A stretch of DNA of 64,000 bases, taken from NCBI GenBank assembly GCA_964016885.1, contig OZ024743.1:124992001-125056000 (forward strand), given 5' to 3'. The notes beneath the pieces were generated by a model. The model did not search any database. It was not told the DNA's origin and saw only the letters and a list, made by a program, of their open reading frames with translations. The DNA is from Eledone cirrhosa (Eukaryota). This document shows, one piece after another, positions 1 through 64,000 of this stretch. Position 1 is the stretch's first letter. Every line of letters starts with the position of its first letter. A program made the translations under genes and the position numbers.

Positions 1-688
1 ATAAAGAACACCCTTTGTCTCTGGCTAGACATTAGTCGTATAACTCACCGCTGTAAGTGTAACAGAAGCATTTTACTGAATTTCTTTTTATAAATATCTC
101 GTGAGACTATTTAACTATTTCAACACCTTAGTCTCTCTATCACCTGTGGCAATGCTGTGAATGTTTTGGGTTTGCCCCCAAAAAGATAGAGGGAAACACC
201 TGCATTTCTTGTTGTAACGTATAATTGAGTGTGCATGTCTTCTCCCTATCCCCAACTTTATTTTTTTCCTGATTAATTGATTTCTAATTTAAGCTCAAGG
301 CTGGTAAATTTTTGGGAAAGGTAAAGTTCACTAAATCAACCCTGTCTATCGATTTTATTCGTGTTAACGTAGATTGCTGACGTAGATGATAGAGTATAAG
401 ACACATCACTTTAATACGAAAAAAAATAACGTCTGTTCCCTTACACGTTGTATCATTGGGTGTGGTGTAGTTGTAGTGGGGGATATTGAAGAGTAGAACA
501 TATTGTACAGTGATACGTCGAATCACATCAATAATTTCTGTCTCTCTCTCTCTCTCCACACGTGTGTCTGTGTGTGTGGATGTATATATATATTATTAAC
601 ACAGGTTACTGTATATATATATATATAATATAATATTATAATAAAATGACAGGAGGCTGGACTTGTGTAAATCCTTGAAAGGTTTATT

Positions 689-746
689 ATACTATGATCA
701 TTTCAATGACCGGGTTCCATATGAATCCGGTGATATCATCAGGTAT
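689..746 (-). ncRNA. Type I hammerhead ribozyme in a PLE-like 3' end
   Basis: Minus strand reads AUAC-CUGAUGA-[UAUCACCGGAUUCAUAUGGAACCCGGUCAUU]-GAAA-U-GAUC-A-UA-GUAU. Stem I is AUAC:GUAU, the core is intact, stem III is palindromic, and the cleavage triplet is AUA. A ...PDGLK* PLE-like ORF end lies upstream (~870-930) and (TA)n lies downstream. Confidence 0.8.
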
Positions 747-1440
747 TCGAAATACAATAAATGAATGTAATAGGTAAAATCCATGGGGCTGAAAATCAAA
801 GACAGGAGGACGACCGACCATCTAGCACCTTCCACTTTAGCCGGTCGCCCTCAAGTGTTGGCTATTTGGTCTACTTGAGGCCATCTGGTGTGTGTGTGTG
901 GGGGGGGGGGGGGTAAAGCTTTTAGTGTGCTACTACCCTCCCTGGTCAAATAGAAAGGAGGGGGAAGATAAGTCAGCGTTAATATCATGCTACACGAAAA
1001 AGGACAGAAAGAAGGGGGAAGAAAAGGAAGAAGAAGAAAAGGCAGCGTTAGTGTCGAGCTACAAGAAGAAAGACAGAAAGAAAGAGGAAGAGAAGTCCGT
1101 ACTAATGTCAAGCTAGTCAGGCCAGGAGTGGCGCGAAAAAATGTTATTCTAAAGGACCCGTATCTTAACAGAGGTATATATTATAACAGAGGTAAATATA
1201 GTGGGGGTCTGCATGTTATAATGTGTGAGCAGAAGATTGAAACGTTAAATTTTGTTTAGATCTATAGGGTGAAGTTACAAAAATTCAATATTTAATATTA
1301 ACATTATAAAATTAAAGAAATTAGAAAATTGAAAATTAAACAGTTTAAAATTTTTAAGGTTTTAGTTACGAGGTTTAAGTAAAGAAAGTCTTTTATGAAG
1401 AAACTTTTATGAAGAAACTTAAATATATATATATATATAT

Positions 1441-1785
1441 ATATTAAGACAGGGGGGAAGAAAAAATGGCTTCACTTGTGCTTTCAATAAATTTATTTTC
1501 TTCACAAAATCCCAAAAGAATTTTTTTTCCGGATTAGAAAAAAAATTTTTTTTTTTTTTTTTTTTTTCTTAAAAAAAATTATTTTATAAATTAAGTTAAT
1601 TTATAAAATAATTTTTTTTAAGAAAAAAAAAAAAAAAAAAAAAAAAATTTTTTCTAATCCGGAAAAAAAATTCTTTTGGGATTTTGTGAAGAAAATAAAT
1701 TTGTTGAAAGCACAAGTGAAGCCATTTTTTCTTCCCCCCTGTCTTAATATACCTAACTGTACCAAGGATTACACACATTTTCCAA
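1441..1785 (+). repeat. ~310-bp near-perfect palindrome (fold-back) plus 35-bp unpaired tail, flanked by (TA)n
   Basis: 1441-1594 is the reverse complement of 1596-1750, centred on G1595, with one substitution and one homopolymer-length difference. Tail 1751-1785 runs into (TA)n. Confidence 0.9.
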
Positions 1786-1883
1786 TATATATATATATAT
1801 ACACACACACATATATATATGTGTGTTATGTTATTACGCTTGTATGTATGTATGTATGTATGTATGTATGTATGTATGTATGT

Positions 1884-2084
1884 CTGGAGATCTCTCTGCA
1901 CTTGTCATCACATGGTACAATGGGCCCAGCACTATGTGTCAATAATTGTCACAGGTGTAGTGTTTGTACCAGAGTTTTCAAGTCGCTGCCTGGACTAAAA
2001 AGTCACATTCAGCGCATCGGTAGGTGTTCCCCTACATGGATATAAAGTAGTGGCCGTACTCGAAAACGAGTTGGCAGCCACCAT
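1884..2084 (+). mobile_element. 3' end of an RTE-type (non-autonomous) element with a C2H2 remnant and (TATG)n tail
   Basis: Nearly identical to 57835-58040. Encodes CSVCTRVFKSLPGLKSHI and ends ggccgtactcgaaaacgagttggcagccacc(atgt)n. Confidence 0.7.
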
Positions 2085-2383
2085 GTATGTATGTATGTAT
2101 GTATGTATGTATGTATGTATGTATGTATGTATGTATGTGTGTATGTATGTATTGGCAGTAAATTGGTAGAGACGCTAGAATGCCTAGCGGTATGCGTTTC
2201 GGCTCCCTTGTCTTTGAGTTCAAATCCAACTCATGTCAACTTTGCATTTTATCCCTTCGGGGACGATGAATGCCATCTGATTTTTTTCTTTTTCTTTCTG
2301 CTTTTCTTTCCAGTTACTCTGAATCACCCCTCTCTCTCTCTCTCTCTCTCTATAAATACGTAGATACATGCACACACACACAC

Positions 2384-2415
<32 letters not shown>

Positions 2416-2417
<2 letters not shown>

Positions 2418-2625
2418 AAAAGGTAAACAGAAATAACAACACAATCGGTACAGTATATGGAAGGAATATATTAGGTTAACGCTTGAAATAGCAGGAAGAG
2501 GGTTTTAACGTTTCGGACGCTAGTCCTTCATCAGAAGAAAGAATGAGAAATAAGATAGATTGAAGGGACGGGCGGGTTGGAATTGGAAAAAAATGTCTTT
2601 AGATAACAGATCCATTCATGTTGGA
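2416..2625 (-). mobile_element. Penelope/Neptune-like 3' end (solo pLTR) with a minimal hammerhead at 2503-2538
   Basis: Same sequence as 28959-29175 and the reverse complement of 61558-61780. Minus strand reads UCUU-CUGAUGA-AGGAC-UAGC-GUCC-GAAAC-GUU-AAAA. Ends in (CA)n. Confidence 0.85.
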
Positions 2626-2811
2626 GTTCTGGCTTCAATCGAGGCTAACCACAGTAAGTAGGATACTCAATACATTAGTAGATTGTAAGCATCAAATTTC
2701 GAATGGAACAGTTCTAGCCCTGTAGAACCCATTTCTATATTAAATTTGATATACATGGCTTAGTGGTTAGAGCATTGGTAAGCGCATGGTTTAGTGGTTA
2801 GAGCATTGGTA

Positions 2812-2960
2812 GGCGCATGGCTTAGTGGTTAGAGCATTGGGCTTGCAATCAAAAGGTTGTGAGTTCAATTCTCGGACCGGGTGATGTGTTGTTCCCTTGA
2901 GAAAGACACTTTATTTCACGTTGCTCCAGTTTACTCAGCTGTAGAAATGAGTACCGGCCT
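2812..2960 (+). mobile_element. tRNA-derived CORE-like SINE (family B); head triplicated at 2753-2838
   Basis: A box (tggcttagtggttagagc), B box (gagttcaattc), and a MIR/CORE-like segment (ccttgagaaagacactttatttc). Related copies near 6735, 10457 and 49190 (-). Confidence 0.7.
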
Positions 2961-3084
2961 GCCCGCCTAGCCAGTGGGATAGCGTTATCTTATGGCTAAA
3001 ACAGCACGACGTGCTGTGACCAGCGGCGCCGATTGGCGCCCGACAGACTGGTCGGTCAAGGTGATCAAGGTGATATATATAGGC

Positions 3085-3470
3085 ACATTCAGATTCCAAC
3101 AATCCAGCAAATATTATTAAGAAAATATCTATAGCAATAAGTAAAGGTATAATCAATCTCTCTTTTGATGGCGCATCTTTTCACAGGTCCAAAAGTACAA
3201 TAGTATCTAAGCCTACAACTATAAATAATAAGAAAACCCGTTACAGAGAAGTAAATGTTAGTTGGTTCAATTCACCGTTCAGCTAGAACGTTGTAACCTG
3301 CCTTACTTTCATGAACGCAATCTTTCACAAAGATAACAAATTTCCTAATAGGAACAATATAAAGGCAATTATTTCACAACTCCTTCTATAAGAAAAAATC
3401 ATTTCGTTGCTTCAAAAGAACACAAACCAAAAAGAAGGCAGTGGTAATTGTCTAAAAACTCCATGTCTGA
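3085..3470 (+). pseudogene. Degenerate Penelope-like RT thumb/linker fragment
   Basis: Manual translation gives HSDSNNPANIIKKISIAISKGIINLS and SWFNSPFS*NVVT, matching the SNHPPxIIK / WFNPPFSxNV motifs of PLE ORFs. Contains stops and deletions. Confidence 0.6.
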
Positions 3471-3795
3471 AGTCACTATACCCACACACGCATAAAACCG
3501 TAATACTGTGTGAGTTTACTGTTAAGCTGATCTGATTTATGTTATGTTCAGTTATGTTCTGCTTTCAAATTCCTTTGAGGTCCATGTTTACTTTCGTCCT
3601 TCCACTGTCGATAAAATAAGTATCGGTTGAGTACTCGTAGAGCTATATTATAGACTCCAGCTCTCCCCTCAAATCTGTTGATGTTGTATCATATCTTAGA
3701 AACCTTCAATAGTTATGTAACAAACAACTCAACATTTATTACGAGTCTTAGAAATGACTATTATACATGTTATTATTGAACATTTATTACCAGTT

Positions 3796-3841
3796 TTCTT
3801 CTTCTTCTTCTTCTTCTTCTTCTTCTTCTTCTTCTTCTTCT

Positions 3842-3872
<31 letters not shown>

Positions 3873-4390
3873 TGCCCACTTATTCCAGAGAGAGTCACGG
3901 GCAGAGTTCTCAAGCACTCCTTCCAGCTGGTCCTGTCAGAAGTAATTGTCTCCAATTGATCCGGCTGGATCGCCAAGCGTGACCAGCGAAGCTCATGTAT
4001 ATTACCCAGCCATCTTGCTTGTGGTCTACTCCTGGATCTCTTGCGATTCTTTCCTTAGACATTCTAACCACATGACCGTACTATCGGAGCTGTGATCTCT
4101 CAGTTCAGAGAAGTAGCGGCTCAACCTGGCGCGATCGCCGAGCTACGCACTCTATCGAGTAACGTCCCCCCAAAGACCCTTCGGAGGAACCCCATTTCGG
4201 ACGTTTGTATTCGCGATCGTATTTTTTCGGTCATTGACAGAGGAAAGAGTTGGCACGAGTACTGAATTGAAGATAGCGAGTTTGACTTTTACACCTACCT
4301 CCCTTCTGATGACCGAATACTGATGCTGGTGTATTACTGCACCAACTCCTGCAAACATTGTACTTAATTCAACCCCCTGCCTTCCATTAC
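3796..4390 (-). mobile_element. RTE-like LINE 3' fragment with (GAA)n tail
   Basis: Minus-strand remnant KVKLAIFNSVLVPTL and a DRTSWK-like C-terminus, followed by ~25 GAA units (3796-3870). Confidence 0.6.
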
Positions 4391-5707
4391 TTGTTAAAAC
4401 GACTCGAGGTACTAGAACTTCTCCACCTGTTTCAAGTGAACTCCACTCACGTGTAGAGTGCACTGCACAGACTTCCTTGAGAGGTCGAGTGTCTCAATCT
4501 TCGCAACACTGATTTCAGTCCTGCTATCCATGTCGGAGATCACCTCCCGACGAGTTAAGTAATACCATGTTGTCTGAAAATTCCAGCTGACTGATCCTAC
4601 TATAAATTTGGAGGGACAATGGCAATCCCATTGTTTAGGTGTAGTGTCAGAAATTACTACACAAGTGAGGGTGTGGATACTCACAAGTCCCCGGCTGTTG
4701 GAATGTGATATGGATTGGGAGGGAGGATTTGCTTCTCGAAGCTTAGGTTAAAAGCAAGGTCTCTGTGGGTGGTGCAAGTTTATGCGCTAAATAGTCAGAA
4801 TACAGATCCTTCGTCGGTGAAGTCACTGCAGCTTTAGATGTAGTTAAGACCCGAGTTATATATCATAATGGGAGACTTCAGTACACATGTTGACACTGAC
4901 CATCTGATATGGAAAGGAGTGGTTTGAAGGAACGGCGATCCTGATCTAAAAACGATTGAAGCGGCCATATTAAAGTTCTGTTTTAGTAACGAGCCCTCTA
5001 TTATGAACACATTCTTCCAGCATAAAGACATCCATAAATACATATTTATTACTTACGATAGAAATATTTATGACACATTTAACTATGACATTACTGTATA
5101 TAAATAGTTCTCAATAGTTGTCTATGACAGCACTCAACATTTATTACCTTACTTCCTTAAAATGTTTATTATATATACATTTACTCATGACATGTAATGC
5201 TGGATGTAGGCACAAGCAAAATAAGCTGCAGCTTAGGATCTCGCAATGCACACGGACTAAAAATCATCATCATCATCATCATAAGTTAATGTCCAGGCAA
5301 GGGTTGGACGAGTCGTCACGAACCAATTCGGAACCACTGATTTCTCAGATGAATCTGCCCCAGCACCAGAGAAGTGTTCATGTCTTTGACACAACTGGAG
5401 GGTCTCTCTACCCTTTGTTTGGCTAGTTTTCTATGGCCAGATGCCCTGCCTGTCATCAAACACTTTACTGGGAGCGTTTTAGGTATGTTTTCAATTTTTG
5501 TGAGGCCATCCTGTATACTTATTTAACAAAGAGCCTCCAGATTTTATATAGATTTAGTTTTGATACATTTATTTATGCCATTAGTATATGTAAGTACACC
5601 TCTTTGAAATGTTTGTATGTATAAATTTACAAATGACACGAGTCTATGATAGTACTAAACATTTGTTACCACCTTAAAAAATATCTTTGATACATTTGTG
5701 TGAACAT

Positions 5708-5930
5708 CGCGAGCTGGAATGGCTTTCCCAGCGCGCTTCCCACGCCATCCTCCGGGGAAACGCCTTCTCTATTCTGTCCGCCGGGGCAGCCAGCGCGTGG
5801 GCCCCCATTTGCTAATATTAGTGTGAGAGTGTGAGATGGTGAGAACGGGAGACACGGAGGCGTTGACAGTGGGAGTTTGGTTCCTTTGTGTTTGGACCTG
5901 GTGTATATATGTGTATATGGGAGAGAATGA
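5708..5930 (+). mobile_element. 5'-truncated 3' end of a CRE-like LINE
   Basis: 5708-5787 closely matches 16084-16161 (RELEWLFQR...GNAFSILSAG). The 3' boundary is approximate. Confidence 0.7.
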
Positions 5931-7074
5931 GTATTTGGTAGTTACTTCTATACATTTACCTACGGAATTAATATATGTAAGTAAACATCTTCAAAATGTT
6001 TATTATAAATACATTTGCATATAAAACGAGTCTATATAAGTGCTCACTACCGCGTATTTGTTACCTACTTTAGAAATATTTACTTTAAATTTCTTACATA
6101 TGCTGCAAATATTTATTAAGTATTAACCTACGATATGAGTCTATATAAGTACTCGATATTGGTAACCTACGGTACCTAATCTACCGTATTTATCCGTATA
6201 TAACAAGGATCTGCGTATAACACTCACCCTAATTTTGAGAAAGAAGGTTATATAAAAAAGTAAATAAAACGTAATATGCGTATATAATATACAGATTTTA
6301 GGCCCCGATTTTTAGGAAACAAGTGCGTATTATACATTGACATATATGGTATCTTAGAAATGCTTAGCATACATTTACTTATTACATTAGCAGACTTGTC
6401 AACTCTCTCCGTCTGACGGATAATCTCCCACCCACTTTAGGGTGGGTGAGAGATGTCTTCGCTTGTGAAAATGGGTATAGCTTAGGTTAACTTTGCCTTT
6501 CATCCTTACGGGGTCGATAAAATAAAGTACCAGTAATACACTGGGTAATTGCTGGTCTTGTGCCTAACGTAGAAACAATTATGTAAAATATTCCCATTTT
6601 GCCTCATTTGAGGGCACGTTTTTCATGGTCCTCTCCGTTTGGCCTTTTTTTGGTTGGCAAGTCTGTTCGTAAGTACTCAATATTTGTCGTCTATCTTAGA
6701 AATGTTTGTTTATGTATTCGTTGCGTGTGAAGGCATGCGGATTAGTAGGTTAATGGCTAGGGGTATTCGGCTCACGATCGCAAGTTCTTCAGTTCGATTC
6801 CTCGCGATTCGTTGTGCCCTTGATCAAAACAGGTCATTTCACGCTGCTACAGTCCCACTCAGCTGGCAAAAATGAATAATACCTGTAATTCAAAGCACCA
6901 ACCTTGTTATCCGCTGTCACGTCGAATCTACCCGAGAACTACGTTAACGGTACACATGTCTATGGAACGATTAGTCATTTGCACATTCATTTCTCGAACA
7001 GGCTGTGCCGTCGTTCAAACAACTGGAATACTCATCAAGCCCACATTACTATATATTTAGCTATGACATGTAAA

Positions 7075-7238
7075 CAGACCTTTCAACTCTCTCCGTCCGA
7101 CGGGGGAGATCTCTCACCCATCCTAAAGTGGGTGAGAGATGTCTTCTCTTGTGAAAAGGAGTATAGCTTTCATTATGTAAAATCTCCCCATTTTACCCCA
7201 TTTCTCTCTGTTTGGGTTTTTAGAGGTTGGCAGGTCTG
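7075..7238. mobile_element. MITE with cagacctg(c/t)caa TIRs; other copies at 6391-6665, 7990-8150 (partial) and 19272-19453
   Basis: Starts cagacctttcaac and ends gttggcaggtctg. The internal sequence is shared among the four copies. The 6391 copy carries a nested SINE fragment. Confidence 0.7.
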
Positions 7239-8335
7239 TGTAAGTGGAATCAAATGAACCTTCATCGGTTTCAACGATGAGCGTTCTAACAGGACAGCAT
7301 ACTCATGTAAGTGGCTGAGTATCCCACAGAGATGCGTACGTTTACGTAAGTCTCATGGAGATTCAGCGTAACACAGTGCGTGAAACAAGACTGGCTCATT
7401 GAAGTACAGGTACTTCCCGTCTTCCCAATTTCATTCACAAAGCATAAGTCGACCTGAGGAATATGGTAAATGACACGTGCACAAGAAACCACGTGATGGG
7501 GTTGAACCCGGGATCAAATGATTGTGAAGCGAACATCTTTACTATTCCGACATGTTTCGTTCACTCTATGCAAGTACTATGGTATAAATGTTTATTTATG
7601 ACTTTGCAACATAGAGTTATGGCCCTTTACGTTATGAGTTCAAATCCTGCTGAGGTTAGCTTTGCCTTTCATCCTTACGGGGTCGATAAAATAAAGTACC
7701 AGTAAGCACTGGGGTCGATTTAATCGACTTTCCCCCTCCCCTTCAAATTGTTGGTTTTGTGCCTAAAGTAGAAACAATTATTTTATGAGATTTCTTAATT
7801 CTACTTCAGGCGGAGAATTGGCAGAATCACTAGAACGTCAGATAGAATGCTTTGCGGTATTCGGCGGGATTTGGACTCTCTGAGGTCAACTTTGCTTTTC
7901 ATCCTTCAGAGGTCGATAAAAATAAGTGTCAGTCTAGGGTCGATTCTTTCTCTATATATCTTTCTTGCTTTCCCCCCTCTCACCATTTAAGACCTGCCAA
8001 CCTAAAACCCCAAACGGGGAGTAACATGAAAAAAAAGTGCCCCAAAACGGGGAGAAATAAGGCAAAATGAGGAGTTTTTTTTACATAATGAAAGCAATAC
8101 CCATTTTCACAAAAGCGGGTGGGAGATCTCCCCGTCGGAGGGGGTCTGCCATTTTTCTCCTTTTCTGGAAGAAATCGGCTGTGTTCAGACCTGGTGAGAA
8201 GATGAATTCCGACATGAATTTCGACTCTATTATACAAATTCTACTTCGGTTGTTAAAAAGAGAGCAACGAATTTTTACCTGAAAATACGAGTAGGACATT
8301 AACAATTGTAATAGTATATTACGTCGTCAGAGTGG

Positions 8336-8655
8336 TACACGTGTTGTTACGACTACTTATTGTACACGGTCGTACACGTGTTGTTACGACTACTTATTGT
8401 ACACGGTCGTACACGTGTAGTTTTTCTCTCTCCCATAGCGCCTTCACTCCCCACACACAATACATACACTATACATACACAATACATACACTATACATAC
8501 ACAATACATACACAATACATACACTATACATACACAATACATACACAATACATACACATTACATACACAATACATACACATTACATACACAATACATACA
8601 CTATACATACACTATACATACACAATACATACACAATACATACACAATACATACA
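8336..8655 (+). repeat. 37-bp tandem duplication followed by an (ATACATACACA)n 11-mer minisatellite
   Basis: gtacacgtgttgttacgactacttattgtacacggtc x2 at ~8335-8418; 11-mer array at ~8457-8655. Confidence 0.85.
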
Positions 8656-8904
8656 AACGCGCTCCAGTGGAATCAATACAAGTTGTTACTGCTATATGTT
8701 TTTTTTTAGAGTCAATAGATGTTATAAATAATCGACATAAACAGGCTCTTTGTCTGGTTTCATATCTGAAGCAATAAGATAAGAGGGAGAGAGGGGGTAT
8801 AGGGTAGATAAGAAACAGTAAGACGTGCAAGGGAGTGGGAGGTGTAAACTAACTTTTGACTCTAAACGGTATCATATATAGCTCTATGTATACACGCACA
8901 CACT

Positions 8905-8938
<34 letters not shown>

Positions 8939-8951
8939 AATACATATATAT

Positions 8952-9012
<61 letters not shown>

Positions 9013-9023
9013 TATATAACCTG

Positions 9024-9138
<115 letters not shown>

Positions 9139-9149
9139 TATATAACCTG

Positions 9150-9239
<90 letters not shown>

Positions 9240-9249
9240 TACATATATA

Positions 9250-9415
9250 AGCTGTATGGGAGCATCCCAAAAGTCAGCTCAAAAGTGACACAGAGGAGAC
9301 TGAGGTTGGCTGGACATGCTCACCGACATCCAGAGTTGACATTGCACTCAGTGCTCCTGTGGGAGCCCCTACATGGACACACTAGAAGAGGAAGACCAAG
9401 GTTAACGTATGTTGA
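9250..9415 (+). mobile_element. RTE-like LINE 3' fragment
   Basis: Encodes [39 protein letters not shown] and matches 24207-24365. Confidence 0.75.
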
Positions 9416-9598
9416 TGTATGTTGATGCACACACACATAATTATCGAGCTTCTACACAGTTTTTGTTTACCAAATTTCAATCACAAGTTATTAGTCAAGC
9501 CGCGGCTATAGTGGGAGAAAGAGACTTGCCTAAGGTGCAACGCAGTGGGACAGAACCCCGAACTACACAGTTGTGCTTGCGCTTGTACACATGCATAA

Positions 9599-9721
<123 letters not shown>

Positions 9722-9775
9722 TGAATGCATGCGTGTATGTATATATGCAAGAATGTATGTATGTATATTATGACA

Positions 9776-10305
9776 GGTCACGCTCGAGTGCTACTGGTAA
9801 CATGTAACCCAGTACAACCTGTCTCATGGTCGGATCATCGGCGACTAAACCGGCAACCCCACCAAGCTTGCTTGGTGAGGAGGGTGATATTTGGACACCC
9901 TGCGGGATGAAATACAAGACCCGGTGAAGGGCGGAGGAACTCAGCAGAGTCAACGGCCATCCAAATAGAACTTTTTTTTTCTTTTCTTTTTTTTTCACCT
10001 GGGAGTGAAAGGCTCCCGTTGTTGTCACAACACCAGAGAGGGAAATCCTTAAAAAAACCTGCGGCTTCGGAAGCATCCGATGATGTTGACCCGTTCTCCT
10101 TTTCGGGTAGTGTTTTAGATGCTCAGAGAGTGGGATTGGTCGAGTGTAAGGCTTTTCCCCACTTAAAAAACCTTCAAAGTATAGGTATTGTTTGTTCAGG
10201 ATATGTTTAAGGTTCGTGTGGCTGGCTGTAGCCTAAAGGTGAACCATTTTCTGTAATCTGACAAGCGATTGCAATACTCTTAACAGAGTTTGCAGCCACC
10301 ATCTA
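9776..10305 (+). mobile_element. Bipartite non-autonomous RTE-derived element (5'UTR-like part + RTE 3' tail) in (TATG)n; copies at 49368-49830 and 57466-58040
   Basis: The three copies share gtacaacctgtctcatgg...ggcgactaaac...gcttggtgaggagggtg...gtcaa(c/t)ggccatcc. This copy and the 57466 copy end in gcagccacc(atgt)n like the RTE tail. Confidence 0.65.
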
Positions 10306-10879
10306 TGTGTATATGTATGTATGTATGTTTGCCTGTCTGTTTGTTTGTCTATCTGTATGTGTGTATGTATGTATGTATGTATGTATGTATGTATGTATGT
10401 ATGTATGTATGTATGTATGTATGTATGTATGTATGTATGTATGTATGTATGTATGTATGTGAAGACACGTGGTTTTGTGGTTAGGTATTCAGCTCACAAT
10501 CGTAAGGTCGTGAGTTGGATTCACAGCGGCGCGTTGTGTCCTTGAGCAAGACATTTTATTTCATGTTGTTCCAGTTCACTCAGCTGGCAAAAATGAGTTG
10601 TACCTGTAATTCGAAGGGTACGCGTGTCTGTGGCTGAGCATTCCATAGAATCTCTGGGAGATTCAGCGTGACACCAAACGTGACAAGGCTGACCCTTCGA
10701 ATTACAGGCACAATTCATTTTTGCCAGCTGAGTGAACTGGAGCAAATAAGTGTCTTAATTTCATGAGCAGGCTGTTCCGTTGATCGGATCAAACGGAACA
10801 CTCACCGCCGTAACCGACGGAGTGCCTTCATGTTCATGTAAGTATGTATGTTCTCTCTTTCTCTTAATTTTGAATTTAT

Positions 10880-11620
10880 TTTTAACTGGCCACCTTCCCA
10901 GTGGCAAGGTTGTAAAGAAAGGAAATTGCCATTGTCCCTTGTGTAAGTATTCATCCTTTGAATCACTAGAATGATTTACAAATATTGAAGGTTCCAGATA
11001 TCGTGGCCATTTGTAGCTTATGAATTAAGGAACGACATTCTTTCTCCACAAATCCAAGTTCAGTTATACTTTGCTCCAGGCAGGTTGGTATATAACCTTT
11101 AGCTCCAATAATTATAGGTTTGAAGCTGAACATGTATCTTGGATGTTGGATCAGCAAACTCCTCATCAATGGTCCGTAGATATCCTCTTCTTGCATTTCT
11201 CTGACCACATTGGCATCAAGTGGGTAGCTGACTCCGACAACAGAACATCTTTTTAATGTGTGGTCCCAAACAACAATATCAAGCCGATTGCGCTTCAATT
11301 TGGTGGTAGTTTTATTTTTAGGTTCCACCAGTATTCCTTTGAGCCGCCAGTCTCAACGTATTCCTTCCTATTTGATATGATTTTCGCCTGACGTGATGTA
11401 TTCCAGATCATTCTAGCTATCACATCATGCCACGCGGGGAAGTAGCAGCGAGAAGACATTCTTTTACAGTTGGCAATAATGTGGCTAACATCTTCAATCG
11501 TTGTTTTACACAGTCTACATTTATTGTCAACTGATGGCTTTCTTCTTTTGTGCAGTAGGTACTTGGTGGGGATTACCTATTCCTGGATTGCATGGAGGTA
11601 CCCTTCAAGGTGGGATGTTA
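10880..11620 (-). mobile_element. RLE-type (R4/Dong-like) non-LTR retrotransposon 3' fragment
   Basis: CRLC...HII..C...RHDVIA zinc knuckle and RNRLDIVVWD...PIIIGAKG restriction-like endonuclease motifs (ORF 10966-11328). Confidence 0.8.
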
Positions 11621-11872
11621 TGAACTTGTACGTATATGTCTATGTATGTGTGTATGTGTCGTGCATTTATGTTGTATACGTGTGTATGCGTAAGTGTGCG
11701 CATATGTGTGTGTGTTGTGTATGTGTGTATGAGTATGTGTGTGTGTGAGTGTGTGTGTGTGCCTGTGTGTGTGTGTGTGTATTTTACGATTTGCAGTCCC
11801 TGTCAACGCATAACACCGTAACAGCAGTTACTACACTAACATAACACGTGTAACTTATGTCAGTCTATAATG

Positions 11873-11932
<60 letters not shown>

Positions 11933-12094
11933 TGTGTGTGAGTGTGTGTGCATGTGTGTGTGCGTTTTACGATTTGCAGTCCCAATCAACCGGTCAACGC
12001 ATATCCCCGTAACAGCAGTTACTACATTAATATGTGTAACTACGTCATACATACATATACATACATGCATACATACATACATACATACATACAT

Positions 12095-12161
<67 letters not shown>

Positions 12162-12207
12162 CATTAACAAATGTATTTATTAAGCAGGTAAATACACACA
12201 CACACAC

Positions 12208-12253
<46 letters not shown>

Positions 12254-13394
12254 AGGAGTTATAAAGAGAGAGTGGGGGTGAGTGAATAGTGATGGAAAGA
12301 GAGATCAAATGCATACGTGTTCGTGTACGTGTTAGGTTTTGACTTGGCGACTTAACACAACCAGCCATCAAAAATCAATACGTCCTAAGTGACTCCTGAC
12401 TGAGCAGAAATATGATTCACCTCATTCCAACCATGACCACCATATCCTTCACTCGAATATTTATCAACTTGGATTATATTAGTAAATTTAACCCCACCGC
12501 ATCCTTTTATAATAATTGTTTCTACTTTTGGCACAAGGCCAGCAGTTATTGCAGTGCATTACTGGTACTATATTTTATCGGCTCCGTAAGGATGAAATGC
12601 AAAGTTAGCCTCGGCGAGGTTTGAAGTCAGACCGTAAAGGGTCGTAACTCTATGCTTCCTTTTAATATAATAGCATGTAATTTGTGGGAGATTTAGTTAA
12701 TAATTCTAGTAAGTCGAGCAACCACGTTGATTCGTATAAACCAGTGTATTAAGTTACCATGTAAATAAGCAATTTGTGCATTGGCAGAATTGGTAAAGCT
12801 GTAGCAGTGATTTGATCTCTCAACAAAGTAGGTCAGGTCTCCATATATACTGACCCCTGGGCAATTCGGTGTTCAGTTTTTATCTTAAGCTGACGCCACT
12901 TAGTCTGGAGAAACTGAAGTCAGCGGCAGTTTATTTGAGATAAGATTGTCTTAAGGACATTCTGCTCTCGTTTCTCGTAAGAGTCAGACATCACAAGGAG
13001 TTGCTCTAGCAAGTAGAGAGATGTAGCGCTTAGCCAAACACTCCGACCCTCTCAACAAGGGCCAACAGCAATTCTTCCATTGGTACTTTAACAAAGATCA
13101 GTCCACACAACACGTCAGATAACATCTTTTGAACCATTGCACACACGCATTCACCGCAATAACTTAAGCCTTGTTTTCTTACATTGTCAACAATAGACTC
13201 GTAGCAGGTTATTAAATTAATAAATATATTTAAGAAGCGATTTGGTTTTTATTTCATTACCTATATGATCAGGGTAAATCACTTACCCAAGGAATCATTA
13301 CATCATCATCATCATCATCATAATAAATACTAAATCACTTGCACACGCGCAATATCTGATCACACTGTATCTGGCACATCAATCTCCTTCGCCT

Positions 13395-16190
13395 ATACTC
13401 TACTCAAACGTGATCATACTACCGCAGCGTGGAGATGCAGAAACTGTCTCTTCCCCTCGTCTGCCCAGCCACGGCCGTCTGGCACACCACCAGATGAGAC
13501 AACGAGCTTGCCTGACGCCCAAGCCTCGCTGGTTGACATCGCTCGGCTCAGGCGACTCCGTGAGATCCAACTCAGGATCCCGAGAGCGGTCTGGGTGCCG
13601 GTAGCCGATGCCCTCGCGTCCTCGATTAAGAGCGCTCTGGAACCTAATCGAGCCAGCGACTGGGAGCGACTCTTCCATTTCGCTCCACTCCCGCTCGGCC
13701 TCCCCAGGTCTGGCGCTGACCGAGGCGGCCGGTCGATAGCAGCCTTTGTCAAGGTAAATGTTTCGTCCTTTGGGCAAGCGCCCATTCCAAGCGTGCCTAA
13801 GGATGCCACACACCCCACTCTCGGGTGCCTCCAATTCTCCACCCCCGAGGCCAGCGCCAAGCGTTTGCGTGACCGCGTAAATGTCAAATTAATCATGGGT
13901 GATGTCTCGGCCGCAGTCAGAGTGGTTGCCTCAGAAGACACTGTCCTCCAACCCACCGAGGAGGTACTGGCTGCCCTGCGACTAAAGCACCCTGAGCCAC
14001 CCGCTGACCTCAGACCCATAACCCCACCCGATCCCCTCTTGCTCCTTGTGGCTTCCGACGCAGACATCATGTCCGCCATCAAGTCCTTCCCAGCTAGCAG
14101 CAGCAAAGGTGGTGATGGTCTCCGACCAGGCCACTTCAAGGAGATGCTACCCCCCACCCGCCTTCTGAGTGCAATTGTGGCGCTCATCAATTGGCTTATC
14201 CATGGCGCCCTGGACCCTCACGCTCGAGGCCTCTTCTTTTCAGCTAGCATAACCACTGTCAGGAAGAAAGAGGGTGGCCTATGCCCCATCGCTGTGGGCA
14301 ATGTCTTCCGGAGGCTGGCTGCCAAGGTGGTCTGCAGGTCCATAACACCCGAACTGGGTGAGGAGTTCAGTCCGGTGCAACCGGGTGTCGGCGTGTCCGG
14401 TGGCTGTGAGGGGGCGACACATGCAACCAGGCAGTTCTTCAACAGCTGCCCACCGGAACCGGCATCCAGGGACTCCAGACACCTCATTGTCAAGCTTGAC
14501 ATGAGGAATGCCTTTAACTGCATACGCCGGGACCATCTGCTCGATGCCTGCCTCAGCCGAGCCCCCTCTGCCTACCCGCTGGCCTACCTGTCATATGGAG
14601 CCCCGAGCATTCTCCTCGCTGCTGATACTGTCATACCTTCGGCCACTGGGGTCCAACAGCACGACCCTTTGGGCCCCTTCCTGTTTGCCCTTGGTATAGA
14701 CCACATCGCCCGAAGTATCACGGGCCCTCTCAACGTTTGGTATCTGGATGATGCTACGTTGGGCGGGCCCGTACAGACTGTCTGCCATGACCTACAATCG
14801 GTGGTTCCTGTCCTGGCGGGAATCGGCCTCCAGGTCAACTCATCCAAGTCGGAGGGGTGAATGTCAGCCACGATACTGAGAGCTTTGCAGCCTCCGTCTC
14901 GGACGTGCGGTCCATTCTCCACCAGGTACAGGTGACCCCCAAAGAGGATGTCCTCATCCTCGGGTCACCGATCCACCCGCCGGCCATCCGCTCCACAATC
15001 AGGTCCAAGCTCCAACAACTCCAGACCCTCACGAGCCGACTGGGTTTGATCGACGGCCACCCAGATATCTTTCTGTTGAGAAACTGCTTCGCCATGCCGA
15101 AGCTCCTCTATACCCTTCGCAACGCTCTGTGCTACACCCACGCATCTCTCCTCGCTGACCTCGATACTTGTATCCGAGCAGCAGCCGAGGAGATATGCAA
15201 AGTCAGGTTTGACGACATTGCTTTGTCGGCGTTTCTTTCGTCGGTAACCTCATGCCGCCTCCTCGTCAGCAGGGTTCTCCAAAACACAATAGAACCCTCT
15301 GTGTTCAGGGAACATGAGGCCGCCTGTGAGACCTGGGACCGGCTGGGACTTAGCCCAGTAGACGTCCCTCCTCCTTATCCCCCTGCTGACGTCAAGACCC
15401 CCCAAAGCATTTGGGAGGCCATCCAGTGCAGCCTGGCTTCAGACCGGTTCACGCGCCGGCTCGACCAGCACCGCCTTGCTTGTTTTCGTGCGGCCTCCAA
15501 ACCCCACAGTGGTGCCTGGCTCCATGCCTTGCCCTCCTTCTCCACTGGCACGCAGCTAGATAACAATAGCCTGCGCATCGGCGTTTCCTTGAGGCTCGGC
15601 CTCCGGATTTGCAAGCCACACCAATGTGGCTGTGGATTCACCGTGGACTCTTTCGGCCTCCACCCGCTTTCCTGTCGCCACAGTGCCGGCCGCCTTCCAC
15701 GCCATCCTGCCCTCAACGAGGTCATAAAGCATGGCTTGGACGCTGCAGGCTTCCCTTCCCAGCTCGAGCCGGTGGGGCTGGACCGAGGGGACGGCAAAAG
15801 GCCAGATGATATGACCATCTTCCCATTCCGCGGTGGTAAACTTTTCGTCTGGGATGCCACATTCACCAACAATTTCTCCAGTCACAACCTGGTGCTGTCT
15901 GTGACTAACCCAGGTTCTGCTGCCCGTTTGTCTGAGGAGGCCAAATTTTTCAAATAAGAGTCACTCTCCGACAGGTTTGCAGTTGTACCCTTGGCAGTGG
16001 AGACTTCTGGTGTCCTCGGCCCTAGGGCTACCTCCCTACTCACCACCATAGGCGCTGAGCTGGCTAACCGCAGGTGTGAGCCCCGCGAGCTGGAATGGCT
16101 TTTCCAGCGCATCTCCCTTGCCGATCTCTGGGGAAACGCCTTCTCCATTCTGTCCGCCGGGACTGTGAGGAGGCCACCAATATGATTGAC
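13395..16190 (+). mobile_element. CRE-clade non-LTR retrotransposon (RT + CCHC + RLE), disrupted
   Basis: GC-rich island. RT motifs PIAVG..RRL, KLDMRNAFN, GVQQHDPLGP and YLDD (ORF 13508-14860). HPLSC..RH..LN, KRPDDMT..P...WDAT and FQRISLA..GNA RLE motifs. Frameshift at ~14857 and stop at 15955-15957. Confidence 0.9.
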
Positions 16191-17123
16191 TGAGTTGTCA
16201 TTTTATCAGTCAGATGTTTTTAGACGGCCAAAGGATCTGTGACTTCACATAGTTACCTTCCAAGAGGCTATTCGTTAGTGAACAACGAACCACAGTACCA
16301 TCTAACATCTCCAATTCATCTCTCTCGCTAGATCTAAATATATTCTATCGCTAAAGATCGACAGCGAAAAGGCCTTATCGACCTGAGGACAACTTATCTT
16401 TCACCATTCTGGGGTGTTACAATATTTACTAGTCAAGTACTGGAGTTAATCATTTATTCAATATACAAAATCTGACAATGTCATGAAAGGCCATTGACAT
16501 TATATAAACATAATTGAGCACTACTAAAGGAAGAGAAAAGCAAATGAAAAGAAGAAAAAGAAAGAAGGATCAAGCAGTGAAAGAAGGGGAGGGTGGAGAA
16601 ACAGTCACTACACCCCAGTCTGAGCGGTGCTCCAGCCGCGCCCCGCGGATAAAACGGTAAAAGTGTTACAGTGGAGAATGGCCAGAGACACCCACTGCAA
16701 CAGCCACCCCACCTTACGTGGCCCCCTCCTTAAGCGGGCCGCCGTCTTTATGACGGAGGCTGGTGCAAAGAGGAAGTGGTCGGTCAAGCTCTTGATTTAA
16801 TACAGGGGTCTGAAACTCAAGAATTCAAAAGGGCCATTACATCTTGGGGGAGAGACACAGAGGTGAGATGAATGGGGGAGGGCGTGATTTCTACCATATA
16901 TAATGTTAATCTGCAATACAGTTGGTAGGCTAAAAAACAACACTTTCATTCAAGGCACAACTTGAAGTTGTGTGTTATTTTAAAACAAAGGATTGCCAAA
17001 CTTAATTTATTCATAAAAGTGATGCACGTATAAACAGATTTTTATATAATAAATATGATTTCGAAAAAAGTTTGAATATGATATACAGAGTGGCATATGT
17101 ATATATATAGAGATAGATAGATT

Positions 17124-17932
17124 ATGAATCGAAGTTGTAGCCACAATATGGCAGATACTAATTTTTTAAGGCGGTCATGAAGCACTCGATGGAGCGAGAA
17201 GTGAATACATTTTCGTCCAGAGCAAACACAAAGTTAAGAAAGTGTCACACCAAGAAAAGCGACCAAAAGCAGTGGCCAGACATATACAACAACAACGATA
17301 TATACAAATAGGTTGAAGACTAGCCTGGACCATCTCGAGTTGATTAGAATCGTTAGAAATTGATAAAAAGCTTCGATAGATTTCCAGGAGTCCGGGAAGC
17401 TACATCACGAGCTGCATAGTGTATATGCAAGTCATATGTGCATTTTCACGATGGAACTGGGGGTCCCTTCGTCGGTAAGCTTTGTTCTGTGTTAGCCAAC
17501 GTGGTTTGTTCTGGAGACAGCGAGGCGTTCTACTTTAGTAGAACATTTTCCTGTGCCCTCACGTGACCTTTCTCAAAAGAGGAAGGTCAAGCTGGTCGAA
17601 CTATTGGCAGGTAGATTCAGGGTGTGAACAAAGAGATTTTCACAGCCTCAAATATAAGCTCCCAACTAGCGTTTATAAACAAAAAATAACTAACACGTTA
17701 TCAATCGAATACATGAAGCTAGGAAAATAATATTGGCCATGAATCGACGTTGTAGCCGCAATATAGCAGATACTAATCGAATTGTTTGAGGCGGTCAATG
17801 GAGTGAGAAGTTAATACATTTTGGTTCAGAGTAAACACAAAGTTAAGAAAGTGACATCAAGAAAAGTGACCAAAAGTAGTGGCCAGACATATACCACAAC
17901 AACGATAAATATAAATAGGTTGAAGACTAACC
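17124..17932 (-). mobile_element. Probable PLE relic: ~195-bp direct repeats (17124-17325, 17740-17932) around a degenerate GIY-YIG-like fragment
   Basis: The direct repeat is visible and both sides are flanked by (TA)n. The interior on the minus strand gives broken HVG-TEQSL and LIN.RDG-like remnants (weak). Confidence 0.45.
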
Positions 17933-17940
17933 TGTTTGTA

Positions 17941-17987
<47 letters not shown>

Positions 17988-18524
17988 ATGCACACATACA
18001 CACACACATAGATATATAGTAGTAATGGGTAGGTCAATTATCCAAGGTATAGAGCAAATCATATCCATATGGCAGGTTTGAACATAATTAAGACAACAAC
18101 AAGTTACTACAACGGCGCCATACCAAGTACATACGTTTCGTTAACACTGAGGACTAACTTGTTCAACCTGTACCGATGAACATGAACCGGAAAATGTTTA
18201 CTCGCAAACGAAAATACAGAACAAAAAGAAGAGCCCAATCAAGGGCAGATAATCTGGATGGTCTAGGGTACACAATTTGACTAAAAAGACGTGAACAATC
18301 GCTAAATTAGCGAATAATTATGAGTGGGCTAGAAAAAAGATCGATAGATTAAGAAAGATGTAAGTCAATATCAAGGATATACCAGGTCTTTAAATGGTAC
18401 TTAGAAACGTGAGAACATCGGGAGAAGAACTATGTATGTGTGTTAAGTGGTTATTGCCACCATACATATATATATATATATGTTATTAAAAACGATTGCA
18501 GACTGATATATATATACATACATG

Positions 18525-18622
<98 letters not shown>

Positions 18623-18680
18623 TAGTGCTCCATATTGATATACTGAATTAGGGTTAGGGTTAGGCACTCCAGTGGAAGGA

Positions 18681-19210
18681 TATGATTGTCTCTGATCTCA
18701 GCAAATTTTCAATTTCCCGAATAAAACTATATTTTTCAAGAAACACATTGTCTAGAAACCTCAGTCACTTTCCCGATCTTATAAATAGAGTAAATACATT
18801 TTCTGATATTGAAATAATGACCAGAACCTGGAGGAACACAAAAATATATTTTACAAGAACAGCTGATAATTTCCGAGGAAGGACTTGCAAAATTTGAAAC
18901 CCTGCTTTGTTTTTCTTGTAAATCCCTTCATCATTGATGTAATCAATGATGGTTGACCAGTTCTCGAACTTCTGGTTAAAGAATCATTTGCAGTAGAAAT
19001 AGAACTAAGGGAATTACAGAAGAACGTCTGTCTAAAGATGATCTATAAATCACAAGTTCCAGAAATAAAATATTCTCAACTGAAGAAAACTAGTATGCGA
19101 TTCATTTCGGTTTTCTGTGCAATATACTAATGTGAATCATTGTAACGAAGTTTGTGAAATCGAGGCATCGTGTAATTATTACAAATACATTACAAAACTA
19201 ATTCGTTACA
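18681..19210 (+). pseudogene. Degenerate hAT (Charlie/GTF2IRD2-like) transposase C-terminal relic
   Basis: Remnants such as NLSHFPDL and LVNPF...ELRELQ in broken frames. Confidence 0.4.
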
Positions 19211-19855
19211 ACCTTAACAATATGCCAGCTAGATTTTCAACGATTCACAATCAAAACGAAGACACACAAGGCAGACCTGCCAATCTCGAAAAACCCAAAT
19301 GGAGATTACCATGAAAAAAGGTGCTCCAAAACGGGGAGAAATGAAGCAAAATGGGTAGATTTTACATAATGAAAGCTATACCCACTTTCACAAAAGAAGA
19401 CATCTCTCACCAAACGAGTCAAAACGGGGAGATCTCTCCGTTCGACAGGTCTGCTCAAGATCTCTACTAACAGTAAATAAGAGCTTTAATAGCGTGATAA
19501 TTGTAGAATTATCTGTTTGTCATAAAAATATTTTGATGAAACCATAATTGGACATATATTACGCGGTTCTGCTGGGATGGATTTGAAGTGACTTAATTCT
19601 ACTGCAGCAACTTAGAAGAAGATTGGACTAGGCCGCAAGCGAATCGCTTGGTTTGATTGCACAAAAATGGTCAGCAATAAATGTATTGAATTGGAAGGTA
19701 TGGTTAAGTATAGAGAAGTATGGAGAGGAATTGTTCATCGCATAGTTGCCGTCCATTAAACATGATGAGACATAATGGTGATACTGGAGATCGAAATTTT
19801 CTAAGATGGCATCTGATTAAAATATCTCAAATTTTATTGATTTTCCTTTATTTTA

Positions 19856-19889
<34 letters not shown>

Positions 19890-19896
19890 GTTGTTA

Positions 19897-20012
19897 TTCC
19901 TTGAATCTCAGTCATTGATGTTGGTTAACTGGAAAGTCCGTTGGAATGAATATCAAGCCACTACCTGCAGCCTCAGATATTCAGGACGTATCGGAGGGTT
20001 CTTGCTGTTCCA
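19897..20012 (-). mobile_element. 5'-truncated R4/Dong 3' end inserted in (TAA)n
   Basis: Near-identical to 50612-50728, with (TTA)n on both sides. Confidence 0.85.
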
Positions 20013-20071
20013 ATATTATTATTATTATTATTATTATTATTTTACCTATTTTTTTCTGTTTTGATAATATA

Positions 20072-20268
20072 CGAGGGTCGGCTGAAAAGTTCATAGGCTG
20101 ACCAACATACACTCATGGAATGACTAAATGAGGTTATTTTCCAACATAGTCCCTGGAAAGAAACAATGCAGTTACTAATGAGAAGAGATGAAATTAATGC
20201 ATGCAAGATTTCACAGCTTTAACATCACTCCTTCATAGTCAGCTAATGAACTTTTCAGACGTCTCTCG
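20072..20268. mobile_element. Mariner-type MITE
   Basis: TA-cgagggtcggctgaaaagttcat...atgaacttttcagacgtctctcg-TA: imperfect TIRs and TA TSD. Confidence 0.75.
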
Positions 20269-20599
20269 TATTCAATAAGGCAAGTAAATGACGTTAAAAT
20301 ATTTTTTATTCCTTGGCAGTCTAATTTTGTGTTACTGTAATGCAAATTCGCACGTTCGAATGTATTAAATACGTTCAATATAATTAAAAGAGTAAATTCA
20401 AGATTCTGAAAACATTTCTTATATATGTGAACTTTCTGATAACTGAAATTAATACAAATTAGAATTTAAAAAAGCTACATACATAAATGAATAAATATTT
20501 AGCTACATACATAAAATAATATTATTCATCGTCGAAACTAACGGAGGTCCAGTCCAATCTATGTTTACACATTTACTTTTATTTGCCAAGTATAAATAT

Positions 20600-22070
20600 T
20601 AATTTCTGACGTTTTATTATTTTTTAAGATCAGGGAAGTGCCTTTGGCCGTTTTCGGTGTCGCTGAGACTAGTAAGAAGGTGGGAAGTTATTTTTAGACC
20701 TGAGACCCGAACTGCAATGATGACAACTAATTGGTCTCGCTAAAGAAACCAAAGTGACTTTCAACGAAATAGAAGTTACTTATACGCTGAATATCGAAAC
20801 AGAAAAAGATACAGCATAAACAACCTTATAACTGATGATATTGAGTATCAGAATGGTGGGAGTAATTTTGGAACAACTTGTAAATGTCAAAATGCCGTTT
20901 GAATACTGTCCATCTCGATGCTATGACAGTGCTGCAGTTATGGCTAGTTATAAAGAGAGAAATAATGAAAAAAATTGCAAAGTTATTTTTGTAAATTTTG
21001 ATAATCATTCGGTAAATTCAGTTGACACGAATGCTGCTCACCAAGGTGTGTTGATGGTAGCTTTTTTTAATGCAGTTTAGACGCATTATGTCTGAATCTG
21101 AAACACGGTGGAGTTCCAGAAAGGCGACTGTGAAGCCAATTCATGAATATTTCGATATCATTGTGGAACCAAAGGATGTTTGATGGTCAAATTAAAACTG
21201 CTAATACCTGAGGTGGAGTAAGGTAGATGCAAAACTTGCTTTTGACTGCTAATGTCTTGGTATTTCTTGGATTTTTAAATAAAGTTTTTATTCAGATAGA
21301 CCATGTTAAAAAAAAGATTCTTTCAAAATATTGTTTGTGACTTAAAGGTCTTTCACAGTTAATTTTTAAGAGGTCGAAAATCATTGACACTTAAATCCCT
21401 TAAAGCTGAAGCTGAAACTATTTGAATGAGATATTCAAGTCGAAAAACGCCCCAGAAAGTAGAAACAAATGCTTGCTGAAAAAGCCAAGGGTGTAGGGCT
21501 AATTGCGAAAGAAATTTGACGAGAATAATGAAAGGATCTATTGATCGTCATCTTAATCAAAAGGAAGAAATGTTTGTCCGACTTCATGACTTGGATTAAA
21601 CATCTGGATTTCCTAAAGACACTAAATAATTAGTGTTTAAACTCAAATAAAAACAGCTGCATTTGTAACGTAAATAACTTAAAGAAAAATTGTCTAAACC
21701 GTTGGCAGTTTCATTGCACTGATATAATGATTTTGGATAATAAACTGCTTCTGAAAAGTCGTCAAAATTTTCAGATTTCTAAAACCGAGGAACGTCTGAA
21801 GTGCTTTGTTTAGTATGGAGGTGAAAATGGTTTTTCAAATTTGTTACAAGCTAATCAAATAAGGTTCACTTTTACAATTTCAATTGCCAGCTGTGAGCGA
21901 TCTTTTAGCGAGCTAAAATTAATCTTATATTTGAGAGCTTCAATAAGCCAAGATATATTATCGACCTTAACTTTACTCGGCATTGAACTTGAAGAAACTA
22001 TAAACACAAACTTTGATATTATTGATGTGTTCATATAGTCAAAAGTAAGAAAAGTCCAATAATTCATAGA
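20600..22070 (+). pseudogene. Decayed hAT transposase (ZMYM1/Tip100-like)
   Basis: CYDSAAVMA, IFVNFDNHSVN and the hAT dimerisation motif SIASCERSFSELKLI..LRASISQD..STLTLLGIE, with many stops and frameshifts. Confidence 0.75.
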
Positions 22071-23341
22071 AATAGCTAAAAAATATATGCAAACGTAGCT
22101 ATACTTTAGAGTTCAATATTATTAGAATGATTTCATTTCAATAATGAATATTTACACATTTTTGTATTGTTTCGTATTGTAAAAAAGTATTATTAATTAC
22201 TACTATACAACAACATGTTATTATAGCTAAATACGGCAAGATATTACTTATTTAAGTATAAAGCCTCAGATGTATGTGACTAAACATAGTCTGGTGCTCA
22301 AGCCTTTCTCTGAAACTACAATCAATGTAAATGAAGTGAATAGCTTTCAACAGAGAATCTATCAACAATTGTTACTAATCTCGACTCATTAAGATATTAT
22401 CCCTTAATCTACTGAACATGGCACAATGAACTGATTTTATACTTAGGCCCCTAAACTCAGGTTTTTAGAGGAAGAGAAAATATGAATATATTTCGTAAAA
22501 AAACAATACTATGGACAATAACCAACAATTGCTACCGTATTTCTTCAAAGCCACTCTTATGTTTATTTACATGGCAAACATGCTTTTTTGTTTTATCAAA
22601 ATACTGTACTAATTACATAATTACTCTAAATGTATTATTTTTCTAATCAGTAAATTTCTCCAATGTCTATTGCAGTAGAGGTGATTCTTCTAAAGGTTCG
22701 TGGATTCGTTAGAATGTCCAACGAGATGTCTTGCGGTATTTATTCCCAGAGTTCATGGGTGATAAATTTCATCTGTCACAACCCTCTTCAGCACCACCAC
22801 CACTGGTTCTTAAGTGCCTGTTACGGTATTACGGGCTTCATGCTATTACAAGTATTCAGACTCGATCTCCGATTTAAGGATAACCTCCTCCCTTCCTCCT
22901 AGTAGCCGGGGAGACCCTGAAAAAAAAAGTGTCATCGACCCCCCCCCCCCCCCCCCCATAACTAAGAATATTTACTCTTTTGACAGGTTTTATTGATGTC
23001 AAAGAGTTAAACTTACCATTTACATATGTGTATGGGTGGTAAGTTAGTCAATGAAAAGAAACATTGATTTTATTGATACTTATTTCTTTGTTCTAAATCA
23101 TAAACTGAATTGAAGGGAACATATGTGAATATATTTATATTCTGTTTTAATATCTTTAAAATAGATTGAATATGTGATATAGTCAAAGTATTTTTTATTG
23201 CAGATGTTTTACTAGAAGAGTAATCAATGTGGGCTATGTGATATGCAGAGGTGAGGTGTTGTGAAGTCCTGCTGATCTGGGACTGGGGATTGATTTGCTT
23301 TTCAGATTAAATTTGTGTTAGAAGCGTATATATATATATAT

Positions 23342-24460
23342 ACCAGCTCTAGCGGCTTCCTGCCTACGTTCATAATCTTCTCTGCCTTCTTAATGTTCTC
23401 TACCAGATACTTCATCTCACTCATTCATTCACCCATCGACACTGTCTCCACCTCCAGCATCAACTCCTCTGCCTCCTTCCCTGTGTTTGTCACCAGAACT
23501 ATGTCTTTTTAGTCTTAACTCTCCTGCTCCGAGCCAGTGCTACAGTAAAGCCTGAGTCCTGGTGTTTCTCCAGTGCAAGGCGCATACAATAGTCCACTGC
23601 GATGACAAACGAGTAGGGAGCCAATGTATCTCCCTGGAGCGCTCCAGCCAGTATCTCAAAGAATTCCGTCATCCTGTCAGGTGTAATGACGTGGGCTTTG
23701 GTGTTCATGTAGAGCAGTGATATCAGGTCCACTATCTTCTTGGGAATTCCATAAGCCTGTAAGATCTTCATCAGGCAGTGACGGCCCACAGAATCAAAGG
23801 CTTTCCTGAAGTTAATGAAAACTATGACAGCAGGAAGGCTCTAGCTCCTCCTAAAATTCTCCTCAGCATCAGGATGTGACTGGTGGTTGATCTTACCTCA
23901 CTGAAGCCGTTCTGGTTGTCCCTGAGCTTCTTCTTCATTTCGGGCTGGATCCTGTTAAGAATCATCCTGTTGAGGTGGAGAAGAAGAGCAAAGCCTGGGC
24001 GGCGTGTCAGTGTTTGAGGTCGGTGTGGAAGTCGGACCTTCGTAAAAACCTGAAGATCCGTCTCTTCATCGCTACAGGGGAGGCTTTGCTGCTGTACGAG
24101 TCTGAGACTTGGACACTGACCTAGAAGCTCACTTAGCTGGTGGATGGGTGCTGCACGAGAATGGCTCTGAACATTAATCAGTATACACCGAGGATGAAGA
24201 ACTCAGAGCTGTACCTGGAGCCTCCCAAAAGTCAGCTCGAAAGTAACACAGAGGAAACTGAGGTTAGCTGAAACATGCTCACCGACATTCAGAGTTGACC
24301 CTGCACTCAGTGGTCCTGTGGGAGCCCCTACATGGACTCACTGGAAGAGGGAGACCAAGGATGACATAAGGATGCCATAAGGACAGACAGTGGTCTCTGG
24401 GGGACACATGACATGGCGACGATGATGAAGGTCAGAGACCGCTGGAGAGAACTCGTCAAT
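23342..24460. mobile_element. RTE-like LINE insertion with an inverted 5' segment (minus 23342-23972, plus 23975-24460)
   Basis: The minus part encodes RT (DNQNGF, NFRKAFDSV, QGDTLAPY). The plus part encodes the downstream C-terminus (AWAAC..VWKS...LLYESETWTLT...LWEPLHG). Confidence 0.75.
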
Positions 24461-24469
24461 GGATCTCGG

Positions 24470-25950
24470 GAATTTTCGCCTGGTGGACCGTTTCACGGAA
24501 CACCCCCGGGATATTCGCCTCGGCGGGAGTTCCCTGATCGACCGCCACTTTCGCTCCCCTGGACATTCCGCCCACCACCTCACAGTCTGTGGCCTACTCC
24601 AATGCCATGGAACACCCGCCACCCGCCTCACGGTCGAACAACGCACCATCTTCACCCTCCAGACCCCCCCCCCGGCCTGAACTCCCCACCCCTATTCCTT
24701 TAGCCTTCGACCGCCCACCCTTCCTTCACACATTCCCCACTAACACCTCTAACACACTTCCCCTTTTCACCGCCCCATCCCCTTAGCCCATCCCACAACT
24801 AACAATACTAACACCCTCACCCCACCCCTCGGCCCTCCCCCAACTAACAATACTAACATCCCCACCCCTCCCCCTAACACACACACACCCACCTGAACAT
24901 ATATACACGCACTCACACTATCCACACACCCACTACCACCACTAACCCTCACCCACACATCCACTCTGACCACCCCACAACTAACATCACTAACCATCAC
25001 ATACACACACACCCACACCTATGTACGCCACCCACTCCACACACCCAACCACCACTAACCCCCACTTACACACCCGCTTTCCACCCTTTCCCCACCACAT
25101 GTAATACTAACACCCACTAACACCCCCTTTACCACACACACACACACTCATCCAAACACACACTAGTACTCTACACTCCCTCCTTCGTCCCCAACACCTC
25201 TTCTCTCCCTCTCTCTCTCCCTCTCTCTCTCTCCCTCTCTCTCTCCCTCTCCCCGCTCCCCCTACACTCCTGCACACACACACATCCCACTTACACCTCT
25301 ACTAATATACACCCCATCGCCCCACTTCACCACCTTCCCCTTCACCCTTCGCACCTACCCATCCACTCCCCTGTCCACCGCACCTCCGCACACAGACACA
25401 CACAGTCCTCACCACACTGACCTTACTCTACCTGTCATCCTGCTCTACTGCTATCTCTTCACCCTGCCTTGACCCTCTGACCACTTCCTGTTGCGCGTGC
25501 ACCCCACTTCCCTCCACTTCCAACCACCACCAACATTGGATTCTACACCACCAGGCATCTCTCCAGCCATAAACTCCATAACATGAAAAATATCGAGCAC
25601 CTCTTCGCACATTCGACGGAACTACCCCAGGAACTTACCCACGAACATACACTCACATTTTTTTCGCACGCCACCCACATCCACACCACGTATAAACACA
25701 AACACACACGTGCGTACCCCCACATATACACACTCAACCTCCGGAATCCACTATTTTTATTTTTATTTGTTCTCCTTCCCCCTTTTTTCTAAATGTATTT
25801 CCACACACCCTCGGAACTCTCTTCTACTTACTCTATTTACTCCTGAAGAAGGGCTTATGCCCGAAACGCCCCCCCCCCCCACTCCCAAGAGCGTGAACAT
25901 AATAAACCTTTATTTGTCTGCCTCTCTGTTTTGTTCCCGTCTAAATTTGC

Positions 25951-25952
<2 letters not shown>
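24470..25952 (+). mobile_element. Penelope/Neptune-like 3' fragment: GIY-YIG C-terminus, long C/A-rich 3'UTR, hammerhead core at 25843-25868
   Basis: DRFTEH.RDIRLG...RHFRSPGH....TVCGLL...EQRTIF.L...PPGLNSPPLFL, paralleling ORF 29657-30058. The core CUGAAGA-AGGGC-UUAU-GCCC-GAAACG is followed by a C-run that replaces the cleavage site. Ends in (TA)n. Confidence 0.8.
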
Positions 25953-25988
<36 letters not shown>

Positions 25989-26163
25989 TATATATAAACG
26001 TTTGTATATGTATAATATAGCCAAAACAATGCAGGTATGGACATAGAATAAAGAATGCAAATGCAAAAGATATTGTTGACAATTAGTCTTTTACCTTAGA
26101 TTTATTTAAATGTCCTTAATTTTTGAGATAATATCTCTTCTTCGGAGGGAAGTAAAGCGGTTA

Positions 26164-26206
26164 TCCTGATGATTTCTAATGAATGAAACAGTTCTAGTCC
26201 TGTAGA
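26164..26206 (+). ncRNA. Hammerhead motif (U10.1-U11.1 stem II base) in a PLE-type end, 25997-26293
   Basis: UC-CUGAUGA-UUUCUAAUGAAU-GAAA-CAG-UUCUAGUC-CUG-UA-GA. Same family as 32816-32873 and the degenerate copy at ~2700-2745. Confidence 0.65.
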
Positions 26207-26293
26207 ATCTCATCTATATTAAAACTGTTATACTCTGCTATGTATTGAGTACCTTACTTACTGTGGTTACCTCCGATTCAACCCGGAATAACG

Positions 26294-26324
<31 letters not shown>

Positions 26325-26554
26325 AATATTTACACATACACCAATTAAACAAAGTCACAGGTATATATGTGTTTTAGCAACTTTTTACGCTGTGGCTCAA
26401 TGGAGAATTAATAAATTAATCAGAGCACAATACTATAGGGGGGTAAAGCATGTCCAGAGAATTATTTGATAATATATATACATCATCTCTACTCCCAATC
26501 AGCATAATTAACCACACAAAAAAATCAATTAGACTAGGCTATAAGAAAACAATA

Positions 26555-27090
<536 letters not shown>

Positions 27091-28099
27091 TATAGTTTAG
27101 TTAAAAAGGATTTAGAGAAAATATTCACTATTATCCCGTTGCTCTCATTACTCACTCAATGAGATTGGGTAAACTTTAAGATGTTCTTTTATTGTAAGTT
27201 TATTTTCTCAGCCAGTACGTTAAAGAAAATTGATAGTTACAACAATAAATGTTGAACAGATAACAAATTTATTAACAAACTTTACAATAATTTGTACAAC
27301 CAGAATGGAAATTCCAAGTAACAGAAAATATATAAATTACATTGTTAGAGCCTCAGAGTATACAATATTTTTTGTTCGGCCCTCGGGAGCAAAGATGAAG
27401 AGATTGTTTGGCGAGCTCACTCTAGAGCCTCCTACATACAATTGACCATGGTTTTCCCAGATGAAGGCCAGCCACTTTTAGGGTTTGACCCTGAGCTTTG
27501 TTGATGGTAATCGCGAAACTTAGTCTCTCTGTTGCTCTAGTAACATTTTTTCTTCTGGAAAATCTGATCTTGCGACCAGGCTATGACTTTTTGGGTGGCA
27601 TATCGGCAGTAACAATGACAATAAGCCATCTGAGCTTTCGTGAAATAAATACGTTTGTTTATATTTTGTTTGTGTGCATGCAAAAATATCTGTACACGAA
27701 TATATAATTATATATTTATATATTAAAATAACAGATTAAAGTTTAAGCAAAGAATCGCTGCTTTCACCCTTAACGGGATCTTCTGAAACTAAAAAATCAA
27801 TCTGTCAACGCACAAGTAAATATTTCGAAAAGCTTTGCAACCGAAAGAAAACAGGAAGATGATACTTTGGTTCGTGAAGACGTTAGGAATGTCGTATAAC
27901 CGGAAGTGTTGACATTTGAAAATTTTAAAGAAGTGAATATTTAAATGTCTTTAATCTTTTAAACAAAATTCAGTAGACAAAAATACCCTCACTTTCTTAC
28001 TTGGAAAAAGTTACATCTATGGTGCAAATTTGATGCCGTTTGGTCCAGCAGCTTGGCGGAAAGTTTGTTACTTACATACGGCCGTCAGCCTTATATTAT

Positions 28100-28702
28100 A
28101 CTAGCAGATGTACCCGGCGTTACTCGGGAAATGAATGACAGCCTGTTTGTCCGTATAAAGAGAGCCAAAGGTTGAGCAAAGAATTGAAATGTAATTGTAA
28201 AAAAAGGTTTAACAAAATGGGTGCACAGTGACATGATTGAGTGAAATAAACGGCAACATAAAAACAATTCATGGGGTAGCTTGAGTTAATTGACGTAAAT
28301 GATTTCAGGTCCGGCCTTGCTGTAGTAGGTATGAGTAAGGGGATAAAGATGGAATAGACGCACCGTATGTTCTTCAGTAGACTAAACCCTATGCGTAAGA
28401 TGGCGCTGCCACTACCACGTTGACCATCCACTGGACATAGAAATATCATTCCTTGAAGCAAATCGGCTTAGTACTTCAAAAGTTAAAAGGACCCTAGTAT
28501 TTGTTCACAGACAGATACACACACAAAATCGATTTTTCGGCCCCAATATCGATTTTTATTTCAAATTTGTTTTTGTCCAAAACCTGCTCTGGCTTATAAG
28601 CAACATGTGTGCCAAATTTGGTTGAAATCGGCCTAGTACTTCAAAAGTTAAAAGGAGCCTAGTAGTTGTACACAGACAGACACACACACACAGACCGACT
28701 TG

Positions 28703-28712
<10 letters not shown>
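28100..28712 (+). mobile_element. Helitron/Helentron-associated (DINE-1/HINE-like) non-autonomous element
   Basis: Starts actagcag..tacccggcgttactcggg and ends gacagacacaca...tgcttttatatata, with an internal duplicated aaatcggc(t/c)tagtacttcaaaagttaaa block. These termini are typical of such elements, but the family is not verified. Confidence 0.5.
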
Positions 28713-28746
<34 letters not shown>

Positions 28747-28793
28747 TATAAATAAAACGAAAAATCAGCGATGCATCTGGACTTAGTTTATTT

Positions 28794-28884
28794 CGTGTTA
28801 CAAATGTTTCGCCGGCATGTAGGTCGAGTCATGGTCCTTGTATGGATCTGGCTGATTCTACTTCTGCGGGTTCTTTCAGACACG
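28794..28884 (-). ncRNA. Hammerhead with a very long stem II
   Basis: CGUGU-CUGAAAGA-[~61-nt irregular hairpin]-GAAA-CAUUUG-UA-ACACG. Stem I has 5 bp, the triplet is GUA, and the core has one extra A. The element is bounded by (TA)n on both sides. Confidence 0.65.
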
Positions 28885-28925
28885 GGTGTTTCGTCCGGAG
28901 CAAATTTTATCACGGAGCAAATTTT

Positions 28926-28957
<32 letters not shown>

Positions 28958-28958
28958 A

Positions 28959-29309
28959 TGTAAAAGGTAAACAGAAATAACAACACAATCAGTACAGTAT
29001 ATGGAAGGGATATATTAGATTAACGCTTGATATAGCAGGAAGAGGGTCTTAATGTTTCGGACGCTAGTCCTTCATCAGAAGAAAGAATGAGAAATAAGAT
29101 AGATTGAGGGGACGGGCGGGTTGGAATTGGAAAAAATGTATTTAGATAAAAATAACAGATCCATTCATGTTGACATCTCTTGCAAAACTGTTGGTGCTGG
29201 TGTTTTGTGTATGATTTATTTTTTAGAAAGGTGGATGATGGAGCGTGTCTACCTGAAATGGAAAAAAACCCGTTTTGTATAAAGAGCTATACTTGTGCAC
29301 GTGCGTAAG

Positions 29310-29401
<92 letters not shown>

Positions 29402-30175
29402 TGTCTGTGTTATTATACGTCCGTACGAAGCTAAGAAGAAATGTGTGTGTATATGTGAGTAAACGAGTGTGTGTGCATGTAAGTACGAAGCTATGAGAAA
29501 AAGTATGTTAATATAACGGTGTGTATATGTGTATACAGAGCAGTGAAGGGAAAAGTGGAGTGAGCATATATAGTCGGCATGTATTAGTTGTAAGAGAAGA
29601 TGTTAATGATCAAGAGAAAGCGAGAGGAATCTAGGTGTGTGATTATGGACGGGGTATTAGAGAAATTGGGGAGGTGAGTTGAGTCCAAGAAGGGAATAGG
29701 ACCCAAGGCGGTGAATCAGACTTTGTTCAGTCCTGGTGCGCGAGGCCTGTGACCCATGATGTAAAAGGACACCCAGGACTGAAACATGTAGGGAAGAATG
29801 ACAAGGAGAACAGAAATGACGGGCGACAGGAGTATCCAAACCGAGTCGTATGACCCTCAAATACTCGGCAAAACGGTCTGCCATACGGCGTCCCGTTTGT
29901 CCGATATATAAAAACTCGCAAAGGGAACACCGGAGGCCATAAACAATGTGGGTGGATGTGCAGGTGAACGAGTGGCGGATACGGAAAGACCCGTTAGGAC
30001 CTGTAAGAGTGGTGAGGGTGGAAATGAAGAGACAAGTGTTGCAGTGGAACGGGAACAAGGATGAAAGCCGGGTGGAGTCGTGGGAGAGGACGAGAAGGAA
30101 CTGCGAACCAGGGGGTCGCAGAGGTTGCAGGCGCGCTTAAAAGCAGTAATGGGTGAGTTTGGAAATAAGCGAGAA
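28959..30175 (-). mobile_element. Penelope-like (Neptune-type) element 3' part: GIY-YIG endonuclease + 3'UTR with hammerhead (29047-29082)
   Basis: ORF 29657-30058: FTC.S..IVYGLRCSLC..LYIGQTGRRMADRF.EY...PVARHF...H...EQ.LIHRLG.....GLN, a GIY-YIG domain with CCHH. HHR reads UCUU-CUGAUGA-AGGAC-UAGC-GUCC-GAAACAUU-AAGA. Confidence 0.9.
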
Positions 30176-30516
30176 GTGACGGGGTCAGAAGAGAGGATCC
30201 ACTGAGAACTATGTAGCTAAATGCTTTATATACGCCCTCAGTGCAGACATGGTTATGTAATGGCGCATTTATTCGCCTTGTCACCAAAACATCATAGGAT
30301 TTCTGCATCATTTTTAGTTCTAGATTGTCAGCACCACTCCACTGCATCATGTTGATTTAACCGCTAATTGTTCATGACTGCTTATTTGATTAGTGCATCA
30401 TCTTATATAACAGAACATCCCTCAATCCACTGCCAAGAGACGCAGCAACTGCTAGCAGAGCTCTGGAACTGGACTATGTAAATATGTTTAGACTGTGTAT
30501 GATATTATAATTTAAT

Positions 30517-30702
30517 TGTTTCTACTTTAGGCACAAGGCCAGCAAATTACCCAGTGCATTACTGGTACTTTATTTTATCGACCCCGTAAGGATGAAAGGC
30601 AAAGTTAACCTCAACGGGATTTGAACTCAGATCGTAAAGGGACGTAACTATGCTGGAAAGCATGGCGTCCGACCCTCTACCGATACTGCCAATCCACCGC
30701 CC
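30517..30702 (-). mobile_element. tRNA-derived SINE (family A) with 16-bp TSD
   Basis: Full copy with A/B boxes and a tttgcctttcatccttacggggtcgataaaataaagtaccag core. TSD gatattataatttaat at 30501-30516 and 30708-30723. More than 15 related copies occur in the window (e.g. 7600, 12515, 34918, 46347, 47565). Confidence 0.85.
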
Positions 30703-32365
30703 TTATAGATATTATAATTTAATGTTGTAATTTTAATCTTGTTAGTTGTTTATGCCACGGCATTCAATGAAAGATGGGGGTTTCAGTTTGCAAGTACTTC
30801 TTGTACACAAAAAGTTGTTTGATAGAGCTGCCATTATCAGTTACCACACAGAGTGACACCAACCCTAGTAACGTCACTGTAACACGTCACTGTAACACGT
30901 CACTGTAACTTGAAACATGGAATATATTAACACGTGCGTTTTACTACATCAAGAAAAAAAGCTCACCAATTCCTAACATACCGTAACTTAAAATGAACGA
31001 CTGTGATTATTACTTAAATGGCAAGCTTGAACTGTTTCTTGAGTATTAAAATGCATTCTCTCTTCTGTATAGGGGGCATTCTTATACCTTATAACACATC
31101 GTTGTCGAATTAATGAGGTCGTTAGAAATAACAACTAAAACTCCCTTAAATTATCATACCCTACTCGCTTAAAAAATTGCAAGATACATTAAATAATGTA
31201 GTCATTGATATACATCTAAAGAAGACTGGATATTTGCTATTCATGGTTATTGATTATTTAAACTTACAACAATAAGTTGTAAAAAAGACTACAGCCAAAC
31301 TGTTAAAATACAATTAAAGATGTTAAAAATCTTGTCTTTAACAGAAATCCATTAAGCTGTTATGGAGAACTCCAGTTTGTTTTAATCTTCAAAGCATGAT
31401 CAGATAGTATGGCTACTAGCTGCTGTCGTTTGTTAGTCAAATGTAACAGACATATAACAAATCTTATTCTAATCCAGTTGAAATCTTTTGTAAACAACGA
31501 AGGAACGTAAAGCTAGATTGTGTCCTTTAGTACAATCTTGAACTAGCTTTTAGTCGTGGTGGTGGTGGTGGTGGTGATGGTGCTGGTGGTGGTGGTCATC
31601 GTCGTCGTCGTTGCCGCCGTCGTTGCCGCCGTCGTTATTGTTGTAGTTGTGTAGCGCTTGGTCAACCCTGGTTATACAGACCTTTATGATTAAAAAATAT
31701 TACAACTACGATTATCTCGTCTTTTTAATATACTGAGGGCGTTTGTAGATAAACTGGAAGAAGCGTTCTGGTGGTGAGAATAACACTTGACTATTATTTC
31801 ACCACCATGCATAAAGGGTGCTGTTTCCATGCTTAAGTGCGTGCTCTAAGAAAGAGGATATAAAAGTCATTCGACGAGCAAGGATGAGAGGGGAGCGACG
31901 TGGCAACAAAGCCACTATACGGTCTTTGACAGGACCAGCACGGTGTTTGGTTCCAAACAAATATATGCAGTTTTCCAACAGCATTTTACAGAACTGTTTT
32001 GTGAAGGAATGAACTGGAGACGGGCAACCTCAGAACTTAGCCTCATGTTTTCATGTATAAAAATGATTAAAGAACATGTAAGTTGACATATGGTATCTCA
32101 CAAAAAGATGACAATAGACGAGTTAAAGGGACAGTATATGAGAGTTAAAGGGACACTATTTTCGAATCCGTAGGTGGAGATAGAATATAAGATTATTAAG
32201 AAGTCATATATTTCAAGACCTTATCTTAAACACACTAGTCATAGTTAACATTGGAGGAAATACCCCTACTATAAAACACCACGAAACGTCTATAGCGTAT
32301 ATGATACTTAGTCCGCCACATCATCTATACAACAATTTCATCTCTATTAAAAAAGGTATAATAAA

Positions 32366-32447
<82 letters not shown>

Positions 32448-32658
32448 ACATCACGGACACTCTATCTCAAAATTATCTTTGAAAAGCATTAGAAATGCGC
32501 AACCGGTAAAACTTAAAACCAAACCTGAATACTAACCAATACTATTACTAATTCTCACTTATTCCTAATTAAACTATTTTTCACTGTGAACAATTTGTCA
32601 GCATTTTCTTTTCCGTTTACCAATATATCATAACTTGTGTGTTACACCTCTATTCTTT

Positions 32659-32707
<49 letters not shown>

Positions 32708-32749
32708 CTCTCTTTTTCCTTCCCTCTTTCCCACTATATATATATATAT

Positions 32750-32955
32750 ATTTAATATAGAAATAGCTTCTACAGGACTAGAACTGTTTCATTCGAAGGA
32801 AATATTTAGGAAAGCTTTCCTGATGATTTCCTTCGGATGAAACAGTTCTAGTCCTGGTCTAGTCCTGTAGAAGCCATTTCTATATTAAATATTTATACTC
32901 TGCTATGTATTGAGTACCTTAATTACTGCGATTACCCCCTATTGAACCCGGGATA
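32750..32955 (+). mobile_element. Fold-back PLE-type end with hammerhead at 32816-32873
   Basis: Imperfect inverted arms meet at ggaaag|ctttcc (32814/32815). HHR reads UUUC-CUGAUGA-UUUCCUUCGGAU-GAAA-CAG...CUG-UA-GAAG, with an 11-nt duplication in loop III. Confidence 0.75.
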
Positions 32956-32991
32956 CACATATCTATCTATCTATCTATCTATATATATACA

Positions 32992-33066
<75 letters not shown>

Positions 33067-33129
33067 TATAATAGAATAATCTATTATAATATTATATATA
33101 TATTATATTATAATAGAATATTCTATTAT

Positions 33130-33191
<62 letters not shown>

Positions 33192-36100
33192 TTACACGTT
33201 TATACCTGACAACTCATCATAATTGTCTGTGTATTTTACGTACGTGTACAGCTAGATATGCATGTGTCTATATATATATTTCATGAATACATAATGTATG
33301 TACGCATGTCTGTAAGCATCGTATGTATGTAAATATGTATGTATGTATGTATGTAAATATGTATGTATGTATGTATGTAAATATGTATGTATGTATGTAT
33401 GTATGTACGTACGTACGTGCGTGTAATTTTGTGACGTTGGTCAAAGGCGTCGTCACGACAAAGTCTACTGCAGCTGAATTCGAATTGAGATAGATTGCCC
33501 TGATTATAATACTAATAGATTGTGAACAACGGAGCAGTTTAGTTTTCAGAAATCAGAGACACCCCACTGAAACAATAAAACAATAAAAATATAACAATAA
33601 TAAAAGAAAAAGAAATAATCAATCGGTGTGACAGATGTGTAAGTCTTGATAGGCTGCAACGGCAATTGTGTCGTGGCTGAACGAATGCTTATAAACTAAT
33701 CTTTGGCACAGATTATTCAATTTTTAAATAGAGAAATCTCAGCTTCACACTCATACTGAGTGAGCAGACAGATTTCAACATTTTACATAGAGCCAAACCC
33801 AAAACGAAAAACATCAAAACTCCGGCCCCACTTTTTTTATATTGTGACACCGTCATTATTCCGTGAGTACAGATTACAATTTTTTTTATTTAACTTAATT
33901 TAACTTAATTTCAAAGATAATAATATATATTCTTATTAGTAACTAAGACTCGAGGTTGTGGATCGGAAGACTCACTAGAGAGTCGGACTAAATGCTTTGC
34001 AGAATTTATTTCGGTACTCTACATTCTGTGTCCACATCTTGCCGACGTCAACTTTATTTATCAGTACCTCAGGGTCGATACGTAATGGTATCAGCTATGT
34101 AATGGTTCTATTTAAACGATTCATCCATCTCCTCCAAATTTCAGTTTTTGAGTCTTATGTTAGAAACAATTAATAACTAAGGTGGCCGGATACAATACCT
34201 TACACGTTTTAGATTTGAATCTTATACGTTCAAAGTTCAAATCGCTCGGGAATTTATAAAATCAACTCAGACATATACTGGCGTTGATCCTTACTCTGTG
34301 TTCTTATGCCGATGTAAAAAAATTATTAATAAATAAATTGGTTTACGAGCGATATAGAAAGACACGAAGTTTTAGGTGAGCCATGTTCGTGATTCGGATT
34401 CTATTTCCGAGTGTACCCATTTTATTTCATTGATCCAATAACCCTCTTGAGAAACTTGTATAAAGTCCTTAATTAATTTTCCAAAATTTTTTAGCCAAAT
34501 AAGAAATCATTAACACCCCCCCCCCCTCCAAAAAAAAGTGACATAGGATTCACTCCGTTCTCCAGGTTTAATTCTTGAAAGCAACTATTTTATTACACTT
34601 CATGTTCTTAAAATATGAACGATACACATCTACAGACTTCAAACAAAGTATCTATAGAAAACCTCATTAATCGATAATAAAGAACTCTAACTCTTCAGTT
34701 GCATTGTCTCAATATATAATATAACTTAAACTTTGATCAGTGGACTGAAGTGTGACATCCCAGACTTCGATTGGCTTCAAGCAAATTTTAGATATCTTTA
34801 TAAAATAACAAAGTAACCGCAAATAACATATTCTTAACAAATGGAATAAACTGACTAAACAAATAATTCGATGTTAAATATCACGTGTATTATCTTATAT
34901 GTGTTTATCTTATATATGGAGCGGATTGGTAGTATCGGTAGAGCGTCAGACACCATGTTTTGCAACATAGAGTTATGGCCCTTTACGTTATGGATTCAAA
35001 TCCCGCTGAGATTAGCTTTGCCTTTCATCCTTACGGGGTCGATAAAATAAAGCACCAGAAATACACTGGGATAATTGCTGGCCTTGTGCCAAAAATAGAA
35101 ACAATTATCTTATATGTGTATGACGCATCAGTCGTGAATAATATATCAATTAACCTTCAATAAACATTAATGTAATGATTGATGTATAGTAATACATTTG
35201 AAGGTGCTTGAAAAAGATTTATTGTGTCTTTATCAACAGATAAAGTTTTTACTCTGATAATTAAAGTACTGAATGACAGAGTTGAAATCTGGAACTTTAG
35301 TTTGTTGTATTGCAAGACACTTTTGTTCAGACACTTTCCAGTTCAAATTAATAATCATATCAATATTTAAGGACAGTGGGAGGTCTACATAATCAGTAAA
35401 GCGACGAACAAAATCTACTTGATTGTTTTTAATTATGTATCTCTTTTATAATTTCAAATCCTAGTGTAGTCCATTTTGTTTCTTCTTCGAACGGACAAAA
35501 TAGGTATCAGTAGTGTACTAAATCCACTGTACAGATAAGAAGTTATATGCCTAAGACAGAACAAACTCTTGTTAAAAAAATGATAATTTAAAGTTAAATT
35601 CTTCGTATACTCCTATAAACCTGTGACTTGTAAGGAATCAATTTTAAAGATAGTGTGGCGAAAGACAGTGAGTAAAAAGGGAAACTCAGAATAGGTCGTA
35701 TCCACTTAGTGTTTTTTTTTGTTACTAATTGAAAGCTACTTCACTCCAGGGACTTCTAAACATCCAATTCCTCAACCCTTAACACATAAAAAATGTGTAA
35801 GCCATAAAAAATAAATATTATAGCAGGGGTCTGGCGAGCAAAGGTTAGTTACTTGAGGGTCAAGACTCTTAGCTGGTTCCCCCACCTCCGCTCCAATTGT
35901 AATCTTTTACATCAGTAATACTCTTTGAGTAAAGTATGAAATCCAAAATTAAATATCAATTTCTTCATCATGATGGCCCTTGTGTCTAGTAACAAAAACA
36001 ATCTACTGGCAAAATCGTTAGAATGTCAGAAAAAATGTCTTGCGACACATATCCCGAGTTTCTACATTCTGGGTTCAAATCCAGCTGATGTAAACTTTGC

Positions 36101-36591
36101 CTTCAAACCTTTCGAGCTCGATAAAATAAAGTACCAGTCAATTACTGGGATCGATCTGAAGTGGCTTCGGGAAGAATGTGAGGAATCCTTCCAGGGAAGC
36201 TACTTCGCTACCACAGAGAAGTGTGTTTGCCGGTGCTCTGCTAGAGTAACTTCGATAACTTTGATAGGTTTCAGCCAGTATTGGCCCAGGCCATGTCTAA
36301 CTTAATAGCACTATGGCACATATTATTGATGATTCATCTACAATAATTGATTATTAGTTAATACTGTGTTTATGCCAAACACATTTATATTGAGTGTCGA
36401 GAACTACAGGCTTCGGTTTGAACTACCAATGGAACCATTTTCACCTCACATAAATTATTGTCTTGAAGAAGGGACAGGAATATCACAGCTTTCTTGTCTC
36501 AACTCCTTAAAATATAAGAATTCAAAATTCAATTCACTCAATCACGATTTCAATTACAAGCCATTTTGCTTCTATTATATTGTTAAAGCAA

Positions 36592-36984
36592 GGCGGTGGA
36601 TTGGCAGTATCGGTAGAGGGTCGGACGCCATGCTTTGACGCATTGAGTTACGGCTCTTGCCATTCTGAGTTCAAATCCCGCCGAGGTTAACTTTGCCTTT
36701 CATCCTTACGGGGTCGATAAAATAAAGTACCAGTAATACACTGGGGTAATAGCTGGCCGTGTGCCAAAAGTAGAAACAATTATATTATTAAAGCAAGGGC
36801 GGTGACTTGGCAGTACCGGTTAAGGGTCGGACGCCATTCTTTACAGTATAGAGTTAAGGCCCTTTATGATCTGATTTTAAATCCCGCCGAGGTTAACTTT
36901 GCTTTTCATCCTTACGGGATCGATAAAATAAAGTACCAGTAAAGCACTGAGATAATTGCTGGCCATGTGCCAAAAGTAAAAACA
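36592..36984 (+). mobile_element. Two head-to-tail family A SINEs sharing one 18-bp target
   Basis: attatatt(g/a)ttaaagcaa at 36574-36591, 36779-36796 and 36985-37002. Confidence 0.85.
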
Positions 36985-37453
36985 ATTATATTGTTAAAGC
37001 AATCCTTCAGGAAACGATTATATATCACAGTTTCCAGTTTTAAATACACAAATGCCATGTCCAGACGTAAACTAAAAACAACTAAAGTCGTTTCTCGTAA
37101 ACAAGTATGAATTAATAGTATGTACCATACTTTCAGTAAGGGTTTAGGGTATTCATGCAATCGCGAGCAGACATAAACACCCTCCCTGCCTTAGTTCAGC
37201 GGAACTGCCAATATGTGACGACTGGAAGGAGAGAGTGCTGCACTAGCATTGGGCTGGCACTTTTTTATCGACCCCGATAAGATGAAAGACAAAGTGGACC
37301 TTGGCGGAATTTGAACTCAGAACACATTTCCAATCGACCACCTACACCCATACATAATGTTTTAAAATCACTTCTTTTGAAACAACTACAAATCTATTTC
37401 TGTAACATCTTCATTCTTTCTATTCCTTTCAGTAAATCATACCAAAACCAACA

Positions 37454-37699
37454 ATGACGACACTAGAAAAGTATATTCTTCTTGTAGTGGTTGGCTTTCT
37501 TTGTTTCTGTAATGTCCAGGCAGAGCTGGACTGTAACCACACAGTAACAAAACAGGCCTGGTTCGATATCGTCATTAAAGATTTTGACGGACCGGGTGAA
37601 GATCTTCATGAACGTTTTGTGATTGGTCTGTTCGGAAAAACAGCTCCCTCAACTGTATTGAACTTTGCCGCATTAACAGATGGTTACATACATCGCAAT
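37454..37699 (+). CDS. PPIB: Cyclophilin-type peptidyl-prolyl cis-trans isomerase (PPIB/CypB-like, secreted), first coding exon
   Basis: ATG at 37454 encodes a hydrophobic signal peptide (MTTLEKYILLVVVGFLCFCNVQA) followed by VTKQAWFDIVI...FVIGLFGKTAPSTVLNFAAL, the CypB/C N-terminal motif. GTGAGT donor at 37700 (phase 0). A polypyrimidine+AG acceptor at 37431-37432 implies an upstream 5'UTR exon. Orthology versus paralogy to PPIB is not resolved. Confidence 0.9.
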
Positions 37700-38179
37700 G
37701 TGAGTACTTACAATTAAATAGATTTTAACGGTCTATTAATATATTCAGCTCCTCGCTCTTTTCTTTTCATTTCCCCCCTTTAAATATATTCCCCTCTATT
37801 ATATACTTAATCCGTCACTCGGTTTAACACCACCACATGGCTATAGTGCCTTAAGTGCATTTCTTTCTGTAGCAAGTATTCAAACCAAACATTCAGTCTG
37901 AGTCTAACAAAATATTTCTGTTTTCATCCATTGGTCTCGATGGCCCCGTAAAAAAATATCATTGGCGCTACACTTCATCTTCCGATGAAGCCTTAAAATA
38001 AGTTTCATAAGTTGGGTTCAGTATCGCGGAAGAGCCATAAAACGTATGCAAGAATACATATATAGTTTAGGAAATGCAATTGTCATGTATGCGCTATGTA
38101 ACACTGATACTATGATTGTTACTTCAGGTTTTTGAATTCAGTATTACATGTCAACGGAAAACGTGTCAATAATAATATT

Positions 38180-38213
<34 letters not shown>

Positions 38214-38274
38214 CAACGCGCGCGCGCGCGTACACACACACACACACACACACACACATCAACGCGCGCGCGCG

Positions 38275-38319
<45 letters not shown>

Positions 38320-38439
38320 CCAAACGACTGACTGAATACGTACATGTTTTTTTTATCCCTATTTTTCCCTAATTTCCCCCGCCCTCGTTCCTTCCTCTCC
38401 TCACTCTTTCTTTCTATTTATCTCCTATTTCTAACTCTA

Positions 38440-38475
38440 TCTTCTGATGAAGGACTAGTGTCCGAAACGCTAAAA
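38440..38475 (+). ncRNA. Minimal hammerhead, diverged copy of the Neptune-associated family
   Basis: UCUU-CUGAUGA-AGGAC-UAGU-GUCC-GAAAC-GCU-AAAA, with the cleavage triplet mutated. A further decayed CUGAAGA copy lies at ~38606-38633. Confidence 0.65.
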
Positions 38476-38554
38476 CCCCCTTTCTGCTATTTCAAGCGTT
38501 AAACTAATATATTTCTTCAATGTACTGTGTCATTTGCCTTGTTTTTTTCTGTTA

Positions 38555-38594
<40 letters not shown>

Positions 38595-38708
38595 CACACA
38601 CACACCTGAAGAAGGGTTGAAGGCTGACACGTCGAACTTTCTTTCCTCTTTTCCATATAAAGCGTGAAACTAATAAGAGTTTTTGAACCTCTGCTTGTTG
38701 TTTCCTTG

Positions 38709-38761
<53 letters not shown>

Positions 38762-38992
38762 ATTTAAAGATGTTTACATTTGTTTATTATATGGTGTTGC
38801 TAAAATCTATAGATATATTCAGCAGTACAGTATAGCAATAATATACAGTACAGTGCCTGATTTAGATTTGATGAAGTTTCAAACTATATAAAGCTTGGAG
38901 GCCCAAAGTTATAGCAGACGGTCTCACAAAAACTGAAAATATTTATACCTTTTAATTATTTTGTGGCCCCTGCGGATTGTGGCGTTCTAAGC

Positions 38993-39385
38993 CAGTGATT
39001 CCCAAACTGTTCACCTTGATGTAATGGTGTGCTGCGATATGCAATTAGGTGCGCCGCAAAAGAGTAAGATTCTATTTTATAATGTGGAAAATTGTTATAA
39101 AGTTGAAAATTGTTATAAAGTTGAAAATTGTTATAAAGTTCATATATATGTAAAAGAAGTAATCTAAGAATGGAAACATTGCTAAAGAAACACATAATGT
39201 ATGTTTGGAATTAATAAAGAAGGAAGTACAAATAATTTGTTATCGATATTTCTACTTTATGTTAGGCTAATGTGTATAAATACTTCTTTTGAATAAATTT
39301 TCGAATTTAGGCTCAAAGTGCGCTAAATGTGTTTTACTTGTTCTTACGTGTGCCGTGAATAGAACAAAAGGTTGGAGAATCACTG
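38993..39385. mobile_element. hAT MITE with 8-bp TSD
   Basis: TIRs cagtgattcccaaac / gttggagaatcactg. TSD ttctaagc at 38985-38992 and 39386-39393. Confidence 0.85.
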
Positions 39386-40801
39386 TTCTAAGCGATAGGT
39401 TGTTTAGCTTATGCCTAAATCCAGCACTGTCTCTGTTAATTATAGTAGTTTGCCTCACTCTCTAGCTTTGGTTTGAAGGAAGAGCTGATACTGCTAAATC
39501 TTTGCTACTCCTTTTAAAATTTCTGGTAACAGATGATGGCACAAGAAGGCGAGACCAAATTGTTTCTGCTACAACTGCTGTTAGCATTTGAATTTATCGA
39601 TCTTCAAAAGCGGACAGGGTATTAAAATCGGACTGACTAACAGACTGTTGGCTACTGAGAGTGAGAGACGTGTTTTCGTTGTTTAGCTAAGACGCATTCC
39701 ATTTTAATTTTGATTTTAGTGAAATGGCTATGACTTCAGTTTTTCATGACACATTTTCGCCTTCTTTTTTTTACCCTATACAAGGGCCCGCCGGTCATTT
39801 TCCAAAATGTCCTTATAACCAATCTGCCCCTGTCGATCCTGTCAATATTTATAATTATTACTTTGGTTAGGACGTTGGATTGACACAATCATTAGAGTGT
39901 TGGACAAAATGCCTTGCAATATTTGTTCCTGCTCTTTACGTTCCGAGTTCAAATCTGGCGGAGGTAATCTTTCCCTTTCATTCTTCCAGATTAAAAAGAT
40001 AAATATTATTCAAGACTGGGGTTTACTTAATCCTCTTTTCAAATTTCTGGCCCTGTGCATGTAAGAAATTATCCTGATTACTTTGATTGTGTGAAAGAGT
40101 AGCGGATTGGCAGAAAGTGTAGGGCCAGACCAAATGCCTTGTGGTATTTAGTTATATCTCTTTACACTATGAGCTCTAATTCCAGCGTGTTCGACTATGC
40201 CTTTTATTCTTCCGGAGTCGATAAAAAATTATCAGTCATGTACTTGGATTGTTTAATAAAAAAAAGTTCTTACCCTATTAAATATGTGGCCGTGTACCTA
40301 ACTTATTATATATATATATGTTTGAATATATCATTTCTTCGCCACTTCGTTGTTATTGTTTAGCCCCTGGTCAAACTTGAGTGAGCAAAGTTAAGATTGG
40401 AGGCATTCCATGTCCACCTTATTTCTTATGTGCAAGGAATCTAGTACTGCATTGTCAAATGTGCTCTTTTTGTGACAGTTGTGTTTGTGATTTGAAGGAG
40501 ATTTGACTGTTATTTCTGGCGAGTCAAGTCCCCACATAGAAGCTCTTTTGTATACAAAGATGGCGAATGGTAGAATTATACTGAAACGGATAAAATGCAA
40601 TATACATTTATATATTTTCCCTTTAAATTCCGAGTTATCCCGCCGAGGTCTATTTTGCATTTAAACACTTCGTGATGGGGGAAGGAGATCTTGATTGATA
40701 AAAATAAAATACCAGTATCTGTCAATTATTGGGATTGATTTAATACATTTTAGTACTTTTCCCCCTAAAATTTAAGAATTATTATTATTACTGTGGTATC
40801 T

Positions 40802-40925
<124 letters not shown>

Positions 40926-40945
40926 GATAAATATCTATATATATA

Positions 40946-41140
40946 CAACGAAGGAATTGTGGTAAGGAACCAGATGGACCATAACGCACCAGAGTACTCA
41001 ATACTTAAGGTAGTAGAGTGGGTAATAGGAAAAAGTATGACCCCGACGGCAGAGCTCAAGCCGTTTCGACGGCTATTTCTGCACTGAAATAGCCGTCGAA
41101 ACGGCTTGAGCTCTGCCGTCGGGGTCATACTTTTTCCTAT
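40946..41140 (-). mobile_element. Hairpin-headed short element in (TA)n (half-hammerhead family); copies at 50103-50246, 55888-56082 and 61248-61442
   Basis: 55-bp perfect inverted arms (41025-41079 / 41086-41140) plus an ~80-bp tail shared by all four copies. Confidence 0.85.
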
Positions 41141-41599
41141 ATATATATATATATTGGAGAAGGTGGTGAATTAGCAAGAATGCCGGATAGAATGTTTAGC
41201 AGTTATCACTCTGGTTCTCTATTCTCTGAATTCAAATCCCGACGAACTCAACTTTTCCTTTCATCCTTTCGAGATCGATGAAAGAAGTACTAGGAGTTGA
41301 TTCTGCCTCTGTATCTCTTTCTCACTTCCTCTTTAAAATGCCCAAGAAACATCGTAAGTCACTACGGCACCCCGACGACTTCACCAGAAATTGCGGGTAC
41401 ATACATACATGATGATACTTAAGCATGAGAATCACGTACGTGGCATTTTAGTCTAGCTAGGGACTTGCCTATGGCCAGCCATGTCATGCAACGCAAAATA
41501 TATCACATATCAAACAATGTCTGTGCTTGAAGCTTTTTTTAAGTGAGGAAAGGCTTTACACGGGGCCAAGTATATATCCATCCATCGATACATACATAC

Positions 41600-43970
41600 A
41601 TGATGATAGCTGCCCCCTCGTTATCGAGTATGGCCATTGCACGAGAAAAAAACCATAATAATAACAATAATAATAATAACAACAAAAATAGTAATAACGA
41701 CAACAACAACATTAATAATACATATATATATATACATACACACGCACACACATAAACATATCTACACACACACACACGATAGCAATTAACAGCGCTGCGA
41801 TAGAATGTGGCTTTTTAGCCCAGCCAATGATCTAAAATGTCTTGCACAGAGTTGGCAACCAAAACATTCACTGGGAATAGCCGGCTGTGGTTGGAGTTCA
41901 TGTACTTTTGCATGTCGTTTGAGCCCTCCTGTTGATTTACATTCTCTACCACATGCTTGGCAAGCATGATGAGTAGCATCTCCAACAGCAGCCTGGTAGT
42001 CAACCACTGGTCTTACTTTATGACTGCGAAGATGACTTTCGAGTCCAGCTTTGCTGAGGCAGAGTCTCGCACAGACGCTGTATGTCAGCGTCATAGGAGG
42101 ACCTTCGCCGTCTGGAAATACAACAGCAATGCCCTTCCTCACAACCCGTTTACTTTCTCGAATGCGATTCGAGATGCCTCAAAGGCAACTTTCCCCTCAT
42201 GTACAGTCTTTCTCCATTTATTACGATCAGCAGCAACATTTTCCCATGTATCAGCAGAGATGTTAGCGTCTTTCAAAGAGGCTTTCAAGGAATACTTATA
42301 CCTCTTTTTTGGTTTATGTGGCGGTCGTTTTCCTTTAACTAACTCTCCATAAAAGAGTTGTTTTGGTATTCTAGAATCCTTCATCCTGGCAAGGTGACCA
42401 CTTCAACGGAGTCGTTGCTTAAGCACAAGAGCTTCTATACTGTCACACAGAGAGCTTTGCAAAATCTCGACATCACTGATGTGGTCCCTTCAGTGAACGC
42501 CATGGATCCGTCTGAGACACATCTGATGGAAACGCTCCAATTGCTTAAGGTGGTGTCGATATGTGACCCAGGTCTCGCAGGCATAAAGAGGAGAAGAGAG
42601 CATACATGCCTTGTACACCTTTACCTTTGTCTTCTTGCATATGTCTCGCCGACCCCAGAGTCGCCTTTCTAGCTTTCCGAAAGCATCACTTGCTTTCCTA
42701 ATCCTGAGTGGGATTTCATTATCAAGGTTGCTGTATCGATTGACAGTGCTTCCCAGGTAGACAAACTGATCAACTACTCCAAGTCATTTACCATACACAT
42801 AGATATTTGGTTCACTTTACTGCTTACTAGGAGCAGGTTGGTACATAACAACGGTTTTCTTCGGTTTTCTTGAGACTGACAGTCAATCCTAGGGCAGTGC
42901 AAGCATCAGAAAATGCATTCAAAATGTGCTGCAGATCACTCTCTGTGTGCGCTACAAGATCGCAATCATCTGCATACAAGAGGTCTCTTATGATTTATGT
43001 AAATACTTTTGTTTTTGCAGCAAAGCGCCTGATGTTAAATATGCTGCCTGGGGTTCGATATCGGATGTAAACACCATGCTCGCAATTCCTGAACACAATA
43101 TAGAAAACCATTGCAAAGTATATGGCAAACAGGGTTGGTGCTGGAATATCCCCCTGTTTCACTCCATTTTTTACTGAGATAGGCTCCGACATGTTACCTC
43201 CGACATTAACCCAAGCCTTCATGTCGTCATGGAAAAACCTAACTAAAGCAAGGAACTTAGGGCAACCAAGTTTCTGGAGAACCTTCCATAATGCATTTCT
43301 GTTAACAGTATCGAAAGCTTTTGTCAGATCGACAAAAACTTGATACAGATCCAAACCTTGTTCCATGCACTTCTCCTGGAGCTGTCTAGCTGAGAAGATC
43401 ATATCAATAGTGCCGCGTCTAGCACGAAAACCAGATTGACTTTCAGGAAGAACACAATCTGCAATGTGTCTCAGCAGACGGTCCAGAAGTACCCTATATA
43501 AAACTTTCCCTACAACAGAAAGCAATTATATACCTCTATAGTCCCACAATCATTCCTGTTACCCTTTCCCTTGTACAAGACCACCATTACTGCATATCTC
43601 CAGTCCTCAGGTACGGATTCATTAGCCCATATCCTGCCAAACAAAGAGTGAAGATGTTGCAGGAGTCTCTCACCACCATATTGTAGGAGCTCAGCATGTA
43701 TGCCATCCATACCTGGAGACCTTCCACTGTTCAGCTTCGAGTTAGCCACTACAACCTCCACAAGCGTCGGAGGTTCTGTGAGAGCTACTTTCATAGGACT
43801 TTCTGGAATGAGATTGAGGAAATCTTCATTGACGACAGACGGCTGATTCAAAAGATCATGAAAGTGCTCTCGCCACCTTCGTAGAATTCCTTGTGAATCA
43901 CGAAGAAGTTCTTTGCCATTCATGCTGCGAAGCGGTGTCACCAGAGAAGAAGACGGTCCATAAACTTCAC
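41600..43970 (-). mobile_element. RTE (BovB-like) LINE, 5'-truncated and frameshifted, with three C-terminal C2H2 fingers
   Basis: RT motifs LPESQSGFR..RGTIDMIF..RQLQEKC, FVDLTKAFDTV and GVKQGD..AP.LF; RIPKQLFYGEL..GKR; zinc fingers in ORF 41786-42142; (CATA)n-linked 3' tail at ~41585-41655. Confidence 0.92.
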
Positions 43971-45090
43971 GCAAGAGACATACATACAAGAGACATACAT
44001 ACACACTGGGATTTGTATTTGTAACTATATGACAATGTATTATATCCATTTTCCATGTTACAAATAACCATTAAATTACTCAGCTTTGACTGTAGATTTC
44101 TACATAGAATCGTCAACGACTGTAACAATATATTCATTTCTCACAAAAAGAAACTTTCGCTATTGACTCCAATATCGTTATTGACTTCAATATTCTCCCA
44201 CCAATGTATAATAAAAAGAAAATATAAAAAAATAGAGACCAGAAATAATAAATCTAATAATTAGAGCAGAAACGTTCTTCCTAGATCTGACACGCGAACC
44301 AATGGCACACGTGTCACAAATGACTCGTCGAAATATTTCATTAGCACGCAGGTGATATAATTAATTGTTCGTGTTGTGATTTTGTTTAGATTGGCACCAA
44401 TGAGGGCTCAGGCCCTCAAACAAATTTTCCACCCTAGTCGTAAAGTAAGGGTTCTGGCTCTCAAACAAATTAGCCGCCCTAGTCCTAAAGTAATGGAAAT
44501 AATTATTAACGCCAAACCCCTCAATTTGTCTACTTTTTTAGTAGATGAAGTTTGCTGGCTTTCTACAAGATCCATATAAAATATATTGTGGAATAATATG
44601 CAGGATGAAGGCGGCGAATTGGCAGAGTCATTTGTGCGTCAGATTAAATATCGTGATATTTTTTCCGGCTCAAATCTCTGATTTCAAATCACACTGGAGT
44701 CAACTTTGCCGTTCCTCTTTTTAAAGTCGATAAATAAAATACCAGTTCAGTACTGAGGTCGATTCTTTCTTTAGCTCTCTTTCTCTCTTTTTTGGAAAAA
44801 AAACAAAACAATCGGCTGTGTTCAGACCTGTGGAAAGATGGGCTCCGCCAGATTTCAAATGCCCAAGACACGCCGTGTGTCAGGACAGCATGTCTACCAC
44901 TCCACCACGAGTTAAGAGTCTAAAAAAAAACAAAACATAAACACCATTGGTATCTGGTGATGTTCTTCGAGCATGAACATAGAGTATCGAATAAAAAAGT
45001 GTTTTCGGATGGTATTTACAGCACTTTTTGTGAGTTTGAATACGTATCTATTTAGATCGACACGTTGAATGTGTGTCACTCCATGTAGAC

Positions 45091-45132
<42 letters not shown>

Positions 45133-46835
45133 CGGATGAGTAGAGTAGTAAAGTCAATTGGAAGTTAGGCTTCCGCATTGTGTAACACGTCAACATAATA
45201 TGGTTTACACGTCAACAGGCCGTATATTGATTAAAACAAGAATCAATACACGTCACTAGACAACATATTGATTATGGTAATATTGTCGTTTAATGACGTA
45301 ACAGTTGTTGAATTTGATTAGTGAGATTGAAGTATTCCGTAATTCAATTGTTTTACATTTAAATTTCAATGTTTATTTTCGAGAATGTTAAGAAAATAAT
45401 AACCAACTGGTTTATTTGTTATTTACCTGAATTTATAAAATTTCAATAAAGAAACGAAACGAAACTTATCTTATCTTATCACAATCCCGAAATTATAAAA
45501 TCCGACGAAAACTCATTACATTAGCATTGTCAAATTCCCTAAGGTGTAGTCATCAGTTTTCAAAATATTTAAAATAGAATGTATATATATCCAGTGTATC
45601 CTCGACATTCGCGGTCCCAGTTGTTGGCGGAATTTTCCTTAGAACCTAACTAATAATTGTTTGTGGAAACCACCGTATATTCGCGGAATCGTAAATATCT
45701 TCCGCGCGATTTTTTTAATGGCTTTTTTCGTGGCAATATATATTTTTTCATGCTTTTTAACGCTAAATTATTTATAACAATATACCGTATTTGTCGGCCT
45801 ATTGGACACCCCTTCGCATAAGACGCTCCCTTTCTTTTTATTATATTTTACTTTATATTTTGACGTTTTTAGGCATTTTTATTAACCATATCCGATATTC
45901 GCGGGTTTTCACTCTTCGCGTACACACACCTTCGGTTTTGACGATGAGTGTTCCAGTTGTTCGATCAACGAATCTTCCTGCTCATGAAATTAACGTGTAA
46001 GTGGCTGAGCATTTCATGCAGACGTGTACCCGTAAACAATTCTCAAAGAGGTTTAGATGACAAGTCTATCACTTTGAATTACAGTTGCAGCTCATCCGAC
46101 GGGCTTCAATTTAATACATACTCTCGGGTCTCAAATAATAGGGAGTAATAAGCTGAGGGGTGGGGGTAGAGTAAGTGGGGGAGTTACATATTCAGACCCC
46201 AACCCATCCTATTTATTTTATAACGTATGGGATTTCTGTAATGTACTTATTTTTGTCATGTATAAGTACATTACAGAAATCCCAATGTCATGTATAATGT
46301 TTTTTAATGTTTAAAGAAAATTAATTGTTGCATTCCTGCAACAATGCAATTGTTTATACTTTTGGCACAAGGCCAGCAATTATCCCAGTGCATTACTGGT
46401 ACTTTATTTTATCAACCCCGTAAGGATGAAAGGCAAAGTTAACCTCAGCGGGATTTGAACTCAGAACGTAAAGAGCCATAACTCTATGCTGCAAAGCATG
46501 GCGTCCAACCTTCTACCGATACTTCCAATCCATATATGGCAAAACTAACCTCGGAGGGATTTGAAATCAGAGCGTAAAGGGCCGTAACTAAATATCATAA
46601 AACATTTTTTCCGGCGCTATAACGACTCTGTCAACTCCAGCCCTGCAGATACCCAATAATAAAGAAACATTTTATTTAGGCGAAATTTACAGTTGTTTGT
46701 TGTTGACGGAAATTAGAATGTGTGACTTGCAAACTTTTCTTAATAGCATTAACGACGTTAATGAAGTGGGATGGCTTCAACTGGGATTAGAAATCAGGTC
46801 TCGATGACAATTTGCCTATAACTTACTTCTTAGAC

Positions 46836-47122
46836 CAGGGTGTACAACAGGCAGCCCGCCAGACCAGTTAAAGTGGCCCGCGATGACCGTTTTTAATTTT
46901 TACCTTGTAAGCTTATTAAGAACTTTTTTCGTAACTGTACAATTTTCTGTTAGTTGACCTATACTAAAGGGGTTCACTGGTAGGGTTATGTGTGGTATAA
47001 TTTCCCATTTCCATGTTATGGAAAGACGTTGTAGTGAATCTTTGGAATAGTGCTTAATAAATATTAATAGTTGTTCCAGTGTTCAAAAGAGGCCCGCCAA
47101 TGGAATATGTTGCACACCCCTA
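46836..47122. mobile_element. hAT MITE with 8-bp TSD
   Basis: TIRs cagggtgtacaaca / tgttgcacaccccta. TSD tcttagac at 46828-46835 and 47123-47130. Confidence 0.8.
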
Positions 47123-48102
47123 TCTTAGACGCTATGACAATAGACAATGTTTCTTCCTATCTCTTACAAATGTTTAAGGTTGTCTCATACGTGGACAGCA
47201 AATATTAATATCTGGTACACACCCATTTATTGACAATTTTGTATTCACACTGCCTTAATGTGTGTTTGATTAATTCACGCACACATTTCAAAGTAAAGCT
47301 TAAATCATGAAAGCCGGCAACATCTGTCTCCAGAGAAGGAGTGGGGGGACAGTCGGGGCAGGGATTAGCTGTCGCAAAACCGATAAAAGCTGTTAACTTC
47401 TGGTCTGCTACGTTACTCAAGGTCGTTTCACTTTAGCCAACGCGGCAACAGACGTGGCAGCCAAATTTCCTGTACATTTTGAAAACATTCTCATTTCCAC
47501 CCTCTTTCATTTATGGCGCTTTCATGGCAAATAAAGAAACAACAACAACAGTCGTAATAGAAATTTCTATATTTGACACAAGACCAGCAATTTGAAGGGA
47601 AGGGGAAAGTCGATTAAATCAACCCTAGTGCATTACTGGTATTTTATTTTATCGACCCTGTAAGGAGGAATGGTAAAGCTAACCTCGACTGGATTTGAAC
47701 TCAGAAAGTAAAGGGCCGTAACTATATGCCACAAAGCATGTTATCCGACGTTCTACCGATACTGCTAATCCACCGCCCTAACAGCAATCATAATAACAAG
47801 GGTGGGGAGTCAATTATACCAACCTCAGTTATTTTATTTTCTTGACCGCGGAAGGATGAAAGGTAAAGTTGACCTCGGCTAGATTTGAATTTAACAATAA
47901 TAATAATAACAATTTTTATTATTGTTAAAATCATGTAAACACAAGGCCATGTATGAAAAATACATAAAACATTATAAGCATAGACATAGGTACGTGGTTA
48001 AGGAGTTCGCTTCGTAACCACGTGCTCCTGGATTTAATTAAACAGCATGGTACCTTGGGCAAGTTTCTACTACTATAAACATGGTATATATATATATATA
48101 TG

Positions 48103-48939
48103 ACCGTCCATAAATCACAAATTAAAATACAGGAATACAGAAAGATTGCATTTAGTGAACATATCGCCAATTGTGCTCACACCAACATCCAAACTTTAAC
48201 ATTTTCCCCATTTACAAATTCATAGACAACGCTACTTTCATCCAACGTACCAATAAGGAAACATATTTCATTAACAAATTCCAACCCCTACTTAATGCTC
48301 TAAAAATCGAACCAATCTAAAACTGCAACAAACAATCAAACATTTACAAGAGTTACCTCCCTCACACCCTACCTAATCCTTTTTCTTAAATAAATTAAAT
48401 ATCATCCAGCAAGAATTGCTTCCCCCTGCATATTAACTCTCTAAAAAGGGAAATCATATCAAACCTCAGTCCACCATTTGCCTCCATCATGGAATCATGG
48501 ATCAACTAAGCACTCTTGCTATATTAACACATTTTGATCTGCTTAACTTCAATAACTATGCCACATTGACTTTTTTGCTCTAAATTATGCACGTTTTTTT
48601 TTTCCTTTTTCTTTTTTCTTTTCACTTCATAAATCTTGTTTGTAAATAATATTATTTTGTCTGCACCTTCTGTTTAACATGTGCGACACCACACTAATAC
48701 ATTTCACTATCATTTGATAATGCATAAAAATGTTGAAACCGGTAATAGACAATTATTAAATATATAAATAGATAAATAAATGCCTTTGTTAAATAATAAA
48801 TAAATCAACTAATACCTTAACACTTCACACAAAGTAAAACATTTCGTTTTAATCATTTTCTAACCCAGAAAAAAGAGAGAGAGAAACAAAAAAGGAAAAA
48901 AAAAAATTTTTCTCCCTAATAATCGTCTCTTTCTCCCTG

Positions 48940-48995
<56 letters not shown>

Positions 48996-49030
48996 CAGGG
49001 AGAAAGAGACGATTATTAGGAAGAAAATTT
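48103..49030 (+). mobile_element. Penelope-like 3' fragment: GIY-YIG C-terminus, U3-A8 hammerhead (48707-48748), tail-to-tail inversion around (TA)n
   Basis: Manual translation HKSQIKIQEYRKIAFSEHIANCA...FNIFPIYKF....QRTNKETYFINKFQPLLN. HHR core UUGAUAA-UGCAUAAAAAUGUU-GAAA-CCGG-UA-AUAG. 48904-48944 is inverted at 48991-49030. Confidence 0.8.
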
Positions 49031-50245
49031 ATATATATATATATTCATGTATATCGACAGTTGATCGACACGATCCCAGAATTCAATCGCTAAAGGGATG
49101 GAGCTCGTCAAATCGGACCGAGAAAACAATGTTTCCATTGGTCTTTCCAATTGCTAATAGTATCTGCGGTCGCAAATCCAGGCAGAAGGAACAACGTGAA
49201 ATAAAGTGTCTTGCTCAAGGATATAACGCATCGCCCGGTCTGGGAATCGAAATCACAACCTCACGATTGCGAATCCAATTCTCTAACCACTCAGCCACGC
49301 GCCTTCATAATTCATGTATATATGTATGAATATATGTATGTATATAAGTATGTGTTAGGTAATTCTTAAGTGCTACTGGTAACATGTAATCCAGTACAAC
49401 CTGTCACATATTCGGGTCGTCGGCGACTAATCTGGCTTGCTTGGTGAAGAGGTGATATTTGGACACTGCAAGATGAAAAACAAAAATCGACAAAAGGACA
49501 GAGGAACTGATGAGAGTCAATGACCATTCAATAATATTTTCATATATATGTGTGTATATACATATACATAAGCTATGCGCAGGGACGTAGAAATACTCAG
49601 GCTGGTGTATGAGTACACAGTAAGCCCACTGACAGTGAGAGACCCCTGATCCTCGTTAGGATATCTCTCTAGGAGGGTGAAACTCTGATGTAAAACCTGC
49701 GGCTCAATAGTAACCGATGATGTTGATCTGTTCTTCTTTTCGGACTATAGCTACTGTTTCTCAGTGAGTAGGATTGGTCCAGTGCAAGGCTTTTCGTCAC
49801 TATAAAAAGCTTCACAGACAAGCATCACTTGATATCATAGGATCTTTGAATAATGTAAATGACTGACTGTTGCCTTAAAAGGTCATTGATGAAAGTGAAC
49901 GCTCAAAATGTTGAAGTAAATAGCAACAAGGGCTCTGAAATAACATATGGAGAAAAAGTCTGGCTCAGCAGATTTTCCTGGGACACTGCAGCCTAGGCTC
50001 GGTCGACAGTCCAATACTGTGGTGAAACCTTTGAAATCTTTAAATACTGGTTGCAATGTTTACAAAAAGCTGCAATTCTTATTGTCACTTTATATATATA
50101 TATAATTCAGTACAGAATTAGCCGTCGAAACCGCTTGAGCTCAGCCGTCGGGGTCTTACTTACTCCTATTACCCACTCTACTACCCTAAGTATTGAGTAC
50201 TTTGGTGCGTTATGGTCCACCTGGTTCCTTACCACTTTTCCCTCG

Positions 50246-50295
<50 letters not shown>

Positions 50296-50611
50296 TTCAA
50301 GAGTAAACCAATCTTAAAGAGAGAGATGGAGATAGGAGAGAAGAGAGATTGGTGAATTAGTTAGAAGCCAAAAGCGTAAAGGCATGTGCTCAATGTGCAA
50401 TATGCAGTGGAAGGCAGCTACATGGCTGGGTTCATGCAGAGGTTATTTCATTATCTCTTTTGACGTTCCGATGAACTGCTCCAATTTTACCTAAGTTATT
50501 TATCTTCATCTGAACCAGATCAATAATGATCTATAATCATTTGATCCAGAAGCATTATATGGAGTAGCGAAACAATTGTAAATGGACATTATTATTATTA
50601 TTATTATTATT

Positions 50612-53398
50612 GTTCTTTGAGTCTCAGTCATTGATGTTAGTTAACTGGAAAGTTTGTTGAAATGAATATCAAGCCACTACCTGCAGCCTCAGATATTCAG
50701 GACGTATCGGAGGGTTCTTGATGTTCCCAGCAAGCATGCCTTTTGAAGCGTTCCAAAAAGCGTGGCGGGGCCAATTTTCTTTAACCATGCCTGGAAACTT
50801 TTTGAGATAGTCCCTAGTGCGCCTATGACAATTGGGACCACTTTGACTTCATGGCAGTTCCAAATCCTTTTTACCTCCCACTTTAAGTCCTGATATCGGT
50901 TAATTTTCTCCCTCTCCTTCTCTTGCACTCTCGTGTCGAATGGGCAGGCCACATCCACAATCAGGCACGATCTTTTTTCTTTGTCCAAAACCACCAGGTC
51001 AAGTCTATTGTGTTCCAGTTTCTTGTCCGTCTGTATCCTAAAATCCCACAGCACCTTCATCTGATCGTTTTCTATCACCGCCTCTGGCTTATGCTCATAC
51101 CACTTCTCAGAATGTGGTAAATTGTTTACTTTGCATAGGTGCCAGTGGATCACCCTGCCCATCACATCATGTCTCCAGCCCTTATAGTGAGTCTGGTCTA
51201 GGTGTTTACACTCGGATACAATGTGAGCCACAGTCTCCTCTCTCACTCCACAGACCCTGCACAGTGGGCAAGCCTCCTCCTTGTAAATATGGTGTTTCAA
51301 CCACTTCGTTTTGAGGGCCTGCTCTTGCGCAGCCATTAACATTCCTTCTGTAGCCTTTTTAAGGTCTCCTCTTTTCAACCAGTTCCATGTCTGTGGATCT
51401 CTGAATTCAGTTTTCTCAAAGAAGGTACTATGAACGGATTTTTAATGAAGGCTGCTCTTTCTCCTTGTTGTTATTTCCTCCTTGGACATCCCCTGGTCTA
51501 TTGTCCTCTCCTTCAGTACAGTTCTGAGCATTGGCTCCTTACTATCAGTCACGTATTTGTGTAGGTTGTTTTTCTCCATCAGAACACAGTCCTCTATGCT
51601 GATAAGACCTCTTCCACCCTCAGATCTCCTTAAGTAGAGTCTATCGACATCACTCCTCTTGTGGAACATGTTGTAGATAGTCAATAGCTTCCTAGTCTTC
51701 CTATCCATTTCTTTTTGTTCAGCAACATTCCATCTCAGAATTCCCACACTGTACCTAATAATAGACACAGATCGGGAATTTACTGCACTTATGGCATTCC
51801 TACTGTTCAGATGTGACTTTAATACGCTCCTTACTCTCCGAATGTATTCAGATCTTATCAATTCCTTCATTTTTTTTTTGCTCTTGATGTCATCAGCCTC
51901 CAGAACACCTAAATACTTGTATCTTTCTTCAGTGTCAATTTACTTTATCATCTCACCTGTTGGTACCTGGATTCCGTTGCTTCTGCTCAATTTACCCCTC
52001 TTCATCACAATGACTCCACACTTACTAATACCAAATTGCATACATATATCATTGCTGAAAATACGGACAGTGTCAACAAGCACATCCAACTCCTTCTCAC
52101 TCTTCCCGAAGAGCTTAAGATCGTCCATGAAGAGGAGGTGATTGATGGTAAGCTCTCCCTTTCCCAACTTGTATCCTGCTCTCACTTTTCGCAATATAAT
52201 GGTCAGGGGCATCAGGGCAAGGACAAACAACAGAGGGGACAGACTATCTCCCTGGAAGATACCTCTCTTGATCTTCACGCCTCCCAAGGATTCTCCAGCT
52301 GATGTTAACTCTGTTTTCCAGGACTTCATACTTTTGCCCAACAACTGTCTGATGTTATCTGCCACCTTGAAGATCTCTAGGCTTTTGGTGATCCAAGAAT
52401 GAGGCACCATGTCAAATGCCTTTTTGTAGTCTATCCATCCCATGGCAAGACCAGTGTGTCTCCTCTTGCAATTCCTCATTACCATCTTATCAATAAGTAA
52501 CTGGTCCTTTGTACCACCGGACTTCTTTCGGCATCCTTTCTGTTCGTCCGGTAACAAGTTGTTTGTGTGGAGGTGATGGTAGATTTCCTCAGACATAATG
52601 CTTGTCAACAGTTTCCACATTACGGACAGACATGTGATAGGTCTATAGTTGGTAACATCATTACCCTTGATTCGGTCTTTCATTACCAGAACTGTGGTAC
52701 CTTTTGTCAACCACTCTGGTACCTCACCTGACATCAAGCAGTCATTGAACATGGTTGTCAGTTTCGGGTGGAGGGATGTTATATTTTTAATCCGATACCC
52801 CTGCACACCATCTGGGCCTGGTGATTTCCAGTTGGTTAGTTTTTTGGCCTGCCCCTTAAGAGTTTCAACTGTGATACTCAAATCAGTTTGCTGGTGTGCC
52901 TGTCACTAATCTCTTTTTGTACTGTCTCAATCCACACTGCCTGGTCATTATGTTTAACATCCTGCTCCCATATTCCTCTCCAGAATGTCTTAATTTGTTC
53001 CGCTTCAGGGATCAAGTCGTTGCCTCTTTCTTTCCCTTCAAGCTGTCCAAACAGCATCTTCTGGTTGTTGTCAAACATGCGGTTCTGTCTATACTGACTG
53101 ACTCTGCTCTCGTATCGCCTAATTTTTGCACTCTTTGCTACAATGCGTTGCTTTAGTTCCTCTATGATAATATTTAGCTTTTTCCTCCTAGTTTTGTACT
53201 TTATTTCCAGTCTATTTTTAGTGTCTATGTTTTTTAGTGCCCCATTCAGTAGGGACTCAAGCTTTCCAATGTCATTTCTCATTTCCCTGATTTGACCATT
53301 CAGTCGTTTCTTCCACCAAGGCTCTGATCTTTCTTGTTTATTGTTTCCTCTCGCTTTTATACAAAGTAATTTCCTCACCGCATTTGCTGTTGCTTTGA

Positions 53399-53399
<1 letters not shown>
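50612..53399 (-). mobile_element. R4/Dong-clade non-LTR retrotransposon (RT + CCHC + RLE) inserted in (TAA)n, frameshifted
   Basis: WKSPGPDG, NYRPITCL, WIDYKKAFD, GIFQGDSLSPL, HLLFMDDLKL; CRVC...HIVSEC...RHD; RLDLVV.DK...VDVACP...PIVIGALG. (TTA)n at both ends (50588-50611, 53400-53446). Confidence 0.93.
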
Positions 53400-53447
<48 letters not shown>

Positions 53448-53935
53448 CTTACATTCCTTACATTAAACTACAACTATGTTGACAATCTTTAAATAATGTC
53501 TTCCTTGTGAAATTTGTGGTCTTGTTTTGCTTAACTAATGAATATATATATATATATATATATATAAGAAGTCGTAGACTAAATTCTAAGTAGGAGACCG
53601 AATGAATCTCCGCTACAGATTTAAGAACAAAGTAAATAAATACAATAAAGAAGTAATAGAAATAAATAAATACATACACGCAAACAAATACGTACATACA
53701 CAAGCATACGCAAAAACTTACCATAGGTAAACAAAACCACGCACATATAAATATGTTTGTGTGTGTAAGCGTGTATACAAATAAATAAATAAATATATAA
53801 ACGTATATAAATAAATAAATACGTATATAACAAGCGCACACACATACCTACATGTAAATACACGAATGTTCGGAGACGTAAGTCAACCAAAACATGAAGT
53901 ACACATATACACACGCCCTACGTACGAACCTGTAT

Positions 53936-54030
<95 letters not shown>

Positions 54031-54143
54031 CAGTCGATCGACTTTCGTCAAATCGGACCGAGGAAACAATGTTTCCGTTGCTCCTTCCAATTGCTAGTAC
54101 TCTCTATCGGTCGCGCAACTCCAGGTAGAAGGAGCAACGTGAA

Positions 54144-55890
<1,747 letters not shown>

Positions 55891-56080
55891 GGAACAAGTA
55901 AGACCCCGACGGCTGAGCTCAAGCCGTTTCGACGGCTAATTCTGGACTAGAATTAGCCGTCGAAACGGCTTGAGCTCAGCCGTCGGGGTCTTACTTGTTC
56001 CTATTACCCACTCTACTACCCTAAGTATTGAGTACTTTGGTGCGTTATGGTCCACCTGGTTCCTTACCACATTTCCTTCG

Positions 56081-56125
<45 letters not shown>

Positions 56126-57017
56126 CGAGGTGGGTCAGAACATTTCCAGGACTGGTCACAAAAGATTTATTTCAAACCCAAACTTCACACTAAGAGTTTT
56201 CTCCTTCAAAGTAACCCCCTGGAGTCTAATGCACTTTTCAATCCTTTTCTGCCACGCTTGCATGCACTCCTGAAAGGATTCTTCCGGGATCCTGCGCTGT
56301 TCCGTCGTCACGGCCTTTTTGAAGTCGTCCACGTCTTCAAAACGGGTCCCCTCCGGGTCGTACTCGAACATCCATGACTCATCACCGGTGATGACTGTCT
56401 CTAGCAAGTCTGGTTCGGTTTCAAGATGCTCGAGGATGTCCTGGCACACTTGCATGCGTCGACCCTTCTGGTCATCGTTCAGCAGTTTTGGCACCATCTT
56501 CGCGCAGACTTTCCGCATGTCCAAATCTTCAGTGAGAATCTTCCAGACGCTGTCCCGATTCCTACCCAGCTCATTTGCCATCAGTCGAGCAGTCAGCCGA
56601 CGATCGCTACGCACCATCTGCCTGATGCGCTCAACGTTGACCTCAGTCCCGGTTGTTGAGGGCCTTCCGCTCCTGGGGTCATCTTCGACGTCCTCGCATC
56701 CTTCTTTAAACCTCTTGCACCACTCAAAAACACGTGAGCGTGCTATCGTCTCATCTCCATACACTTGCTGCAGCAATCCCAGTGTTTCTGACGGAGTTTT
56801 CAAGTTTGTTCGTTGCTCTGTGCTCATTGCTTGACGACCTGAAACAGAGGACATGTATATAAAATTATGAAGAAAAGAGTTTGATCTCTGCAGAGATCTA
56901 AGATTACAGTTACATACTCCAGGGGATTACTTTGAAGGAGAAAACTCTTAGTGTGAAGTTTGGGTTTGAAATAAAACTTTTGTGACATCAGTCCTGGAAC
57001 TTTTCTGACACGCCTCG
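56126..57017 (-). mobile_element. Mariner transposon, internally deleted, with ~100-bp TIRs
   Basis: TA TSDs at 56124-56125 and 57018-57019. Transposase remnants VFEWCKRFKEG..VEDDPRSGRP, KVCAKMVPK.L and ITGDESWMFEYDPE are fused directly to GTRF, so most of the DDD domain is deleted. Confidence 0.92.
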
Positions 57018-57297
57018 TATATATATATATATGTATATATATAGAGAGAGATTTATATTCTTCTTCGCCTACTTATTTCTGTGAGGGTCGTGGGGGTAGA
57101 GTCTTCAAACACTCCTTCCAGCCGGTGCTGTCAGAAGCAAATATATATATAGTGATCCTAAATGAATTCTGTGCACACAAAATTAATATCAACAACAGCA
57201 ATAACCTAAAAAAAAAAGATCTTTACACTAATACAATTAAAATACCTTATTCATTGGAATTATATATATATATATATTTTTTTTTTCTTTACTTAAG

Positions 57298-57391
57298 AAT
57301 AAACTTCATTACAAGAATACGAAAATACATCGTGTTGTGGTGGACTTTGTCATTCAAATGGGAGATGTAACAACTGGAGATGGTACCGGAG
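57298..57391 (+). CDS. PPIB: Cyclophilin coding exon 2 (not in the ORF track)
   Basis: T-rich tract + AG at 57296-57297. Translates in phase 0 as [32 protein letters not shown], containing the catalytic H54/R55/F60/Q63 equivalents. GTAAGT donor at 57392 (phase 1). Confidence 0.92.
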
Positions 57392-58540
57392 GTAAGTAAT
57401 ACTCATGTATGTATGTATGTATGTATGTTTGTATGTATGTATGCATGTATGTATGTATTATGTTACAACAGTACAACCTGTCTCATGGCCGGGTCGTTGG
57501 CGACTAAACTGGCAACCCCACCAAGGTTTCTTGGTGAGGAGGGTGACTTTGGACATCCTGCAGGACTAAAAACAAAACCTGTCAAAGGGCAAAGGAGCTC
57601 TTAAGAGTCAATGGCCATCCAAAATCACCGGGAGAGATGACCCCTTAGCCTTTGTCAAGGCAGAATTCTAGGAGAAGGAAAACTCTGATATAACACCTGC
57701 AACCCTGATGGTATCCAATGATGTTGACTTGTTTTTCTTTTTGGTAAATATCATCTTGGTTAAGAGAGTGGGACTGGCTTTGTGCAGTGCCTTTGCTCAC
57801 TATAAAAGCTTCACGGCACAGGCATTGCTTTATATCTGGAGATCTCTCTGCACTTGTCATCACATGGTACCATGGGCCCAGCACTATGTGTCAATAATTG
57901 TCACAGGTGTAGTGTTTGTACCAGAGTTTTCAAGTCGCTGGCTGGACTGAAAAATCACACTCGTTCAGCGCATCGGTAGGAGTTCTCCTACATGGATATA
58001 AAGTAGTGGCCGTACTCGAAAACGATTTGGCAGCCACCATGTATGTATGTATGTATGTATGTATGGCGTAATTGTCAACAAACACGTTTTTCGCTTTCTG
58101 TCCTCTAGAAGAAATCGGCTTTGTTCCAACCTGGAGATGGATGGGCTTCGCCATGTTTTAAATCTGCAAGGACGGCGCCCCTGCCACTTTATCAAGAGTT
58201 AAGGTCACTTATAGTAAGCATTGTTTATACCACGCCATAGACAGTGGTATGGGCCTACGATTTTGAGGGACCCTACTCACCTTATTTTATAGTCCTTTTA
58301 TTCTGTTCTGTACATCATGTACACTACATATACATGTGATGCCAGTAATTTATACATAAACCGTGTGTATTTAGCACTGATTACTAAAATACCTAATAAG
58401 CAGTTTGAAATGAGTCTTACATTTCACGTCTAGCCTAATTTATTACCAACTTTGTGGGTCAATGTGTTAATAATCGTCAGCGAAGCATATTCACCTCAGT
58501 TGATAAAACTTCCAGATGATCAGTATTATATAAACACAAA

Positions 58541-58727
58541 GGGCGGTAGATTGGCATTATCGATAGAGGGTCGGACGCCATGCTTTCCAGCATAGTTACG
58601 TCCCTTTATGATCTGAGTTCAAATCCCGCCGAGGTTAACTTTGCCTTTCATCCTTACGGGGTCGATCAAATAAAGTACCAGTAATGCACTGGGATAATTG
58701 CTGGTCTTGTGCTAAAAAGTAGAAACA
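58541..58727 (+). mobile_element. tRNA-derived SINE (family A) with 16-bp TSD, in cyclophilin intron
   Basis: TSD attatataaacacaaa at 58525-58540 and 58728-58743. Confidence 0.85.
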
Positions 58728-59668
58728 ATTATATAAACACAAAGCGAATCAAATTATTGATTAAGAATATCAGTAACATAACTACAAGAATACACCATAC
58801 TAAATAAGCATATGCTACTGTCGTTTTTTTATTATAAACTCCACGGGGGGAGTTTTTATCTACTAATTACAAGGATAATTTCAGTTCATCGAAGTTTTTA
58901 AACTCACTTTATTAAACGTATATATAAGACTCTACCATATGTGTTTATGTTGAAAAACCCTTCTATGTATGGTTTCTTAAATCTTTACATTTCCCGTACT
59001 ATCACGAATGACCTAATGATTTGTGTAATATCACTTTCCACTGTTACATAAGAAAATATCTATTACTTAAATGGGCCCCCAACGGTTTCGACGAAGAATG
59101 TTCCTGCTGTTCGATCAATGGGACGATCTGCTTGTGAAATTAACCTGTAAATGGCTGCGTGTTTCACTGACACATCTACCCTTTACATAATTTTCAGGGA
59201 GATTCAGTGTGACACAGTGTGTGACAAGACTGTTCCATGCAATTATAAGTATTGACCATCCAACGGGCTTTCAAATAGTTTCCGTCTACCCAATTTCACT
59301 TACAAGAAGGGTCTATTGGAGAAATTTTCAAAGTGGCACAAGACCCCTTTGGGGCCCGAGGCAGGCAAAGACTTTTCTCAAAATGGATGTTGCATGGTTG
59401 CTGTGGGGCATTCTTAGCTCTTGGGCCCCAGAACAAAGTACGGGCTGGACGCCGCTCTCATAGGTCCTCCTTACAAGGATTGGATCGACCCAAGGCTATA
59501 AGAGAAAGTACTTGCCCATGGTATCACGCAGTTGTACTGAATTTGAAACACATGAATAGGGAAGCAGACTTCTTAACCATTTGGTTATGCTGCACCCACA
59601 AATGAATTTATCATTACGAGAACAAATATTTGCAAGATTTCTTTTATGTAACTTATTTATTGTTTTAG

Positions 59669-59853
59669 GTAAAAGTATTTATGGAGATACTTTTGATGAT
59701 GAAGAATTCACAATAAGCCACGAAAGTCCTGGTTTTGTTTCTATGGCAAACCATGGCAAGGATACAAACGGTTCTCAATTCTTCATTTTGTTAGTAAGAG
59801 CAAGATGGCTTGATGGAAAACATGTTGCCTTCGGTAAATTGATCAAGGGATAC
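59669..59853 (+). CDS. PPIB: Cyclophilin coding exon 3
   Basis: TTTTAG acceptor ending at 59668; phase 1 completes G|GT. Encodes [68 protein letters not shown] donor at 59854. No terminal exon found in the window. Confidence 0.93.
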
Positions 59854-60987
59854 GTAAGTGGAATGTTTTCTCGTATTTATTTAATAGTTAAATGTACTCA
59901 CTTTTATGGGAGGAACTTCCTTTGCAAACCCATCTTTTCCTCTCGACCTGGGCCATATTAACCAATAACCGGGCCCCTAGACTTTCATGTTTTTCAGTCC
60001 CCTCTTACACTAAAATGTTTCATCCCACAACATCAAAACAAATTGACGAGCTCTTAGTTTCTATCTATGGGGCTCCTAGGCTTCAGTTTTGTCAGCCTAA
60101 CCAGCCTTATGAATAATATGGCCCTTCTCCCGATAAAAATATCATAGAATAATATGTAATAAGATAATTATATTCAAAATATAAATATATTCACGACTGA
60201 GGTACAGTTTAGGCTGACCATTTCAAGTCTCTTTCGTTACACTTTGATTATAAATTAAAAAAATAAAATGTTACGTTGGAAGTTCCCACTGTGATTTAAA
60301 ATCCTCATAAAACAACACGTTCTCAATTAAGCAGTGACTGACGTTTCTCCACTTGACTTGAGGTGGTAGTGCAGTGCTTTTCTCATATGTTACTCAATGG
60401 ATCGATCGAGTTATATATCTCTGTTTGAACTTCATTTAAGATTAGTAAGACGACTGGTATTATACAAGCCAGTGTAAGCAGTAACAGTTTAACTTCACTG
60501 TTAATGCATGTAAAAACATCACGATATTGATATATAATAAGTTAATCCATTGCAGATACATAATATAATTTACAGGTTTGCAACGCACACCTTTTGATTT
60601 TTGTTGTTACAGATTACACTCACATATGGCCCCTCTAAGACTGTATCGCATAAGCGGCTTTTTGTATGTTTTAAAAATAAGGGTTCCAATTTTTTAAGGT
60701 CACCATTTCCCGGTGATTGAAGGCAGGATTTGCCGGAACAGATATTACGCGCCCTAATAATTCCGCCACTAGATGAGAATATATTTATCGAAGCCAAAAT
60801 GATGCAAGATAAAGTAGACGTCAGTAGGATTTGGACTCGGAGCATAGTATAACGGAATAGATTCTGCAAGATATTTAATCTGTCGCTCTAATAACTCTTC
60901 CAATTCACTGTCTTTAGGACACACCGAGCCTTCTTTCAATTTCAAAAGAACCAAACATTTATCTATAAAAGAAACCATTGCCTAAAG

Positions 60988-61055
60988 CAGGGTTTCCCAA
61001 ACCTTTTCAAACGCGGAACCCTTGGGTTCCGTGGAACCCAATTTGGGAACCATTG
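60988..61055. mobile_element. 68-bp hAT (Charlie-like) micro-MITE
   Basis: TIRs cagggtttcccaaa / tttgggaaccattg. Near-identical 8-bp TSD gcctaaag / gcttaaag. Confidence 0.7.
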
Positions 61056-61131
61056 GCTTAAAGAAAAACACGTGAGCGCGCACATACACACACACACGTA
61101 CATACATACATACATACACACATACATATAC

Positions 61132-61200
<69 letters not shown>

Positions 61201-61557
61201 TGTGTGTGTGTCTGTGTGTGTGTCTGTCTGTGTCTGTCTATATAGATAACAAAGAGGGTGTGGTAAGATACCAGAGGGACCATAAGGCACCAGTGTACTC
61301 AATACTCGGAGTAGTAGAGTGGGTAATATGAAATGATTCAGGACCCCGACGGCTGAACTCCGGCCGTTTCGACAGCTAGATCCGAACTTAACCACCAGAA
61401 ACGGCCGGGGCTCAGCCGTCGGGGTCCCGAATAATTTTATATATATATATAGTAATAATGATAAATATGAAGACTAAAATACAAAGAGGGCTCGATAAGG
61501 ATAAATATATATCAAATATACTAGAACCCTAAAGCAAATATTTATTAACTTTAATCT

Positions 61558-61880
<323 letters not shown>

Positions 61881-62568
61881 ACATTTGTAAGAGTTCCACT
61901 CTCATCCACTCTCTGATGAGAAATCTATTCCTAGCTGGGGAGGTGGGGCAGGTCAAAGAATTTGATGGTTGCTACCTACTCTATGATATTCCTTGCATCC
62001 AAAGCTTTCCCTATATTTCGAAGAAAGGGAGAGAAAGGGAGGGAGGGAGATGGGAGGTAATGGAGAGGAGAGAGAGATTGCTATACTTAAGTTACCCTGT
62101 AAATGACCGTATCGTATTAATACTCTTCAGTGTGCCCTGCGATATCCATTTTCATTCATAAATCTAGATTAAGATTATTCCGGTAGATCAGAGGTCAGAG
62201 GTCAGGACAGCGATCAGTCTAGAAAGTTTATTTATGAGCTTAAAGTTCTAATTTTGACTTACGCCTAGAGTGTAATAGCGAAACAAACTGAACTTCATAA
62301 AATAGTAGTAACATCAGTAACATATTGGAAATATATCAAAAGCTAGACTATATTTTATCTACTGAGTTCGTGAACAATGAATTATCTCCTCTTTCAATTT
62401 TTACTGTCCACCCTTCAAAAATATTATATAGTAACCATTATAGTGACAGCAATTTCGACAATATTCTTTAAATGACTTTTCCTTATAGTTATACCATTGC
62501 GAGTTTCTTTTCTTTTCTGTTTAATCTGTGCTTTCTAATTTTTTCACGGTATATATATATATATATAT

Positions 62569-63518
62569 ATACATTATGAAGAGAGAAGAAACATTTAGAT
62601 ATAATTAGTAATAAAATGTATCATACCTAAACTGTTCCTAAATTCCTCGACTACGTAGTTTCGTGGCATAAACAAAAACAATATATCAAAGATATAGAGT
62701 CCTTGCGAGGTCTGCCGACTTATCAAGAGGATACCTCATTTTACTAGTCTCAAGAACGCGTCTACACGACGTGAGAAAGAATCCCAAAAGGCGGAGGGGG
62801 AGATAGTCACGCGATATAACGGTCGAGAAACAGAGCTAAGCCTCTTATAACCACGAAGAAAATACCACGGAGGCGGAGGGGGTATTCATATCGAGGCCGC
62901 AGAAGAGGTAGTGAAGAAGGCGAGAAGTATGAGTAATGGAAGCTTTCCAGTTGTCCCCACACTTCAAAGATTGCTCGACCAGAGGGAGTTATTAATATAT
63001 TTAGAAACACACAGATACATGCGGATACACACATATATACATGAATGCATCCGCACCCAACTGTGAGTTAAGGGTGCCAACTTCACCGATGTTGCTCAAT
63101 GAATGACTGGGACAGACCGCGTGACTATCTCCCCCTCCGCCTTTTGGGATTCTTTCTCACGTCGTGTAGACGCGTTCTTGAGACTAGTAAAATGAGGTAT
63201 CCTCTTGATAAGTCGGCAGACCTCGCAAGGACTCTATATCTTTGATATATTGTTTTTGTTTATGCCACGAAACTACGTAGTCGAGGAATTTAGGAACAGT
63301 TTAGGTATGATACATTTTATTACTAATTATATCTAAATGTTTCTTCTCTCTTCATAATGTATTTTTAACTCTGATACTGGTTCAGTCTAGTTCAAACTGA
63401 ATTGGTCTGTCCCAGTCATTCATTGAGCAACATCGGTGAAGTTGGCACCCTTAACTCACAGTTGGGTGCGGATGCATTCATGTATATATGTGTGTATCCG
63501 CATGTATCTGTGTGTTTC

Positions 63519-63527
<9 letters not shown>
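62569..63527. mobile_element. ORF-less hammerhead-bearing element with nested double inversion, in (TA)n
   Basis: 62569-62813 is the reverse complement of 63118-63362 (245 bp), and 62995-63118 is the reverse complement of 63404-63527 (124 bp). Confidence 0.85.
63200..63287 (+). ncRNA. Type I hammerhead ribozyme, U3-A8 core variant with branched stem II (identical minus-strand copy at 62644-62731)
   Basis: UCCUC-UUGAUAA-GUcGGCA...UGCCAC-GAAA-CUACGUAG-UC-GAGGA. Stem I has 5 bp, stem III is the palindrome ACUACGUAGU, and the triplet is GUC. Confidence 0.8.
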
Positions 63528-63554
<27 letters not shown>

Positions 63555-64000
63555 AATACGGTTTATGTATGTTATATGCCTGCATATATATATATACACA
63601 TGCTGACTGACTGACTGAACCCAGAACCACGTGGCTGCGAAGTGAATCTTTAAGAACACAGCCATGTCTGCACCGATTACGAAATATTTTATTCTCAACA
63701 AATAAAGTAGTCAAAAGAAAATGCTTGAAATATTTTCTTTTAAATGATAAAACACAGTGTATATTATAATATCTAAGATAAGTTTAATGTAGGTTTACCT
63801 AAAATTTATAAAAAACATAACAGATTGTTGACTTTCATATATTACGACTAATTGACCGATCATCAGCACACAAGCATCTTTTTCACTCTGTCTAAGAAGA
63901 TAATTATAGTCAAACGCTAATTATATTAAGCACAAACCAGAACTTACTCTATTTGATAGCATATAAAAACCTTTCACCCCAGTAGAAAATGGCTTTAAGA

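Follow-up and report, generated by a model that had tools for sequence, protein, structure and literature searches.

A 591-nt tandem element with a predicted hammerhead and two fixed insertion ends in the genome of Eledone cirrhosa

The closest described systems are the metazoan non-LTR retrozymes and the PLEs. Retrozyme circles have been shown by northern blot and PLE-made tandem cDNA has been proposed, the circles as RT templates being a hypothesis so far (PMC7229834), and retrozymes have been linked to pLTRs by phylogeny (bioRxiv 10.64898/2026.07.22.740005). For PLEs, inverted copies and a tail that is often at one end have been noted, and the origin of the tandem and inverted structures and of the one-sided tails is stated to be unresolved (PMC8557442). 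PLE biochemistry has shown that RT starts at two internal sites and that both strands are nicked and extended, and a dimer is predicted; unprocessed RNA was the main in vitro substrate, and the start sites were alike by strand (PMC11167929). A U3-A8 minimal hammerhead has been described in PLEs, with activity as a dimer proposed (PMC4209133), and twin priming and dual priming are described for L1 (PMC2837659). Retrozymes and PLE inversions are already known, and the element described here is a variant with a non-canonical ribozyme.

The window locus and its family

The locus in the window, the 64,000-nt stretch of E. cirrhosa DNA that was analysed, is one young insertion into (TA)n of a tandem element whose 591-nt unit is non-coding. 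The original prediction described a nested double inversion with arms that look identical by eye and no protein-coding signal, and this was borne out: both inverted repeats are present at 62564-63532, one pairing 62564-62813 with 63118-63367 (250 nt, 99% identity) and the other 62990-63118 with 63404-63532 (129 nt, 98% identity), the A arms differ at 0 of 243 and the B arms at 2 of 129 positions, and the element has no stop-to-stop frame above 86 aa. The order of the segments is also as first read, with B-u-A on the minus strand from 63118 to 62569 and A-x-B followed by (TA)n on the plus strand from 63118 to 63527. In the sense of the ribozyme, the locus runs (TA)n, minus-strand arm, 63118 junction, plus-strand arm, (TA)n, and both outer ends are sense 3' ends, that of the P arm (site P, unit 426) adjoining the left (TA)n and that of the T arm (site T) the right one; a target-site duplication is unreadable inside (TA)n. 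The 63118 inversion junction is spanned by none of the independent reads and contigs listed. The features are as follows.

62550..62568, no strand: left (TA)n target tract, from the sequence
62569..63118, minus: P arm, unit 468 to 591, then 1 to 426, 0.93 unit, from unit mapping (locus L050)
62645..62730, minus: predicted U3-A8 minimal hammerhead, P-arm copy, by inspection (motif class from PMC4209133)
62814..62994, minus: segment u, equal to unit 1-181, from unit mapping
62985..63008, minus: B-u junction, unit 591/1, where site T is read through (1,637 exact genome copies)
63118..63118, no strand: head-to-head arm junction with a 1-nt overlap, from arm mapping
63118..63527, plus: T arm, unit 182 to 591, 0.69 unit, from unit mapping
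63201..63286, plus: predicted U3-A8 minimal hammerhead, T-arm copy, by inspection (core invariant between subfamilies)
63362..63364, plus: site P read through in the T arm, unit 426-428, 80-82 nt past the predicted cut
63496..63496, plus: rare 560A allele, common to the P arm (63026, minus strand)
63528..63552, no strand: right (TA)n target tract, from the sequence

Elsewhere in the window, 61655-61695 (plus strand) resembles a minimal hammerhead of the C3-G8 type whose stem II is short, and probably marks where another PLE ends. At 61265-61440 lies a repeat that contains a hairpin, and similar sequence beside the (TA)n ends at L177, L190 and L006 suggests another TA-associated family. RT fragments and a mariner-type HTH fragment are found at 13334-14860, 51940-52902 and 56156-56926.

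The permuted unit, predicted to be about 590 nt, is 591 nt long: a search of the species' own genome (3.0 Gb; 820 candidates, 40 scored) found many loci where copies follow one another every 591 nt, forming head-to-tail arrays that are scattered through (TA)n. The B-u junction, whose recurrence had been proposed as a check, recurs as 1,637 exact copies across the genome (control 0); exact site P ends (unit 426 then TA) number 1,937 (control 0) and site T ends (unit 591 then TA) 1,075 (control 1), all three counts being lower bounds. At least 1,900 copies of this young non-coding element with a predicted hammerhead are present in the genome. An older subfamily (2,738 candidates), with a consensus 84% identical to the young one, has the same circular order, both ends and the ribozyme core. 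The caveat that the ATATAT at the B-u junction might reflect a chance template jump can be ruled out, since the junction is fixed and is kept in the older subfamily. The unit is without an ORF, its best tblastn match to eight PLE ORFs has an E of 0.07, and attachment to a PLE ORF, also proposed as a check, was seen in none of the 189 insertions mapped below. The unit forms tandem genomic repeats with one type I hammerhead motif each (by inspection), and the PLE-type traits of 5' truncation, an inverted 5' copy, a tail at one end and a microsatellite target are present. We are nearly certain that the family is genuine and consists of non-autonomous, PLE-type retrozymes, both young and abundant.

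In both subfamilies the unit has two copies of a 12-nt pyrimidine-rich motif, at 113-124 and 195-206, 82 nt apart; the P-T distance is about twice this spacing, and the motifs are possible protein-binding sites.

Half or more of the unit's words were found in 13 runs under 10 organism labels, in two of them as one contig of 620-621 nt; no RNA run was among the holders listed. We rejected these runs as evidence of spread to other species or of circles, since assembly will circularise a tandem repeat and low-level carry-over of host DNA is enough to explain them. Hi-C DNA labelled as organism F gave four partial reads and no real element cover in 1,938 million letters, and the contig run with the same label contains the element with TA junctions and no unique flank.

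The two ends and the ribozyme

Insertion ends fall at two fixed sense-3' points of the unit, 426 (P) or 591 (T). The 210 loci mapped were drawn from the best genome-search hits and from chromosome C1, where P and T ends and B-u junctions had been listed, a sampling in which a third end type is under-represented and P+P or T+T pairs would still be caught. With 23 duplicates dropped (22 refetches and one segmental copy), 187 loci with 189 insertions were kept, comprising 106 two-armed P+T insertions, 76 single-armed ones (48 P, 28 T) and 7 others that are three-piece, interrupted or cut by the locus edge. All clean two-armed insertions were P+T, with no P+P and no T+T among the 189, where an independent choice of ends would predict 46% mixed pairs, and inward-facing end pairs at 1-129 Mb of C1 were mixed in 24 of 24 cases. 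One insertion is present twice at 19.62 Mb of C1 (L088 and L089), 2.55 kb apart, which is a local segmental duplication.

TA runs at unit 309 and 547 are at least as long as the run at T and are not used as ends, which indicates that the end sites are not set by complementarity alone. When P and T were aligned as duplicated motifs, the score was matched by 53 of 1,000 shuffles. Arms range from 0.04 to 6 units (longest single arm 6.05; arm sums up to 9.6), and the lengths of the two arms are not correlated (rho -0.15, n=53); a negative correlation in an earlier, smaller set was due to short loci and vanished on the larger set. One arm could be contained in the other in 79 of the 106 two-armed insertions, while neither is contained in the other in 27, including the window locus, and 3 are fully disjoint.

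No fixed 5' end was found among the unit's insertions. Inner ends are spread round the unit with an approximately twofold excess near the predicted cut (13 of 294 against 6.5 expected, in an interval picked after looking, with 3 ends exactly at cut+1), so that some templates were probably linear. Overlaps of 1-3 nt occur at 18 of 27 arm junctions, a raw count uncorrected for chance, and the arm junction of L045 is a palindrome. The largest cluster of inner ends is at unit 520-529, where a single 10-nt bin has 16 of the 294 against a mean of 5, at the foot of a hairpin before site T, and is perhaps an RT stall point.

The hammerhead originally placed in segment A is, as seen by eye, a predicted minimal type I motif in which U3-A8 replaces C3-G8. 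Rfam hammerhead models gave no match to it at gathering level or at E<=10, and automated hammerhead scans missed it. In the T arm, stem I is formed by 63201-63204 and 63283-63286, the core lies at 63205-63211 and GAAA at 63269-63272, stem II is long, stem III is palindromic (duplex -13.1 kcal/mol) and the predicted cut falls between 63282 and 63283, after unit 346. It is not a canonical type I hammerhead with loop 1-loop 2 contacts. The circular monomer has a predicted fold of -174 kcal/mol in the sense orientation versus -128 in the antisense (z=-6.2, 40 shuffles). Between the young and old consensus sequences, 35 of 49 changed pairs are kept, 4 of them through two-sided changes, against 44+/-5% in the null, and 0 of 300 randomisations reach the observed value. 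The maintenance of the fold between subfamilies that are about 84% alike points to selection on the sense RNA. In this predicted fold, the 3' half of the ribozyme would pair with the sequence that runs up to P, so that a monomer would be kept from cutting itself.

Template, mechanism and candidate partners

Units differ by 0.27% within an insertion and by 1.95% between insertions, and 10 of 2,553 lineage-site cells that are covered multiply (129 insertions) are polymorphic within an insertion. The 133 insertions with enough overlap contain 44 private variants present in every pass, 14 that are partly shared and 290 confined to a single pass. The every-pass variants come from 33 of the 133 insertions, 22 of them extending across both arms and 17 being present in at least three passes; L134 has 5 private variants in 7-8 passes, L308 has a 20-nt deletion in both passes, and the rare 560A of the window locus is present in both arms. 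The partly shared variants come from 8 insertions, among them L031, where two occupy matching registers in the two arms, in keeping with a linear template of several units or with conversion at a later stage, and L035, where they are in adjacent units. With 189 insertions mapped versus at least 1,937 P ends, private variants could derive from an unsampled parent. Passes across the predicted cut show at most 2 of about 420 differing per position and no scars. A>G changes account for 11 of the 44 every-pass private variants versus 20 of the 290 single-pass ones (p=7e-4), so that the two kinds of change seem to arise at different steps. On the larger insertion set the A>G excess held, but its strand bias weakened (11 versus 7 T>C, p=0.055), 3 of the 11 came from one locus and no neighbour preference was found; A-to-I editing of the template is a lead only.

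It is likely that a PLE-type RT copied one circular RNA from two fixed start sites, rolling round it. The 591-nt RNA circle and the ribozyme cleavage are inferred from the sequence, and a circle rolled by two RTs most simply explains the phasing of variants, the scar-free read-through and the spread of inner ends. Tandem transcripts would be cut by paired minimal hammerheads, and the cut RNA would be ligated to a 591-nt circle that is bound in trans by a PLE protein, probably a dimer. The GIY-YIG domains of this protein would nick both strands of (TA)n, and one RT would start at site P and the other at site T, one per nicked target strand. How far each RT rolls round the shared circle would vary, and each would displace the cDNA of the other; the two cDNA 3' ends would be joined, often over a few shared bases, to give head-to-head arms, while success of a single priming would leave one 5'-truncated arm. 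The two internal start sites, the nicking and extension on both strands and the predicted dimer of PMC11167929 fit this scheme; the main use of unprocessed RNA and the start sites alike by strand in that work count against it. The original prediction had proposed reverse transcription of a tandem or circular RNA with template switches. Its unit stands, but two separate primings at fixed sites explain the two arms better than switches do, given that neither arm is contained in the other at the window locus.

The same two-site priming could instead have had as its template an uncut linear transcript spanning several units of an existing array, either a single RNA or two RNAs with a common source, with arrays kept uniform through DNA conversion or unequal exchange. 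Such a template would suit the 8 insertions with partly shared variants, among them L031, where the variants lie in register, and L035, where they occupy neighbouring units; a Poseidon PLE used mainly uncut RNA as its substrate in vitro (PMC11167929), and local amplification is the favoured model in bioRxiv 10.64898/2026.07.22.740005. However, every-pass private variants outnumber partly shared ones by 44 to 14 and have a spectrum unlike that of the single-pass variants, 290 of which stay unhomogenised, and arm sums reach 9.6 units, yet the longest single arm is 6.05 and there is no 5' run-off point, making a linear template unlikely in our view.

Self-priming, which has been proposed for head-to-head PLE repeats (PMC3846280), would let the first arm fold back and be copied into the second, with trimming where the sequence is rich in TA. 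The 79 of 106 insertions that permit containment and the palindromic junction of L045 agree with this, but it is contradicted by the 27 non-contained insertions, with the window locus and the 3 fully disjoint cases, by the single arms that occur alone at T (28) or P (48) and by the longer TA run at unit 547 that is unused as an end, and we regard it as highly improbable. There is equally little chance that the unit is the mere pLTR of a coding PLE or that the nested structure is an assembly chimera: the 63118 junction is without an independent spanning read or contig among those listed and 150 of 10,595 GIY-YIG candidates were scored, but unit-to-unit joins occur at 1,637 places, none of the 189 young insertions and 30 loci of the older subfamily was seen to run on into an ORF, the unit has no homology to the coding PLEs tested, and each locus has its own junction and flanks, with the same layout in the diverged subfamily.

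The genome has 10,595 GIY-YIG candidates, and one family, PLE-E (L181), is a candidate, unproven partner of the unit. It encodes 938 aa, with an RT match below and a GIY-YIG match above the Pfam cut-off and CxxxxCxxC before the nuclease, and appears Neptune-like by the description in PMC8557442. It has a U3-A8 minimal hammerhead and enters (TA)n with ends at two sites, 2,964 at one and 6,894 at the other; its spacing from cut to first end is about 79-82 nt versus 80-82 in the unit and the last bases look similar, with no alignable homology between the two. Inward-facing PLE-E end pairs at 1-48 Mb of C1 were mixed in 27 of 29 cases, and the other two, apparent E2/E2 pairs, proved to be separate insertions. 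Three further PLE families with similar ribozymes are present in the genome. An apparent retrozyme-PLE chimera at L053 turned out to be a case of nesting in a short PLE copy, at its TA end, and the 7 hits for a partner with the same stem III and a shorter stem II were all family variants.

Many short two-armed PLE-E copies on C1 (L231-L237, L244, L245) share one 5' stop, which falls at 4757-4763 of the monomer, some 70 nt ahead of the ribozyme cut. This suggests that a linear transcript begins there or that a small, non-autonomous version exists. Among loci L159-L199, the RT/GIY-YIG PLE families that end in (TA)n and have a U3-A8 minimal hammerhead number at least four, at least three of them with two alternative ends and unequal tail lengths.

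Returning to the circular template, we give even chances to a more specific version, in which the two RTs of one PLE dimer would roll round a single, sometimes A-to-I-edited circle, with start sites tied to strand and cDNA ends that anneal and prime the second strand. If true, this version would amount to proof from the genome that retrozymes cycle through circRNA and, since the coding PLE in the genome obeys the same end rule, would give a general account of PLE inverted repeats and one-sided tails. The two-site rule is absolute here and common to a coding PLE in the same genome, and we found no report of a strict rule of this kind or of single-template phasing in full-text searches of openly accessible articles. 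The family offers thousands of young, short, readable insertion records, its 591-nt substrate suits an in vitro test, and a compact RNA directing two-strand integration at (TA)n would be of wider interest for retroelement mechanism.

Comparison with known systems

Like the metazoan non-LTR retrozymes (PMC7229834; bioRxiv 10.64898/2026.07.22.740005), the family has non-coding tandem units with one type I hammerhead each, co-occurring PLEs and a strongly self-paired predicted circle. In contrast to their canonical ribozymes, that of the unit is of the PLE-type U3-A8 minimal class, and its 591 nt compare with 170-400 nt (PMC7229834) and 51-972 nt (bioRxiv 10.64898/2026.07.22.740005). Its insertions differ in having PLE-type inverted arms with two fixed ends, within-insertion phasing has no report for metazoan retrozymes in the parts of these two sources consulted, and the circle is deduced from sequence here, whereas those of PMC7229834 were seen by northern blot. 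As in L1 twin and dual priming (PMC2837659), both target strands prime and an inverted 5' part is joined internally, but here both start sites are fixed and the cDNAs overlap and exceed the unit length, which is not obtainable from one linear monomer. MRC1 and other non-autonomous Chlamys PLEs (PMC8557442) are likewise non-autonomous with head-to-tail multicopy insertions; their 3' ends are in general similar to that of an autonomous family, whereas no such homology was found for the unit.

The family shares with EN+ Neptune and Poseidon PLEs (PMC8557442, PMC3846280, PMC11167929, PMC4209133) the 5'-truncated tandems, the inverted 5'-truncated copy, a tail at one end only, the (TA)n bias, a U3-A8 minimal hammerhead with palindromic helix III and a first start site about 80-90 nt past the hammerhead cut. 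It differs from them in being without an ORF, in a tail of 163 nt versus 30-40 and in a whole monomer of 591 nt with up to 6 repeats per arm. The one-end tail, a tendency in the EN+ PLEs as described in these sources, is absolute in the unit (106/106).
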